From the NCBI GenBank assembly GCA_965208105.1, contig OZ242318.1, positions 3,456,001 through 3,520,000 of the forward strand: a stretch of 64,000 nucleotides of DNA, read 5' to 3'. The translations under genes were made by a program, and so were the position numbers. The notes beneath the pieces were generated by a model. The model worked only from the letters and a program-made list of their open reading frames with translations. It was not told the origin of the DNA and did no database searches. This document shows, in pieces, positions 1 through 64,000 of this stretch. Numbering within the stretch: the stretch's first letter is position 1; each line of letters begins with the position of its first letter. This DNA is from Candidatus Latescibacterota bacterium (GTDB lineage: Bacteria > Latescibacterota > UBA2968 > UBA8231).

Positions 1-151
1 GGGCGGTGCACGGGGGTGCGGGGAGGCGCCGCCGGGGGAGCGCCCGGCCACGGTTCGAGGGCTTGCAGGGCGCGGGTGAGGAATTGCGAGAGGTGGCCGA
101 TGGCCGCCGCTGGGGAAAGAGGCTGGGAAAGATATATGAAAGGACGGGGTT

Positions 152-1441
152 GTGCCGGGTCTAAAGGAAGTCGATCCTGAAATTGTGCAAATCATTGCTG
201 CTGAGAATCGTCGGCAGCACAACAAAATCCGCCTGATTCCCTCCGAAAACTACGTCAGCCAGGCCGTGCTGGAAGCCACTGGCTCCATCCTGACCAACAA
301 GTACTCCGAGGGGTATGCCGGCAGACGCTATTACGAGGGGCAGCAGCAGATCGACCGCCTGGAGGAGCTGTGTGCAGCCAGGGCGCGGGAGCTGTTCGGC
401 GCCGAACACGTCAACGTGCAGCCCTACTCGGGCTCGCCCGCCAACCAGGCTGTGTATGTGGCCCTTGCCCGTCCCGGCGATACGGTGATGGGACTTGACC
501 TTGCCCACGGCGGCCACCTGACCCATGGTGCCGGAGTAAGCGTTTCGGGCATGCACTACAAGGCCGTTCAATACGGAGTCAGAAAAGGGACGGGCGAGTT
601 GGACTATGACCAGGTGGAGGTCCTGGCCAGGGAGCACGAGCCCAAGGTGATATTCTGCGGCGGGACAGCCTATCCACGCATAATCGACTTCGAGCGGTTT
701 GCCGAAATCGGCCGGAAAGTCGGCTCCGTGGTGGTGGCGGATATTGCCCACATCGCGGGGCTGGTGGCCGCTGGGGTCCATCCCAGTCCCTTTCCCCATG
801 TAGACATAGTCACGACCACCACGCACAAGACCCTCAGGGGACCTCGCGGCGGCATGATCATGTGCAAGAAGAAGTACGCCGGGGTCCTGGACAAGGCCCT
901 GTTCCCAGGCCTTCAGGGGGGGCCGCACAATCACACCACCGCCGCCATCGCCGTTGCTCTCAAGGAGGCTGCCACCGAAGGGTTCAGGACCTATGCCGCC
1001 GGGATTGTCGCCAACGCCAGGACTCTGGCCGAGGCCCTCAAGAGCCATGGCTTCGATCTGAGCTCGGGCGGCACCGACAACCACCTGATCCTCATCGACA
1101 TGGCCTCCAGGAAGCTCACCGGAAAGCAGATGGCCAAGACCCTGGATGCGGCCGGGATCGTGTGCAACTTCAACCGGATCCCCTTCGATCCCCGCCCCGC
1201 TCTCAATCCAAGCGGAATTCGCCTTGGCACTCCGGCGGTAACCAGCCGCGGCTTCGGAGAGAAGGAAATGGTGAAGCTGGCGGATTGGATGGATCGGATC
1301 GCCGCGGTGCGGGCGGACGAAGGCCTGGAACTGGAGGATAGAAGGATGGTTTACAGAGAGGTTGCCGCTGAAGTAAAAGCTCTCTGCGACCGCTTCCCCG
1401 CACCCGGCTTGCTCTACGGGGACGCCGGCAATCCTTCCTGA
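152..1441 (+). CDS. glyA: Serine hydroxymethyltransferase
   Basis: LIPSENY, TNKYSEGY, NVQPYSGSPAN, GGHLTHG and PLP-lysine motif TTTTHKTLRGPRGG. Confidence 0.97.
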   Translation: MPGLKEVDPEIVQIIAAENRRQHNKIRLIPSENYVSQAVLEATGSILTNKYSEGYAGRRYYEGQQQIDRLEELCAARARELFGAEHVNVQPYSGSPANQAVYVALARPGDTVMGLDLAHGGHLTHGAGVSVSGMHYKAVQYGVRKGTGELDYDQVEVLAREHEPKVIFCGGTAYPRIIDFERFAEIGRKVGSVVVADIAHIAGLVAAGVHPSPFPHVDIVTTTTHKTLRGPRGGMIMCKKKYAGVLDKALFPGLQGGPHNHTTAAIAVALKEAATEGFRTYAAGIVANARTLAEALKSHGFDLSSGGTDNHLILIDMASRKLTGKQMAKTLDAAGIVCNFNRIPFDPRPALNPSGIRLGTPAVTSRGFGEKEMVKLADWMDRIAAVRADEGLELEDRRMVYREVAAEVKALCDRFPAPGLLYGDAGNPS

Positions 1442-1576
1442 ACAGGATTCCCCTTCCATCAGCCGCCTGGGGGAGGCGGATCTTCGAGAGGATGTCGCGC
1501 TCCGGTCCTCGGAGGAGCCCTGATTTCGGCCGACTCCTGCCTGGAGTCGACCTCAGGCGCGGATCCTCCGGGTTTC

Positions 1577-1672
1577 CTAACCGCCGAATATGGTCATCCC
1601 GAACTGCAGGAACAACCAGGTAAGTGCGACGAGGATCAGGAAGGGAGCAAAATTACTTCCGCTGGTTTTCAT
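1577..1672 (-). CDS. Candidate 31-aa single-pass membrane small protein (not in ORF track)
   Basis: MKTSGSNFAPFLILVALTWLFLQFGMTIFGG*; GGGAGG 5 nt upstream of ATG; AT-rich upstream region 1710-1750. Confidence 0.5.
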   Translation of the reverse strand: MKTSGSNFAPFLILVALTWLFLQFGMTIFGG

Positions 1673-1981
1673 GATAGCCTCCCGGCTCCCGGGGAGTAGG
1701 GGACTATGCTCCCTATTTAATAAATAGTGACAAATATCGCAAGCAACTTACACTGGGAGTTCATGCTCCGGACCGATTCATCAGGTTGAGGGCAGGTGCC
1801 TGCGGGCGAAATCCAGGGTGCGAAGGATGGCGCCTGAGCCCCCGGCTCGCAACGGCGCCTGAGCGCGTCGCGCCGGGGTGTGCGGGAAGCGGGGACGACG
1901 CCCCGAGCCGGGATGCCGCGGCGGGGCCGTATTTACGCGGAATCGAGCAGGCAGGCATAGTTTCAGAGCGACGGCAGAGCC

Positions 1982-2869
1982 ATGGGTGACCAGAGAACAG
2001 CCAGCCTCTACGGAATTGCCGCCGTCTTGCTGTGGTCCACCGTGGCATCGGCTTTCAAGCTCTCGCTGCGCTACCTGGATTGCCTTCAGCTTCTCCTCTT
2101 CGCCAACATTGCCTCCATCCTCGTCCTGGGCGCGGTATTGGTCCTCCAGGGTAAATCCGGACTTGTCCTTTCCTTTACCCCAAGGCAGTACCTGCGGTCG
2201 CTGGGTTTGGGGTTTCTGAACCCCTTCCTCTACTACCTCGTGCTGTTCAAGGCCTACGATCTGCTGCCGGCGCAGGAAGCCCAGGCGCTCAACTACACCT
2301 GGGCCCTGACCCTGGCGTTCCTGTCCATTCCCCTCCTGGGGCAGAGGATAGGACTGCGCGATCTGGTTGCGGGCCTTGTGTGCTATTCGGGGGTGCTTGT
2401 GATCTCCACCCGGGGCGACGTCCTCGGCTTGCAGTTCTCCAACCCCGCGGGTGTTTCCCTCGCCCTGGGAAGCACCATCCTATGGGCCCTCTACTGGATC
2501 TACAATACCAGGGACGAGCGCGACCCGGCAGCCGGACTGTTTCTCAATTTTGCATTTGGTCTGCCGTTCGTTCTGGTCGCTTTCCTGATTTTCTCGGATT
2601 TTCCCGAACTCGATCCCCCAGGCCTGCTGGGAGCTGCCTATGTAGGTGTTTTCGAGATGGGAATCACATTCGTGCTCTGGCTGGCCGCGCTGAAACGATC
2701 CGAGAACACCTCCAGGGTCGCCAATTTGATTTTCGTCTCCCCCTTCCTCTCCCTTATCTTCATCCACTTTCTCGTCGGCGAGGAAATCCTCGGTTCCACC
2801 TTCGCTGGACTGGTGCTGATCGTCGCAGGTCTCTTCATCCAGCGCATGAAAACGGTGAAAACGGAATGA
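1982..2869 (+). CDS. DMT/EamA family transporter
   Basis: About 10 hydrophobic segments in two repeats; LWSTVASAFK, GFLNPFLYY, LNYTW motifs. Confidence 0.9.
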   Translation: MGDQRTASLYGIAAVLLWSTVASAFKLSLRYLDCLQLLLFANIASILVLGAVLVLQGKSGLVLSFTPRQYLRSLGLGFLNPFLYYLVLFKAYDLLPAQEAQALNYTWALTLAFLSIPLLGQRIGLRDLVAGLVCYSGVLVISTRGDVLGLQFSNPAGVSLALGSTILWALYWIYNTRDERDPAAGLFLNFAFGLPFVLVAFLIFSDFPELDPPGLLGAAYVGVFEMGITFVLWLAALKRSENTSRVANLIFVSPFLSLIFIHFLVGEEILGSTFAGLVLIVAGLFIQRMKTVKTE

Positions 2870-3108
2870 AGGGGCCCCTCCACCTTGCGGATCAGGTCTG
2901 GTTCAATAGCATTTGCGCTTGCTATCCCGACTGAGGTTCCTGCATATTAGAACCAGTCAGGCAGCTCCCGCTCAGCTCCGGTGACCATTGACCGCCGCCT
3001 GCCCCTTCCGTCCCCGGACCGCAAGGCGATTCGGGAAGCGGCGCGCCCCTGGAATGGTCCCTTCTCCTCCGCATCCGAATATTTTCGCTTTCCGCTACTT
3101 CTCTGCGC

Positions 3109-3621
3109 ATGAAGCTCGCCTTCCTATCTCTCCTTTTCTCCGCACTCCTGTGGGCATGCGGCTCGATTGCCCCGGCGCCGCGCTACACCCACTCCGACGG
3201 CCCCGGCAGAGTGATGAGCGAGCTTCAGAAACGCCGCCGCGCCGGCAAGGGACGGCTTCTGCGCGTGGTGGACTCCTACCTTGGCGTACCCTACAAATGG
3301 GGCGGCACCACGCGGAAGGGCATGGATTGCTCTGCCATGACCCGCGCGGTCTACCGTGAAACCTATGGACTGGAGTTGCCCCGGACTTCCAGGCAGATGT
3401 ACCGGTTGGGGAGGAGCATCCGCAAATCCGATCTCAAGCCCGGGGACCTGGTTTTCTTCACCGATACCTACTCGGGGGTCGGAGTTTCCCACGTGGGAAT
3501 CTATATCGGCAAGGGCCGGTTTGCCCACGCCAGCGTCAGCGAGGGGGGCACGATAACCTCCCTGGCCCATCCCTATTTCGATATCCGCTATGCCGGCGCG
3601 CGCAGGATAACGAGGCGCTGA
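3109..3621 (+). CDS. NlpC/P60 (C40) cell-wall peptidase lipoprotein
   Basis: Lipobox LWAC; YLGVPYKWGG, DCSA, PGDLVFF, SHVGIY, HAS catalytic motifs. Confidence 0.93.
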   Translation: MKLAFLSLLFSALLWACGSIAPAPRYTHSDGPGRVMSELQKRRRAGKGRLLRVVDSYLGVPYKWGGTTRKGMDCSAMTRAVYRETYGLELPRTSRQMYRLGRSIRKSDLKPGDLVFFTDTYSGVGVSHVGIYIGKGRFAHASVSEGGTITSLAHPYFDIRYAGARRITRR

Positions 3622-3626
3622 CAGGT

Positions 3627-4949
3627 ATGCGTATCTTTTCGAGGGAGAAGGCAGTATTCCTCTTTGGGGCCGTCGGGGTCGAGGCCGGTCTGCTCTTCAT
3701 CGTCTTCCTCGGAGACCTGCGCCCTCAGATTACCCTGTTCTGGTGCGGCCTCCTGGTGGCATTTCTAAGCTACCTCCTCTGTGCATTTCGGGTTTGCAGG
3801 AAGCCCGGCTGCTCGCTTGTGGGCGTGCTCGTTGCTGCCATCGTATTTCGCCTGACCCTGCTGGGGAGCCAGCCTTCCCTGTCGGACGACGTCTACCGCT
3901 ATGTGTGGGACGGAAGGGTGCAGTTGAGCGGAATCAACCCCTATCTCCACCCGCCCTCCGCACCGGAGTTGGAACACCTGCGCGACGAATTCTATCCAGG
4001 CATCAACCACAAGGACGTTCCGACTGTATACCCGCCTGTAACCCAGTTCTATTTTCGCCTGGTCTGTTCACTTGCGCCTGCCCCGACGGCGATGAAGTGC
4101 GGGTTGGCCCTCTTCGAGTTCGGGATAGTGCTCCTGCTCGTCGGAATCCTTCGTCAGCGCCGGCAGGACGGGCGCAGGGTGCTGATCTACGCGTGGAATC
4201 CGCTCCCCGTAATCGAGGTCGCCGGCAGCGGCCACAGCGATGCCCTCGGGGTTTTTTTCCTGATGCTCTCCCTCTACGCCCTGAACGGCGGACGCCGAAG
4301 CGCTGCGGTGTGGGCCCTCGCCGCGGCTTCTCTCGTCAAATTCGTCCCCGTCCTGGCGCTCGCGGCCTTCTGGCGCCGAATGGGGTCGTCCTGGTTCGAG
4401 CTGAGACGTCGCTGGTGCCTGCTGTGGTTTCCCGCCCTGGTCGCTGCCGCGTATCTGCCCTTTGTCGGTGCGGGGGAGCAGCTGATCGCGGGGCTGAAGG
4501 CCTATGCCTACAAGTGGCGCTTCAACGATGCCCTTTTCTCAATTGCGCTCGGTGTCTCGGAATTTTTCAACCCGGGCCCGGACGGCGGTTCCTTGATGCT
4601 GGCGAAGTGGATCTGTGCCGGAGTCCTTCTTCTCGTGGTGCTTTGGACGGCCCTGCGCTGCTCCGACGTTTACCGCACTCTCTTCGTGGTTATGGGCGCA
4701 TGGCTCTTGCTCATGCCTGTCCTGCATCCCTGGTACCTGATGTGGATCCTGCCCTTTCTGCCCCTTTTTCCGCGTCCTTCCTGGATACTCTTCAGCGGCC
4801 TCGCCTTTCTTGCCTATGAAGTTCTGATTGGCTATAGTAGGGATGGAACATGGCAGGAACAGACCTGGGTGAAATGGGCCCAGTACTGTCCGTTCTACTT
4901 TCTCCTTGTGTTCTATCCCGCCTACCGACGGTGGCGGGCTGATCGTTGA
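3627..4949 (+). CDS. GT87-like polytopic membrane glycosyltransferase
   Basis: LSDDVYRYVWDG, TVYPP, YAWNPL, HPWY motifs; many TM segments. Confidence 0.85.
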   Translation: MRIFSREKAVFLFGAVGVEAGLLFIVFLGDLRPQITLFWCGLLVAFLSYLLCAFRVCRKPGCSLVGVLVAAIVFRLTLLGSQPSLSDDVYRYVWDGRVQLSGINPYLHPPSAPELEHLRDEFYPGINHKDVPTVYPPVTQFYFRLVCSLAPAPTAMKCGLALFEFGIVLLLVGILRQRRQDGRRVLIYAWNPLPVIEVAGSGHSDALGVFFLMLSLYALNGGRRSAAVWALAAASLVKFVPVLALAAFWRRMGSSWFELRRRWCLLWFPALVAAAYLPFVGAGEQLIAGLKAYAYKWRFNDALFSIALGVSEFFNPGPDGGSLMLAKWICAGVLLLVVLWTALRCSDVYRTLFVVMGAWLLLMPVLHPWYLMWILPFLPLFPRPSWILFSGLAFLAYEVLIGYSRDGTWQEQTWVKWAQYCPFYFLLVFYPAYRRWRADR

Positions 4950-5172
4950 AATCGGGGAACTTCGGGTTGCCTTGAAACGTGTACCTGTTGCAAATCCAGG
5001 CGCTTTCACGGAGTAATCCTGCGCAAGCGGCCTCGAATGCCCGGGGCGGCCCCGGGGTGCGCGCGAGCCGTGGACCTGGAATCTCGCCATGGGTGTCCGG
5101 TCATTCAGGAAATTCTATCGATGCCATGGAACGAGGAACGCCAGCCCTTTTCCCCTCCGAGGTTGAAGGAAA

Positions 5173-6081
5173 ATGTCGGGAAGCCGGCCTGCCTTGAAAT
5201 ACATACTCACCTGGGGCGCCTTGTCAGTATGCTGCCTGTATCTGGTGGGATGCCTGGAGCTGATTCGCCGCAGCCCGGCAAAGGGGGTGGAGCAGGGAAG
5301 TGCATTCACCTCCGTCCAGACGCGGGAGGACGGGACGACCGCCGCGGATGCCGGGGGCGAGGAGGATGGTGATGCGGCTGCCGAGCCGGACTCCTCGGGG
5401 TCCGAGGTTGTCGAGGGACCCGGGGCAGCAGAGGATTCACCGAAGATCACTGTGCATGATAAGGAGGAGGGACCGGCCGGGGGAGACCATCCGTCCTCAG
5501 CTCCTGGAGGAAAGGCAGGGGAGCCAGCCGCTTCCGGGGGACAGGGTGTTCAAGCCGCGGCCGGAGGAGCTCCAATGGACCCGGAAAAGGCCGGGGAGCT
5601 CGGTGATTCCCCGAATGCATCAGGGTCCGAACCGGTGATTGAAGGGCCTGCGCCTGTGGCTCCCAGGGCCGAAAAAGTAAGGCACACCAGGCGCAGCCGC
5701 AGTCGCGGTCAGGAGATCAGGCAGGTCAATGAATACGCGTTCTGGTGTCTTGAGAAGGGCCTGTGGAACGAAGCCAGGCTGCATCTGGAACAGGCGGTGG
5801 AACGGGACAGCCTGGCCGCCAGCCTGCACAACAACCTGGGAATCATCTACGAGCGCATGGGCCACGAGGAGAAGGCCCTGGCCGCCTACGGCAAAGCCTG
5901 GGACCTGAGTCCCAGGAAGAAGGCCTACAGGGACAACCTGGAGAAACTAAAGAGGCGGCAGCGGGCGATTCCCGACAGCGCCGTGCGAATAGACATCATC
6001 GACCTGGAAGACCAGGCCGAGCAGGGTCCGGCATCCGGCAGCCCCGCGGAAGCCCGGCAGTCAATCCTGGCGGGAGGGTAG
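5173..6081 (+). CDS. Membrane-anchored TPR protein with low-complexity linker
   Basis: N-terminal hydrophobic segment, acidic Ala/Gly/Pro linker, TPR motifs (LHNNLGIIYERMG..EKALAAYGKA). Confidence 0.75.
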   Translation: MSGSRPALKYILTWGALSVCCLYLVGCLELIRRSPAKGVEQGSAFTSVQTREDGTTAADAGGEEDGDAAAEPDSSGSEVVEGPGAAEDSPKITVHDKEEGPAGGDHPSSAPGGKAGEPAASGGQGVQAAAGGAPMDPEKAGELGDSPNASGSEPVIEGPAPVAPRAEKVRHTRRSRSRGQEIRQVNEYAFWCLEKGLWNEARLHLEQAVERDSLAASLHNNLGIIYERMGHEEKALAAYGKAWDLSPRKKAYRDNLEKLKRRQRAIPDSAVRIDIIDLEDQAEQGPASGSPAEARQSILAGG

Positions 6082-9000
6082 TGGTGTTGCGCAGAACAGC
6101 AAGGAGAATGCCCAAATGGAGTGGCGCCGGTTTCTTCGGCATCGCTCTGTCCGCGGCGGTTCTGTTCTGGTCTCTGCCCGCATCCGGCCAGGATATTCTC
6201 ACCTCGCAGCTGGTGCAGGGATTCGGCAAGAACAAGGTGCGCTACAAGAACTTCGACTGGTGGATTCTCGAAAGCGAGCACCTCGACCTGTATTACGAGC
6301 CCGAATTCCACGAACTTGCCGCAACGGCGGTTGAGTACCTGGAGGAGGCCTATGTCCACATCAGCGCGGTCCTGCACCACGAGCTGTCCCACCGGCCTCC
6401 CATCGTAATTTTCAAGTCGCACTACGAGTTCCAGCAAACCAACATCATCCACGAGTTCCTTCCCCCGGGAGTGGCCGGCTTTGCCGAGCCTCTGCGCTAC
6501 CGCATAGTCATTCCATTCAACGGCGACCTGGACGAGTTCCGCAACGTCCTGGTCCACGAACTCTGCCACATCTTTCAGTACGACATCCTCTACAAGGGGC
6601 CGATAAAGCGCCTGTCCAACCCCCTCAGTTCCCCGCCGACCTGGATCATGGAAGGCATGGCCGAGTACGTGACCCCCGGGCGCAACACGGTCGACGAGAT
6701 GGTGCTGCGCGACGCGGTCCTCACCGACCAGCTGATCCCCCTGGAGGCAATGAACTCGTCCTGGGGCTCCGGAAACGTCTTTCTCGCCTACAAGCAGAGC
6801 CACAGCATCATCGAGTACATCGCGGCCAACTACGGCCCCGAAAAGATCAGCCGCATCCTGCGCCTGTGGGACAGCCAGAACGACACCGACAAACTGCTGC
6901 AGCGCCTCATGGGCAAGGACATGGACATGGAGACGTTGCACGAGCGCTGGTCGGCACACATGCGCAAACAGTACTGGCCCCTTCTCCAGACCCGGGACTA
7001 CCTCGCCGAACTGGGCAGCAAGGTCGGCAGCGAAGATAACCCGTATCAAGGCTACGCCAGCGCCAAGTGGTCGCTGAGCGGCGATATGCTCGCGGTGCTG
7101 TCCTCGGACGCGGTGGAGCAGCACATCGACATCATCCGGGTTCACGACGGCTCGCTGGTCGAGCGCGTGACCAGGGGAATGTTCGCCACCCGCTACGACC
7201 ATTTGACCTTCGGCGAGGGCACCGTGGCATGGGCTCCCGACGGGCACAGCATTGCCTTTGTGGCCAAGAAGGGCCCGAAGGACATGATCCTCCTCTGGGA
7301 CCTCTACGACAAGCGGCTGGTGCAGAGCATGAGTTTTGACGGTCTGGAGGTGATCGAAGCCCTTTCCTTTTCGCCCGACAGCCGCCGCCTTGCCTTTGTG
7401 GGCAGCGGCTACGGTCAAAGCGACATCTACATGGTCGAGGTCGAAAGCGGGGACCTCACCCAGATTACCGGCACTCCCCAGCGCGACGACTATCCGGCAT
7501 TTTCCCCCGACGGGGAAAGACTCGCATTCAGCAGCAAGTACGGCACTCAATTCGACATCAAACTCTACGACTTCTCCACCGGCAAGAGCCAGGTGGTGGT
7601 GCAGAGTCCCACCGACGACCTGTGGCCCAAATGGTTCCCGGACGGAGACAAGCTGCTCTTCGTCTCGACCCGGGAAAAGATCAACGACCTCTTTGTCTAC
7701 GACCTCGAAGAGGGCCGCGAGTACCGCATCACCCGGACCTTGAGCGGGGTCATGAGCCCGGATTTGTCCGCGGACGGCAAGCAACTCATTATGAGCACCT
7801 ACTACCAGGGCCGCAGCCGTCTCTATCGGATGAAGATACCCCCGTGGCCCGAGATCGTGCGCACCAGCGCTGACCTGTACGCCCGGGCGGAAGGCGGATC
7901 TGCCCCCGGGTCGTCTCCTCCGGATCCGGCGCGGTCCGCCCGGGACAGCGAAGCGCCTCCACCGATCCCGGCTGACGAACAGTCACCGGGAGATGAAATA
8001 CATGCCGAGTTGAAGGAGGAAATTTCTCTCGTTGAGCAGGGCACCGGTCAGGGGGGTGCTGTGCTCCTGGCCGACATTTCCGGAGGTTTGACCGGGCTCG
8101 AGGCGGAGGAGAAGGCCGAACCCAAGGCCCGGGCGCCGGCCGGACCTGCGGATTCCCTGGAAACGGCGGGGATCGGAGCGCCGGAGCTGAAACGGCGCCG
8201 CTACGTTCCCAAGCTGGAGTTCGACGGCATCAGCCTGCAGATGGGCTACAATACGGGTGGTTTCCTGTCTTCGGTGGCGCAGTTGAGCATGAGCGACCTC
8301 CTTGGCAATCACTCGCTGGCCCTGGCCACCGACTACGTGGCTTCCCAGGACATCAGCAACGATTTCAACTTTGCCGGGACCTACCAGTACTACGGACAGC
8401 GTCCCACCTACAACGCAGCCGTTTTCAACTGGAACCAGTTCTACAGCGACCGCAATTTCTTCAACCAGCCGACCTTTCGCCGCACCCCCTTCACCTCGGG
8501 CATCGTGCGCATTCAACAGCGGGGGGCGCTGTTGTCGGCCTCCTATCCGCGCGACCTATACCGCCGCCTGGACCTGAACTACACCTATGTGAGCGAAGTG
8601 GAGGAACGGGTCTATCCCCAGCAGGAGCTGGTGGATTCCAGCAGCACTCACCTGCTCAGGGCCGCTTACGTGCACGATTCGATCACCTACGGGTTGCTGG
8701 GGCCCACCGCCGGCCGGAGCTACTTTCTCTCCATCGGCCGCACGCTCAGACTATCCGGCGGCGACCGTTCCTTCGCCCACATCGAGGTGGACTACCGCCA
8801 TTACCTGCGCCTGGGCCGCTGGTCGGTGCTTGGCCTGCGCGGCAGCAGCATCTCATCCATAGGGCCGGACGCACTCAGCTACAACCTGGGCGGCCCCGCC
8901 TGGTGGCAGCCGTTCTACGCCGGGTTCAACCTCAACGCCGGCCCCTTGCGAGGCTACAAATGGTCTGAGCTTCAGGGCAGCCGGGTGGTGCTGGCGAACG

Positions 9001-9326
9001 CCGAGTTGCGCGTGCCGTTTATTCGGGGCATCCTTTTCGGCTGGCCCGGAAATTTCGTCATTCCCGCGGTGGACGGCAGCGCATTTCTTGACCTGGGGAC
9101 GGCGTGGGACGAGACGGACAAGCTTGAACTCTGGCCGCTTTACAATCCCGAATCCCCGGATACCGCCCTCGAGCCAGGGGCCGTGAAGTCCCTGCGTGCA
9201 AGTGTGGGCTTCGGACTGGTGCTCTACTTCATCCTGCCGATGAATTTCGAGTGGGCATGGCAGACCGACCTGCAAGGCCACTATTCGGACCGCCGCTTTC
9301 ACTTCAGCTTTGGACAAAGTTTTTGA
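6081..9326 (+). CDS. Zincin peptidase (MA-like) + TolB-like PD40 propeller + Omp85/BamA-like barrel protein; start uncertain (6081-6108)
   Basis: HELCH...WIMEGMAEY; repeated W/FSPDG motifs; PLRGY, ANAELRVP and C-terminal FHFSFGQSF barrel signature. Confidence 0.85.
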   Translation: MVLRRTARRMPKWSGAGFFGIALSAAVLFWSLPASGQDILTSQLVQGFGKNKVRYKNFDWWILESEHLDLYYEPEFHELAATAVEYLEEAYVHISAVLHHELSHRPPIVIFKSHYEFQQTNIIHEFLPPGVAGFAEPLRYRIVIPFNGDLDEFRNVLVHELCHIFQYDILYKGPIKRLSNPLSSPPTWIMEGMAEYVTPGRNTVDEMVLRDAVLTDQLIPLEAMNSSWGSGNVFLAYKQSHSIIEYIAANYGPEKISRILRLWDSQNDTDKLLQRLMGKDMDMETLHERWSAHMRKQYWPLLQTRDYLAELGSKVGSEDNPYQGYASAKWSLSGDMLAVLSSDAVEQHIDIIRVHDGSLVERVTRGMFATRYDHLTFGEGTVAWAPDGHSIAFVAKKGPKDMILLWDLYDKRLVQSMSFDGLEVIEALSFSPDSRRLAFVGSGYGQSDIYMVEVESGDLTQITGTPQRDDYPAFSPDGERLAFSSKYGTQFDIKLYDFSTGKSQVVVQSPTDDLWPKWFPDGDKLLFVSTREKINDLFVYDLEEGREYRITRTLSGVMSPDLSADGKQLIMSTYYQGRSRLYRMKIPPWPEIVRTSADLYARAEGGSAPGSSPPDPARSARDSEAPPPIPADEQSPGDEIHAELKEEISLVEQGTGQGGAVLLADISGGLTGLEAEEKAEPKARAPAGPADSLETAGIGAPELKRRRYVPKLEFDGISLQMGYNTGGFLSSVAQLSMSDLLGNHSLALATDYVASQDISNDFNFAGTYQYYGQRPTYNAAVFNWNQFYSDRNFFNQPTFRRTPFTSGIVRIQQRGALLSASYPRDLYRRLDLNYTYVSEVEERVYPQQELVDSSSTHLLRAAYVHDSITYGLLGPTAGRSYFLSIGRTLRLSGGDRSFAHIEVDYRHYLRLGRWSVLGLRGSSISSIGPDALSYNLGGPAWWQPFYAGFNLNAGPLRGYKWSELQGSRVVLANAELRVPFIRGILFGWPGNFVIPAVDGSAFLDLGTAWDETDKLELWPLYNPESPDTALEPGAVKSLRASVGFGLVLYFILPMNFEWAWQTDLQGHYSDRRFHFSFGQSF

Positions 9327-10036
9327 GAAGGCATTTCCCCTTCATCGGCTGCCTGGCCATTGCCGCGGGATTCCTTGGCTGTGCGAGCCAGGGCACCTTC
9401 AAGACGGTCGAGTTCCAGGCGCCGTCCCTGCCCGATCCGGCCCTGCGTCCTCTGCTCGAGGACGTCAAGCGCATCGGCGTGCTCTCCATTACCAATATCG
9501 ACCCTTTCAGGGAGTTGGACATCGAGAAGGTCATGGCCCGGATGGGCGACGCCATCGCACGGGGATTGAGCAACAGGCCCCGGACCACGGTGGTATCCCA
9601 GGACGAGATCACCTGGCACTTCAAGGATATGGCCTTCGATTCGACCAATGTCTTCACCAGGAAGACGAGAACCGCCCTGCGCGAGGAGATGAAGCTCGAT
9701 GCTCTGGTTTTTGTCGAGCTCAACGGTGTGCAGGCGCGCATGGCCCCCGTGTCTCCCTCGCCCTATGCCTATGGGGGACTCACTCCCAATCCGAGCATGA
9801 CCATGTCGGTGGATCTGCAGGTGAGCCTGATCAACCTGCACAGCGGCAAGGCCTGGCAGCGCCAGGGGCGGCAGCGCAACTGGCAGCCGATCCAGATTTC
9901 GCAGCTCATGGGTGCCGGCAACCAGACCGAGCGTCAGTTGATGATGGCCATGGCGGGGACCCTGCGGCAGTTCTTCCTGATGGTGGCCCCGCCTCCGCGC
10001 CTGCAGGCGCGCCGTTTCGAGATCAGCGGCAATTGA
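9323..10036 (+). CDS. Hypothetical lipoprotein
   Basis: TTG start overlapping upstream stop; signal MRRHFPFIGCLAIAAGFLGC. Confidence 0.7.
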   Translation: MRRHFPFIGCLAIAAGFLGCASQGTFKTVEFQAPSLPDPALRPLLEDVKRIGVLSITNIDPFRELDIEKVMARMGDAIARGLSNRPRTTVVSQDEITWHFKDMAFDSTNVFTRKTRTALREEMKLDALVFVELNGVQARMAPVSPSPYAYGGLTPNPSMTMSVDLQVSLINLHSGKAWQRQGRQRNWQPIQISQLMGAGNQTERQLMMAMAGTLRQFFLMVAPPPRLQARRFEISGN

Positions 10037-10053
10037 ATTGAGTGAGACCTGCA

Positions 10054-10100
10054 GAACGAAAAGAGGCGGATGGTGAATATCCATCCGCCTCTTTTCGTTC
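10054..10100. terminator. Bidirectional intrinsic terminator between convergent genes
   Basis: Perfect 20-bp inverted repeat GAACGAAAAGAGGCGGATGG-7 nt-CCATCCGCCTCTTTTCGTTC. Confidence 0.85.
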
Positions 10101-10116
10101 CGGTCGGGAGGTCGTA

Positions 10117-10872
10117 CTATCGGCCGCCCCGGCGCTTGGGCTTGGTGCTGCCCTTCTCCTCCGAAGTGGAGGCGGGCTTGGAGCTCTTGGGTTTCGCGCT
10201 GCCGCTCGATGAAGGTGCCGGTCGCGACGTGGCGGCGGGGCGGGTTCGCCGCGGTTGCTCGCGCTGGTCCCACAGGCGTTCGGCCCTGCGGCGCTCCTCG
10301 CGGCGCAGGGCTCCGGTGTCTACCGCCGGTTGGGTCGACAGGGCCTGCTCGGCCGCGCGCAGTTGATTGAGGGTGGCGATGCTCACCAGCTCGTATCCCG
10401 GGGGGACGTAGTAGCCGCTGCCGTCGCGGTAGTAGGGATCGGCGCCGTAGCCATAGGGATCGGCACCGTAGCCGTAATAGGAAGAGGGGCCATAGCCGTA
10501 GCCGTAGGGATAGTACCCTTGGCCATAGCCGTAAGGATAATACCCCTGACCATAGCCGTAAGGAGAGCCCAGCGCGGCACCGTAGAGACCGTACCTGGAG
10601 TCGAAGCCGAAGAGGGGATAGCCGCCATAGCCCTCAAATCCATAGGTCCCGGCAGGTGCATTCGGATAGTAGAAATCGTTCCAGGGGTCCGGCCGCTCCT
10701 GGAAACGGCCAAGAGTGGGTGCCTCTTCCCATTTTTCCTGTCCCTGGGACAACTCCTGTGCCCTCCGCAGGTCGGCGGCTGTTTTGGGTCCCTGAAGCAC
10801 AGTATAACAACCACTCAGAAGGAAACAGGCCAGACCGAGCGCTGTGGTCGGGAACAAAATTTTCGCCTTCAT
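10117..10872 (-). CDS. Tyr/Gly-rich lipoprotein
   Basis: Lipobox LLSGC; YGYG repeats; basic Ser/Lys/Arg tail. Confidence 0.75.
   Translation of the reverse strand: MKAKILFPTTALGLACFLLSGCYTVLQGPKTAADLRRAQELSQGQEKWEEAPTLGRFQERPDPWNDFYYPNAPAGTYGFEGYGGYPLFGFDSRYGLYGAALGSPYGYGQGYYPYGYGQGYYPYGYGYGPSSYYGYGADPYGYGADPYYRDGSGYYVPPGYELVSIATLNQLRAAEQALSTQPAVDTGALRREERRRAERLWDQREQPRRTRPAATSRPAPSSSGSAKPKSSKPASTSEEKGSTKPKRRGGR
10433..10563. repeat. Intragenic 21-nt and 27-nt tandem repeats (YGYGADP x2, YGYGQGYYP x2)
   Basis: Visible in both DNA and translation. Confidence 0.8.
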
Positions 10873-11109
10873 GACAACCTGCTTTCTGCCCGGGTGGGCG
10901 TTCTTCCCAAATGTAGAACCTTGCATGGAGGATGCGGGTTCCTGGCCAGATTCAAAGTGGACCTGGCTGCAGGTTAAGATAATAAAAAAATGTCCGCAGT
11001 CAAACCCTTCTGGTGCCCGGACCGCAGTTGCCGATCGCCGTCCTGGTTGAGATATAAGACGTAATAAATAAAGGAAGTTAATTTATAATCCAGGATTCCG
11101 CGGCAGCGG

Positions 11110-12456
11110 TTAAAAGCGATAGCTCGCGCTGGCGAAGATGCGGCTGAGGACGGTTTCTTCCGCAAGATCGCCTTCAACCACTTCGAAATCACCGCGGGTC
11201 CAGGCCGCGTCCACCTGCATGACCTCGTCGAAAAGCATGCCCGCTCCCAGGGTGAAATACCGGCGGTCGCGCACGATGGAGATGAGGGGATTAGTAGCAG
11301 GATTGGGGCTGAGGTCCGGATCCCGCGGTCCGACAAAGGGCCAGGGGTCGCTGTAATAGCCGGCCCGGAGGTCCAGGGTGATGACGGGGACCTGCCATTC
11401 GATGCCCAGGTGATAGCGAACCACGTCTTCGTACTGCTCCTCGAAGGCGGCATTGGCGCGCACTCCGTACTCGTCCTCGCCCTTGTACTCGCTCTGGGAC
11501 CACCCTGCCACGTGGGCGCTGCCGGCCAGCCAAAGGCCCTTGACGGGCTGGCAGGAGAGGCCGGCGCCGAACTGCAGCGGCAGGGAGAGTTTGTAGGAGC
11601 CGCTATCGACTATGTTGCGGGTGGTCTCGGGCTCGCGGCCGTCGTCGTACTCGATGGAGTTGTAGCCGAATCCGCCGTCCTCGTCGTCCATTGCATAGGA
11701 GAATTCGTAGTCGATCTTGTAGGTGGGTCCGGTGGATATGGTGGCGCCGAAGCGCACCCTCGGATCCTCCCGGGGGGTGCGCACCATGGCGCCCAGGGTG
11801 GCGCCGAAGGCCGTGTTGTAGTCGTCATTGAATTCATCCCTTGCACTCCAGCGGCTCTCGATGAAATGGTCTTCGCTGTCGATCCAGTTGAAGTCGCGGA
11901 TGTTTTCGTCTTCCCCTGACAGGAAATTCAGGGTCATACCCAGGGCAATCGAGGGGGAGATGTCGATGGCCCCCGCGAGCGACACCATGGTCAGGTCGCC
12001 CTCGTGGCTGAAGGTATCGTCTATCTTCAGGCTGTCGACCTCGCTGAATCCCCGGATGCGGACGATCGAATCGAAGTCCTTGACCTGGTTGAAGCCGGCG
12101 CCGAAGACCAGGCTGCCCCTGTAGACGGGGTAGGGATAGACCAGGCCGAGAGAGCCGATGCGGGTGTTGCTCAGCCCGCTGGACGTGGGCGTTCCTGAAG
12201 CCTTCCGGGCATTGTTGTCGTAGGTGTTGTGGATGACCGCAACGTAGCCCTGGCGCTGGCGCATCTGCGCCAGCCCGGCCGGGTTCCAGAACACCGCGGT
12301 GAAATCGTCCGCCACCCCCACGTAGGCGCCGCCCATGCTCATGGCGCGAACGCCGAGTCCGGCGAAATTGCTGATGGCGCGCTCCTGGGCCGCCAAGGTG
12401 CCGGCGCAGCAAACGCTGAATACCAGGGCGGACAAGGTGCAGCTGATTCTCGGCAT
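11110..12456 (-). CDS. FadL/OmpP1/PorV-like outer-membrane beta-barrel
   Basis: Signal peptide; GVRAMSMGGAYVGVADDFTAVFWNPAGL motif; C-terminal SYRF. Confidence 0.85.
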   Translation of the reverse strand: MPRISCTLSALVFSVCCAGTLAAQERAISNFAGLGVRAMSMGGAYVGVADDFTAVFWNPAGLAQMRQRQGYVAVIHNTYDNNARKASGTPTSSGLSNTRIGSLGLVYPYPVYRGSLVFGAGFNQVKDFDSIVRIRGFSEVDSLKIDDTFSHEGDLTMVSLAGAIDISPSIALGMTLNFLSGEDENIRDFNWIDSEDHFIESRWSARDEFNDDYNTAFGATLGAMVRTPREDPRVRFGATISTGPTYKIDYEFSYAMDDEDGGFGYNSIEYDDGREPETTRNIVDSGSYKLSLPLQFGAGLSCQPVKGLWLAGSAHVAGWSQSEYKGEDEYGVRANAAFEEQYEDVVRYHLGIEWQVPVITLDLRAGYYSDPWPFVGPRDPDLSPNPATNPLISIVRDRRYFTLGAGMLFDEVMQVDAAWTRGDFEVVEGDLAEETVLSRIFASASYRF

Positions 12457-13244
12457 CAGAACTCCTCCGCGTAGAGAACGGTCAGCTCGCGGCTCATGTT
12501 GGACAATTTCGCCTTGCCCTCGCCGGCGTTTCCCAGCATGTCCTTGAGGTAGAATCCCAGGGTGAGCTGCGGCCCGACGGACCAGCGCCCCCCGGCGTTG
12601 AGGTATCCCCTGCCAGAGCCCAGCGCCTCCTGGGCGTTGTCGTTGAATCCCGGATCGTATTCGGCTACCAGGGCCAGTTGGCCGCCGATGCCCTTATCGA
12701 TGCCCAGCCACCCTGAAAGGTCGTCGTCGTCGCGGTTTTCGCGGCTGAGATTGAACCCTCCGTGGATCCCGAACTGCCCCAGGGGAGATATGTAGTTCTT
12801 GCTCAGAACCACGAGGAACCCCTTGGACTTGATCTGGTAGCGGTCGTTTTCGTGGGTGCCGTATCCCTGTGTCTCGTAGCCCAGGACCAGGGCCGGCCAG
12901 GTGGTGTTTTCTTCGATCAGGCGGAATTTCACCGCCGCCTCCACCCGGGGGTACCAATCGATGTCCTGGTCTCCGATGATCTGCTCGCCGCCAAAGGAGA
13001 TCCCGACGGTGAGACGTGAAAGGACGCCTGCGTGCAGCTGGGTGGAGACGCCGCCGTTGGGAAAGAAGCGCAGGTCGATGCCGAAGCGTCCTTTGTCTGC
13101 GAGTCCCGCCGTGGGGCTGTCGATGAGGCGGGCTTGTTCGGACAGGGGCTCGGCTTCTGCGCGGATGAAGGAGAGAGAGGCAAACCCGGGGGCAAGCAGG
13201 AGCAGGAGGTGAAGCGGGCGAAGCGGTAGTCTGGTTGTATGCAC
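12456..13244 (-). CDS. YjbH-like outer-membrane barrel protein
   Basis: Probable GTG start with GGAAGG upstream; signal peptide; LIDSPTAG motif; amphipathic strands; terminal Phe. Confidence 0.65.
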   Translation of the reverse strand: MHTTRLPLRPLHLLLLLAPGFASLSFIRAEAEPLSEQARLIDSPTAGLADKGRFGIDLRFFPNGGVSTQLHAGVLSRLTVGISFGGEQIIGDQDIDWYPRVEAAVKFRLIEENTTWPALVLGYETQGYGTHENDRYQIKSKGFLVVLSKNYISPLGQFGIHGGFNLSRENRDDDDLSGWLGIDKGIGGQLALVAEYDPGFNDNAQEALGSGRGYLNAGGRWSVGPQLTLGFYLKDMLGNAGEGKAKLSNMSRELTVLYAEEF

Positions 13245-13360
13245 CTGATTTGCCTTCCGCGAGCATCCGGGCTGGGCGGCCATGCCCGGCGATCTCCTGT
13301 GAACCTCCCTCCGGTCCCTGGTCTCCGGAGGTCTCTCATGCCGTCCGTCAGCAATCCCTC

Positions 13361-13810
13361 TCAGGGGACTCGCAAGCTCGAGATGATGCGGCGCTCTGTA
13401 TCGGAAATGTACTCCAGGGATATGTCCCTGCGCCCGGAGGGGAGAAGGTCCCCTGCGCGCTCGGACCACTCGACCAGGCAGATGCCGGGTCCGTAAAAAT
13501 ACTCCTCAGCGCCCAGGTCTTCAAGTTCGGACTGGGTGTTGAGGCGGTAGAGGTCGAAATGATAGACGGGGATGGGGTGGGTATTCAGGCTGCCGCGGTA
13601 TTCGTTAATCAGGATGAAGGTGGGGCTGTTGACATGGCCCGATACCCCCAGCCCCTGGCAGATGCCCTGTATCATGCAGGTCTTCCCGCTGCCCAGATCT
13701 CCCCTGAAGGCGACGAGATCGCCGGGGACGAGGGTCCTGGCGAGAAGTATCCCCCGGTCGCGGGTCTCCTCGGGGGAACGGCTGATGATCGTTTCTTCTT
13801 CCAGGGGCAT
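13361..13810 (-). CDS. tsaE: tRNA t6A biosynthesis ATPase TsaE
   Basis: GDLGSGKT, VNSPTFILINEY, YHFDLYRL, LVEWSE. Confidence 0.95.
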   Translation of the reverse strand: MPLEEETIISRSPEETRDRGILLARTLVPGDLVAFRGDLGSGKTCMIQGICQGLGVSGHVNSPTFILINEYRGSLNTHPIPVYHFDLYRLNTQSELEDLGAEEYFYGPGICLVEWSERAGDLLPSGRRDISLEYISDTERRIISSLRVP

Positions 13811-13815
13811 GCCGA

Positions 13816-15396
13816 TTACTTCGGCTCCATTATGGCCACGGGCAGGACCATCTCTTCGAGCGAGATGCCGCCGTGTTGGAAACTGTCTTTGTACTGGCGC
13901 TGGTACTCGTTGAAATTGGTAGGATATACGAAGTAGAAGTCTTCCTTGGCAATGAGGAAGTTTGCTCCCAGGCCGGCCTGGGGCAGGCCGTATGCGGGCG
14001 GATCGTCGATGTACAGCACCTCCTTCGATTCGCAGCGCAGGTTCCTGCCGTACTTGTAGCGCAGGCTTGTGGAAGTCTCGCGGTCTCCGTGGACGACCAT
14101 GGCGCGGGATCCGCGCACCGCGCCGTGGTCGGTGGTCAGCACGACCACCGCTTCCATGCGGGCGATTTGCTGGAGGCTCGCAAAGAGGGAGGAGTGGACG
14201 AACCAGGACTGCACCAGGGAGCGGAAGGCGTTCTCGTTGGGGGCGATCTCCTTCAGGAGCTGCGAACGCGAGCGGCCGTGGACCAGCATGTCGAGAAAGT
14301 TGTAGACGACGCAAACCAGTGGGACCTTGTTGAGGGAGGGTACCCTGCGGGTGAAGCTATGGCCTTCAGCCGCATCCAGGACCTTGGTGTAGTGCGAGCC
14401 GGACGGCAGCCGGAGACCCATTTCGGCGAGCTGGTCGTCGATGAAGAAGTGTTCGTGCCGGTTGAGGCTGTTCTCGTTGTCCTGGGCCGACGGCCACTTG
14501 TCAGGGTATTTTTCGGCGATTTCGCTGGGGAAGAGACCGCTGAAGATGGCATTGCGCGAGTAGGGTGTGGCGGTGGGCAGGATGGAGAAGTGGTATGAGC
14601 GCCTGATGTTGAAGAACTCGGCAAGCAATGGCTCCATGATCATCCAGTGGTCCAGCCGCAGGCAATCCACCACGATGAAAAAGACCTGGCGGCCCCGTTC
14701 CAGAGGGGGGTGGACGAATTCGGCGACGATATCCACCGAGAGGGGCGGTGAATTGTCCTGGCTGTGCAGCCAGGTGGAGTAGTTGCGCTCGACGAAGTGG
14801 CTGAACTCGCGGTTGCATTCCCCCCGCTGGCCCTCCACCATCTGGAGGAGGCTTCTGTCCCTCAGCTGGCCGACCTCGATATCCCACTCGCACAGCAGCC
14901 GGTAGACCTCGATCCAGGAGTCCCAGGCAAGGTCCCCGGAGAGCCGGGAGCGAATCTGGCTGGACCTTGATGAGTAGGCCTGGCCGGCCTGTCTCTGGCG
15001 GATTTTGCTCACGTCGAGAATCTTCTTGCAGGCCATGAAAATCTGGCTGGGGTTCACCGGCTTGGTCAGGTAGTCGTCGATGCGCCGGCCGATGGCCTCG
15101 TTCATCAGGTGCTCTTCTTCGCTCTTGGTGATCATTATGACCGGGACGTTGGGATCGAGCTCCTTGACCTGCTCCAGGGTGGAAAGGCCGTCGAGGCCCG
15201 GCATCATCTCGTCCAGGAGGACGATGTCGAAGTGAGTCTGCCGCATCAAGGCAACCGCATCCTCGCCGTTGCTCACCGGGGTTACCTCGTATCCCCTGCT
15301 GCCGAGGAAGAGGTGGTGCGAGCGCAGCAGGTCGATCTCGTCGTCGGCCCACAGAATCCTTCTTTTCGGAGTTTCCATTTGCGGTCTTTCCATCAA
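13816..15396 (-). CDS. porX: PorX-type response regulator: receiver domain + PglZ/alkaline-phosphatase domain
   Basis: ILWADDE, LLDEMMPG receiver; VDCLRLD, SILPTATPYSRNAIFSG, TTDHG, FQHGGISLEEM; adjacent to tsaE. Confidence 0.9.
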   Translation of the reverse strand: MMERPQMETPKRRILWADDEIDLLRSHHLFLGSRGYEVTPVSNGEDAVALMRQTHFDIVLLDEMMPGLDGLSTLEQVKELDPNVPVIMITKSEEEHLMNEAIGRRIDDYLTKPVNPSQIFMACKKILDVSKIRQRQAGQAYSSRSSQIRSRLSGDLAWDSWIEVYRLLCEWDIEVGQLRDRSLLQMVEGQRGECNREFSHFVERNYSTWLHSQDNSPPLSVDIVAEFVHPPLERGRQVFFIVVDCLRLDHWMIMEPLLAEFFNIRRSYHFSILPTATPYSRNAIFSGLFPSEIAEKYPDKWPSAQDNENSLNRHEHFFIDDQLAEMGLRLPSGSHYTKVLDAAEGHSFTRRVPSLNKVPLVCVVYNFLDMLVHGRSRSQLLKEIAPNENAFRSLVQSWFVHSSLFASLQQIARMEAVVVLTTDHGAVRGSRAMVVHGDRETSTSLRYKYGRNLRCESKEVLYIDDPPAYGLPQAGLGANFLIAKEDFYFVYPTNFNEYQRQYKDSFQHGGISLEEMVLPVAIMEPK

Positions 15397-17168
15397 TTGA
15401 TCGGCAGGGTCATCGCGATGGTAGTGCCCTCGCCGGGAACGCTGCGGATGACGCTGATCCTTCCCTTGTGATACTCTTCCACGATGCGCTTGACGAAAGC
15501 CAGGCCCAGGCCCCAGCCGCGCTTCTTGGTGCTGAACCCGGGGTCGAATACGCGTTTGACGTGCTCGGGCTCAATGCCGCGTCCATTGTCGGCGAAGCGG
15601 ATCTCCACCGCCTCTCCGTCTGCCGTCAGGTCCAGATCGATCTCGATGGCTCCCGGCCTCGGGCCGAAGGCATCTATGGAATTCTTGAACAGGTTTTCGA
15701 ATGCCCAGCCCATGAGCTCGGCGTTGAGCGGAATCCCGGGTATCGGCCGGTTGCATTCCACCCTGATGTCGTGACGTCCGAATTGCGGACCGCGGCCCTG
15801 GAAGTAGGCTACGGTCTCGGCGAGGACGGTATGCAGGTCGCCGGTCTTGAGCTCGGGTACCGATCCCACCTGGCCGAAGCGGGAGGCGATCTGGTTGAGC
15901 CGCCGCATGTCCTTGCCCATCTCGTCCGCCATGTGGTCGATCTGGGCAAGGCTCTTCTTCAGGTCTTTCTCTCCGGACGCTGAAATTTCATGCGCCACCA
16001 GTTCGAGCCATCCCGACAGGGAGGACAGAGGTGTGCCCAGCTGGTGCGCCGTTTCCTTTGCCATGCCCACCCAGATCGAACGCTGCTCGCTGCGCTTTAT
16101 GTTGCGAAAGCCGATGTAGCCGACCACCAGAAAGAGTGTGAGAACGCCCATCTGAATGAAGGGCGCCAGAGAAACCCGGCTGATCAGGTCCGAGTCGCCA
16201 TAGTAGATGTAGCTGCGGGTGGCTGAGGGGACTTTGAAGGCCAGGGGGTGGAGCTGGCGACCCGGCTGGTAGAGGTCGGCGGCGACGATCTCCCGGGCGG
16301 CCGCGGTCGCGTCGCCTGGAGGAGGCCACCGGCTTCCGCTCCATGCCACAATTTCGCCGGTGGTGTCGGTGATGACGGCGCCCCCGCCGATTCGGTGCAG
16401 GTAGTTGGGCAGATCGGTCTGGACCGAAAAGGCGAGGGGGTGGAGCTGGCGATCGGGCTGGTAGAGGTCGGCGGCGACGACCTGTCGGGCGGCTGCGGTG
16501 GTGTCGCCTGGAGGAGGCCACTGGCTTCCGCTCCATGCCACGATTTCGCCGGCGGTGTCGGTGATGACGACGCCCCCGCCGATCTGGTGCAGGTATGCGA
16601 AGGACTTGGCCGAGAACTGCAGTGGAATGGGCGCGTTCCTGGCACCCATGCTCTCCAGGTGCACCCGCAGGCTCTGCATGGCCGCGGCCGAGGTGTCCCC
16701 GGGGTCGGGCAGCCCCTCGCCCTTCCACTGGGAGATTTCCCCCCGGTGGTCGGTGAAGATCATGGGGAAATCGGCCCTGGGATTGCGGATGACTTTCTGA
16801 AAGATGAATTCAATCTGTTCGGGGGTCGCCCAGGGCGAAGCGGCAAAGGCGTGGAGGTCCGCGTAAAGTTTTGCCCGCCCTCTCTCCTGCTCCCTGAAAT
16901 CCCTGATGATGGAATCGTTGTAGAAGAAGAACCCCAGGATGGCGAGGATGCTGCCTGCGAACAGGTAGGCATGGAAGGTGGGAGAGGGGCCCAGCGAGGA
17001 GACCGCCTCGAGAATCCACCGCTGCCACCGCGGCGGCCGGGACCTGCGGCGCGCGGACTGCTGCAAGGTGGACGGTGGTGCCTCGGCCGCGATTTCTTCC
17101 ACCGGTATCTGTTGCTGCCGTCGCCGGCGGCGCTTGGAGGCTGCCGGTGCGGGCCTGCGTTCGTTCAT
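15393..17168 (-). CDS. Sensor histidine kinase
   Basis: Two TM segments; ETAHQLGTPL H-box, ENLFKNS N-box, DNGRG and GWGLGL G-boxes. Confidence 0.93.
   Translation of the reverse strand: MNERRPAPAASKRRRRRQQQIPVEEIAAEAPPSTLQQSARRRSRPPRWQRWILEAVSSLGPSPTFHAYLFAGSILAILGFFFYNDSIIRDFREQERGRAKLYADLHAFAASPWATPEQIEFIFQKVIRNPRADFPMIFTDHRGEISQWKGEGLPDPGDTSAAAMQSLRVHLESMGARNAPIPLQFSAKSFAYLHQIGGGVVITDTAGEIVAWSGSQWPPPGDTTAAARQVVAADLYQPDRQLHPLAFSVQTDLPNYLHRIGGGAVITDTTGEIVAWSGSRWPPPGDATAAAREIVAADLYQPGRQLHPLAFKVPSATRSYIYYGDSDLISRVSLAPFIQMGVLTLFLVVGYIGFRNIKRSEQRSIWVGMAKETAHQLGTPLSSLSGWLELVAHEISASGEKDLKKSLAQIDHMADEMGKDMRRLNQIASRFGQVGSVPELKTGDLHTVLAETVAYFQGRGPQFGRHDIRVECNRPIPGIPLNAELMGWAFENLFKNSIDAFGPRPGAIEIDLDLTADGEAVEIRFADNGRGIEPEHVKRVFDPGFSTKKRGWGLGLAFVKRIVEEYHKGRISVIRSVPGEGTTIAMTLPIN
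16236..16595. repeat. Intragenic tandem duplication, 192-nt period (16236-16403 and 16428-16595)
   Basis: YLHQIGGGVVITDTAGEIVAWSGSQWPPPGD...HPLAF vs YLHRIGGGAVITDTTGEIVAWSGSRWPPPGD...HPLAF. Confidence 0.92.
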
Positions 17169-17409
17169 GGCTCAACCGGGATAAAGGGGGGCCGGGCTGG
17201 AAAGCGGCGGATTCGCTCCGCAATTTGCGCTGAATGTTTTGCTGGTCTCACCTGATTGCCGGACGTGAATTCATCCTCTGCGCCATGAAGCGGGAAACAA
17301 CATGCGCGGCGGCGCCTTTAAGTTTAAGTTAACACCAGGGTCTACATTCCGCTAAATATAACTCGATCTCACCCCATTGAGTTCCTTCGCTTCGCATGGA
17401 AAGCATGAG

Positions 17410-18345
17410 GTGCTGCCGAAAACTGACAGGATTCGATTCCTCGCCTGCCTGATGGCCCTTGGCCTCCCGGGGCCGGGGTCTGCCGCCGAAGGCCAACGGC
17501 AAGAGGAAGGGGTCAACCTGAAGCGCCTGGCGGTTGCCGGAGGGGGCGCCGCCACCTTGCGCTACCTGGGCTTCAGGTACATGGACCGCGCATGGTACCA
17601 GGGCGAGAGGACCGACCGCGTGCGCTGGATCAACGACTGGAGCGGTGAAACCTACCTGAATATGGACAAGGGCGGGCACTTCGTGGGGGGATTGGTCATG
17701 GCTCAGACCTTCGCCGAGGCCTATGCCTGGTGCGGGTTGGGAGAACGGTCGGCCGCCCTTCTGGGCACCCTCAGCGGCTGGGCCGCCCTTCTCGAGATCG
17801 AGATGCGCGACGCCCGCTTCGACCAGTGGGGATTCAGCATTCCGGACTTTCTCGCCAACAGTGCCGGCGCCGGCGTGCCTCTGGTCCACAGCTTCTTTCC
17901 GGTGACCCGGAATCTCCGTTTCAAGTTCAGCTACTACCCTTCGGCACTCTATCTCGACCGCGATGACCGCCGCGCCGGCGGCCGGCCCCACATCGACAAC
18001 CTGATCGATGACTACGAGGGCATGACCTTCTGGACGACGCTGTCGCTGGACCAGGTATTGAGGGGCAGGGCGAGGGCCATTTGGCCCGACTTTCTGGGCA
18101 TTGGCCTGGGATACGGGGTGTCAGGCCTGCACGGCAGCAACGTCAAGAGCAAAGGCCCGAACAAATACTATGGAGACCTTCCCGCCGCACGTCCTGAAAT
18201 CATCCTGGCGCTGGACTACGACCTCCGCTTTCTTCCAGGAAGGGGAAGGATGTGGAACCATCTCAAGACCCAGCTGAACTGGATCCACTTCCCGGCTCCG
18301 GCCTTGCGCATCTACCCCAAGTGGCGCATATACCTGTTGTATTGA
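17410..18345 (+). CDS. DUF2279/YfiM-like exported protein; start uncertain
   Basis: MDKGGHF, WGFSIPDFLAN, FKFSY, IDDYEGMTFW, LALDYDL motifs. Confidence 0.75.
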   Translation: MLPKTDRIRFLACLMALGLPGPGSAAEGQRQEEGVNLKRLAVAGGGAATLRYLGFRYMDRAWYQGERTDRVRWINDWSGETYLNMDKGGHFVGGLVMAQTFAEAYAWCGLGERSAALLGTLSGWAALLEIEMRDARFDQWGFSIPDFLANSAGAGVPLVHSFFPVTRNLRFKFSYYPSALYLDRDDRRAGGRPHIDNLIDDYEGMTFWTTLSLDQVLRGRARAIWPDFLGIGLGYGVSGLHGSNVKSKGPNKYYGDLPAARPEIILALDYDLRFLPGRGRMWNHLKTQLNWIHFPAPALRIYPKWRIYLLY

Positions 18346-18479
18346 GAGTTTCTGAATTTGTTTCGAGGCCGGCCGGCGATGAATGATTGGCCGCTGCTCG
18401 AAAGAAATGAACCCGGTTGCAGAGAATCTGACGCAGCGGATGGAGAGGAAGGATTTCGGGATATGGGGAAGGAGGAGCC

Positions 18480-18941
18480 CTATCTTTCCGCAGCCTGTGA
18501 GTCCCCGTCGGCGGATCCGAGAGCAGCTCCGGACTGGGACTTCGCCACGGAAGGGGAGATGGAGAGAGGCTGGCTCTCTTCTTCGCCGGCTTCCATGGAA
18601 CAATTCCCGTGGAATACCGCGCCCTCGGAGATCGAAAGGGATGAAGAGAAGATATCGCCGATGAATCGGGCCTGGCTGTCAAGGTGAACCTTCTCGGCGC
18701 GCAGGGTGCCGTGAACGACTCCGTTGACGTAGATTTCCTTGCCGCCGATTTTGGCGTGAACCTCGCCGGTCTGGCTGATGGTCAGCGCGCCGGAACAATT
18801 GAGCTCGCCTTTGAAAACGCCGTCGATGCGGACGCTGTTCTCCACCTCCACCCTGCCCTCGAAACTTGTGCCGCGCCCGATGATTGTATTCAAGGCCTGG
18901 CTGCCGCCGCCCGCGAGGCCATTCTCTTTTTTCTTCAGCAT
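18480..18941 (-). CDS. Bactofilin (polymer-forming cytoskeletal protein)
   Basis: TIIGRGTSFEG..VRIDG..ISEGAVFHGNCSM; GAGGAG RBS. Confidence 0.9.
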   Translation of the reverse strand: MLKKKENGLAGGGSQALNTIIGRGTSFEGRVEVENSVRIDGVFKGELNCSGALTISQTGEVHAKIGGKEIYVNGVVHGTLRAEKVHLDSQARFIGDIFSSSLSISEGAVFHGNCSMEAGEEESQPLSISPSVAKSQSGAALGSADGDSQAAER

Positions 18942-18998
18942 GAAAACTCTCCTCGGCATCTTCAATCTCCTACCGACGCGATTCAGCTTCGAGCCGTC

Positions 18999-19027
18999 AA
19001 TATAATGTTTCCTGGACCGGGATGCAA
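18999..19027 (-). promoter_or_regulatory. Putative sigma70 promoter for bactofilin
   Basis: TTGCAT-17 nt-TATATT on minus strand. Confidence 0.5.
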
Positions 19028-19037
19028 TTCAGGAGGG

Positions 19038-19394
19038 TCAGGCCTTCTTCTTTTTCTTTTTCTTCCCTGTGCCGCTGCTCAGCGCCTTTTGCATCTCGCC
19101 TTGCTCTTGCAGGCTCTCGGCGACCACCATGACCGCGGCACTGGTCACTTCCTCGGCCGTACTGGCTTCGATGACCGGAGTGTCGGGGGCCTGTGCCGCG
19201 TAGGATGAATCGTGTATGGAGGGCATCAAGTCAGGCGCCAGCATCAGGCGCATGATCTGGCGGATATCGTCGGTAGCGACCACTCTCGGGATGTCGAGAA
19301 CGCTGGCCAGGTTGATTGCCAGAGAGGTTTTGCCAACCCCGCTGGCGCCGCCGAATGATTGGAAGGAGCGACAAAATAGATTGACAATTTTCAC
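19038..19394 (-). pseudogene. Remnant of a 2-phosphoglycerate-kinase-like P-loop kinase
   Basis: GGASGVGKT..DIPRVVATDDIRQIMR..HDSSY then jumps to a C-terminus-like segment; only 118 aa. Confidence 0.6.
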
Positions 19395-19564
19395 TCTTGC
19401 AGCTAACTTGGAAGATCACTGTTCGAGACGGTGTGGGGGGCTATGGATCGAATCGCCGTAGCCCTGTTTTTCATTGCTCGGGGCCGGCGAAGCCGCGATG
19501 GTCGAATGGAGCCGGTTCTGAGCTTTGCCTTTTTGGGCTCTTTCCCACAAAGGAGTTTGACTCG

Positions 19565-20707
19565 ATGTCCAATCCCCTCGTAGAACTGCAGCGGTGCGGT
19601 CAGAGCGTCTGGTTCGACACTATCAGCCGCCGCCTAATCACCTCCGGCGGATTGCAGCGGCTGATCGAAGAGGACGGCCTGCGCGGCATGACCTCCAATC
19701 CGGCGATATTCGAGAAAGCCATTTCCGGCAGCTCCGACTATGCCGGAGCGCTGCGGGCCCATTCCGCGGCCGGCCGCAGCGCCCAGGAGATCTATGAAGC
19801 CATCGCCATAGAGGACATTCAGTGGGCCGCGGATTTGTTGTGGCCGGTGTACCGGGAAACCGCCGGCCGCGACGGGTTCATCTCGTTGGAGGTCTCGCCC
19901 CATCTGGCCGGGGATACGGAGGGGACCATCGCGGAGGCGCTGCGCCTGGCGGCCGCCGTGGGCCGCCGAAACCTGATGATCAAGGTGCCGGGGACCGAGG
20001 CCGGAATTCCCGCCGTCGAGCATCTCATCGGCGAGGGCCTCAACATCAACATCACTCTTCTCTTCGCCCGGGAAAACTACCTCCAGGTGGCCGAGGCCTA
20101 CCTGAACGGCTTGGAGAAGCTCGCAGCCAAGGGGGGCCGGGTCTCCGATGCGGCCAGCGTGGCCAGTTTTTTCGTCAGCCGCATAGATACCATGGTCGAC
20201 GAGTTGATCGATTCCCGCCTGCGGGAGACGGAGAAGGCCAGTGAACGCCTTGCCCTCGAGGCACTGAGGGGCCGGGTGGCGGTGTCCAATGCCAAGTTGA
20301 CCTACGCCAGCTACAAGGAAATCTGCGCCGGCGAGAGGTGGCAGCGGCTGGCGCAGCAAGGCGCGCGGACCCAGCGTCTGCTATGGGCGAGCACCAGCGT
20401 CAAAAATCCGAGCTACAGGGACGTACTCTACGTCGAGGAGCTGATCGGGGCCGACACGGTGAACACCATGCCGGAGGTTACCCTCGATGCCTTTCGCGAC
20501 CACGGCGAGGTGCGGCCCACCCTCGAAGAAGACCTGGATAATGCCCGCGACGCAATGGCGGGGCTGGAGGAATTGGGCATTTCCATGCGCCAGGTTACCG
20601 ATCAGCTGCAGGTGGACGCGGTGGATCTCTTCGTCAAACCTTTCGACCAGCTTCTGGGGGCGATCGAAGCGCAGTGCGAAGCTACGCCCAGGCGCGCGTA
20701 TGCCTGA
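19565..20707 (+). CDS. tal: Transaldolase (type 2, long form)
   Basis: GQSVWFD, GMTSNPAIFEKA, SLEVSP, NLMIKVP, NITLLF, ASFFVSRID, LLWASTSVK; AAGGAG RBS. Confidence 0.95.
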   Translation: MSNPLVELQRCGQSVWFDTISRRLITSGGLQRLIEEDGLRGMTSNPAIFEKAISGSSDYAGALRAHSAAGRSAQEIYEAIAIEDIQWAADLLWPVYRETAGRDGFISLEVSPHLAGDTEGTIAEALRLAAAVGRRNLMIKVPGTEAGIPAVEHLIGEGLNINITLLFARENYLQVAEAYLNGLEKLAAKGGRVSDAASVASFFVSRIDTMVDELIDSRLRETEKASERLALEALRGRVAVSNAKLTYASYKEICAGERWQRLAQQGARTQRLLWASTSVKNPSYRDVLYVEELIGADTVNTMPEVTLDAFRDHGEVRPTLEEDLDNARDAMAGLEELGISMRQVTDQLQVDAVDLFVKPFDQLLGAIEAQCEATPRRAYA

Positions 20708-20868
20708 GGAGAGTTGCGTCCGGAACGGAGAAGCGGGCGGGCAAACGATGGAGACCTCCATGCCGCTGATGGAAGCGGCGGCTGCGGATCCCTGCCGGCG
20801 GCGCCTGCCTCGGAGAACCGCAGATGCCGGTGCCATCTGCGCTCGCCGCGGGGGGAAGGGAGACTAGG

Positions 20869-21426
20869 ATGCCCGATCCTTCCGAGCGCGCCGCCAGGAT
20901 AAAATTGCTGCTGATGGACGTGGACGGAGTGTGGACCGACGGCAAGCTGTTCTACGTTCCCGGCGCCGACGGCGGTATGGTGGAGTCCAAGGCCTTTGAC
21001 ACCCAGGACGGCATGAGCCTGCGCTGGGCCCACGCCGCCGGCCTCGAAACCGGGTTGATCAGCGGCCGCGCCTCGCCCGGGGTGACCCACCGGGCGGAGA
21101 TGCTGGGGGTGACCTACATCTACCAGGAGCATCTCGAGAAGATTCCGCCCTACGAGGAGATCTGCGCCAGGGCCGGCGTCGCCGACGAGGAGGTGGCCTA
21201 CATGGGCGACGACCTCCCCGACATGCCGCTGTTGCGCCGGGTGGGACTGGCGGTGGCGGTGGCCAATGCACGGCCGGAGGTCAGGGCCCGGGTTCACTAC
21301 AGGACCTCCGCTCCGGGGGGCGGCGGCGCCATTCGCGAGGTGGTCGAGCTGATCATGAGAGCACAGGGGACCTGGCCGCAGGTCCTGGAGAAGTACGGGA
21401 TCGGCGCAACGGCTGTTGAGGGGTGA
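20869..21426 (+). CDS. kdsC: KdsC-family HAD phosphatase (KDO8P phosphatase)
   Basis: MDVDGVWTDG, YMGDDLPD, GGGGAIREVVE. Confidence 0.88.
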   Translation: MPDPSERAARIKLLLMDVDGVWTDGKLFYVPGADGGMVESKAFDTQDGMSLRWAHAAGLETGLISGRASPGVTHRAEMLGVTYIYQEHLEKIPPYEEICARAGVADEEVAYMGDDLPDMPLLRRVGLAVAVANARPEVRARVHYRTSAPGGGGAIREVVELIMRAQGTWPQVLEKYGIGATAVEG

Positions 21427-21965
21427 TGATGAATCTGGTGAAGACCACCCTGGGGGCGGGTTGTTTCTGGTGCGTCGAGGCTGTTTTCCAATCCCTGAAA
21501 GGGGTATGCCGCGCCGAGTCCGGTTATGCCGGCGGCAAGGTCCACCGCCCTTCCTACCAGCAGGTCTGCAGCGGGACCACCGGCCACGCCGAAGTGGTCC
21601 AGGTCACCTTCGACCCGGGCGTCATTCCATTCTCCGAACTGCTCCAGGTATTCTGGCGTACCCACGATCCCACCACCCTGAACCGCCAGGGCGCCGACGT
21701 CGGCAGCCAGTACCGCTCCGCCATCTTCCACCACGGCGACGAGCAGAAGGTCACCGCCGAGAAGTCACGGGAGGAAACGGACGCTTCCGGGCTCTGGCCC
21801 GATCCCATAGTCACCGAAATCACCCCCTTCACCAACTTCTACGCAGCGGAGGAGTACCACCAGAAGTTCTATCTGCTCAATCCCGACCAGCCTTATTGCC
21901 GCGTGGTCATCGATCCCAAGATGCGCAAATTCAAGGAGCAATTCCGGTCCATTCTCGACCCTTGA
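21426..21965 (+). CDS. msrA: Peptide methionine sulfoxide reductase A
   Basis: GCFWC, GHAEVV, HDPTTLNRQG.DVGSQYRS, AEEYHQ. Confidence 0.96.
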   Translation: MMNLVKTTLGAGCFWCVEAVFQSLKGVCRAESGYAGGKVHRPSYQQVCSGTTGHAEVVQVTFDPGVIPFSELLQVFWRTHDPTTLNRQGADVGSQYRSAIFHHGDEQKVTAEKSREETDASGLWPDPIVTEITPFTNFYAAEEYHQKFYLLNPDQPYCRVVIDPKMRKFKEQFRSILDP

Positions 21966-22021
21966 GGGCGGAGGCCCGATCGCCGCGGCGAGGGCGCACG
22001 GCTCCGTGAAAAGAAGGTAGT

Positions 22022-22825
22022 ATGAGCACACCGTCCGATGCAGACATCAGGGAGCGCTATGGCCGCCAGGGATATTTCATCTTCCAGCGGCCCGTTCTCG
22101 ATCCCGGCCTGACGCGCCGCGCCAGCATGGGCATGGATATGATCAGGCGGGGAGAATACGACCTGGACGACCTGGAGCCGAGAAAGTCGGTGTGGAATCC
22201 GGGAGACGACCCCAACGTTCTCTGCAAGATCGAGCAGCCGCAATTCATCAACCGGGCGATCCGCGAGGTGGCGGCTTCGCCGGTCATCGGCAGGCTGGCG
22301 GCGGCGGCAACGGGTGCGAAAATGATTCAGACCTGGTGGATCCAGCTGTTGTACAAGCCACCGACCCCAGGCGACGAAACCTCGCCCACCCGGGTGGGCT
22401 GGCACCAGGACTGGAACTACTGGAGACCGGCGTGGGAGGAAGGCAGTGAGTTGTTGACCGCCTGGGTCGCGTTGAGCGATGTGGGCAAGGACTCGGGGCC
22501 CATGAAGTTCGTCAGCGGCAGTCACCGCTGGGGCTACGTGGAAGGCAGCGATTTTTTCAGCCAGGGAGGGACCCGCCAAAATATCCAGGTTCCCCCGGGA
22601 GAGCATTGGAAGGAAGCCGACGCCCTGATGGAAGCCGGGGGCTTCAGTCTGCACGACCGCCTGGTCCTTCACGGCAGCGACCGCAACCGGGAGGATGGGC
22701 CGCGGCGCAGCCTGGCGATCCACCTGCGCACGGAGAACAGCCAACCGGCGGGCGGCAAGCGCGAGGGTCTCACGACCTACCTCGACAATCCCAGCGTAAG
22801 CCCGGTGATATTCGGGGGGAATTGA
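22022..22825 (+). CDS. Phytanoyl-CoA dioxygenase (PhyH) family Fe/2OG oxygenase
   Basis: GWHQD, AWVALSDV, GSHRWG, LHGS..N..R. Confidence 0.9.
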   Translation: MSTPSDADIRERYGRQGYFIFQRPVLDPGLTRRASMGMDMIRRGEYDLDDLEPRKSVWNPGDDPNVLCKIEQPQFINRAIREVAASPVIGRLAAAATGAKMIQTWWIQLLYKPPTPGDETSPTRVGWHQDWNYWRPAWEEGSELLTAWVALSDVGKDSGPMKFVSGSHRWGYVEGSDFFSQGGTRQNIQVPPGEHWKEADALMEAGGFSLHDRLVLHGSDRNREDGPRRSLAIHLRTENSQPAGGKREGLTTYLDNPSVSPVIFGGN

Positions 22826-22833
22826 GTGATCCC

Positions 22834-23610
22834 ATGATCCTGCGACAACGCGGCGGCGCGGCCCAAGCCGGAGGCTCTTGCCGGACCGGGGAGCGCGTGG
22901 TCGACCTGGATCCGCAGAAAACCGCGGTGATCATCTGCGACATGTGGAACGAGCACTGGTGCGTGGGAGCGACCAGGCGGGTGGCGGAGATGGCCCCGAG
23001 AATGAACGCGGTGGTGAAGGAGCTGCGCGGAAAAGGCGCGCTGATCATTCACGCCCCCAGCGGCACCATGAACCACTACGCCGGCACTCCGCAGCGCAAG
23101 CTGGCCCTGGAGGCGGAACCGACAGAGACTCCGGTGCCATTGAGGGAGTCGTGCCCCCTCGACGAGAGCCGCGAGGGAGCGCTCCCCGTGGACGACTCGG
23201 ACGGAGGCTGCGACTGCAGCGTCACCTGCTCCCAGAGCAAGCCCTGGTCCAGGCAGATCGACGCCATCGAGATCGAGGCCGGGGATGCCGTCGCCTACGG
23301 CCTGGAGGCCCTCTACCTGATGCAGCGCCGCGGCCGCGGCAACGCCATCATCATGGGGGTGGCCGCGAACATGTGCGTCCTGGGGAGGCCCTTCGGAATC
23401 CGCCAGCTGGTCTACCAGGGGAAGAACACACTGCTGGTGCGGGACATGACCGAGGTCATGTACAACTCGCGCATGGAACCCCGGGTAAACCATTTCCGCG
23501 GCCTCGACCTGGTGATCGAGCACATCGAGAGGTTCTGGTGCCCGACCATCACCAGCGATCAGATAATCGGCGGCGAGCCTTTTCGCTTCAGGGAGGACGA
23601 GGGCGACTGA
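22834..23610 (+). CDS. Isochorismatase/cysteine-hydrolase family protein
   Basis: TAVIICDMWNEHWC, IIHAPS, GVAANMCVLGRPFG. Confidence 0.82.
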   Translation: MILRQRGGAAQAGGSCRTGERVVDLDPQKTAVIICDMWNEHWCVGATRRVAEMAPRMNAVVKELRGKGALIIHAPSGTMNHYAGTPQRKLALEAEPTETPVPLRESCPLDESREGALPVDDSDGGCDCSVTCSQSKPWSRQIDAIEIEAGDAVAYGLEALYLMQRRGRGNAIIMGVAANMCVLGRPFGIRQLVYQGKNTLLVRDMTEVMYNSRMEPRVNHFRGLDLVIEHIERFWCPTITSDQIIGGEPFRFREDEGD

Positions 23611-23635
23611 GCTCTCGCTTCCCGGAGGAACAAGC

Positions 23636-24646
23636 ATGTCCCACTACGTCTATGTCGCCAGCTCCGAGGACGACAGAATCGCGGTCTTCACCATGGACCC
23701 GGAAACGGGCCGGCTGGACCTGCGCGAGGAGGTGGAACTCGGCGGCGGTCCGGCGCCCCTGGCCACCGACCCCGGGCGCAGGCATCTCTATGCAGGGCGA
23801 CGCTCCTCGTTCCAGGTGTCGAGCTTCAGCATGGACCAGGACACGGGGCGGCTGACCCACGTGGGCGCCGTCTCCCTGCCGTCGGATCCCTGCTTCATCG
23901 CAACCGACCGCAGGGGCCGCTTCCTGCTTTCCTCCTACTACAATGCCGGAGTGGCGGCGGTGCATCCCATCGGCCCCGACGGGGCGGTGGCAGCGGCCCC
24001 CGTCGAGTGGATATCCACCGCCCCCAAGGCCCATTCCATCCAGACGGACCGGTCCAACAGGTACGCCTTCGTTCCTCACGTCGGAGAGGCCAACGCCATC
24101 TTCCAGTTCGCCTTCGACGAAGACACGGGGGCCCTCGAACCCACCGCCGCCCCCAGGACCATCGCGGGCGAAGGCCAGGGTCCGCGCCATTTCTGTTTTC
24201 ATCCCCACCGGGACATCGTCTATTTCTCCAACGAGCAGGGCTGCAGCGTGACCGCCTATCAGCTGGACCCGGAGTCCGGCTCCCTCGCCGCCTTCCAGAC
24301 CGTCTCCACCTTGCCGCCGGACTTCCGCGGATCCAACTCCTGCTCTCAGATCCAGATCGATCCATCCGGCAGTTTCCTCTTCGCCCCCAACCGCGGCCAC
24401 GACAGCATCGCCTGTTTCGCCGTGGACGCCGGGGGCGGCCTGACCGCGGCAGGGCGGCAACCCGTCCAGGGAACGCCGAGGGCATTCAGCCTCGATCCCG
24501 GGGGGAACTTCCTCTTCGCCGCCGGCCTCGGCGCCGACAAGCTGTCCTCCTTCCGCGTCGACGGCGGCACCGGCGCACTGGAGCCGCTGCAGGTCCTGGA
24601 GGTCGGCAGAGGGCCCATGTGGGTGCTCGCCGCCAGGTTGGGGTGA
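23636..24646 (+). CDS. Lactonase (6-phosphogluconolactonase-like 7-bladed propeller)
   Basis: AHSI, GPRHFCFHP, NRGHDSI, PRAF motifs. Confidence 0.9.
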   Translation: MSHYVYVASSEDDRIAVFTMDPETGRLDLREEVELGGGPAPLATDPGRRHLYAGRRSSFQVSSFSMDQDTGRLTHVGAVSLPSDPCFIATDRRGRFLLSSYYNAGVAAVHPIGPDGAVAAAPVEWISTAPKAHSIQTDRSNRYAFVPHVGEANAIFQFAFDEDTGALEPTAAPRTIAGEGQGPRHFCFHPHRDIVYFSNEQGCSVTAYQLDPESGSLAAFQTVSTLPPDFRGSNSCSQIQIDPSGSFLFAPNRGHDSIACFAVDAGGGLTAAGRQPVQGTPRAFSLDPGGNFLFAAGLGADKLSSFRVDGGTGALEPLQVLEVGRGPMWVLAARLG

Positions 24647-24659
24647 AGCGGGAGAGAGC

Positions 24660-25532
24660 ATGATCAAGCTCGGTTGCAACGCCATGCAGAAGGTCAAGGG
24701 CAGCCCATCCGAGTCGGTGGACGTGGAGGTCCTGATCGACCTGATCCACGAGCTGAAGCTGGACATCGTCGACTTCCAGCTCGACCGCGGGTTTCGCTCC
24801 AGGGACCCCGATTATCTCCGCGGCATCAAGCTCAGGTGCCACAGGTATGGTTTGCCCATCGGCTTCATCGGCGCCGGATCAGGCTTCGTGGGACATTGCC
24901 TCGGTTCCGGAGGGGAGGTGCTGGGCGCCCCGCTGCCCCCGCGCGAATTGCGGCGGAGGATAGCCCAGGTCCAGGAGGCGGTGGAGGTCGCCGCGTTCAT
25001 GGGCGCGCCTCTGGTACGCCTTTTCGGGGGCGGGATACCGGCGCGCAGCGAAAACCGGCAGGCCCTGTGGTCCGGCGTCATAGCCAGTTTCCAGGAGGTC
25101 TGCGACTACGCCGCCGAGCGCGGCATTCTCATCGGGCTGCACAACCACGCACCGGCGGTGCCTCCCACCGGGGGCGACATCCTGGGAATTCTGCGCGAGG
25201 TCGACCGCAGCAATTTCACCTTCATCCTGGACACCGGTCAGTGGTGGGGGTCGCCCGGGTCCTCAGGGCTCGACCCGGAGGTGGACTTTTACCAGTTCAT
25301 GGAGCAGACCGCCGCCCATGCCACCTACGTGCGGGCAAAGATCTACAAAATCGACAGCGGCAGGGAAGAGTGGCTCGACTACCGGCGCATCATGGCCATT
25401 CTCAAGGCGGCGGACTTCAACGGCAACATGTCCATCGTCTTCGAAGACCGGGGCAACAGCTGCGGCTACTCCCGGTCCATCGCCCTGGGCGCCGCCCATC
25501 TTCGCGCTGTGCTCGCCGAGTTTTCCATGTAG
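24660..25532 (+). CDS. Sugar phosphate isomerase/epimerase (xylose-isomerase-like TIM barrel)
   Basis: GAPLVRLFGG, IGLHNH, ILDTG, MSIVFE pattern. Confidence 0.8.
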   Translation: MIKLGCNAMQKVKGSPSESVDVEVLIDLIHELKLDIVDFQLDRGFRSRDPDYLRGIKLRCHRYGLPIGFIGAGSGFVGHCLGSGGEVLGAPLPPRELRRRIAQVQEAVEVAAFMGAPLVRLFGGGIPARSENRQALWSGVIASFQEVCDYAAERGILIGLHNHAPAVPPTGGDILGILREVDRSNFTFILDTGQWWGSPGSSGLDPEVDFYQFMEQTAAHATYVRAKIYKIDSGREEWLDYRRIMAILKAADFNGNMSIVFEDRGNSCGYSRSIALGAAHLRAVLAEFSM

Positions 25533-25591
25533 ATTTGCAGCATGCACCGGCCAATCATTTTCACCTTCAACCGCGAGGGGAGACAGGCATC

Positions 25592-26674
25592 ATGAGCGCA
25601 GCGGAGGGCAACGAAATCCCGGTCTACATCGGCACCTATACGAGAGGCGACAGTGTGGGGATATACGTCTACAAGCTGGACCTGTCCAGCGGCCGCCTGG
25701 AATATTCCAGCGAGACCGCCGGCGTCGACAACCCCTCCTTCCTTGCCCTCGATCCGGCACGGCGCCGTCTCTATGCGGTCAACGAGGAGGCGCCCGACGG
25801 CAGGGTGAGCGCCTTCGCCATCGACCCCGACAGCGGCGCCCTGAACTATCTCAACCAGCAGCCCACGAGGGGAGGCCTTCCCTGTTATCTGGTCGTCGAC
25901 CGCAGCGGCAGATTCGTCCTCCTGTCCAACTACGGCAGCGGCAGCGTGGCCGTCTTCGCCATCGAGGAGGACGGCAGCCTGGGAGCGATGACCGACCTGG
26001 TGCCGCACCAGGGTTCCAGCGTCGACGAGGAGCGCCAGCAAGGACCCCACGCCCACTGCATCGTCCTCGATGCGGCCGGCCGCCGCGCCTTTTCGGCCGA
26101 CCTGGGAGCCGACGAGGTAAAGATCTACGACTTCGACGCCGCCGAGGGGAAACTGCTGCCGGGGGATCCCCCCGCGGTCAAGGCCGAGCCCGGGGTGGGG
26201 CCGCGCCACTTCACCTTTCACCCCGGCGGCAGGTACGCCTATCTCATCAACGAGCTGGGCTCGACCATGAGCGCCTTCACCTACGACGGGGAGAGGGGCG
26301 CGCTGCAGCAGATTCAGACCCTGTCCACCCTGCCTGCGGGATTCACCGCCTACAATCACTGCGCGGACCTGCACGTGGAGCCGTCCGGGAAATTCCTCTA
26401 CGGCTCCAACCGCGGCCACGACAGCCTCGCCATCTACGGCATCGACGAGTCCAGCGGCCGCCTCACCTTTCTCGGCAACGAGTCGACCCGGGGCGGGGGA
26501 CCGCGCAACTTCGCCATCGACCCGAGCGGGACCTACCTGCTGGCCGCCAACCACGACTCCGACAACGTGGTGACCTTTCGCATCGACCGGGACAGCGGCA
26601 TGCTGAAGGAGACCGGGCACGTCGCCCATGTTCCCTCGCCCGTCTGCCTGAAGATGGAATACACCACCTTCTGA
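25592..26674 (+). CDS. Lactonase (6-phosphogluconolactonase-like)
   Basis: YIGTYT, NPSFL, RQQGPHAH, GPRHFTFHP, SNRGHDS, PRNF; true start is the internal ATG of ORF 24674..26674. Confidence 0.92.
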   Translation: MSAAEGNEIPVYIGTYTRGDSVGIYVYKLDLSSGRLEYSSETAGVDNPSFLALDPARRRLYAVNEEAPDGRVSAFAIDPDSGALNYLNQQPTRGGLPCYLVVDRSGRFVLLSNYGSGSVAVFAIEEDGSLGAMTDLVPHQGSSVDEERQQGPHAHCIVLDAAGRRAFSADLGADEVKIYDFDAAEGKLLPGDPPAVKAEPGVGPRHFTFHPGGRYAYLINELGSTMSAFTYDGERGALQQIQTLSTLPAGFTAYNHCADLHVEPSGKFLYGSNRGHDSLAIYGIDESSGRLTFLGNESTRGGGPRNFAIDPSGTYLLAANHDSDNVVTFRIDRDSGMLKETGHVAHVPSPVCLKMEYTTF

Positions 26675-26684
26675 GGAGGGCCCC

Positions 26685-27374
26685 ATGAAGGTGGAATCGG
26701 CCTGCGCCAGGATCGAAGAGCGGGGCTACTGCGTTTTGGAGGACCTTCTCGACCCGCGGGAGGCGGCGCGCCTGGACGCCCGCGCCCGCCGGCTGATGCA
26801 GCGGGAAAAGGGCTACGTGAACCTGGAAGGCGCCCTCAATCCCATGCCCGAGCTGGCTCCCCTGTGCGTCCATCCCGTGGTGATGGAGATCGCCGGGCAT
26901 TTTCTCGGCGCCCCCTTCTACCTGGCCAACAACGTCTGCATGAAGTGGTGCCAGCCGGGGGCGGCGGCCGGGCATCTGCACTCGGACTGGCCCCTTCTCG
27001 ACGTGCCCCGGCCTTATCCTCCCTGGCCCATGTTGCTGCAGACCATGTGGATGCTCACCGATTTCACCGCTGAAAACGGCGCCACCCTCGTCGTCCCGGG
27101 CAGCCACCTGGAAGGCAGACCGCCGGCTTCCGGCGGGGCGGCCGGGGAGGTCGCCGTCACTGGCCGGCGGGGATCGCTGCTCGTCTGGCACGGTACCCTG
27201 TGGCACCGGGCGGCGGCCAACACTACCACGGGCCAGCATCGCATGGGCGCCAACGCCGGCTACATTCCCAGGTTCATCCACCGCCCCCGGGAGGAGTGGC
27301 CGCTGCTGCGCCCCGGCCTCTACGAGAGCTTTCCCGCGAGCCTGCGCCAGCTCCTGGAGCGCTCGGTGGAGTGA
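26685..27374 (+). CDS. PhyH family dioxygenase
   Basis: LHSD, MLTDFTAENGAT.VVPGSH, LWH. Confidence 0.88.
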   Translation: MKVESACARIEERGYCVLEDLLDPREAARLDARARRLMQREKGYVNLEGALNPMPELAPLCVHPVVMEIAGHFLGAPFYLANNVCMKWCQPGAAAGHLHSDWPLLDVPRPYPPWPMLLQTMWMLTDFTAENGATLVVPGSHLEGRPPASGGAAGEVAVTGRRGSLLVWHGTLWHRAAANTTTGQHRMGANAGYIPRFIHRPREEWPLLRPGLYESFPASLRQLLERSVE

Positions 27375-27482
27375 GGAAGAGAGATTGCCCCCCGCCGGAG
27401 TGCCCTGGGGTCCGGCGGTGAAGTTGACCGGGTCACCTGAAAATTCTTTTATTCCTGCCTCACCCCCAGGCGAGGAGAGGTT

Positions 27483-28832
27483 ATGGAATCGACTCAGCTT
27501 CGCGTCACCCCTGGAGAGCGCCAGCTCTTCCTCGACGATTTCGGCGTCAAGACCTGTGCCGGCCTCACCCGGACCATGCACCCTCCGGAGAAGAAAGGCG
27601 CCGTGGTGCGGTCGGACTGGACCGGGGGAGAGGAGGCCGCCCTGCAGACCCGCAGCGCCCCCCAGTGGGACCCCGGGGAGGGCGTTTACAAACTCTGGAG
27701 CGGCGGCGGACTCCGCGAGAGCCCCGACGGGCTGCATTGGACCCTGGTGGAGGAACAAACTCCTCCCGGCGAGGTGGTCTACGACGACGGCGACCCCGAC
27801 CCGCAGCGCCGCTTCAAGGCATTCTTCCCGGGAATCCGCAGGGCTTCTCCCGACGGCATCCACTGGACCGAGGTGCCGGGCAACCCGGTCGAGAGCTCGG
27901 ACGAGCACAATTTCTCCTTCGACCGCCGCGACCGCCTCTTCATCGCCACGGTGAAGCAGGGAGGTCCCTTCGGCCGGGCGGTGTACCTTTCGACCAGCGC
28001 CGACTTCGAGACCTGGACCGAGCCCGAGTTCATCTTCAGCGCCGACGAGGAGGACCAGGAGCTGGGCCGCCAGAACATCGAGGCGGTCCTGGCGGATCCC
28101 TCCCTGCAGCAACCGAAGTTCGTCGATCCCGAGGTCTTCAACGTCGATGTCTACAACATGGGGGCCTACCGCTACGAGAGTGTGTACATCGGCCACCCGG
28201 CCATGTACCACGCCACCGGCCCGGTCCCCAACTACCCCAACACCGACGGCTTTCACCTGGTGCAGCTCGTCTGCAGCCGCGACCTGAAGACCTGGCAGCG
28301 GCTGGGGGGGCGCAAGCCCTTCATCGGGCTTTCTCCACTGGGAACGGGAGCCTACGACCGGCAGCAGATCATCGGCCCCTCCGACGCGGTGGTGCGCGGC
28401 GACGAGCTGTGGTTCTACTACACCGGCCTCAAGTACCGCGCCACCTATGAGTGGATCGGGGAATATCCGGGAGGCGAAATGCGGCAGCTACCCGGCTACG
28501 AACCCGACAGGGGAGCCATCTGCCTTGCGGTGCTGCGGCGGGACGGCTTCGTCTCCCTCGACGCCGGGGACGAAACCGGTACGGTGGAGACCAGGGAGTT
28601 CCTCCTTCCCTCGGGCGAACTCCACGTCAACGCCGACGCCCACGGTGGCGAGCTCGCCGTCGAGATGCTGGCGAGGGACGGCGCGGTCCTTGCCGCGTCC
28701 CGGACCCTGGGTGAAGACGCCGCGGCCGCCCGCGTCGAGTGGACCGGCGGGAACGGCGCCGCCGCGGGATCCGAGGTGAGCCTGCGCTTCTGCCTGCGCA
28801 ACACAGAGCTCTACTCCTACTGGTTCGAGTGA
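27483..28832 (+). CDS. GH32/43-like beta-propeller + beta-sandwich protein of unknown substrate
   Basis: RQLFLDD, S.DG.HW Asp-box-like repeats, LWFYY, LRRDGFVSLDA. Confidence 0.65.
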   Translation: MESTQLRVTPGERQLFLDDFGVKTCAGLTRTMHPPEKKGAVVRSDWTGGEEAALQTRSAPQWDPGEGVYKLWSGGGLRESPDGLHWTLVEEQTPPGEVVYDDGDPDPQRRFKAFFPGIRRASPDGIHWTEVPGNPVESSDEHNFSFDRRDRLFIATVKQGGPFGRAVYLSTSADFETWTEPEFIFSADEEDQELGRQNIEAVLADPSLQQPKFVDPEVFNVDVYNMGAYRYESVYIGHPAMYHATGPVPNYPNTDGFHLVQLVCSRDLKTWQRLGGRKPFIGLSPLGTGAYDRQQIIGPSDAVVRGDELWFYYTGLKYRATYEWIGEYPGGEMRQLPGYEPDRGAICLAVLRRDGFVSLDAGDETGTVETREFLLPSGELHVNADAHGGELAVEMLARDGAVLAASRTLGEDAAAARVEWTGGNGAAAGSEVSLRFCLRNTELYSYWFE

Positions 28833-28920
28833 AGGAGAGAAAGCTCCGCGAGAAGTAAGCCAACCCCAACCGCGCCGGGGGACCGGGTCCCCTGGCCTGC
28901 ATTCCGGAGAGCGAAACACC

Positions 28921-30399
28921 ATGATGATGAAGCTCCTGTTCTTCGACTACCGCGACTACGAAAGCATCGAGGGCCTGGTACGCCGCCTCGAGCCTCCCCG
29001 CAGGCACCCGGGGAATCCGATCCTCGAATCGGACCAGGAGGTGGAGGGAGATCACATGTCGCTCTACGGGTCGGTGGTGCGCCGCCCCGAGGACGGGCTC
29101 TGGCAGATGTGGTACACCTCGAGGAACCAGCGGCTCGGAGGAATAATCCTGGCCTACGCCACCAGCGAGGACGGCGTTCACTGGACCAGGCCCGATCTCG
29201 ACGTGGTGGAGTATGAGGGCCGCAGGACCAACATCGTCGCCGTCGACCAGCCGCTCGGCGCCACCGTAATGCTCGACGAGCGCGAGGGCAGGTCGGGCTG
29301 GCGCTACAAGATGCTGGCCGGCGCTCCTCCCTCCGGCAACATCTCAGCTTTCCGCAGTGCGGACGGCATCCACTGGTCCGCCGCTGCGGAGAACCCGGTG
29401 ATAGCCACCAACCCCGACTGCCCCATGGCGCTGCACCGCGCCGCCGACGGGCGCTACGTGGTCTACACCCGTCCCGAAGGCGGCGACCGCCGGGTGGCGA
29501 GGGCGGAGTCGTGGGATTTCATCCACTGGTCCGAGACCAGGCTGGTGCTGGAGCCGGGACCCCAGGACCCGACCCAGGTCCAGTTCTACGGCATGGGCTC
29601 CACCACCTACGGCGGCTACGACCTGGGCACTCTCTGGGCCTACCGCACCCCGGTCGAGGACCTGGGTTACTACAAGACCCAGGGCGGGCGCCAGGAACCC
29701 GAGCTGACCTACTGCCGCAACGGCTCCTCGTGGGGCTGGCCGCTGCTCTCCGGAGCGGGGGGCTACGCCTGGCATCGCATGTCCCCCGGGAATCCCCTCC
29801 TCTCCTGCGGCTCCGGGGACTCGTGGGAGCAGGGCAGCATTCAGACGGCAAGCTCCCTGGTTTTCCTCGACGACGAGATCAGGCTCTACTACGCCGGCAG
29901 CAGGACCGTCCACGGTGAGCGCGAATGGGACGGACCGGAACCCCGCTGCGGCATCGGCTTCGCGTCTTTCGGCCCCGACCGCTTCGTCTCCCTCGACGCC
30001 GGGGAGGACGAGGGAAGGATCCTCACCCGGCCGCTGCGCAGCGATAGTCCCAACTTCTACGTGAACGCGGAGGTGGAGGAAGACGGCTGCGTGCAGGTCG
30101 AGATCGCCGATATCGACGCAAAACCCGTCAGAGGCTTCGAGCTGGACAAATGCGTTCCCATCGCGGGCGACTCGGTGCGCCACCGGGTGAAGTGGCGGGG
30201 GAATCCCGACGCGGGGCCGCTGGCGGGACCGTGGATCCGGCTGCGGGTGAAGGCCCGCCGCGCCAGGGTCTACGCCCTGTTCTGCTGCACCGAGGGAGAG
30301 GTGGGGGAGTACTGGAACTTCCGCATCCCCCACACCCGGGGCTCCCTGTGGGAGAAGCTGGCGGACTTCGAGGCGGCCGGGAAGAGAAGCTCCGGATGA
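28921..30399 (+). CDS. GH32/43-like beta-propeller protein of unknown substrate
   Basis: HPGNP, WQMWY, YATSEDGVHW, SADGIHW, DRFVSLDA. Confidence 0.65.
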   Translation: MMMKLLFFDYRDYESIEGLVRRLEPPRRHPGNPILESDQEVEGDHMSLYGSVVRRPEDGLWQMWYTSRNQRLGGIILAYATSEDGVHWTRPDLDVVEYEGRRTNIVAVDQPLGATVMLDEREGRSGWRYKMLAGAPPSGNISAFRSADGIHWSAAAENPVIATNPDCPMALHRAADGRYVVYTRPEGGDRRVARAESWDFIHWSETRLVLEPGPQDPTQVQFYGMGSTTYGGYDLGTLWAYRTPVEDLGYYKTQGGRQEPELTYCRNGSSWGWPLLSGAGGYAWHRMSPGNPLLSCGSGDSWEQGSIQTASSLVFLDDEIRLYYAGSRTVHGEREWDGPEPRCGIGFASFGPDRFVSLDAGEDEGRILTRPLRSDSPNFYVNAEVEEDGCVQVEIADIDAKPVRGFELDKCVPIAGDSVRHRVKWRGNPDAGPLAGPWIRLRVKARRARVYALFCCTEGEVGEYWNFRIPHTRGSLWEKLADFEAAGKRSSG

Positions 30400-30488
30400 T
30401 TTTTGGGGCCGATCCGAAGACCGATCCACCGCGCCGGCGGGCCCGTCAGCGGCGCTGACCCGGCCCGGCCCGCAGCCAGGGCATCGAC

Positions 30489-31388
30489 ATGAGTGAAGGA
30501 TACTGGGGCATCGACCTGGGAGGCACCAAGATCGAGGGTGTCGTTCTCACTTCCGCCCGGGAGCCCACCTCCCTGTGCCGCCTGCGCATAGAGACCCAGA
30601 GCGCCCGCGGCTACGGGCACATCGTCGCCCGCATCGCCCACCTGGTCGAGCGCATGAGAGCGGAGACCGGCTCCAGCCCGAGGCGCATCGGCATCGGCAC
30701 CCCGGGGGTCCTGGACCCCCGCAGCCAGGCTCTCAAGAACAGCAACACCACCTGCCTCATCGGCCGGCCCCTGCAGCGCGACCTGGAGCGGGAACTCGGC
30801 GCGGAGATCGTCATGGCCAACGACGCCAACTGCTTCGCCCTGGCCGAAGCCCGCCTGGGTGCCGGGCGCGGGGCGCAGACGGTCTTCGGGGTCATTGCGG
30901 GCACCGGAGTGGGAGGCGGCATAGTGATGGGGGGCGAGGTGCTCTACGGCTGCCAGGGAATAGCCGGGGAATGGGGCCACAACATTCTGGACCCGGACGG
31001 CCCCCGGTGCTACTGCGGCCGCCGCGGCTGCGTGGAGACCATTCTCTCGGGGCCGGCCCTGGAGGGCCACTACACTTCCCTGGGGGGGCGCAGGCTGCCC
31101 CTGCCCGAGATCGTGGAGCGCGGCACCGGAGGCGGGGACCCTCATGCCGAGGCCACCATGGAACGCCTGGTCCTCTATTTCGGCCGCGCCCTGGCCTACG
31201 TGATCAACATTCTCGATCCCCACCTCATCGTCCTCGGCGGGGGGGTAAGCAATATCGACCTGCTATACACCCGAGGAGTCCGGGAGGTCGGGCGCAACGT
31301 CTTCAACAACCGGCTGGAGACGCGGATAGTGAGGCACGCGCTGGGAGACAGCGCCGGGGTTTTCGGAGCGGCCATGCTGGTGGCCTGA
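30489..31388 (+). CDS. ROK family sugar kinase (Mak/fructokinase-like)
   Basis: GIDLGGTK, NDANCFALAE, GTGVGGG, GEWGH, CYCGRRGC.E. Confidence 0.92.
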   Translation: MSEGYWGIDLGGTKIEGVVLTSAREPTSLCRLRIETQSARGYGHIVARIAHLVERMRAETGSSPRRIGIGTPGVLDPRSQALKNSNTTCLIGRPLQRDLERELGAEIVMANDANCFALAEARLGAGRGAQTVFGVIAGTGVGGGIVMGGEVLYGCQGIAGEWGHNILDPDGPRCYCGRRGCVETILSGPALEGHYTSLGGRRLPLPEIVERGTGGGDPHAEATMERLVLYFGRALAYVINILDPHLIVLGGGVSNIDLLYTRGVREVGRNVFNNRLETRIVRHALGDSAGVFGAAMLVA

Positions 31389-31483
31389 ACCCCGGTGCCC
31401 GGGCGGATTGGCCCATCGCCGCCCGGGGTGGAGGAGGGAAAGCGGATTGTCCGCAGGCCGTCGCCGCCAACAGCCACTGTGAG

Positions 31484-32299
31484 ATGAAAAAGATGAAGAA
31501 CTCAGATCAACCGCTCCAGCATCTGAAGACAGACGGCTGGTGCGTGCTGGAAGGCGTCGTTCCCGAGGCGGAGGTGGAATCCGTCCGCCGCAGCGTCGAG
31601 GACACCGTTGCGGCCCGGCGCGACCCCGGGGCGTCCGCCGCCAGCAGAGGCATCGGGCACCTTCCCGGCATCGTCTCCCACGACCAGTCCTTCGCTCCTT
31701 ACCTGGCGGACCACCGGGTCATGCACCTGGTAGGCACCCTTCTGGGCGAGTACCCGCGCATTTCCTTCACCACCGGCACCATCAACTACCCGGGCAACGA
31801 GCGCGGCGACTGGCACGCGGACTGGCCCTTCAACCAGAGGAACGCCGGCCACATACCCGCCCCTTATCACGACGCGGTCATGCACCTGACCAGCCTGTGG
31901 ATGCTGTCGCCCTTCACCCCCGAGAACGGCGGCACCCTGGTGGTGCCGGGAAGCCACCGCAGCCCCAACAATCCCACCGGGGACAACGGGGTGAATCCCA
32001 TGGCGCCCTATCCCACCGAGCTCGGCGTCACCGGTGCGGCCGGCAGCGTGCTGCTGCTGGACAGCCGCCTGTGGCACGCCACGGCGCCCAACCGGGCGCG
32101 GGAGCCCCGGGTGTCCGTGGTGGTGCGCTACGCTCCCTGGTGGCTCAACCTGGAGGTCCTGCGGCCCGGCTCGGATGAGCGCAGGCGCATGGTGGACGAG
32201 ACCGGCGCGACAGAGAACGAGGTGCCCTCCCTGCCGGCGCAGGTCTTCGCCGAGCTTCCGTCAGCGGTGAAGCCGCTGCTGCGCCACTGGGTCGAGTGA
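31484..32299 (+). CDS. PhyH family dioxygenase
   Basis: WHAD, FTPENGGT.VVPGSH, RLWH; true start is internal to ORF 30575..32299. Confidence 0.87.
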   Translation: MKKMKNSDQPLQHLKTDGWCVLEGVVPEAEVESVRRSVEDTVAARRDPGASAASRGIGHLPGIVSHDQSFAPYLADHRVMHLVGTLLGEYPRISFTTGTINYPGNERGDWHADWPFNQRNAGHIPAPYHDAVMHLTSLWMLSPFTPENGGTLVVPGSHRSPNNPTGDNGVNPMAPYPTELGVTGAAGSVLLLDSRLWHATAPNRAREPRVSVVVRYAPWWLNLEVLRPGSDERRRMVDETGATENEVPSLPAQVFAELPSAVKPLLRHWVE

Positions 32300-32496
32300 G
32301 GGGTTACCCGGGGGAAGGACTGGAGCTGCCTCTCTGTACCCGGGGCTGAAGGCCCGAAGTCCAGGAGGAAGTATGTTCGGGCGGCGGACAGGAGATTCGG
32401 CCGGGAGACCAATCGCCCGCCGCCTCGGCCCGGCCGCGGCGGATGGTGCAAGCAGAAGGGCGGGAGGACGAGCGGGGCGGGCTTTCCAACCGCCGG

Positions 32497-34677
32497 CTAT
32501 TGCGGCATCTGGACGGGACCGGTCACGGTTGCATAGATGGGGCTGGACCAGGCCTTGCCTCCATCCACCTGCAACACCCGCACCCAGTAGGGATGGCAGC
32601 CCGGAGGGAGCCCGGGCTCGGCAAAGGAAAGCTCCACATCAAGGCCCAGGTCCATGGGCAGGTACTCGAACACCACCTTCATGTCGATGCGCCCCGCGTT
32701 GAGCTCCACCGGCCCGGCCTCCAGCTCTTCCAGGGCCAGCGAGTGGCGCAGGACCAGGGACTCGAAGCGCAGCACCGCACCGGCACCGGCTTCCAGGGTC
32801 AGCACCACCCCGTCGGCGTCTCCGGTGGTCACCGACTTCCACGACACGGAGCGCTCTTCCACGGCGCAAACGCCCTCGCCGGCGGAGTCGAAGGCGTAGC
32901 CCTCGGCGGCGACGATCCTTCCCCCCTCGATTTCGATGCAGCCGTCCCAGTCGACCAGGCGGTTGCGCCCGCGGATCCGCTGCCCCGACCAGGCCACCCT
33001 GACCCGATCGCGGCTGCGCCCGGTCTTCTCCGGGAAGGAGTGGACCAGTTCGAGGCCGCGGAACAGGTCCACCCGCTCGACGGGGGCGGTGCCGGCCACC
33101 TTGAGGGCTATTGCGGGGGGAGCTTCGGTGCTGTACTCCGCACCCATGGGATGTCCGTCCGCCCACACCTCCAGCAGGATGCGCTGCCCGCTGGTGGCGT
33201 AACAGCGCCGCGCCTTCAGCGCCTCCCACAGGTCCCGGCGGGTCAGCCCCCCGGCATAGACACAGGTCAGTCCCCCGTACACCCCGAAGGACCCGCTGCC
33301 CGGGTGGGCCGCCCCGGGGCGTCCCTTGTGGTCGTCGCTGCCGGCCACGAAGCCGACCCGGTAGCCGCGCTCCATGGCCTCGCGCAGGAACCACTCGAAT
33401 TCGCCCCACCCCGAGTAGACCTCGATCAGCGGCTCCAACTCGGGAGAATGCCAGCGCAGATCGGCATAGCGTCCTCCCACGTGCGGCACCAGCAGAGCGT
33501 CGCTTCCCGCCAGGGCGGCATGGAGGTCCTCGACGTGGATGCAGTCGGCGCCGGCGTCCGACTTGTCCTCGATGAGGACGTGGCTCGAGCGCCGCAGCGG
33601 CCCGTCGTCCCCGGGGAAGTAGACATTGCGGTCGCCCCCCAGGGGGGTGTTGCCCGACCATTCATAGCCCACGAAGGCGACGAAGCGCCCGGGATCATCC
33701 TGGAGGTTGGCCTGGCGGCGGATCTCGTCCCAGACCCGGGAGGTGATCTGGAAGTCGTTGCCCTGGTGCCCGGCGAAGTCGATCATGGCCTTTTCCCGGG
33801 CGAAGCGGAAATAGGAGGAGACCGGGTTGGTGCCCACCGTCTCTTCGCTCTGCCCGTGCAGGTCTCCCCAGAAGGGGCGGCGGGCGGCGCGGGCCTGGAC
33901 GCAGCGCAGGGGATTGCCCACCCCCTCCAGGCCGTTCACCTCGTCGGCGGCGGCGACCCGGTAGACTCCGGGGCCCGGGGCCCTCACCCCCTCGAACCGG
34001 CGGACTCCCCGGTGGCTCGCGTCGAAGCTGCAGGCGGGGGGCAATCCGGCCAGTCCGCCAGCGTCGATGCGCACCTCCCCCCTGTAGCCGCTGCAGGGAT
34101 TGCCCCACAGGTCCTCCGCCTTGATACCCACCCACGCCTCTTCGGAGACCGTGGTCTCGGAGGGGCCCAGCACCACGAGGCGGGTGGCTTCTGCGCTCAC
34201 GACCGGGACCCTGGGCGACGGCACCTCGGTGTAGACCCAGGTGCCGCACCAGTCCACGGCCACGCGAAACTCGAAGGCGTCCTGGCAGAAGGTCTGGGCC
34301 CGGATACCGGCGCTGCCGCCCCCGGTATCTCCCAGGGTGAGGGCGATGGTGTCACCCTCGGCGAGGGAGTCGTCGCGCACGTCGATGGTCACGCACAGGC
34401 GCCAGGGCCGCAGGTAGCGCTGCTTCTCGAAGCGCGCCCTCAGCCGGGCCCCGGCGCTGGTGCAGACGCTGGCGTAGTGGGGCGCCCGGGGGTCGTCGAA
34501 CTGGGGGGCGGCCCAGTCGCTCACGTCGCGCCAGGCGATCTTGACGGCGCCGCCGTCGTCGACGCCGTAGCGGCCGGCGTGGTAGGTGATGCGCCAGGTG
34601 CCCGTGGAGCCGGCCACAACCGGTCCGTCGGGGTCAATCCCGGCCCAGCCGTAGAGTTGGCGGATCTCTTCGCTCAT
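32497..34677 (-). CDS. DUF3604 / PHP-fold metallohydrolase-like protein
   Basis: FWGDLHGQS, GYEWSG, HVGGR, GSDDH.GRPG, ALKARRCYAT, AWSSP. Confidence 0.8.
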   Translation of the reverse strand: MSEEIRQLYGWAGIDPDGPVVAGSTGTWRITYHAGRYGVDDGGAVKIAWRDVSDWAAPQFDDPRAPHYASVCTSAGARLRARFEKQRYLRPWRLCVTIDVRDDSLAEGDTIALTLGDTGGGSAGIRAQTFCQDAFEFRVAVDWCGTWVYTEVPSPRVPVVSAEATRLVVLGPSETTVSEEAWVGIKAEDLWGNPCSGYRGEVRIDAGGLAGLPPACSFDASHRGVRRFEGVRAPGPGVYRVAAADEVNGLEGVGNPLRCVQARAARRPFWGDLHGQSEETVGTNPVSSYFRFAREKAMIDFAGHQGNDFQITSRVWDEIRRQANLQDDPGRFVAFVGYEWSGNTPLGGDRNVYFPGDDGPLRRSSHVLIEDKSDAGADCIHVEDLHAALAGSDALLVPHVGGRYADLRWHSPELEPLIEVYSGWGEFEWFLREAMERGYRVGFVAGSDDHKGRPGAAHPGSGSFGVYGGLTCVYAGGLTRRDLWEALKARRCYATSGQRILLEVWADGHPMGAEYSTEAPPAIALKVAGTAPVERVDLFRGLELVHSFPEKTGRSRDRVRVAWSGQRIRGRNRLVDWDGCIEIEGGRIVAAEGYAFDSAGEGVCAVEERSVSWKSVTTGDADGVVLTLEAGAGAVLRFESLVLRHSLALEELEAGPVELNAGRIDMKVVFEYLPMDLGLDVELSFAEPGLPPGCHPYWVRVLQVDGGKAWSSPIYATVTGPVQMPQ

Positions 34678-35193
34678 GGTCTTTTCCCTGGCCGCGCCCG
34701 GGAAGCTCCGGGTGGGTTGCCGGCGGCCTTGGGGGGTACGGTCCGGGGCCTTTACTGCCGTCCCCATCAGCGCCCGGGATGGTACCGCTGGCAGGGTGCC
34801 TTTCGCAAAAGGGCCCTTAAGCTATTTTGCGAGGCTGAAGATGTCAAAGCCCGGCTGGAACCCCGCGTTAGCGCGCCGCGTGTCAGAATTTCCCGGCACC
34901 CGGCGCGTCGCTGAAGTAGCTTCTCCCTCACCCCGCGCAGGAATCCCGGGTGGGTGGCGGCCCGGGCGCCGGTTTCGCGGGCGCCTGCCCTCGAGGCGGC
35001 CAACGCGTCCCTGAAGAAGCTATTCCAGCCAACCGGCGCAGGAATCCCAGGTCGGTTGCGGACCGCCCGCCCTTGAGTGGCCGGGGAGGGTGGGATAGTT
35101 TATTGATCGAAGACCGTTTCACTGATTCCTTCGGGTCCCTCGGGTCGGGGATATTCGCGGCTTCAACCGCCCGGGTTCCACCTGCGGAGAGGT

Positions 35194-36192
35194 ATGGAAA
35201 TGAGCGACAGCGAGCGATTTCTGGTGACCGGCGCCCTGGGCTGCGTCGGCGCCTGGGCCGTGCGCCGGCTGGTGCGCGAGGAAGTGCCGGTGTGGACCTA
35301 CGACCTCGGCGGCGACCCCTACCGCCTGCGCGCGATCATGGCCGACGAGGAGCTGGCCGCCGTGCGGTTTCTCAGCGGCGACATCGCCGACCTCGAGGCA
35401 TTCGAGCGGGCGGTCGCCGACTGCGGCATCACCCACATACTGCATCTGGCGGCCATGCAGGTGCCGCTGGTGCGCGCCGATCCGCTGCGCGGGGCCACGG
35501 TGAACCTGGTGGGCACCACCGCGGTCTTCGAGGCGGCCAGGCGCCACCGGGAGCAGGTGCGCAACCTGGTCTTCGCCAGCTCGTTCGGAGTCTACGGCGA
35601 TCCGGAGGCCTACCCGCCGGGACCCCTGGCGCATGACGCGCCGCTTCTGCCTCCGACCCTTTACGGAGTGTTCAAGCAGTGCAACGAGGGCACCGCCCAG
35701 GTCTACTGGCGCGAGAACTCGGTCTACAGCACCGGCCTGCGCCCCTGCGTGGTCTACGGGCCCGGGCGCGACCAGGGCTGGACCTCCACGCCCACCAAGG
35801 CCATGCTGGCCGCCGCCGTCGGCCGCCCCTACGAGATCACCTACGGCGGCACCCTGATCTATCACCACGCCGACGACGTGGCGGGCGCCTTCATCGCCGC
35901 CGCCCGCACGAGGATGGAGGGTGCCCCGGTCTACAACCTGGGCGGCAGCACGGTGTCCATGGAGCAGATCGTCGAAGCCATCGCCGAAGTCGTGCCCGAA
36001 TCGGCGGGCAGGATCAGCTTCGATCCGACTCCGCTGCCCCATCCCTCCAGCGCCGACGACAGCGCCTTGAACGAGGCCCTGGGTCCGGTTCCCTACCGCT
36101 CCCTGGCCGCGGGGGTCGGCGACACCGTCGAGGTCTTCCGCCGCGCCCTCGACGCCGGCCGCCTCGACCTCGAGCGCGCCCTGCGGCCCTAG
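35194..36192 (+). CDS. NAD-dependent epimerase/dehydratase (extended SDR)
   Basis: TGALGCVG, HLAA, YGVFK, VYGPG. Confidence 0.9.
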   Translation: MEMSDSERFLVTGALGCVGAWAVRRLVREEVPVWTYDLGGDPYRLRAIMADEELAAVRFLSGDIADLEAFERAVADCGITHILHLAAMQVPLVRADPLRGATVNLVGTTAVFEAARRHREQVRNLVFASSFGVYGDPEAYPPGPLAHDAPLLPPTLYGVFKQCNEGTAQVYWRENSVYSTGLRPCVVYGPGRDQGWTSTPTKAMLAAAVGRPYEITYGGTLIYHHADDVAGAFIAAARTRMEGAPVYNLGGSTVSMEQIVEAIAEVVPESAGRISFDPTPLPHPSSADDSALNEALGPVPYRSLAAGVGDTVEVFRRALDAGRLDLERALRP

Positions 36193-36309
36193 CATCCGTT
36201 GAAAACGTCCATCCGGGCTGCTAGCCGGATTTCAAGCCGGAGTCCGGCGCGGTTTCCGCCCACCCTGGCAGGGCAGCTCTCGCGAGAATTTCGAACCCGT
36301 AATTCGATG

Positions 36310-37299
36310 CTAGAAGGTGACGACGGATCCGGTGTCGAGGGAGCGCACCGCCGCGTCGATCCACTGGATGGTCTTCAGGTTGACCTCGATGGCTGTGGGC
36401 GTGGTTTTGCCGGTGGTGATGGAGGAATACAGGGCCATGTAGGGGTCACGGATATCCGGGTCTAGGTCCTCGGCCGGTCCAAAGATCCTGGGCTCCTCTC
36501 CCTCGGACAGTACTTCGATCCGGCCGCGGCCGGGCAGCAGTTGCAGGGCCGCCTCGGCGCACTCGACGCGAATGCTCCAGTCGTTGTTCTGCGAGTCGAA
36601 GGTGACCAGGAGGTGGGCCTGGACCCCATTGCCGAACTCGGTGAGGACGTTGGTCATGGTGTCGCTGTTGTAGTTGGAATGGGCGGGCTTCATGCCCAGG
36701 GCATAGACGCTCCTGAGGTCGGGGTGGCCGAGGATGGCGAGGATCGAGTCGAGGGAGTGGACGCCCTGCTCCCACAGCGCCGGGTATTTGCCGGTGAAGG
36801 CCCGCATCACTGGCCGGTGGCGGTGGTGGGCGTACATCAGGAGGTAGGGATCGCCGTAATCGCCGCTCTGCACCAGGCGCTGGAGCTGGCGCTCCAGCAG
36901 GCCGTACTGGTACTGGTTGCCGATCACCACCGCCCTGCCCCGGCGCTTGGCGAGGGCGGCCAGCTCCTGCGCCTCGGAGTAGCTGTAGGTCAGGGGCTTC
37001 TCCACCCAGACGTGCTTGCCCGCCTCCAGCGCCTCCCTGACGAGGGCGGCGTGGTAGCGCGCCGGGGTCACGACGACCACGACCTCCGCCTCCGGCTGCG
37101 CCGCCAGGGCCGCGCTCAACTCCCCGTAGGCGGCGATCTCCTGCAGTCCATGGGTTTCCCGGGCCTGGGTCAGGTATGCCTCGACCACGTCCACCAGCGC
37201 CAGGGGCTCGAAGCGGTCGGCGTGGCCGGCGAGCAGGTCGCCGAGTATCTGAGCTCCCCGATTGCCGACGCCGACTTGTATGAACGGAAATTTCTCCAC
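36310..37299 (-). CDS. Gfo/Idh/MocA oxidoreductase
   Basis: GVGNRG Rossmann motif, HVWVEKP, EQGVHSLD. Confidence 0.88.
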   Translation of the reverse strand: MEKFPFIQVGVGNRGAQILGDLLAGHADRFEPLALVDVVEAYLTQARETHGLQEIAAYGELSAALAAQPEAEVVVVVTPARYHAALVREALEAGKHVWVEKPLTYSYSEAQELAALAKRRGRAVVIGNQYQYGLLERQLQRLVQSGDYGDPYLLMYAHHRHRPVMRAFTGKYPALWEQGVHSLDSILAILGHPDLRSVYALGMKPAHSNYNSDTMTNVLTEFGNGVQAHLLVTFDSQNNDWSIRVECAEAALQLLPGRGRIEVLSEGEEPRIFGPAEDLDPDIRDPYMALYSSITTGKTTPTAIEVNLKTIQWIDAAVRSLDTGSVVTF

Positions 37300-37345
37300 G
37301 GAATCTATTCCTCCATCGGTTGAGTGGTCGCGATTGTCAAATTTT

Positions 37346-37375
37346 ATTATAACATGCTGTGATGCACCTTGTCAG
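37346..37375 (-). promoter_or_regulatory. Putative promoter for the Gfo/Idh/MocA gene
   Basis: CTGACA-18 nt-TATAAT with TGn extension on minus strand. Confidence 0.5.
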
Positions 37376-38462
37376 CAGGAACAGGGCTCAGGTCGAGCCA
37401 GGAAGAGAAAATAAAGTGGAAAACCAGGGGAATTTGGCAAACCCAGGGAGAGAGTTATCCAGCGCAGCAGAGAGGAAGGTCGTCTTCGCCGATGCCGGCC
37501 CGGAGGTCGACCTGATGTTCTCGGGTGAGCGCAGGCGCCGCATGGAGAAACTGGGAGAATTCAGCATCCACTACGGCGATCCGGAGGGCGCCGCGGACTA
37601 CCTGCAACGGGTGCGGGGCGCCCACGCCATAATGATCGGGGGTCCCGCGGATTTCCCCTCCGAGGCCTTGCGCCAGGCGGAGGACCTGGAGGTCCTATCC
37701 TTCACCGGCCGCGGGGTGGCGACCTACGTAGACCTGGACGTGGCCGCCTCCATGGGGGTCACGGTGTGCATCTCGCCCGGAGCCGCCGAATCGACGGTGG
37801 CCGAGCACGCGGTGGCGCTGATGCTGGCCTGCGCCCGCCACATCCCCTTCCTCGACCGCGATGTCCGTGCCGGCGGCTGGAATCACGCCCTGCCGGCCAT
37901 CGAGCTCCAGGACAAGGACCTGGGCCTGTTGGGCTGCGGCCCGGTCGCGCTCCAATTCGCCAGGCTGGCGCGGGGGCTGGGCATGAGAGTCCGCGCCTGG
38001 ACGCGGAATCCCAGCCCGGAGCGGGCCAGCCGCCTGGGTCTCGAGCTGGTGTCGCTGGATGAGATCCTCGAGGAGAGCCACGTGCTCTCCATGCATCTGG
38101 CCCACACCCCCGAAACCGAGGGATTCCTCGGCGCCCGGGAATTGAGCCGCACCAGGAAAGGGGTGATCGTGCTGAATACCGGGCGGGGCGCACTGGTCGA
38201 CTCCGCCGCCCTGGCGGAGCTGCTGCGGTCGGGCCACATCGCTTCCGCGGGGCTCGACGTCCTGCCCCAGGAACCGCCTCCTGCCGACGATCCCCTGCTG
38301 CAGCTCGACAACGTGGTGCTGTCGCCGCACGTGGCCTGGAACACCCCGGAAGCAACCGAGAGGCTCTACGACATCGCCGTCGACAACCTGGTGAGCTTCT
38401 ACGGCGGCACCCCGGTGAACGTGGTCGCCGGTCCCGGGAGAGCCGGGGGCAAGTCGGCTTGA
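37359..38462 (+). CDS. D-isomer-specific 2-hydroxyacid dehydrogenase; true start probably downstream
   Basis: VAEHA, GLLGCGPVA, LNTGRG, GLDV..EP, SPHVAW. Confidence 0.85.
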   Translation: MMHLVSRNRAQVEPGRENKVENQGNLANPGRELSSAAERKVVFADAGPEVDLMFSGERRRRMEKLGEFSIHYGDPEGAADYLQRVRGAHAIMIGGPADFPSEALRQAEDLEVLSFTGRGVATYVDLDVAASMGVTVCISPGAAESTVAEHAVALMLACARHIPFLDRDVRAGGWNHALPAIELQDKDLGLLGCGPVALQFARLARGLGMRVRAWTRNPSPERASRLGLELVSLDEILEESHVLSMHLAHTPETEGFLGARELSRTRKGVIVLNTGRGALVDSAALAELLRSGHIASAGLDVLPQEPPPADDPLLQLDNVVLSPHVAWNTPEATERLYDIAVDNLVSFYGGTPVNVVAGPGRAGGKSA

Positions 38463-38506
38463 CCCGCAATCCCTACCTGATATAGAAAGACAGGCCCAAG
38501 GAGGTT

Positions 38507-38544
38507 GATTGACAAAGTGGCTACTGGTAGCTACCTTGTCAATC
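38507..38544. promoter_or_regulatory. vapBC promoter overlapped by an 18-bp-arm operator palindrome
   Basis: GATTGACAAAGTGGCTAC-TG-GTAGCTACCTTGTCAATC (2 mismatches); TTGACA-17 nt-TACCTT; ATG 7 nt after the -10. Confidence 0.7.
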
Positions 38545-38838
38545 ATGCGATCGGTGGGAATCAAGGTACTCAACAACCGGCTGAGCGAATACATCCGGCT
38601 GGCCGCATCCGGGGAAACGGTCCTGGTCACGGACCGGGATCGCGTCGTAGCGGAAATCGGTCCCCCGGGGGCAACAAGAAGCCCGTTCGTCGCCGACGCC
38701 CTGCTGGCGGAAGCGGTGCGTGCCGGGTGGCTGACGCCGCCGGTGCTGCCTGCCGCCGGGGAACCTCCTGCAGCCAAACCGGTGGCGCCGCTGAGGGACC
38801 TGCTCGCTGAACTGGACAGAGATCGAAGCGAACGGTGA
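38545..38838 (+). CDS. vapB: Phd/YefM family antitoxin
   Basis: MRSVGIKVLNNRLSEYIRLAASGETVLVTDRDRVVAE; overlaps the PIN gene. Confidence 0.87.
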   Translation: MRSVGIKVLNNRLSEYIRLAASGETVLVTDRDRVVAEIGPPGATRSPFVADALLAEAVRAGWLTPPVLPAAGEPPAAKPVAPLRDLLAELDRDRSER

Positions 38839-39221
38839 TCTACCTCGATACCTCTGTTGCCCTTGCCCATCTTCTGGCCGAAGACCGGCGTCCCCCTGCT
38901 TCCCTGTGGAACGAGGTCATTGTGGCCAGCCGGTTGATGGAGTACGAAATCTGGAACCGCCTGCACGTTCGTAACCTTGCCGATTCCCACGGCGATACCG
39001 CCCGCGGACTCATCGGACGGATCGCCATGGTGGAGCTTTCACCGCCGGTTCTCGCACGAGCCCTGGAAGCCTTTCCAGTCCCGGTTCGTACGCTGGACGC
39101 CCTGCATCTATCGTCATGCGAGTACTTACGCAGCCAAGGCCAGTCGGTCGAGCTGGCCAGCTACGATAGCCGGATGACGGCCGCCGCCCGTGCAATGGAA
39201 ATCCCTGTCTTCGAGCTGTAA
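38835..39221 (+). CDS. vapC: PIN-domain toxin
   Basis: IYLDTS, RTLDALHL, LASYD acidic PIN motifs. Confidence 0.9.
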   Translation: MIYLDTSVALAHLLAEDRRPPASLWNEVIVASRLMEYEIWNRLHVRNLADSHGDTARGLIGRIAMVELSPPVLARALEAFPVPVRTLDALHLSSCEYLRSQGQSVELASYDSRMTAAARAMEIPVFEL

Positions 39222-39410
39222 AGGCCGGGGGTGAAGTTCGGACTGCCTCTAAAGAATATACCCTCCGTGGGAATCGTCTAACCCTGGTCGATGACAGCGA
39301 TGGCTCTGTGGAGATCTGGGAGCGTCGCAAATGGAAGAGGGACGAATGTCCCCGGGTGGACTAATTTTGCTGAACTGTTCAAGTGTGTTTTGGAAGCATG
39401 AGGTGCCACC

Positions 39411-40052
39411 ATGAACTTCGATGTCGAAGGTAACCTCGGAGCCTTAGAGCGCTCCGTGTCGTCGCTGGAGCGCGACGGACAACCCGCGCGCGCGGTCACC
39501 CTTTCCCGAGGCTACGCGACCACGGTCGGGGACCTGTGGGACGCGGTTACTGACGGCGAGCGTCTTGCGCGCTGGTTCCTGCCGGTCAGCGGCGAGCTCG
39601 AGCTCGGCGGCCGCTATCAGTTGGAGGGCAATGCCGGCGGCGTGATCACCGCGTGCGAACGGCGGTCCCACCTGGCGATCACCTGGGAGTTCGGCGGGGA
39701 CCTCAGCTGGGTGGAGATTGAATTCTCGGAGGATGGAACCGGCCGCGCGCGGCTGGCACTCACACATACCGCGCAGCTCTCGGAGCACTGGGACGAGTAC
39801 GGACCGGGTGCGGCCGGCGTCGGCTGGGAGCTGGGTCTACTGGGACTCGCGCTCCATCTCGATCAACCGGACGAGCCCAAGCCGGACGAAGCCGCTTTTG
39901 CCGCCTCACCGAAAGGCAAGGCGTTCATCGCGGGCAGCAGCGAGGCCTGGGGGCAAGCGGCGGTCGCGGCCGGCACGCACCCCGACGCCGCCCGCGCAGC
40001 GGCAAGGCGCACCACGGCGTTCTACACCGGTGAACCGGCCGGTCCTGCCTAA
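39411..40052 (+). CDS. SRPBCC/AHSA1-like domain protein
   Basis: LWDAVTDGERLARWF.PVSG.L..GGRYQLEGNAGG; GVGW. Confidence 0.85.
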   Translation: MNFDVEGNLGALERSVSSLERDGQPARAVTLSRGYATTVGDLWDAVTDGERLARWFLPVSGELELGGRYQLEGNAGGVITACERRSHLAITWEFGGDLSWVEIEFSEDGTGRARLALTHTAQLSEHWDEYGPGAAGVGWELGLLGLALHLDQPDEPKPDEAAFAASPKGKAFIAGSSEAWGQAAVAAGTHPDAARAAARRTTAFYTGEPAGPA

Positions 40053-40169
40053 ACCGGGAGAGATTCCGGAAACTTCCGATAGGTTTTATGATATTGACGC
40101 CGACCCTTCGGTGACCTTCTGCAGCCGCACGTCTGAGCAGATCGCTTCTGCTCAGGGAAGCAATCAGGA

Positions 40170-40984
40170 GTTTTGCCATTCAGGTGAATTCCACCTCTGT
40201 CGATATCGGCGAGAAATTCTCGGAATGGTGGCCGTAGCGTCTTCCCAAAATTGGCTATCACGGTAACGGTGACTCCTTCCGAATCTGGATGTCCGACAAC
40301 CGACGTAAAGGCATAGAGATAGAGCTTGAATTCCGCAGCAGGGGTTTTCAGTGGTTTTTCTCGTTTTATCTTGTCTTTCTTGTCGAATCTGGAGGCAGGC
40401 ATAAGGATGCAATCCTTCTCATCGACGAACCCGGCTTGCACCTACATCCAATGGCTCAGCAGAAGTTAATCCGCGTTCTTGATGGGAACTTGCTTGAAAC
40501 TGCGTCTCAGATTCTGGAGGAGATTGGTCAAGAACAAGTGGCCGCGTTCGGCCTTGACGATTTGATAGTTGTCGATCTTATCCACCGTGATCAGCCTGTT
40601 TCCGACGACCTTAAACCGCGGATTATACATTTGCTGGAAAAGGGGATTATCGAGCGCGTGGGACGCGGGCGAGGCGTGCGGCTGCTACTGTCCCGACAGT
40701 TCTACCGGCACATCGGTCAGGCAGGGGTTTATACGCGCAAGCGAGGATTGGACCGCGAGACGAACAAGGAGTTGCTTCTAAAGCACATTCAGGATAACCG
40801 GAAAGAAGGGAGTCAGTTGCGGGAACTCGTTCAGGTGTTGCCAGCCCTCAAGTACGTCCAAGTTCAGAAATTACTTCAAGAGTTGAGGATTAAGGGACAG
40901 ATCCACAAAGTAGGAAATACTAGTGCTGCTCGCTGGTATCCAGGGGGACCACCGTCTGGGATTATGCCTAAAAATAAATTATAG
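40170..40984 (+). pseudogene. Chimeric remnant: OLD/ABC-ATPase fragment fused to the C-terminal wHTH part of an AlbA_2/RecG-like ATP-binding protein
   Basis: KFSEWWP*...RSRGFQWFFSFYL..LLIDEPGLHLHP with in-frame TAG at 40235-40237 and no Walker A; then IIERVGRGRG..LLSRQFY..YTRKRGLDRETNKELLLKHI. Confidence 0.6.
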
Positions 40985-41203
40985 GCCAAAAAGCATAAGT
41001 TTGGCATAACTTGGCGTTAATTAGTTTTTAACCATCTGTTTTTCCTAAGGGTTTTTCTTCATTATTTTCTGACCAAATAGTGAATCCACAGTGAAGGTGG
41101 TAATTCTTTGCCTCAGTTAGCATGGCCGGGCGGATGATGAATCATCCCCTTCCCAGGGCCCTTTGGCGCGGGTCCCCGCCGTGCGTCAGACCCCGCGGAT
41201 CGA

Positions 41204-41761
41204 TCACCCGAGATAGTGACGCCGGGTGGTTCCCTCTTCCCCAGCCCTTGGACGCTCTTCGATCAGGTCTTCGGCTGCCGCGGTGTGAAAGGAAACGACA
41301 ACCCAGTCCTCGTTTCCCATCACCCCTTGATGCCACACCCCCGCCGGGATCGAGATCCAGCGGTCCTTCAGGGGCGCATCCCGACGACTCACCAAATGGT
41401 TCGAGATCCACCTTTCTGCGAGCTTAGTCTGCAAGTCGCCCGATCCTCGGTAGGACATCATCCTCTGAATGCTGTCGGGATGGCGCTCGGCTCCCGATAC
41501 CGTGTTCCCCCGCAGCGCGAACACCCAGCTCGAGCGGATTCCCGGCGGCAGCCTTGCGCCGTAGAGGGACAGGTCGATGGATTGATAGACGAGATCCGGG
41601 GAGCGGCCGGCGGCAAGGCTCGCTTTCAGTCTGTCGGCAATCGCATCCAGCTCTTGCCGCACCGATGCCTGCTGCACCAGACTGTCGAGGCATTCCAGCA
41701 CCTGCGTTTCGCTTTCCAAGACACTCTCCCCGTATTCAGTCTCCGCAGACCAGTTCAACAT
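41204..41761 (-). CDS. Hypothetical protein, possibly cupin-like
   Basis: ERHP and WISIPAGVWHQ His motifs; GGAAGG upstream. Confidence 0.55.
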   Translation of the reverse strand: MLNWSAETEYGESVLESETQVLECLDSLVQQASVRQELDAIADRLKASLAAGRSPDLVYQSIDLSLYGARLPPGIRSSWVFALRGNTVSGAERHPDSIQRMMSYRGSGDLQTKLAERWISNHLVSRRDAPLKDRWISIPAGVWHQGVMGNEDWVVVSFHTAAAEDLIEERPRAGEEGTTRRHYLG

Positions 41762-41946
41762 CCTTCCGCGTCCTCCCGCTGCCGCCGATGGAAGGGTCGC
41801 CGACTGACCTCGATCCTGGGTTTGCTCACGCGCTTTGACGGATCAACTAACGGTGCCTTATTTTCCTGTTGGATTCCTCGCCGGGGTCGGAGAGGGCCAC
41901 GGCGACATCACCTTGTGCGATTCCAACATTATCGAGGTCGAACCCC

Positions 41947-43323
41947 ATGGCCAAATTTGCCCATGCCCTTCCTCTATCGCAAGGGAGCACTCCTGTAACC
42001 AGGCTGTTTCTGCCTCTGCTGTGCATCGCTGCCCTCGGCGGCACGGCACCGGCCCAGACCTGGCACGAAATCATTCCCCGGGAGGGTCCCGCCCCCAAGG
42101 CCCGCTACAACGCCTCGGCCCTTTACGATCCGGTCGACCACCGCATGGTCCTCTTTGGCGGCCGCACCTCGACCAGCGAGATCGAGTTGAACGACGTGTG
42201 GTCCTTTGATCTGAGCGAGGAGACCTGGACCGAGATCACCCCGGACGAAGGGCCGTCCCCGGTACCCCGCTCTACACACAACGCGGTGTACGATCCCGTC
42301 GAGCGCCGCATGCTCGTCTGGTCCGGTCAAAAGCTGAAAGGGGGTAGTGAATTCTTCAACGACGTGTGGTCCTTCGATCTCACGGAGCACACCTGGTCCT
42401 TGTTCGAGCCGCCCGACCCCAGGCCCAACGTGCGCTACGGCACGGCCGCCGTCTTCGATCCCAGGGCGCGCTCACTGGTGACCTTCGCCGGATTTACCGA
42501 CGAAGGACGCTTTGACGACACCTGGGCTTTCGACCCGGATGGAAACAGTTGGACGGATATCTCTCCTCCCGGGAGCCAGCCCCTGAAGCGCTGCCTGCAC
42601 CACGCCGTGTACGACCGCCGCGGCCACTCCATGATCATTTACGGCGGCCAGAGCGAAGGAGCGCAAAAGGACATCTGGGCCTTCGACCTCGAAGAGCACA
42701 CCTGGACCGAGCTGACCCCCGAGGACAGCCCGTCGGGACGCTGGTATGCCGCGGCCGTGTACGACGCCCGCAACCACCGCTTCCTCATGTTCGGCGGCAA
42801 CCGGGGCGGAGACGCCGGCACCACCGACGAGGTGTGGACCTTCGACCTGCAGACCAATGCCTGGACTCTGCTGCAAGCGCAGGGCGCGCCGCCGATCAAG
42901 CGCACCCGCGCCGCGGCGGTGTACGTCGAATCCGAGGACCGCATGGTCGTATTCGGCGGCGCCGAAGGCACCTCCCTGGACGATATGTGGTCCCTCGAAG
43001 GGCTCTCTCCGGCCACTGCGGTGGAGAACCAAACTCTGCGGCCGGGCGCCTTTTCCCTGGAGCAGAACTACCCCAATCCCTGCAATCCCTCGACCACCAT
43101 CCGCTACAGTTTGGCGGCGGCGGCCCAGGTGGACCTGCGCATCCATGACGTGCTCGGCCGGCCGGTGAGACATCTCGTCGGGCAGAGGCAGGAGGCCGGG
43201 GCCTACACCGCGGTCTGGGACGGAGCCGACGACAGGGGACGGCCGCTGGCCAGCGGGGTGTACTTCTATCGCCTGAGCACCGGAAAGGACAGACAGACCC
43301 GCCGCCTCGTGCTGCTGCGTTGA
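41947..43323 (+). CDS. Secreted kelch-repeat protein with C-terminal FlgD-Ig/T9SS-CTD-like domain
   Basis: Six FGG..D.W.FD kelch blades; LEQNYPNP.NPST.IRY..WDG.DD.G..LASGVYFY. Confidence 0.87.
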   Translation: MAKFAHALPLSQGSTPVTRLFLPLLCIAALGGTAPAQTWHEIIPREGPAPKARYNASALYDPVDHRMVLFGGRTSTSEIELNDVWSFDLSEETWTEITPDEGPSPVPRSTHNAVYDPVERRMLVWSGQKLKGGSEFFNDVWSFDLTEHTWSLFEPPDPRPNVRYGTAAVFDPRARSLVTFAGFTDEGRFDDTWAFDPDGNSWTDISPPGSQPLKRCLHHAVYDRRGHSMIIYGGQSEGAQKDIWAFDLEEHTWTELTPEDSPSGRWYAAAVYDARNHRFLMFGGNRGGDAGTTDEVWTFDLQTNAWTLLQAQGAPPIKRTRAAAVYVESEDRMVVFGGAEGTSLDDMWSLEGLSPATAVENQTLRPGAFSLEQNYPNPCNPSTTIRYSLAAAAQVDLRIHDVLGRPVRHLVGQRQEAGAYTAVWDGADDRGRPLASGVYFYRLSTGKDRQTRRLVLLR

Positions 43324-43390
43324 CCGCATTTGGCCCGGCATGATGGCGGCGATGTACCGCCGTTCTTCAGCAGATTTGGGAGGAATCCAC

Positions 43391-44158
43391 ATGGGACGCC
43401 CGGCCGAGCAGTACGAGCGCGACGGCTACTGGATCGCGGATGCACGGATCGTCCCCGACGAGGTGCTGGAAAAGGCTTTGCAGGGGATGGTGGCGGTGCG
43501 CGACGGCGCGTTCGACATGGAGCTGCCGCCCACCAAGCACCCCGGCTTTGATCCGGGGGTGCTGTGCAAGATCGACAATCCGCATCGTTCGGACACCGGA
43601 CTCCGTGGACTGGCGACCTGCCCGCAGGTGGGCGGCATGGTGGCCGAGATCACCGGGGCGCGGAGAGTGCAGGTGTGGGCGAGCCAGTTGCTGATCAAGC
43701 CTCCCGGGTCGGCGGCCGCGGGTCACGTGGGATGGCACCAGGACCGCCAGTACTGGCATGTGTGGCAGCATGACGAAGGCCTGTTCACCGCCTGGATCGC
43801 CCTGAGCGAGGTGAAGGAGGAGTCGGGGCCGATGCTGTTCGTGCGCGGGTCGCACCGATGGGGCTTTCTCAACCAGGGAGATTTCTACGACAAGGACCAG
43901 GGCAAGCTGCGGGATGGCATCCCGGTGCCGGCGGGCGCGGCCTGGGAAGAAGTGCCAGCCCTGATGCCCTCGGGAGGATTCAGCCTACACCACTGCCTGA
44001 CCTACCACGGCTCCAACGCCAACGTCTCGGGGGCGGCGCGCTGCAGCCTGGCGCTGCATATGCGCGACGAACGGGCGGTGCCCAAGGCCGGCGACCCGAG
44101 CTTCTACAGCTCCCACCTGGAGGATCCCCTGATGAGCCCGGTGATCTACGAAGCCTAG
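43391..44158 (+). CDS. PhyH family dioxygenase (paralog of 22022..22825)
   Basis: GWHQD, AWIALS, GSHRWG, YHGS; shared LCKI and SPVI motifs. Confidence 0.9.
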   Translation: MGRPAEQYERDGYWIADARIVPDEVLEKALQGMVAVRDGAFDMELPPTKHPGFDPGVLCKIDNPHRSDTGLRGLATCPQVGGMVAEITGARRVQVWASQLLIKPPGSAAAGHVGWHQDRQYWHVWQHDEGLFTAWIALSEVKEESGPMLFVRGSHRWGFLNQGDFYDKDQGKLRDGIPVPAGAAWEEVPALMPSGGFSLHHCLTYHGSNANVSGAARCSLALHMRDERAVPKAGDPSFYSSHLEDPLMSPVIYEA

Positions 44159-44259
44159 TCGCGGAAAAGAGCCACGTCGCGCCTGAAGGGGAGGTGAGGC
44201 GCGCCGTATTTTGCATGAACGGAATTTGGAGGCACTGAACGGTTAGTGGAAACAGAGGG

Positions 44260-44898
44260 ATGAGTATGGTCAGCAAGGACGTGGAAACCGCAAAGCAGTA
44301 TGACGAACGCTACGGGACCGGAGGATTGTATTGGAGCAGCCGCCCCTCGGCTGCGTGCTATGAAATTCTGAGGCTCATGCCGCCGGACCGGCCCGTCAGA
44401 GTGCTCGATATCGGCTGCGGCGAGGGCCGAAACGCTCTTTTCCTGGCCAGAAATGGATATCAGGTGGACGCATTCGACATTTCCCGGAAAGGGGTCGACA
44501 AAGCGGCGCGTCTTGCCGATGAGATAGGCGTCCCGATCAAGGTATATCGGGCAAATTTGGTGGAGACGAAACTCACCGAAGAGTATGACGTCCTCTTTTC
44601 GACGGGTGTCTTTCATTGTATTCCGGTCGAGCTGCGCTCGGAAATATTCGCGAACTTCAAGCAGTTTACTCGGCGGGATGGCCTCCACGTCTTCTCCGTC
44701 TTCGTGCGGAAGCCATTCATCGCTCCGGCCCCCGATGGAGACGCGAATTCCAGCCCCTGGAGATCGGGCGAATTGTTCGCCCACTACCACGATTGGAAAA
44801 TAGAGTCCTGCACCGAGGAGATCTTCGACTGCATGTCCAGCGGCGTTCCGCATCAGCATGCGGTCAACCGGTTAATAGCCAGAAAGCTGGAAGTCTGA
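44260..44898 (+). CDS. Class I SAM-dependent methyltransferase (TehB-like)
   Basis: VLDIGCGEGRNALFLA..G..V.AFDIS. Confidence 0.88.
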   Translation: MSMVSKDVETAKQYDERYGTGGLYWSSRPSAACYEILRLMPPDRPVRVLDIGCGEGRNALFLARNGYQVDAFDISRKGVDKAARLADEIGVPIKVYRANLVETKLTEEYDVLFSTGVFHCIPVELRSEIFANFKQFTRRDGLHVFSVFVRKPFIAPAPDGDANSSPWRSGELFAHYHDWKIESCTEEIFDCMSSGVPHQHAVNRLIARKLEV

Positions 44899-44968
44899 CC
44901 GCCGGACTTGTGAGAAATTGCAAGCCGAATTCGAGGATTGATCGGCGACGAAGAAAGATGAGTGGAAA

Positions 44969-45706
44969 ATGGTGGAGCGGTCCTACGATGCAGTCGTGCG
45001 CCGGGTGAAAGCAATTGCGGACCAGGGCAAGAAGACCGAGGTCCTGGGGGAGGTCGGCGGCTACCAGATTTGGGGCATCCGCGCGGGCAGTCCCCGGTGG
45101 CTGCGGGTTTTGCTCACCGGCGGGGTCCACGGCGACGAGCCGGCCGGGGTGGAGGCTGTCCTGGGCTTTGTCGAAGAGGACATGGCCCCGTGGCTCGAGC
45201 AGGTAGAGTTCACCGCGGTGCCCTGCGTCAATCCCATGGGTTACGTGCGCGACACCCGCGACAACGGGGACGGAGCGGATATCAACCGGTCTTTCGAGAA
45301 GGGCGATGTGCCCGAGGTAGAACTGGTCAAGAAGGTGCTGGAGGGATGTCGGGTGGACGCATTCGTCGACTGCCACGAGGACTGGGAGGCCGAAGGCTTC
45401 TACATGTACGAGGGCCTGCGCCAGGGCTCGGCGGTCGGTCCGGCGGTCATTGCCGAAGTGGAAAAGCGGGCTTCCATCGATCTGGACAGCGGCGAGGACA
45501 GCGAGCCTGTGTCGCGGGGGGTCTACGAGATTTCCCGGTCCTGGGGACGGGTAGGGTTTGCGCCCTATGTGCTGGACGGACACGCCTCCAGCGCATGTAT
45601 CTTCGAAACCCCGACCAAATGGCCGCTGGAGAAACGGGCGGCCGTGCACCGGCTCGGGTTGAACGCGGCCCTGCGCCAGTGGACGGGAGAACAAGTGTCC
45701 TTGTGA
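44969..45706 (+). CDS. M14-family metallocarboxypeptidase/desuccinylase-like protein
   Basis: GVHGDEPAG, NP.G, DINRSF, DCHED, FETP. Confidence 0.85.
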   Translation: MVERSYDAVVRRVKAIADQGKKTEVLGEVGGYQIWGIRAGSPRWLRVLLTGGVHGDEPAGVEAVLGFVEEDMAPWLEQVEFTAVPCVNPMGYVRDTRDNGDGADINRSFEKGDVPEVELVKKVLEGCRVDAFVDCHEDWEAEGFYMYEGLRQGSAVGPAVIAEVEKRASIDLDSGEDSEPVSRGVYEISRSWGRVGFAPYVLDGHASSACIFETPTKWPLEKRAAVHRLGLNAALRQWTGEQVSL

Positions 45707-45783
45707 ACCACGAATGAAGCGGGGCGCACCAACGCCTTTCTCCCCTACATGGGACAGAACGGCCTTTCAAACAGGAGCTTCAC

Positions 45784-46413
45784 ATGCGGGTCATTGCAAT
45801 CGGCACGGAATACACGGGCAAGACCACCCTCGTCCAGGGCATCCAGAAATGGGGCCACAAGCGAGGTGTCAGTCATCACATGGACGACCACTTTTCCATA
45901 CCCGACCAGGAAACTCTCGCGGAGCCCGCCGATCAAAAGGCCATGACCGAGTTGCCGGCGGCCATCAAGGAGCGCTTCCAGCGCTTTCAGATCGCCTACC
46001 ACGTGCGCCTTCTGCACCATTACCAGCACATCCTGCTCACGGGTTTCCACATCGAGGAAATGGTTTACGGCCAGCGCTACTACTATCCCGACCTGGCGCG
46101 CCCGGTGGAGAACCCCCAGTCATGGGAAAAGGACATGCCGGCGGACGTCATTCTGGTGCATCTCACCGCCAGGCCCGATGCCATCTCACAGCGCATGAAG
46201 GACGATCCGCACGAATATCCAATCGTGCCCGAATCTGATATCGAAGAGGTCCAGGCCGCCTTCCACGAAGAATTCGGCAAGTCGTTCCTCAAGGGAAAAT
46301 TTCAGATCGACACATCGGACCTGAACGCGGACACCTTGCTCGACGCCTTCCTCGAGCAGTCCTTTTCCCACCTCACCGCCGCCGACCACGCCATTCGATC
46401 GGCTGACGGGTGA
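45784..46413 (+). CDS. P-loop NMP/deoxynucleoside-kinase-like protein
   Basis: GTEYTGKTT at the N-terminus; LVHLTA..R lid-like segment; IDTS. Confidence 0.65.
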   Translation: MRVIAIGTEYTGKTTLVQGIQKWGHKRGVSHHMDDHFSIPDQETLAEPADQKAMTELPAAIKERFQRFQIAYHVRLLHHYQHILLTGFHIEEMVYGQRYYYPDLARPVENPQSWEKDMPADVILVHLTARPDAISQRMKDDPHEYPIVPESDIEEVQAAFHEEFGKSFLKGKFQIDTSDLNADTLLDAFLEQSFSHLTAADHAIRSADG

Positions 46414-46504
46414 CCGGGCTTCGAGCCCGGCGCTTTGGCGCGGCAGACCGCGGTGCCTTATCTTCCCGGGACCTGGAGGTGAATTGAACGGAGCAAGCCG
46501 ATCT

Positions 46505-47434
46505 ATGGAAGCAGTCAGGATGGAACCCGGCCCGCCCATCGAGGTCCCCAAACCGCTCGACCCCGGCCAGGTGCAGTCCTTCGTCGACAAGGGCTATCTC
46601 GTCGTGCCGGGCCTGATGGATGAAGCCGAGCTCGACGATCTCAAACGCGACCTGGTGGACGTGGCGCGCGGCCGCTACGAGTGCGACAACATCGAGCCGG
46701 TGGACCCCGCCATGAGCGACCAGGAGGTGCTGGAGAGCATCCTCTGCATCCACCAGCCCCACTTCGTCAGCTCGGTGATCGAAAGCTACGTCCGCCACCC
46801 CGAAATCTGCGGCGTCCTGAGCCAGATCACCGCGGCCCACCTGCCCTTCTGGGACGGCAGCGTCAAGTGCATGCAGTCCATGTACTTCGTCAAGCCGCCC
46901 AACTTCCAGGGCCAGGCCTGGCACCAGGACGAGATCTACATCCCCACCCGGGACCGCTCGCTGATCGGCGCCTGGATCGCCGTGGACGACTCCATTGTGG
47001 AAAACGGTTGCATCTACGTGATCCCCGGTTCGCACCGGCCCGGCTACCTCTACCCGCAGCGCCCTCACGAAAACCTGGACGAGTTCGACTTCGCCCCCGA
47101 GAGCTACGGCTTCGACGAGAGCGCCGAGGTCCCGGTCGAGGTGCAGGCCGGGACCGTCGTGTTCTTCAACGGCTACCTCCTCCACCGCTCCTACAAGAAC
47201 CGGGGCGGCACCTATCGCCGCGTGCTGGTCAACCACTACTGCAACGCCTATAGCCTGTTGCCCTGGTCCATCGAGGAGGGCGAGACGCCCGCCCGCGCCG
47301 ACCGCCGCACCATCGTGCCGGTGGCCGGAATCGACCCCTACGCCTGGAAGGGCTATCAGACGCCGGCCAGGTCCGTAAGTCTGCGGCACTGCAAGGCCAT
47401 CGACGAGGTCCGCGCCGCCCGCGGCAATTCCTGA
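46505..47434 (+). CDS. PhyH family dioxygenase
   Basis: FVKPP..GQAWHQDE, ENGC..VIPGSH, LLHRS..N. Confidence 0.92.
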   Translation: MEAVRMEPGPPIEVPKPLDPGQVQSFVDKGYLVVPGLMDEAELDDLKRDLVDVARGRYECDNIEPVDPAMSDQEVLESILCIHQPHFVSSVIESYVRHPEICGVLSQITAAHLPFWDGSVKCMQSMYFVKPPNFQGQAWHQDEIYIPTRDRSLIGAWIAVDDSIVENGCIYVIPGSHRPGYLYPQRPHENLDEFDFAPESYGFDESAEVPVEVQAGTVVFFNGYLLHRSYKNRGGTYRRVLVNHYCNAYSLLPWSIEEGETPARADRRTIVPVAGIDPYAWKGYQTPARSVSLRHCKAIDEVRAARGNS

Positions 47435-47710
47435 GCGTCGACCGCAGCGGCGCAGGGCCCGGCCGCCGGGCGGTCATCGAGCGCGGGTCGACCCTTCACT
47501 CCCAGGCATCGGCTTGTCGTTGTCCTCCGGTGCCGAAGCGCCGGTGCCTTCGCAGTTGTAATTCTTGGCAAACGTTTGCTTTCCTGCCCCACTGCGTTCG
47601 CCGAATCCTGGCGTGAATACCATCTCCACGTCCGCAAACTCCTCAGTGCCAACGGCTACGTCCAATCCTCTCCGGTACCGGCGAGGACGACACTGAAAGG
47701 TCCCTCCCGC

Positions 47711-47739
47711 TTGTGGCCTAGCCGCGAGCAAGCTATTAT
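47711..47739 (+). promoter_or_regulatory. Putative promoter of the ATPase-TOPRIM gene
   Basis: TTGTGG-17 nt-TATTAT; AAGGAG RBS before ATG 47817. Confidence 0.45.
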
Positions 47740-47816
47740 GAGGCAGGGCCTGCCCAGCAGTCGCTATTCGCTCCGGGATCAGCCTCGCGTTGCCCTAGCA
47801 AAAAGGAGAAGCCATC

Positions 47817-49370
47817 ATGATTGCCAATAGGCTTAAAAAGCTGTGGCCACAACTTCAAGGCAAGAAGCAGCACCTACCGCATCACCTCGATGAACTCCGA
47901 CTGTGGGGCATCCGTGGCATCCATGATCTGAGAGTAACGTTCGACTATCCCGTGAGCGTGATCGCAGGCGGTAATGCCAGCGGCAAGTCAACAGTGCTAT
48001 TTGCCGCCGCTTGCGCCTATAAGGTCCCAGGGGCCGGCGTGAGAGACTTCGTGCCCTCTACCCTCTTCCCCGACTACCGTCCAAAGCACGGTGGCCGCCA
48101 AGACGGAAGACAACTTATTACTATCGAATTTGAGTACTCGACGCCAGAAGGCCGACGTTCGATGCGCTGGCGGCGCGCTAAGGGTTGGAGCCGGAGTTTC
48201 TTCGGCCGCAAGGGTGCCGCGCAACCCGAACGCCCGGTTCACCTGCGCACCCTGACTAACCTGAGCAACCCCTCTGAAGTCCGGGGGGTGCTCAGGATGT
48301 CTCATCTCAAGGACGCCCCCGAGGAGATTCCGCTGACAGCTTCCCAGATCAGCTTCGCACAGCAAATGTTGCCGTTCACCTACTCTGATGCCGTCAAACT
48401 GTCCAGTGGGAAGAAGAACTTACTGTTCGTGGAGCAGGAAGCCGGTGCATCCTATTCCGAGCTACAGATGGCAGCGGGAGAGCGTGCTATTCTGCGGCTA
48501 TCCCAAGAAATTGCACAATTGAAAGGTGCACTCGTCTTGATAGACGAAGTGGAAGCCGGCCTTCATCCGTGGGTGCAACAGCTCCTCATGTTGCAATTGC
48601 AGCAACTTGCTCTCCGCAACGACCTACAGATCATCGTCACTTCCCATAGCCCTGTGGTACTCAACTCAGTTCCAGTCAATGGGCGAATCTTCCTCGAACG
48701 CACCGAAGACGGCCGGGTGGTGCTGCTCCCACCTCATCGAGACATTATCCAAGACGCACTTTACGGACGTTCCCACGACATGCTGAACTTGCTTTGTGAA
48801 GACGATGCTGCCGAAGGCATTCTGCATGGGGTTCTCGATCACCTTGCAATCAGTCAAGAGATCAGGAGAGAGTCGATTCGCGTTGGCCGCGACACGGGTG
48901 CGTCGGAGTTCCCAATGCACGCTGCGGCGTTTAGAAAATTCGGTTTGCTGGAAGATTTTGCGTTTGTTCTCGACGGCGATCAGCGAGCCAGTGGCCTAGA
49001 GCAAAAAATCCACGACGCCGCCGGGAGCACCAACGTGCCCGTTTTGTTTTTGCCAAGTAGCGACGCCCCGGAAATCTGGATATGGGAGCGTTTGCAACAG
49101 ACCCCCGAACGCTGGGCTAATGGCTTGGGAACCAACCCGGAAAGCCTCGCCACGAACATCAGTCGTCTGGATGCGACCTACGACTCCGCGGGAGACACGC
49201 CAGCGAACATTGCCAAGAACAAGCTCCACGATCTAGCAGCAGCACAAAATCGGCCCGCTTCCCAAGTCTGCCGTCTGATCGCACATAGCGAAGCCGCCGA
49301 CGAAGCGAGCGGCCTCCAACCACTACTGGAATCCCTGAAAGATCTCCTGCTGCAATGGCGTGCCGATTGA
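47817..49370 (+). CDS. ABC (AAA_15/21-type) ATPase fused to TOPRIM nuclease, OLD/PARIS-like
   Basis: Walker A GGNASGKS, signature MAAGE, Walker B LIDEVE, H-loop TSHS; TOPRIM LCED and DGD. Confidence 0.83.
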   Translation: MIANRLKKLWPQLQGKKQHLPHHLDELRLWGIRGIHDLRVTFDYPVSVIAGGNASGKSTVLFAAACAYKVPGAGVRDFVPSTLFPDYRPKHGGRQDGRQLITIEFEYSTPEGRRSMRWRRAKGWSRSFFGRKGAAQPERPVHLRTLTNLSNPSEVRGVLRMSHLKDAPEEIPLTASQISFAQQMLPFTYSDAVKLSSGKKNLLFVEQEAGASYSELQMAAGERAILRLSQEIAQLKGALVLIDEVEAGLHPWVQQLLMLQLQQLALRNDLQIIVTSHSPVVLNSVPVNGRIFLERTEDGRVVLLPPHRDIIQDALYGRSHDMLNLLCEDDAAEGILHGVLDHLAISQEIRRESIRVGRDTGASEFPMHAAAFRKFGLLEDFAFVLDGDQRASGLEQKIHDAAGSTNVPVLFLPSSDAPEIWIWERLQQTPERWANGLGTNPESLATNISRLDATYDSAGDTPANIAKNKLHDLAAAQNRPASQVCRLIAHSEAADEASGLQPLLESLKDLLLQWRAD

Positions 49371-49634
49371 GACCCTGCTATCGGCTTTGGCCTGCACCCC
49401 CGCGCCTATTCCGTCGCGACGGTCGGCGATGTCAGCGGCGGCGAAAGCGGCTCAACTCCTCGGCGAAACCCGACTCATCCGGTTGAAGTTCCTGCGCCAC
49501 TTGTTGCTCGCCGCAGGATTTCCAGAAGGAAGCCGAAATGAACAATCTACCTGGACCGCGTACTTGGCTCGACGACCCCAGATGTCATCTATCGCGCCGA
49601 CCATTTTGACGAAGCGATTCCTACGTTAAGAAAA

Positions 49635-50702
49635 GTGACCAAGGAGTACAAATTGCCACGCACATACAGGACCTGCCTCATCGGATGCGGACGGATGGGC
49701 GCAACCATCGACGACGAAGTCGCGAATCGAGCCGATAGTTTCATCTGGCTGCCCTTTTCGCACGCCGCGGCAACGGTCGCCTGCGACAGGACCAACCTGG
49801 TGGCCGTCTCGGACGTCCTCGCCGACAAGGCGGAGTCCATCCGGAGGCGCTACGGAGCGGAGCGCGCCTATACGGACTACCGGCAGATGATCGAGAGGGA
49901 AAGACCCGACATCGTCTGCGTCGCCACGCGCCCCGGACCCCATGCCGAGATAACCGCCTTCGCGGCTGAAAACAAGGTCAGGGGGATCTACTGTGAGAAA
50001 CCGCTCTGCTGCTCCATGGAAGAGGCGGACATCATGGTGGACCAGGTGGAGAAGCACGGAGTCAAGTTCAACTACGGCACCCAGCGCCGCTTCACGCCCA
50101 ACTACCGCAAGGTGCTCGAGCTCGTCGATGCGGGCGAGATCGGGGAGGTCCAGTGCGTCATCGCACATTACGGAGCGACCTCCGCCCTGTGGGGACTGAC
50201 GCACGGCGCCGATATGCTTCTCTACATGGCCGGCGATCCGGAGGTGGACTTCGTCCAGGGCGCCATCACATGCAAGGACTCGGACTGGGAGGGCAATCGC
50301 CTGAATATCGATCCGCCCGTCACCAGCGGCTACATCCGTTACTCCAACGGCGTCCACGGCAATATTACGGCTGGTCAGGGTGTCGAATTCGAGGTATGCG
50401 GCAGCGAGGGCAAGATCCGGGTCCAGAACAACGGCAGGGAAGTCCATTTGAGGAAGAAGGACGGCGCCTTCTTGGAGGAGGCCCCCTTCCCCGACGTACC
50501 CCATGTCAGCGGCACCGTCATGGGAATCAAGGACATCGCCGGGGCTCTGGACGATGACCGTGAAACCATGGGTCCCGCCCACCTCGCGCGCCGCAGCCAG
50601 GAGACATTGATGGGAATCATCGAATCTCAACGGTTGGGCGGCAAACAGGTTCCCCTGCCCATGGAAAACCGCACGCTCTACGTTTCCGGGGATAAGTGGT
50701 GA
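49635..50702 (+). CDS. Gfo/Idh/MocA oxidoreductase
   Basis: IGCGRMG, IYCEKP, THGAD. Confidence 0.88.
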   Translation: MTKEYKLPRTYRTCLIGCGRMGATIDDEVANRADSFIWLPFSHAAATVACDRTNLVAVSDVLADKAESIRRRYGAERAYTDYRQMIERERPDIVCVATRPGPHAEITAFAAENKVRGIYCEKPLCCSMEEADIMVDQVEKHGVKFNYGTQRRFTPNYRKVLELVDAGEIGEVQCVIAHYGATSALWGLTHGADMLLYMAGDPEVDFVQGAITCKDSDWEGNRLNIDPPVTSGYIRYSNGVHGNITAGQGVEFEVCGSEGKIRVQNNGREVHLRKKDGAFLEEAPFPDVPHVSGTVMGIKDIAGALDDDRETMGPAHLARRSQETLMGIIESQRLGGKQVPLPMENRTLYVSGDKW

Positions 50703-50834
50703 TGTCTGCAAGCACGGAAATAATTGGAATGAAGATGGAAGGCCGGAGGACGCGGGAGGAGGCAGGGCGCTGCCTGCGCGACGGCAGCGGACCTGTCCCG
50801 GGCGGACCCAGGTGATGGGCTGGGTTGATCCCTC

Positions 50835-52070
50835 TTGAAATCAGGAGATTGCATAGTAGTCGGCGGAGGAGCCGCCGGGATGATCGCGGCCATCGTCGCC
50901 GCCGAGGGGGGCGAGCGGGTTACCCTGCTCGAAGGCAGCGGAAAATTGGGCCGCAAGATCTTGATTTCGGGCAACGGGCGCTGCAACCTGACGAATACGG
51001 CGGCGGACGACCTCAAGCACTATCACGGCACCCACCCGCGCTTCGTCCGCAGCGCCCTGGACCAGTTCCGCCTGGAGGAAACCCTGGCGTTTTTCGCCGA
51101 CCTGGGCGTCGAGTTTCGCGAGGAAAAACGGCAGCGCATCTTTCCCGTCTCGGACCAGGCGCAGTCGGTCATCGATCTGCTCGCCGACCGCATGCGCTGC
51201 CTGGGCGTCGGGGTCGAAACCAACGCCAAGGTGGTGGGCCTGAGGCGCGCCCCCGGCTCCGACCGCTTCGAGCTGAGCGACGCCGAGGGGCGGCGCTTTA
51301 CCGGCGATCGGGTGATATTGGCCAGCGGCGGCGTCAGCCTCGCCCGCCTGGGGGCCGACCGCTCGGGCATGGACCTGGCCGTGGCCATGGGGCACCGCCT
51401 CACCGGCCTCAAGCCCGGGTTGGTGCCGCTGATCAGCCCGGACAAGTATCTCGCCCGCATGCAGGGGCTCAAGGTCCGGGCCGAGGTGCGCGTTGCGCTC
51501 AAGGGCGGGCGCGAGGCCGTGGATACGGACGACCTGCTGTTTACCAAGTACGGTGTCTCGGGATTTACCGTGTTGAACCTCAGCGCCCGCCTGGTGCCCG
51601 AGCTGGGGGAGGAGGGCGCCGTGCTGCGGGTCAACTTCTTCCCCGGCCGCAGCCCGGAGGCGATCAGCCAGTTGCTCAACGAGCGCTGGCAGCGCCATCC
51701 CCACCGCTCGCTGGAGCTGAGCTTCGCCGGCCTGCTCTCCAGCAAACTGGTGCGGCCGCTCCTGGGTCATCTGGGGTTCGACGCAGGGCAGCGGGTCGAC
51801 CGGGTGAGCAAAGGCGCGCGCTGGAAGCTGGCCCAAAGCCTGGCGAACTGGCCGATCGCGGTCAGCGGCCCGAGGCCCTTCGACTACGCCGAGGTGACGG
51901 TCGGCGGTGTGAGGACCGAGGACATCAATCCGGATACACTCGAATCCTTCCTGGTGCCCGGCCTCTACTTCGCCGGCGAGATGGTCGATATCCACGCCGA
52001 CCTGGGGGGATTCAACTTCCAGTGGGCATGGGCCAGCGGGGTTCTCGCCGGCCGCCGGCTGGGGTCGTGA
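50835..52070 (+). CDS. HI0933/BaiN-like flavoprotein
   Basis: VGGGAAG, GRKILISGNGRCNLTN, VTVGGV, GLYFAGE.VD, GGFNFQWAWASG. Confidence 0.93.
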   Translation: MKSGDCIVVGGGAAGMIAAIVAAEGGERVTLLEGSGKLGRKILISGNGRCNLTNTAADDLKHYHGTHPRFVRSALDQFRLEETLAFFADLGVEFREEKRQRIFPVSDQAQSVIDLLADRMRCLGVGVETNAKVVGLRRAPGSDRFELSDAEGRRFTGDRVILASGGVSLARLGADRSGMDLAVAMGHRLTGLKPGLVPLISPDKYLARMQGLKVRAEVRVALKGGREAVDTDDLLFTKYGVSGFTVLNLSARLVPELGEEGAVLRVNFFPGRSPEAISQLLNERWQRHPHRSLELSFAGLLSSKLVRPLLGHLGFDAGQRVDRVSKGARWKLAQSLANWPIAVSGPRPFDYAEVTVGGVRTEDINPDTLESFLVPGLYFAGEMVDIHADLGGFNFQWAWASGVLAGRRLGS

Positions 52071-52144
52071 GGTTTGGGTGGCGGCCAGTGATGGGACGGG
52101 CTCGGCTGCCCAAGCTGACGACGCTTCCTGGCCATAACATGCCC

Positions 52145-52173
52145 TTGACAACATATGTCGTAGAAAACATATT
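52145..52173 (+). promoter_or_regulatory. Putative TA-type promoter/operator at the left edge of the defence island
   Basis: TTGACA-17 nt-CATATT containing palindrome ACATATGT and a repeated AACATAT. Confidence 0.5.
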
Positions 52174-52179
52174 TCGTCT

Positions 52180-52296
52180 GCGAATTGGGTAGTGGAGATC
52201 GCGGATGAGTTCGATCCGGAGTTCGACAGCCTGCACGAAGAGGTGCAAACCGAGACCTTAGCGATTGCCCGGCTCGCAAATGAAGGAGGATCATGA
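52180..52296 (+). pseudogene. Internally deleted RelE/HigB (Gp49-like) toxin
   Basis: (A)NWVVEIADEFDPEFDSLHEEVQTETLAIARLANEGGS*; catalytic core missing; stop overlaps the antitoxin ATG. Confidence 0.7.
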
Positions 52297-52622
52297 TGCC
52301 TTTGAACGTGGAGGAAAAGATTGCGATGCTCGATCCTGACCGGCGCCGCAAGGTCGAGGATCGGGCTACCGAGCTCATTGCTGAGGAGATGAGCCTGCGC
52401 CAACTCCGCAAGGCCCGGCAGCTCACCCAGGCGCACGTCGCGCTCCAACTGGGGATTTCGCAGGAGGGCGTCTCCCGGCTCGAGCAAAGAAGCGATCTAT
52501 TGCTCTCGACGTTGCGCAAGACGGTGGAGGCCATGGGCGGCAGGCTTTCGCTCACCGCCAAATTTCCCGACCGTCCGCCGGTCGAGTTGTCCGGCATCGC
52601 CGAGGGCAGTCCCCATGACTGA
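52293..52622 (+). CDS. XRE-HTH antitoxin (HigA-like)
   Basis: LRQLRKARQLTQAHVALQLGISQEGVSRLEQRSDLLLSTLR..VEAMGG. Confidence 0.9.
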   Translation: MMPLNVEEKIAMLDPDRRRKVEDRATELIAEEMSLRQLRKARQLTQAHVALQLGISQEGVSRLEQRSDLLLSTLRKTVEAMGGRLSLTAKFPDRPPVELSGIAEGSPHD

Positions 52623-52702
52623 GCCCTAGGCAGGTTGAAACTAAAGCTGCCGGGATTCAACCCGAGTTACCGCGCCCTGGTTAAACAGGAGGAGACACAG
52701 GA

Positions 52703-54694
52703 GTGAAAATATCGACTATCCTCGACAACATCGATAGCGGTTATATGGCGCTGCCGAAATTCCAGCGCGGGTACGTCTGGAATCGCGACCAAGTGCGCGG
52801 CCTGATGGATTCGCTCTACCGCCGCCATCCGGTTGGGAGCCTGCTTGTATGGGCCACACCAGAGGAGGAGGTGAGTCACCGGGGTGAACAGGATCTTGCT
52901 CCGGGTGTCGTGAGGCTGCTGTTGGACGGCCAGCAGCGGGTGACATCACTCTACGGCATCATCCGCGGGGAGCCACCCGCATTCTTCGACGGCAACGCAA
53001 GGACCTTTACGGGGCTCTACTTCCATCTCCAGGACGAGGAGTTCAGGTTCTATCAGCGGACGCACATGCAAGACGACCCCCTCTGGATCAATGTCTCCGA
53101 GTTGATGAAAGGGGGACACGACGGGTTGGGCGAACAGATTTATCGTCTCGGACGACTCCCGGAGTTCAAGGCCATGTACGGAAAGTTCAACGGTCGCCTG
53201 AATCAGATTCTCGGCATCCGGGACATCGACCTCCACGTGGAGGAAGTGACCGGCCCCGACAAGACGATCGATGTGGTGGTGGACATCTTCAATCGTGTCA
53301 ACAGCGGCGGCACGAAACTCTCGCAGGGAGATCTGGCGCTAGCCAAGATCTGCGGTTCCTGGCCTGAAGGCCGCGAGCGTATGCAATCCATTCTCCAAAG
53401 GTGGCGGGAGAGCGGGTACGACTTCAGTCTCGATTGGCTGCTGAGGAACGTTAACGCCATCGTGACGGGTGAAGCACGGTTCGTGCATCTTCACGAGGTG
53501 CCGACGGCGGCGATTCAGGATGGCCTCGCTCGTGCCGAGCGAGGCATCGACCACGCCTTGAACCTCATCGATGGTCGTTTGGGCCTTGATCATGACCGTG
53601 TTCTCTTCGGCCGTTACGCGTTGCCGGTCATGTCCCGTTACATCGACAAACGCGGTGGCCAATTGGCGGATGTCACCGAGCGGGATCGCCTCCTGTACTG
53701 GTATTTCCAGAGCGCCATGTGGGGCCGATTCTCAAGTGCGAACGAGAGCAAACTCGACCAGGATTACGAGGCCATTCAAGACACCGACGGAGGCATCGGC
53801 CGGCTTCTTGACCAGTTGCGGCTCTGGCGCGGCAGTTTTCGCGTCGAGCCCGCACACTTCCGTAGCTGGGGTCGAGGAGCGCGGTTCTATCCCGTGCTGT
53901 ACGCCTTGACGCGCGTTGGCGACGCCCGAGACTGGGGAACTGGGCTTGCCCTGAAGAGGTCGCTGCTGGGCCGCATGAACACACTCGAAGTTCATCACAT
54001 CTTTCCTAAGGGATTGCTCTACCGGCGCGACTTTCAGAGATCGCAAGTGAACGCCATCGCCAATTTCTGCTTCCTGACCAAGGACACAAATTTGCGGATC
54101 AGGGATCGCCCACCCTCCGAGTACCTTCCTGAGATCGAGGAGCGACATCCGGGTGCGCTCGCCTCGCAGTGGATACCGATGGAGGAGGATCTTTGGCAGA
54201 AGGAGAACTACCTCCGTTTTCTCGAAGAGCGGCAACGCCTGCTCGCACAGGCGGCCAACTCCCTGTTGGGGGAGCTCCTGCACGACGGTGCGACCGAGCA
54301 CGAAGTGGAGATGGCGCCGCCTGTTGAGGTCAGCGTGCCTCAACCCGGACCGGTTCCGGGTGGAATCGAAGATGCTGAGGAAGAGGCGATCCTCATGGAC
54401 TTGAACGAATGGGTCCGGGGAAACGGGCTACCCGAAGGGAAACTGGGATTTGAGCTCTCACACCCTGACACGGGCGATCCGCTTGCCATACTCGATCTGG
54501 CCTGGCCCAACGGGCTCCAGGACAGCTACAGCCAACCGGTGGCGCTCCTGCTCGGAGAAGAGCCGGAGACCCTGCAGATGGCGAACGACCACGGATTCCG
54601 CCACTTCACCAGCGCAGATGCCTTCAAGCGTTACACGGAGGCCGAAGTGCTAATGTTGGCCCCCGAAGGCGAAGCCGCTGCGGCGGGGGGATAG
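52703..54694 (+). CDS. GmrSD-family (DUF262 + HNH) modification-dependent restriction nuclease
   Basis: LPKFQRGYVW, LLLDGQQR, IFNRVNSGG; EVHHIFP...ANFCFL...N. Confidence 0.88.
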   Translation: MKISTILDNIDSGYMALPKFQRGYVWNRDQVRGLMDSLYRRHPVGSLLVWATPEEEVSHRGEQDLAPGVVRLLLDGQQRVTSLYGIIRGEPPAFFDGNARTFTGLYFHLQDEEFRFYQRTHMQDDPLWINVSELMKGGHDGLGEQIYRLGRLPEFKAMYGKFNGRLNQILGIRDIDLHVEEVTGPDKTIDVVVDIFNRVNSGGTKLSQGDLALAKICGSWPEGRERMQSILQRWRESGYDFSLDWLLRNVNAIVTGEARFVHLHEVPTAAIQDGLARAERGIDHALNLIDGRLGLDHDRVLFGRYALPVMSRYIDKRGGQLADVTERDRLLYWYFQSAMWGRFSSANESKLDQDYEAIQDTDGGIGRLLDQLRLWRGSFRVEPAHFRSWGRGARFYPVLYALTRVGDARDWGTGLALKRSLLGRMNTLEVHHIFPKGLLYRRDFQRSQVNAIANFCFLTKDTNLRIRDRPPSEYLPEIEERHPGALASQWIPMEEDLWQKENYLRFLEERQRLLAQAANSLLGELLHDGATEHEVEMAPPVEVSVPQPGPVPGGIEDAEEEAILMDLNEWVRGNGLPEGKLGFELSHPDTGDPLAILDLAWPNGLQDSYSQPVALLLGEEPETLQMANDHGFRHFTSADAFKRYTEAEVLMLAPEGEAAAAGG

Positions 54695-54829
54695 AGGTTT
54701 TTTCTCTTTTCTGAGGCGGCGTTTCAAGGTCTGGCACATCTGGAGTCCAAAACGGATGGTGAAGAAGGGTGCAAAGGGGTCGTCAGGCGAGTGCACTCGC
54801 CCGAACTCGCAGCAGTCGGAGTCAGCAGA

Positions 54830-55741
54830 ATGCTAGAAAGATTCACAGGACGCGGTGGTCGTCGCCTCGCAATTGAGGCGCTCAGAAGACAACCTGTCAT
54901 AGGCGAAGCCGAGAATCTTGCAGAGACCATCTGCGATAATGCTGAGGTCGTGGGCTTCGCTCCGGGTTCCCCCATAATTGAAGAATCAGCGCCAGACAAC
55001 GACATCTACTTCATCTTGGCCGGGGTTGTCTCAATCCGAGTGGTTGGCAGAGAGATTGCGGTTAGGACTGCAGGACACCACATCGGTGAAATGGCAGTAT
55101 TGGATCCTGGACAGCCACGGTCCGCATCCGCGGTCGCTGAGGGAGAGGTTGTCACCGCACGTGTTTCCGCAGGGGCGTTCAGCGAACTGGCTGAGGCCAA
55201 CCCTCGACTATGGCGGAACATAGCTCGTGAGTTGGCTGAACGTCTTCGACAACGGAACCGCTTCATCTCCCCGGTGAATCCCCGGCCTGTCTTGTTTCTG
55301 GGCTGTTCGACAGAGTCGCTTCCCATCGCTCGCGCGATCCAATCGGCACTCGAGCACGACCCGATAGTAGTCAAAGTCTGGACAGATGACATCTTCGAGG
55401 CATCGAACTTCCCAATCGAGTCCTTGGAGCGGGAGTTGCCGAAGGTGGATTTTGCGGCACTTGTCCTGTCCCCGGACGATAGAGTGGTCAGCCGAAATGA
55501 AGCAAGTGACGCGCCAAGAGACAACATCGTGTTTGAATTGGGACTTTTCATGGGGGCTCTGGGCCGCGCCCGTACGTTCCTGATCTACCCACACGGTGTC
55601 GATGTCAAGATTCCGACAGACCTTGAAGGGATAATACCCCTCACCTACAACCCAAGCCCGCAGTGCGAGGTTGACGCTACTGCCGTAGCGTCAGCAGGTA
55701 ATCGATTGAGAAACCAGATACTGTCAGTTGGATGTCGTTGA
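54830..55741 (+). CDS. pycTIR: Pycsar effector PycTIR (cNMP-binding domain + TIR NADase)
   Basis: IGEMA..PRSAS cNMP-binding motif; FLGCS, DFAALVLSPDD, PRDNIVFELGLFMGALG TIR motif; adjacent cyclase. Confidence 0.9.
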   Translation: MLERFTGRGGRRLAIEALRRQPVIGEAENLAETICDNAEVVGFAPGSPIIEESAPDNDIYFILAGVVSIRVVGREIAVRTAGHHIGEMAVLDPGQPRSASAVAEGEVVTARVSAGAFSELAEANPRLWRNIARELAERLRQRNRFISPVNPRPVLFLGCSTESLPIARAIQSALEHDPIVVKVWTDDIFEASNFPIESLERELPKVDFAALVLSPDDRVVSRNEASDAPRDNIVFELGLFMGALGRARTFLIYPHGVDVKIPTDLEGIIPLTYNPSPQCEVDATAVASAGNRLRNQILSVGCR

Positions 55742-55764
55742 AACCCGGCGAAGGAGATTAGAAA

Positions 55765-56460
55765 GTGGGGCTCGGAGATGACCTCAATTCAGAAGTGCAT
55801 AAAGTCCTCCAAGAGAAATGGTCTGCACGGGCCGGTCGATCTGTCCCGGAATCAGACGGCCTGAAGCTAGACAATGATGCCGTCACCCTGAAAGGTACAG
55901 TCCTCTATGCAGATCTCGACAACTCGACGAATCTGGTAGATACTAAGAATCCTCGGTTCTCGGCAAAGATCTACAAATGCTACTTGGCATGCTGTGCAAG
56001 GATTATCCGTTCAGAGGGTGGGGTAATCACCTCATACGATGGGGACCGCATTATGGCGGTGTTTATTGGCAAGACAAAGAACAGTAACGCCGCACGCACT
56101 GCTCTCAAGATCAACTACGCAGTAAGAGAGATCATCAATTCCGCGATCCGGGATCAGTACCCCAAAAGTAGCTATTCGGTAAGGCACGTAGTCGGTATCG
56201 ACACCAGTGAGCTTTTCGTGGCACGCACGGGCATCCGGGGCGCCAATGACCTCGTCTGGGTTGGGCGCGCTGCAAACTATGCGGCCAAATTGTCAGCACG
56301 GTCAGGGCCTGCTACACAGATTACTGCTGACGTATACGGGATGCTCTGTGAAAGCTCGAAGCTCAGCGGGGCCGGGAAGGAAAATATGTGGACCCTAACA
56401 ACTGCCCCAGAAATCGGAGACAAGACAATCTATACTTCATCCTGGTGGTGGCGACTGTAG
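55765..56460 (+). CDS. pycC: Pycsar pyrimidine (probably uridylate) cyclase
   Basis: TVLYADL, YDGDRIMAVF, RHVVGID, NDLVWVGRAANYAAKL, aromatic-rich C-terminus. Confidence 0.9.
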   Translation: MGLGDDLNSEVHKVLQEKWSARAGRSVPESDGLKLDNDAVTLKGTVLYADLDNSTNLVDTKNPRFSAKIYKCYLACCARIIRSEGGVITSYDGDRIMAVFIGKTKNSNAARTALKINYAVREIINSAIRDQYPKSSYSVRHVVGIDTSELFVARTGIRGANDLVWVGRAANYAAKLSARSGPATQITADVYGMLCESSKLSGAGKENMWTLTTAPEIGDKTIYTSSWWWRL

Positions 56461-56582
56461 ACGAGCATGGAGTCAATCCCCACGCTTCACAATCTCAAGA
56501 GTGGTGGTCTCTGGATGCCCGTTCCCTTGAACGTGATTGCATCCTTGCATCCTGCCGAGGAAGCCGGTTGAGGAGCCGCTGA

Positions 56583-56837
56583 ATGTCCCTGGTACATCCC
56601 GGCGAGATTCTGCGGGAGGAGATGCACGAGCGCAGCCTCTCAGCCAACGCACTGTCCCAAGCGCTCGACATCCCCGTAAACCGTATAACTGCCATCCTAA
56701 ACGGGCATCAGGGTGTCACGCAAAACATCGCACGCCGCCTGTCGCGGTACTTCGGGACAACGCCAGACTTCTGGCTCAATCTGCAGAAGACCGGGGAGTT
56801 TCGCCGCGCCGGGACCGGAGCGAGATACCTGCCCTGA
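56583..56837 (+). CDS. Orphan HigA/VapI-family HTH antitoxin
   Basis: HPGEILREE..LSANAL..RI..I..G..A.RL..YFGTTPDFWLNLQ. Confidence 0.82.
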   Translation: MSLVHPGEILREEMHERSLSANALSQALDIPVNRITAILNGHQGVTQNIARRLSRYFGTTPDFWLNLQKTGEFRRAGTGARYLP

Positions 56838-56852
56838 CAGACAGATTCCGAC

Positions 56853-58763
<1,911 letters not shown>

Positions 58764-59045
58764 GGGGCGGTACCTGGCTGAGCGGAGTGATCGAAAGGAC
58801 CGGCAAACAGAACGGGATGTTGCCCTCCACATCGAGGAATCCCAATGGATGGGACCGCCCGCCATCCGCATGGCTCCTACGAAGGCCGGAGTGCTAACGG
58901 TCGGGACATGACGCCTTCGTACGGGCAATGTCCTCTGTCCAACAAACTAACGCCTTGATTGGGGTTATCCTATGGAGTCCTCACCACTAGAAGGATTGCC
59001 ATTCATGCCCAAGTATCGCAACTGCTTCTACGGAGTCGGCACGCG

Positions 59046-62000
59046 ATGACCGAACCTCCTACACCGCACGTCCCTGCCGATCTTCGTCTGTACTTGGACA
59101 CGATTGCGGACCGGTTGCTCTCTGGGCACGCAGCCGTCATGGTCGGGTCCGGCTTCAGCAAGAACGCTGCACCGACTGGCTCTCATCCTGGATTCCCCGA
59201 TTGGTCTCGATTGGGCGACCGCCTCTTCGAGAAGCTCCACGGCCACCCCCCAGGACCCAACGAGAGATATCTTCAGGTTCCCGCGCTGGCGCACCAGGTC
59301 GAGGCCGCCTTTGGCCGGCCCGCCCTCGACCAGATGCTGCGGGACTCCATCCCTGACCTGCAACATGAACCCTCGCAACTCCACGAGGATCTGCTTGACC
59401 TCCCTTGGTCCGACGTTTTCACTACGAACTACGACACCCTTCTCGAACGCGCCCGTCGATCAGTCATTTCCCAACGGTTCGATGTCGTGCTCAAGCCCGA
59501 CGACCTCGGACACTCCAATCGCCCCCGCATCGTCAAGCTGCATGGCAGCCTGCCGTCCGACCGCCCGTTCATCGTCACCGACGAGGACTACCGGAGATAT
59601 CCCCACCAATTCGCTCCCTTCGTGAACGCGGTTCGCCAAGCCCTGCTTGAGAACACGCTCTGCCTACTCGGGTTCTCCGGCGACGACCCAAACTTCCTGC
59701 AATGGGTCGGATGGATCCACGACCATCTCGGCCACCGCAATTCGCCCAAGATGTACCTCGTCGGCCTGCTTCAGCTTTCCCCTTCCCAGAAAACGCTTCT
59801 TGAACGCCGTAACATCACTCCAGTCGACATGTCTGCGTGTCCCGGCATCGGCAATGATCACTATCAGGCCCTCGACTTGTTTCTCCGCTATCTCCACTCT
59901 CGCCAAATCGCAGACAATCAACTCGACTGGCCATTCAGGGCCGACGACCAGCCTACATCGCCTGATAGTAAGGAGCCCCGGGAGATCGTCGAGATATGGA
60001 CCGCCCAGCGTCGACGATATCCCGGGTGGATGGTTCTTCCCGAAGACCTGCGTTCGTCACTCTGGCTCCAGACCGACGATTGGCTCCGAGGCCCGCCCTC
60101 CGCAGATGCCCTTCCCCCGGTTCTCGACCTCGAGTTCGCCTTTGAACTCGTGTGGCGCATGGAAAGATGCCTTTGCCCGATCCTTGACAATCAAATCCCC
60201 TTCTTTGAGGAAACGATAGATCGCTACTGGTTGGCTACCAACTCCGCCGCTTCGCTCGACTCGCTGTCTCTCGGTGGGAACGAGGTCGACGCCCGAGGGC
60301 TTACCCTGGACGCCATCCGACACCGCTGCCACTACCTCCTCCTTGCCATGCTGCGTCGTTACCGCGAAGAGGGGCACACCGCCAAATGGGATGACACCTG
60401 CCAGAGGATTCAGGCAGTTCTGCCAATCCTCTCTCCAGAGCACGCGGCGTGGTTCCACTATGAGCGGGCACTATTCTCCTTGTTCGCCCTAAATCTCGAA
60501 CAGCTCAAGACCCGCCTCGCCGAATGGCCGCGCAACGACGCACTTCCATTCTGGGCCGCGAAAAAGGCGGGCTTGCTCGCGGAGATCGGTGAGGTGAACG
60601 AAGCCCGGCAAATTCTGGAGCAGTCATTGGACACGATTCGAGTAAAGTTGAACCTCACCCCCACGGGGAAAGACTACACCTTGGTGTCCCAAGAGGCCTT
60701 CGTGATGTACCTGCTCCAGGCGGTGCGACAGTCATCCATCCTTGAAGAGCCGGACCAATCCGAATCTCACCGTCAGCGACGGGAGTTCCGAGAGCGTTGG
60801 CATGTTCTTAAGCAGTACAAGTGCGACCCTTGGCAGGAGATCGCGACCTTCAAACACAAACTGCAGCGCCCTCCTGCAATAACGCCCGACGTTACTGAGG
60901 AGCCCACGTTCGATATAGGGAGGTCCATACAAACACACCATATTCAAGCCTGGAACGAGGAAGCCTTGGCCGCATACAACTTCCTGCGGTTCTGCGAAGA
61001 TGCCGGCATCCCATTCCGGGTGTCCAACTATATGATTGCCACAAAGAGCGCCGAAGGAATACTGACGCGTATCTCTGAGTATTCGTCATTTTGGGCACTG
61101 GCAACCCTTGTGAGAATCAATGACGCCAAAGCTGTCGACAAGATCTTCCACCGGGCCTCTCTTGCGCGAATGAATACGCCGTCTGTCGACCGTCTCATCG
61201 ACCGTTACCTGGAGTCCCTTAGGCTCGCACTCCCAGACATCGCCACAGGGGGCCGCCGGCCCGGTGCCACTTTCGGCACGGTATTAGCCCAAGTTCTGCC
61301 GGAGATCCTTTCGCGGTTGTGTTGCAAGTGTTCACGAGACGCCAGGGAGATGCTCCTCGACTGGCTTCTGGAAGTTTACCGGTCAAATCCCAGGCCGAAC
61401 TACCAAGGCATAAAAAACGTAATGAGTAGGCTTCTCGAAGCACTCCCGGTGACTGAGCGTGTCGCCATAGTACCGAAACTTCTCCAGTTTCCCATTCTGT
61501 CGGAACTTAACGCGCTTGAAGAAGGGGAATACCTGAATCCGTTTGAATTTCTCGATCTCCCCGAGGACTTGATCGACGAAGTCACGATGTCGGACACGCA
61601 GCTTGACCTTTTTTTCGACGGAGCGTCCTCCGACAAGCCTTCCGTACGGAGATGGGCGATATCTACGCTCGATAAGTTGCATTCCGGGGGACTGCTGGAC
61701 CACGCTGCGTCACAACGGTTCTGCGAAGCCCTGTGGAGTCGAGTCGACGAGCACGGTCTGCCTTCGGATACTAATTACTATCGATTTGCCTTTTTGTCTC
61801 TGCCGCATCCGAAAGAAGTTGACCCGGTTGAGGGCTTCATTCGATATGTGCGGGCAGCGCAGTTTCCCGCTCAGGAGAACCAAACGCAAACCACGATCGG
61901 AATTGACGCGAACGGCAAGGTGCCCCTTTGTCATGACATTTGCTCGGCGAAGGACATCCCGTGGTCCGGGGATGATGTTCACTCCATCGTACACCGTCTC

Positions 62001-62792
62001 GTACAGTGGTGGGACAACGACAAGGCACACTTGCTTCGGGTTCAGGGGTACGGGCTGTTTGCAGGTATTGACAATAATCTTAGAAAGGGACTGTCGGATT
62101 TGGTGATGACGCTCGCGACGATGGTTGTGAGATATCCTGATTCAGTACGAGACGAGAACATTCGGGATGTAGTGACACGGGTTGCGAAGGAGTGCTCCGG
62201 GTACGGCGTGCTAGCGCTGCCCCTAGAGGTCGCCTGCTCGTACGTCTTAGCCGCTTCACCCGATTCTGTGTTGCGACGTGTAGTGGACGCGATGGACTCG
62301 ACCTCCAAGAGCACCGTCATAGATGCCCTTAAGGCCTTGGCCTTGGTCTCGGATCGGACTGGGTCCGAATCAGACGGGGAGGATCTGATCCAGCTGCTCC
62401 GAGCGGTCGGCCAGATGATTCGATGGCGGCGGGCAACAGCCTTGTGGATGACCATGGAGGTGGTGGGAAACGTTGTGAAAAAGCATACTTGGGCGTTCGT
62501 CGATGACGTCGAGAACGGGGTGCTAACGGGGCTTAAGCATCTGGTGACGGAAACGGTGGTGGAGGGGAAGAACGAGGGGGGAATTCAGGCGAACACCGGT
62601 TCGGAGGACGTATCGTGGAAGCTGTTGGTGAGGCGGGCTTCCGCGAGACTTTCGTACAGACTTTTCGAACATTATCGATCAGTCGGGGAAGCAGTCCCCG
62701 AGATAATAAGGGCTTGGGAGACAGTCTGCCGGTCGGAGGATGAGTTCTGGGAAATCAGGAACCAATGGCTTGCCCCCCAGAGTCCGGGGTGA
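59046..62792 (+). CDS. Defence-associated sirtuin (DSR-type): N-terminal SIR2 NADase + long helical C-terminal region
   Basis: VMVGSGFS, FTTNYD, IVKLHGS, LGFSGDDPNF; ~1250 aa; defence-island context. Confidence 0.85.
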   Translation: MTEPPTPHVPADLRLYLDTIADRLLSGHAAVMVGSGFSKNAAPTGSHPGFPDWSRLGDRLFEKLHGHPPGPNERYLQVPALAHQVEAAFGRPALDQMLRDSIPDLQHEPSQLHEDLLDLPWSDVFTTNYDTLLERARRSVISQRFDVVLKPDDLGHSNRPRIVKLHGSLPSDRPFIVTDEDYRRYPHQFAPFVNAVRQALLENTLCLLGFSGDDPNFLQWVGWIHDHLGHRNSPKMYLVGLLQLSPSQKTLLERRNITPVDMSACPGIGNDHYQALDLFLRYLHSRQIADNQLDWPFRADDQPTSPDSKEPREIVEIWTAQRRRYPGWMVLPEDLRSSLWLQTDDWLRGPPSADALPPVLDLEFAFELVWRMERCLCPILDNQIPFFEETIDRYWLATNSAASLDSLSLGGNEVDARGLTLDAIRHRCHYLLLAMLRRYREEGHTAKWDDTCQRIQAVLPILSPEHAAWFHYERALFSLFALNLEQLKTRLAEWPRNDALPFWAAKKAGLLAEIGEVNEARQILEQSLDTIRVKLNLTPTGKDYTLVSQEAFVMYLLQAVRQSSILEEPDQSESHRQRREFRERWHVLKQYKCDPWQEIATFKHKLQRPPAITPDVTEEPTFDIGRSIQTHHIQAWNEEALAAYNFLRFCEDAGIPFRVSNYMIATKSAEGILTRISEYSSFWALATLVRINDAKAVDKIFHRASLARMNTPSVDRLIDRYLESLRLALPDIATGGRRPGATFGTVLAQVLPEILSRLCCKCSRDAREMLLDWLLEVYRSNPRPNYQGIKNVMSRLLEALPVTERVAIVPKLLQFPILSELNALEEGEYLNPFEFLDLPEDLIDEVTMSDTQLDLFFDGASSDKPSVRRWAISTLDKLHSGGLLDHAASQRFCEALWSRVDEHGLPSDTNYYRFAFLSLPHPKEVDPVEGFIRYVRAAQFPAQENQTQTTIGIDANGKVPLCHDICSAKDIPWSGDDVHSIVHRLVQWWDNDKAHLLRVQGYGLFAGIDNNLRKGLSDLVMTLATMVVRYPDSVRDENIRDVVTRVAKECSGYGVLALPLEVACSYVLAASPDSVLRRVVDAMDSTSKSTVIDALKALALVSDRTGSESDGEDLIQLLRAVGQMIRWRRATALWMTMEVVGNVVKKHTWAFVDDVENGVLTGLKHLVTETVVEGKNEGGIQANTGSEDVSWKLLVRRASARLSYRLFEHYRSVGEAVPEIIRAWETVCRSEDEFWEIRNQWLAPQSPG

Positions 62793-62941
62793 TGGGTCAT
62801 TGGGCCTATCGTCGGCCGCTGTCGCCCGGGCACATCGAGGTCGCGGAATCGGTCCGGAAGCTCCGAGAGTTAGAGTGGGAGCGGCCGACGGCCGAGGCGA
62901 CGGTGAATCGGTATCTGGAGGAGTTGGAGTATGACGCCTGA
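62792..62941 (+). CDS. 49-aa mini-ORF encoding an HsdM C-terminal helix homolog (contains repeat copy 2; not in ORF track)
   Basis: MGHWAYRRPLSPGHIEVAESVRKLRELEWERPTAEATVNRYLEELEYDA*; ATG overlaps the SIR2 stop (TGATG); end overlaps the hsdS start. Confidence 0.55.
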   Translation: MGHWAYRRPLSPGHIEVAESVRKLRELEWERPTAEATVNRYLEELEYDA

Positions 62942-64000
62942 AGGTTGGGCCGAGACCGCGTTGGAACAGGTGGCTGAAGTGGCGATCGGTAAGACGCCCG
63001 CCCGCAATGAGAAGTCATTCTGGGATCCAGGAAAAACAACGCAGAATCGATGGGCGACGATCGGGGATATACAGAGTAGGTATATCAGGGAAACCTCCGA
63101 ACATATCTCCGACCTTGGAGTTCAGCACTCAAACGCGAGGCTCGTTCCGGCTGGCACTCTGTTGATGAGCTTCAAGCTTACCCTCGGGCGAGCTGCGATC
63201 ACCTCGAAGCCCATGTATACGAACGAGGCAATAGCAGCGTTCTACCCAAGTGGTAAGGCCACGACGGAATATCTCTACTACCTCCTCCCAACCCTCGCGC
63301 TAGAGGAATCTTCCGATCATGCGGTAAAGGGACGGACCCTGAACAAAGCGAAGCTTCGAGCTCTCAGACTTGCCCTGCCCCCGCTCCCCGAGCAGCGCAA
63401 GATTGCCGCCATCCTCTCCTAGGTGGACGACGCCATCGAGAAGACCCAGGAGGTCATCGACCAGGTGCAGGTCGTCAAGCGCGGCCTGATGCAGGAGCTG
63501 CTCACGCGGGGCCTGCCGGGCAGGCACACGCGGTTCAAGCAAACCGAGATTGGGAAAATACCGGAGGAATGGGAAGTCCGTGAGCTTTCTGACCTATGCC
63601 ACCGGACGTTCGTTGGTATCGCTCAAGCCGCAACACATGCGTATGCGGAACAAGGTGTTCCCATCGTCCGTACAACGAACGTCCGAGAGAATGGTCTGGA
63701 TATGGACAGCCTGCTGCGCATCACCGAGGAATTCGCTGGGGAGATGAAGGGGAAGACACTTTGCGCGGGGGATGTATTGACGGCAAGAACCGGCTATCCC
63801 GGAACATCCGTCGTCGTGCCTGAATCCTTGGCCGGTGGGCAATGCTTCACCCTACTCGTCTCTCGTCCTGGACCGCGACTTCGGTCGAGATTCTTGTGTC
63901 ATACGATGAACTCCGACATCGGCAGCCGGATCGTAAATCGTGGACAAGCCGGAGGAGCCCAGCAGAATCTCAACGTATCGGTTTTCAAGAAGGCGCAGTT
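62931..64000 (+). pseudogene. hsdS: Type I R-M specificity subunit interrupted by in-frame TAG at 63420-63422; runs off the window
   Basis: TRD1 then PPLPEQRKIAAILS*VDDAIEKTQEVIDQVQVVKRGLMQELLTRG..IPEEW and TRD2 open to base 64000. Confidence 0.88.

Follow-up and report, generated by a model that had tools for sequence, protein, structure and literature searches.

A truncated second copy of the hsdM 3′ end, probably a recombination scar, between a DSR2 gene and hsdS in a Latescibacterota Type I restriction operon

Introduction

Type I restriction-modification (R-M) operons can have further defence genes embedded in them, PrrC being one such gene. Another case is TgvAB on VPI-2 of Vibrio cholerae, a pair of defence genes embedded in a Type I R-M operon according to the accessible part of its description, which cites Payne and colleagues for embedded genes (PMC11411939). 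In the Type I system EcoKI, hsdM and hsdS overlap and are reported, in the portion of the source available, to be translationally coupled (PMC3510504). The C-terminal region of EcoKI HsdM contacts the coiled coil of HsdS and is needed for assembly, and binding to M1S1 is lost when about 43 residues are removed from the C-terminus, as stated in the accessible text of the source (PMC2647291); the role of the HsdM C-terminus in M2S1 assembly, which the original prediction took as established, thus holds for EcoKI. In Bacillus, DSR2 acts as a stand-alone protein whose depletion of NAD+ is triggered by a phage tail tube protein, according to the available parts of several reports (10.1101/2021.12.14.472415, PMC10981675 and others).

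Here we describe a locus in which a DSR2-family gene lies between hsdM and hsdS and is followed by a frame of 49 codons that resembles the end of hsdM. It lies in a 64,000-nt stretch of DNA (contig OZ242318.1, positions 3,456,001 to 3,520,000) from a Candidatus Latescibacterota bacterium, referred to below as the window. As with TgvAB, a stand-alone defence gene occupies a place between hsd genes, on the same strand and in an operon-like array; what distinguishes the locus from the accessible TgvAB account is a duplicated hsdM end that marks the arrival of cargo and that is seen with DSR2, with a PIN pair and with Fic (PMC11411939). The sirtuin resembles the described DSR2 proteins in its full-length match to the PADLOC Dsr2 profile and in its N-terminal SIR2 domain. 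As in an EcoKI-type junction, hsdS starts within the end of hsdM, and the duplicated end, which we call the relic, keeps the ribosome site, the ATG and the 11-nt overlap; unlike at the EcoKI junction (PMC3510504), however, the upstream frame is not a working hsdM but 49 codons that follow DSR2, and any coupling would be putative.

Results

The features of the locus, all on the + strand and given in window coordinates, are the following.

56853..58763, +, hsdM, 636 aa, intact resident methylase gene (Pfam N6_Mtase 3.4e-103, positions 3-310 of 311; HsdM_N 4e-33)
58656..58766, +, repeat copy 1, the functional hsdM 3′ end, codon 602 through the stop and 3 nt beyond (direct-repeat search)
58753..58911, +, orphan 52-codon frame opening 11 nt ahead of the hsdM stop at a vestigial hsdS-type start (ORF list)
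58764..59045, +, spacer of unique sequence from the hsdM stop to the likely DSR2 start (GC 0.578, versus 0.680 for hsdM)
59046..62792, +, DSR2-family defence sirtuin (PADLOC PDLC02184 Dsr2; Pfam SIR2_2 5e-22)
62792..62941, +, 49-codon frame with 14 unique codons and then the hsdM 3′ relic of 35 codons (ORF list and sequence)
62834..62944, +, repeat copy 2, read as what is left of a second, 5′-truncated hsdM copy (79% identity with copy 1)
62917..62923, +, GGAGGAG, a Shine-Dalgarno-like site 7 nt before the hsdS ATG (sequence)
62931..64000, +, hsdS, on to window-equivalent 64175 with its continuation in locus L003 (Pfam Methylase_S 2e-28, stop read as X)

The original prediction described an ATG that overlaps the stop of the sirtuin gene and opens a frame that contains the GGAGGAG site and ends 11 nt into hsdS, all of which is present in the sequence. 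The DSR2 stop (TGA, 62790-62792) and the ATG at 62792-62794 together read TGATG (62790-62794), and the frame runs from there to a TGA at 62939-62941, 8 nt past the hsdS ATG at 62931, such that its upstream and downstream edges both show a stop/start overlap as in coupled gene pairs. An alternative in-frame ATG at 62765 would extend it to 58 codons. The frame was also said to be hidden, which is not strictly so, because the gene caller of the source genome had already called the 49-aa product (P0001).

A direct-repeat search of the locus returned one repeat (58656-58766 against 62834-62944), gapless over 111 nt at 79% identity, of which the upstream copy belongs to a full hsdM gene 4.2 kb away from the relic. 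A recount by script agrees with the earlier hand count of 26/35 identical residues, no indels and 8 codons with only synonymous differences; 22 of 105 bases differ and the longest identical run is 15 nt. With the last 67 aa of HsdM as the query, tblastn recovered the relic at E = 4e-12 against the locus and at E = 2.2e-9 in a search of the whole genome, a match far beyond chance. The similarity is limited to HsdM residues 602-636, and by homology the relic would correspond to the C-terminal helical, HsdS-contacting region of HsdM. The 41 nt between the DSR2 stop and the repeat are not hsdM-like, with 1077 of 2000 shuffles reaching the best local alignment score. The 58-aa version of the frame matched no Pfam family at E <= 0.01 and no PADLOC family, and it is without the domains that define HsdM (HsdM_N, and N6_Mtase with its AdoMet-binding and NPPF motifs), both of which are matched by the resident hsdM.

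The gene upstream of the frame encodes a full-length DSR2 with an N-terminal SIR2 domain, as its PADLOC match (E = 0, 1321.8 bits) places residues 38-1271 on profile positions 5-1220 of 1222. Its frame is open from a TTG at 58959, but the alignment with homologues begins only at about residue 26-38, which makes the ATG at 59046 the likely start. In composition the gene is unlike its resident neighbours (GC3 0.676, versus 0.915 for hsdM and 0.883 for hsdR). The 36 relatives that we found are 30-77% identical to it, and because the regions at its two ends (58764-59060 and 62650-62840) have nothing beyond coding sequence in common with these 36 loci, the ends of a cassette could not be defined; blastn of the spacer likewise gave no match outside coding sequence at the 36 loci. 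When metagenomes were scanned with the 499 C-terminal aa of DSR2, 96 pattern matches were obtained, none of which is a relative. At the left junction, the orphan frame (58753..58911) mirrors the relic in that its start, ATGACGC, has the same geometry as the start at 62931; past the hsdM stop this region is only weakly similar to hsdS starts, and the frame matched no Pfam family.

The syntenic site in a genome of the same genus, G015, is empty: hsdM leads directly into hsdS, and there is no DSR2. The two genomes are alike on either side of the site (86% identity in the upstream region, 88% in the HTH gene, 91.3% over the 1914 nt of hsdM and 89% in hsdR), and similarity ends 3 nt past the hsdM stop and resumes at 92% in the central conserved region of hsdS. 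Because hsdM abuts hsdS in G015, DSR2 reads as an insertion and the repeat as its scar. Repeat copy 1 is 91% identical to G015, equal to the average of the hsdM gene, and the relic is 82.5% identical to the G015 hsdM. To learn which copy is native, both copies were compared with G015, and the L070 copies with eight other alleles; neither comparison gave an answer, the similarity among alleles of the order being 92-95% throughout. A search for the donor junction by way of the hsdS TRD1 allele among 76 genomes of the order had a best match of 34% and returned no donor.

Among the 36 loci encoding DSR2 relatives, four contain the HsdM family of the window. In two of them (L009 and L037), DSR2 is followed by a whole hsdM and then by hsdS, and in L010 the order is hsdM, DSR2, a second whole hsdM and hsdS, with IS insertions. 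The fourth, L006, reads hsdM, AAA ATPase, 163-aa ORF, RNA ligase, DSR2, a 66-aa relic and hsdS; its relic spans 66-78 codons with a frameshift, the part upstream of the 66 aa being in another frame. Second copies also accompany other cargo: in genome G012 (L070), which has the same HsdM family, hsdM is followed by a PIN/VapC-like pair (vapBC), a 5′-truncated hsdM of 283 codons and hsdS, and in G042 (L071), whose HsdM belongs to a different family, hsdM precedes Fic, a 57-aa relic, TIR-SLATT genes and hsdS, in that order. Within L070, both copies of hsdM share 94.7% identity over 832 nt with a dN/dS of 0.18, indicating that they diverged mostly as working genes. At a further locus, L080, an hsdM of 163 codons with an in-frame internal deletion has kept its native start and abuts hsdS. 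Two other candidates, L081 and L082, proved to be frameshifted whole genes and were rejected as relics.

The original prediction looked to related loci for frameshifts, stops or missing starts as marks of a neutral scar. Frameshifts are present in the relic of G013 (L072), which has two and does not adjoin any hsdS, and in the upstream part of the L006 relic, whereas all four truncated or deleted copies that abut the hsdS start are open throughout with an in-frame start (35 codons in the window, 66 in L006, 283 in L070 and 163 in L080). Three copies lie apart from hsdS, namely those of L072 and L071 and a third hsdM copy in L010 that has 54% identity; the frame was read for the first two, of which L072 is frameshifted and L071 is open over 69 codons, so that the comparison of abutting with distant copies is one of a very small sample of our own choosing. 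The frame as such, with its leader, was not found to be conserved elsewhere. Among proteins of 31-102 aa, only the ORF itself matched the 58-aa version, in a search that needs shared 5-residue words and could miss distant relatives; the leader in L006 is unrelated to that of the window, and the ATG beside its DSR2 stop is in another frame. Widening the relic survey to 168 genomes across the phylum brought no additional relic of this HsdM family. Public data hold 126 clusters of short ORFs with an HsdM C-terminus, whose leaders differ from that of the window or are absent, and these could be relics, parts of frameshifted genes or fragments at contig ends; some of them begin in the +1 frame of hsdM (MSTPTWR...), a sign of frameshifts.

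The relic has diverged more than its counterparts, with 10 unique base states in 99 nt where nine copies of the same order have 0-3. Seven of these states are replacing and three are silent, a ratio no different from the 8:4 pooled over the nine copies (eight intact, one truncated), and one of the ten falls in the last 27 nt, where the hsdS ribosome site lies. Changes from Ala to Ser, Ala to Pro, Met to Val and Gly to Glu are among the replacements, and they affect sites that do not vary among the 12 compared copies with this part intact; the L010 copy, whose end is replaced, likewise departs at the sites of the Ala-to-Pro and Gly-to-Glu changes. The dN/dS proposed in the original prediction was computed both pairwise and against the family consensus; the latter comparison gives 0.34, within the 0.09-0.63 of intact copies over the same 33 codons, and neither, at this length and its low power, separates the relic from them. 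The long branch of the relic could alternatively derive from an unsampled divergent donor allele. How readily the frame would stay open by chance was simulated: with 22 neutral substitutions, 51% of 35-codon relics stay open, and an open leader with a start arises in 28% of random 14-codon sequences, which together (0.51 x 0.28) give an open frame with a start in about 1 in 7 cases under full neutrality. The chance of the TGATG overlap, given a TGA stop, is about 6%.

Most intact alleles read GGCGGAG at the position of the Shine-Dalgarno-like site; a GCG-to-GAG change in the relic (Ala to Glu) gives GGAGGAG and is predicted to strengthen the ribosome site of hsdS. This change shows that the region matters for hsdS, and it does not separate a scar from a translational relay. 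Nothing promoter- or terminator-like was found on the + strand between hsdM and hsdS in a scan of 56400-64000 in which counts were at the level of shuffles and relied on a sigma-70 consensus that may not apply to this host. Neither the relic junction (62780-62980, z = -0.83) nor the native junction (z = +0.59) was predicted to fold better than shuffled RNA. A look-up of RNA runs over 62300-63300 listed none. The hsdS gene itself has a premature in-frame TAG at 63420-63422, where G015 has TCG (Ser).

The assembly of the locus was checked against Logan contigs from four runs of one sample (X1-X4), which cover 62600-63416 or further: three runs (X1-X3) have no differing letter and the fourth (X4) has one, without gaps in any, and the X2 contig over 62600-63481, which spans the hsdS TAG, is free of differences. 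Loose contig ends in X2-X4 read into the sequence of the hsdM 3′ end, consistent with contigs that span the hsdM end, DSR2, the relic and hsdS. As these runs may be the genome's own source sample, they serve as a check on the assembly and not as independent support.

Discussion

The segment at 62834-62938, the 3′ two-thirds of the 49-codon frame, is probably a 5′-truncated relic of a second hsdM copy, a recombination scar without a product of its own. The original prediction had named a scar from a donor hsdM allele among its options, and this is the option that the comparisons favour: G015 has the empty site, and second copies within the same HsdM family range from full genes through 283 and 66-78 codons to the 35 codons in the window. 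The hsdM end is duplicated at the locus, truncated copies recur with varied length and cargo, and the long private branch of the relic spares the start of hsdS.

Under the scar reading, DSR2 would have come to lie between the resident hsdM and hsdS, leaving a truncated second hsdM copy behind. The ribosome site and ATG of hsdS lie inside hsdM coding sequence, and rearrangements that keep hsdS expressed must therefore keep the end of hsdM; the last ~30 nt of the relic would constitute the translation-initiation region of hsdS, which is probably why the relic was retained. The remainder would be drifting, and the 14 leading codons and the ATG that overlaps the DSR2 stop would be incidental. The duplication itself may have arisen by either of two routes that the present comparisons do not tell apart. 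A block with cargo and a second hsdM-hsdS could have entered and been trimmed later, for which L010, with two whole hsdM genes flanking DSR2, could represent an intermediate, or a homology-driven insertion-duplication could have occurred at the hsdM 3′ end.

The frame could instead serve as a translational relay, in which ribosomes restart at TGATG, terminate just past the hsdS ATG and restart once more, such that the native coupling between hsdM and hsdS is reproduced, hsdS is tied to the translation of DSR2 and the frame is under selection while its peptide is irrelevant. The geometry permits this, EcoKI offers a precedent for coupling, all four copies that abut hsdS are open with a start as a requirement for coupling predicts, and there is no terminator-like site on the + strand between hsdM and hsdS. 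However, an open frame with a start is within chance, the leader is unique to the window with no relative of similar length, and neither leader nor start is conserved in L006. Moreover, hsdS may not need coupling, having a ribosome site of its own that is strengthened in the relic; the junction gives no sign of a structure for translation to open; and the premature TAG in the hsdS of this genome leaves little to couple to. The relay that the original prediction envisaged is thus possible in its geometry but gains no positive support, and we consider it unlikely. A broader form of the idea, which we rate as rather improbable, is that cargo between hsdM and hsdS is tolerated only with a translated remnant of hsdM before hsdS, a selected ORF that passes on ribosomes from the cargo. 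Such a rule would explain why the four abutting remnants are open and one of the three distant ones is frameshifted.

There is very little reason to think that the 49-aa product is a decoy or adaptor, folding as the HsdM C-terminal helix and binding the HsdS coiled coil, either to titrate HsdS away from HsdM or to tether DSR2 activity to the restriction complex. The homologous region of EcoKI HsdM makes this contact (PMC2647291), and 26/35 residues are kept, but the predicted helix contains a Pro and a Trp, the unique replacements fall on sites constant in the 12 compared copies with this part intact, and, as far as the available parts of the reports describe it, DSR2 acts alone (10.1101/2021.12.14.472415, PMC10981675). 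Relics of 35, 66 and 283 codons at the same place, some of them frameshifted, look like debris rather than a defined peptide, no relative of similar length was found, and this suggestion of the original prediction finds no support. A fusion of the relic to the DSR2 tail, by a -1 frameshift near the C-run at 62774-62779 that would dock the sirtuin on HsdS, is scarcely credible: relative to DSR2 the relic is in the -1 frame, which is open from 62744 and overlaps the last 16 DSR2 codons, but no X XXY YYZ slippery heptamer is seen by eye in the DSR2 frame, DSR2 homologues end at the same place without an extension, and the arrangement is absent in L006.

For annotation, the locus is a caution that a short called gene with a match to the HsdM C-terminus need not be a new protein and could be debris or part of a split gene. 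If a relay did operate, it would place a new constraint on how operons accept embedded genes and would tie the synthesis of HsdS to that of the embedded defence gene. As a scar, the relic would be a readable record of a stand-alone DSR2 entering a Type I restriction operon, and would show that the start region of hsdS is the part of hsdM that has to be kept. In this group of uncultured soil-type bacteria, the hsdM-hsdS junction thereby appears as a site where cargo lands repeatedly.

A repeated hsdM end flanks a full-length DSR2 gene

The end of the window is occupied by a Type I restriction-modification locus on the plus strand, in the following order:

56853-58763, +, hsdM, 636 aa (Pfam N6_Mtase, 3.4e-103; HsdM_N, 4e-33)
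58959-62792, +, open frame of 1277 codons with an N-terminal SIR2_2 domain
62931 to the equivalent of 64175 (beyond the window), +, hsdS (Methylase_S, 2e-28)
3' of hsdS, beyond the window, small antidote-like genes, hsdR (HSDR_N, SWI2_SNF2, T1RH-like_C) and a YgjP-like gene

The 1277-codon frame encodes a full-length DSR2 sirtuin (PADLOC Dsr2, 1321.8 bits, E = 0, covering positions 5-1220 of the 1222 in the profile), and because its homologues align only from residue 26-38, the ATG at 59046 is probably its start. The sole long direct repeat in 56500-64000 (111 nt, ungapped, 79% identical) joins the hsdM 3' end (58656-58766) to a copy at 62834-62944, termed here the relic. This copy lies within the 49-codon frame of the original prediction, whose observations held up: the ATG at 62792-62794 overlaps the sirtuin stop (TGA, 62790-62792), the frame stops at 62941, 11 nt inside hsdS (ATG 62931), GGAGGAG is present at 62917-62923, and a recount of the match to the HsdM C-terminus again gave 26 of 35 identical residues and 8 synonymous-only codons, without gaps. 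At the DNA level 22 of 105 bases differ (tblastn of the HsdM C-terminus to the relic, E = 4e-12 at the locus and 2.2e-9 at genome scale), and the 41 nt from the DSR2 stop to the repeat show no likeness to hsdM (their score is equalled by 1077 of 2000 shuffles). Logan contigs from four runs of one sample span at least 62600-63416, with 0 differences in three runs and 1 in the fourth. The genome may itself derive from that sample, so this agreement validates nothing beyond the assembly.

At the left junction, a 52-codon orphan frame (58753-58911) opens at an hsdS-type start (ATGACGC), 11 nt ahead of the hsdM stop, and mirrors the relic in that start signals of hsdS are present without hsdS. The N-terminal extension of hsdM holds a tandem pair of 62-nt units (57090-57214, 73% identical) encoding a proline-rich repeat, with a weak SAP-domain match just 5' of it (E = 7.8e-4, below the Pfam cut-off).

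DSR2 is an insertion relative to the sister genome

The sole other genome of the genus, G015, is syntenic on both flanks (upstream block 86%, HTH gene 88%, hsdM 91.3% over 1914 nt, hsdR 89% over 3921 nt), and its hsdM passes directly into hsdS. Given this empty site, the syntenic flanks and the differing GC3 of DSR2 (0.676, versus 0.915 for hsdM and 0.883 for hsdR), DSR2 is an insertion relative to G015, marked by the repeat. Likeness to G015 stops 3 nt past the hsdM stop and returns, at 92%, where hsdS has its central conserved region; the two target-recognition regions of hsdS are both unrelated between the genomes.

Just upstream of the locus lies a Pycsar pair (PycTIR effector, 54791-55741; PycC cyclase, 55765-56460; PADLOC E = 3e-101 and 5.6e-98); the pair is missing from the syntenic region of G015, where about 3.2 kb of different DNA separates the HTH gene from hsdM. 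The interval from hsdS to hsdR (window-equivalent 65305-66511; 9305-10511 of L003, the continuation beyond the window) contains a 106-aa ORF and a pair of antidote-like HTH genes of the dnstrm_HI1420 family, and a 324-nt part of this interval (L003 9361-9684) is 94% identical in G015.

Truncated hsdM copies recur ahead of hsdS

A scan for DSR2 relatives, one genome per species, yielded 36 loci, of which 6 had an HsdM match within 7-kb flanks, 4 of them to the HsdM family of the window. All short-open-frame matches to the last 67 aa of HsdM were inspected in 76 genomes of the order, and the survey was widened by 104 genomes around L006, which added G268.

Gene order at the loci recovered
L009, L037: DSR2, whole hsdM, hsdS
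L010 (G170:C13): hsdM, DSR2, second hsdM, hsdS; many ISL3 and IS66 elements
L006: hsdM, AAA_15/21 ATPase, 163-aa ORF, RNA ligase, DSR2, relic of HsdM residues 570-635, hsdS
L070 (G012:C2, 4873-9790): hsdM, PIN/VapC-like pair, 283-codon 5'-truncated hsdM, hsdS
L071 (G042:C1, 4682-10931; other HsdM family): hsdM, Fic, 57-aa relic, ThsB-like TIR and SLATT genes, 291-aa ORF, hsdS
L080 (G268:C3, 11643-13011): hsdM with an in-frame internal deletion that fuses residues 1-27 to 500-635 (163 aa), 5' of a shortened hsdS
L072 (G013): relic with two frameshifts, without hsdS nearby
G043: hsdM with internal deletion, 5' of Fic
G048, G037, G053: decayed loci with DnaJ, RhuM and hsdS fragments

Short-open-frame matches also occurred in G011 and G038. 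Truncated second hsdM copies 5' of hsdS are thus recurrent, and both their cargo and their break points vary. About 12 further hsdM-like codons precede the L006 relic in another frame, and an RNase_T-BRCT gene 3' of hsdS is common to L006 and L009. The L070 cargo, assigned by eye, is an AbrB/SpoVT-like gene with a PIN (VapC-like) gene, and its truncated hsdM has no stop or frameshift over 283 codons. L071, where hsdM overlaps the Fic gene and an IS cuts hsdS, looks like layered insertions at one junction. L080 retains the native hsdM start and the hsdS overlap, and the 16-kb stretch around it, reaching about 11.6 kb 5' and 3.9 kb 3' of the deleted copy, contains no whole hsdM. In L010, IS elements interrupt DSR2 and both hsdM copies, and a third hsdM tail fragment (5463-5567, 54% identical) adjoins a PIN gene.

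Origin of the relic

The whole and truncated hsdM of L070 share 94.7% identity across 832 nt, and their dN/dS is 0.18 (34 silent and 22 replacing changes). They thus diverged mostly as working genes, which makes the truncated copy a second allele acquired by recombination and not a fresh in-place duplication. The window relic differs from alleles of its own order at 17-22 positions in 99-105 nt, and from three intact L006-group alleles at 23-32. It carries 10 base states absent from 13 other copies (nine own-order copies have 0-3 each), only one of them in its last 27 nt, and its replacements, including Ala to Ser, Ala to Pro, Met to Val and Gly to Glu, affect sites constant in the 12 compared copies intact there. 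Such a pattern is expected if protein constraint was lost while the hsdS start region remained constrained; the hsdS start stretch is nearly invariant in DNA among intact alleles as well. A divergent, unsampled donor allele would also give a long branch; a search with the first hsdS target-recognition domain (TRD1) across the order's 76 genomes did not find it (best match 34%). Nor is the native copy singled out: the left copy matches G015 at 91%, as does the rest of hsdM, but the order's alleles are all 92-95% alike. The repeat could have arisen by homology-driven insertion-duplication at the hsdM end, or through an L010-like state with two whole hsdM copies, one later trimmed.

Does the remnant frame have a function?

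Among proteins of 31-102 aa in a large collection, the frame read from the alternative ATG at 62765 (58 aa) retrieved only itself, in a search that needs shared 5-residue words. The last 67 aa of HsdM matched 126 clusters of predicted proteins 36-118 aa long (the 120 listed, P0002-P0121, are 61-94% identical to it), many of them on megabase-size contigs. Many start at internal hsdM start codons or in the +1 frame, several sharing a +1-frame start (MSTPTWR…) and re-entering the hsdM frame at differing points, and some share non-HsdM leaders (MSSPGRAGVYVE…, MTRGGLTTIP…); none of these leaders resembles the 14-codon one of the window. The dN/dS of the relic against the consensus, a check proposed with the original prediction, is 0.34, within the range of intact copies (0.09-0.63). 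In simulations, 51% of 35-codon relics were still open after 22 neutral substitutions and 28% of random 14-codon leaders were open with a start, and the chance of TG following a TGA stop is about 0.06. RNA folding around the junction gave no unusual structure.

Among the readings first offered, a scar from a second or donor hsdM allele is favoured by the empty site in G015 and the recurring truncated copies, and quite probably the relic is such a recombination scar, kept for the sake of the hsdS start region. The frame might instead pass translation on to hsdS, as EcoKI hsdM and hsdS are reported to be translationally coupled (PMC3510504): all four remnants directly at an hsdS start (window, L006, L070, L080) are open with an in-frame start, and of three away from hsdS, two of them scored for frame, one is broken and one open. 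However, we consider such a relay improbable, because the sample is small and of our own assembly and young remnants are open regardless. Moreover, the central conserved region of hsdS (…AAILS*VDDAIE…) is interrupted by an in-frame TAG (63420-63422) at a position that reads TCG (Ser) in G015, and a Logan contig of one run (X2) spans this stop with 0 differences. Because a GTG immediately follows, two half-size polypeptides are conceivable; with hsdS either dead or so split, a relay would have little left to serve in this genome. A decoy or adaptor peptide, suggested solely by homology to the HsdM region reported to contact HsdS in EcoKI (PMC2647291), is opposed by the unique Pro, Trp and further replacements in the relic and by remnant lengths that vary among loci.

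Relation to known systems

Defence genes within Type I operons, as DSR2 is here, have been documented for TgvAB (PMC11411939), and a few genome papers make brief mention of truncated hsdM genes. In the full text of open papers, no account was found in which a duplicated hsdM end is the scar left by an embedded gene, a negative that cannot prove absence. The locus adds a further case to kinds already known, namely gene relics and DSR2 carried as embedded cargo.
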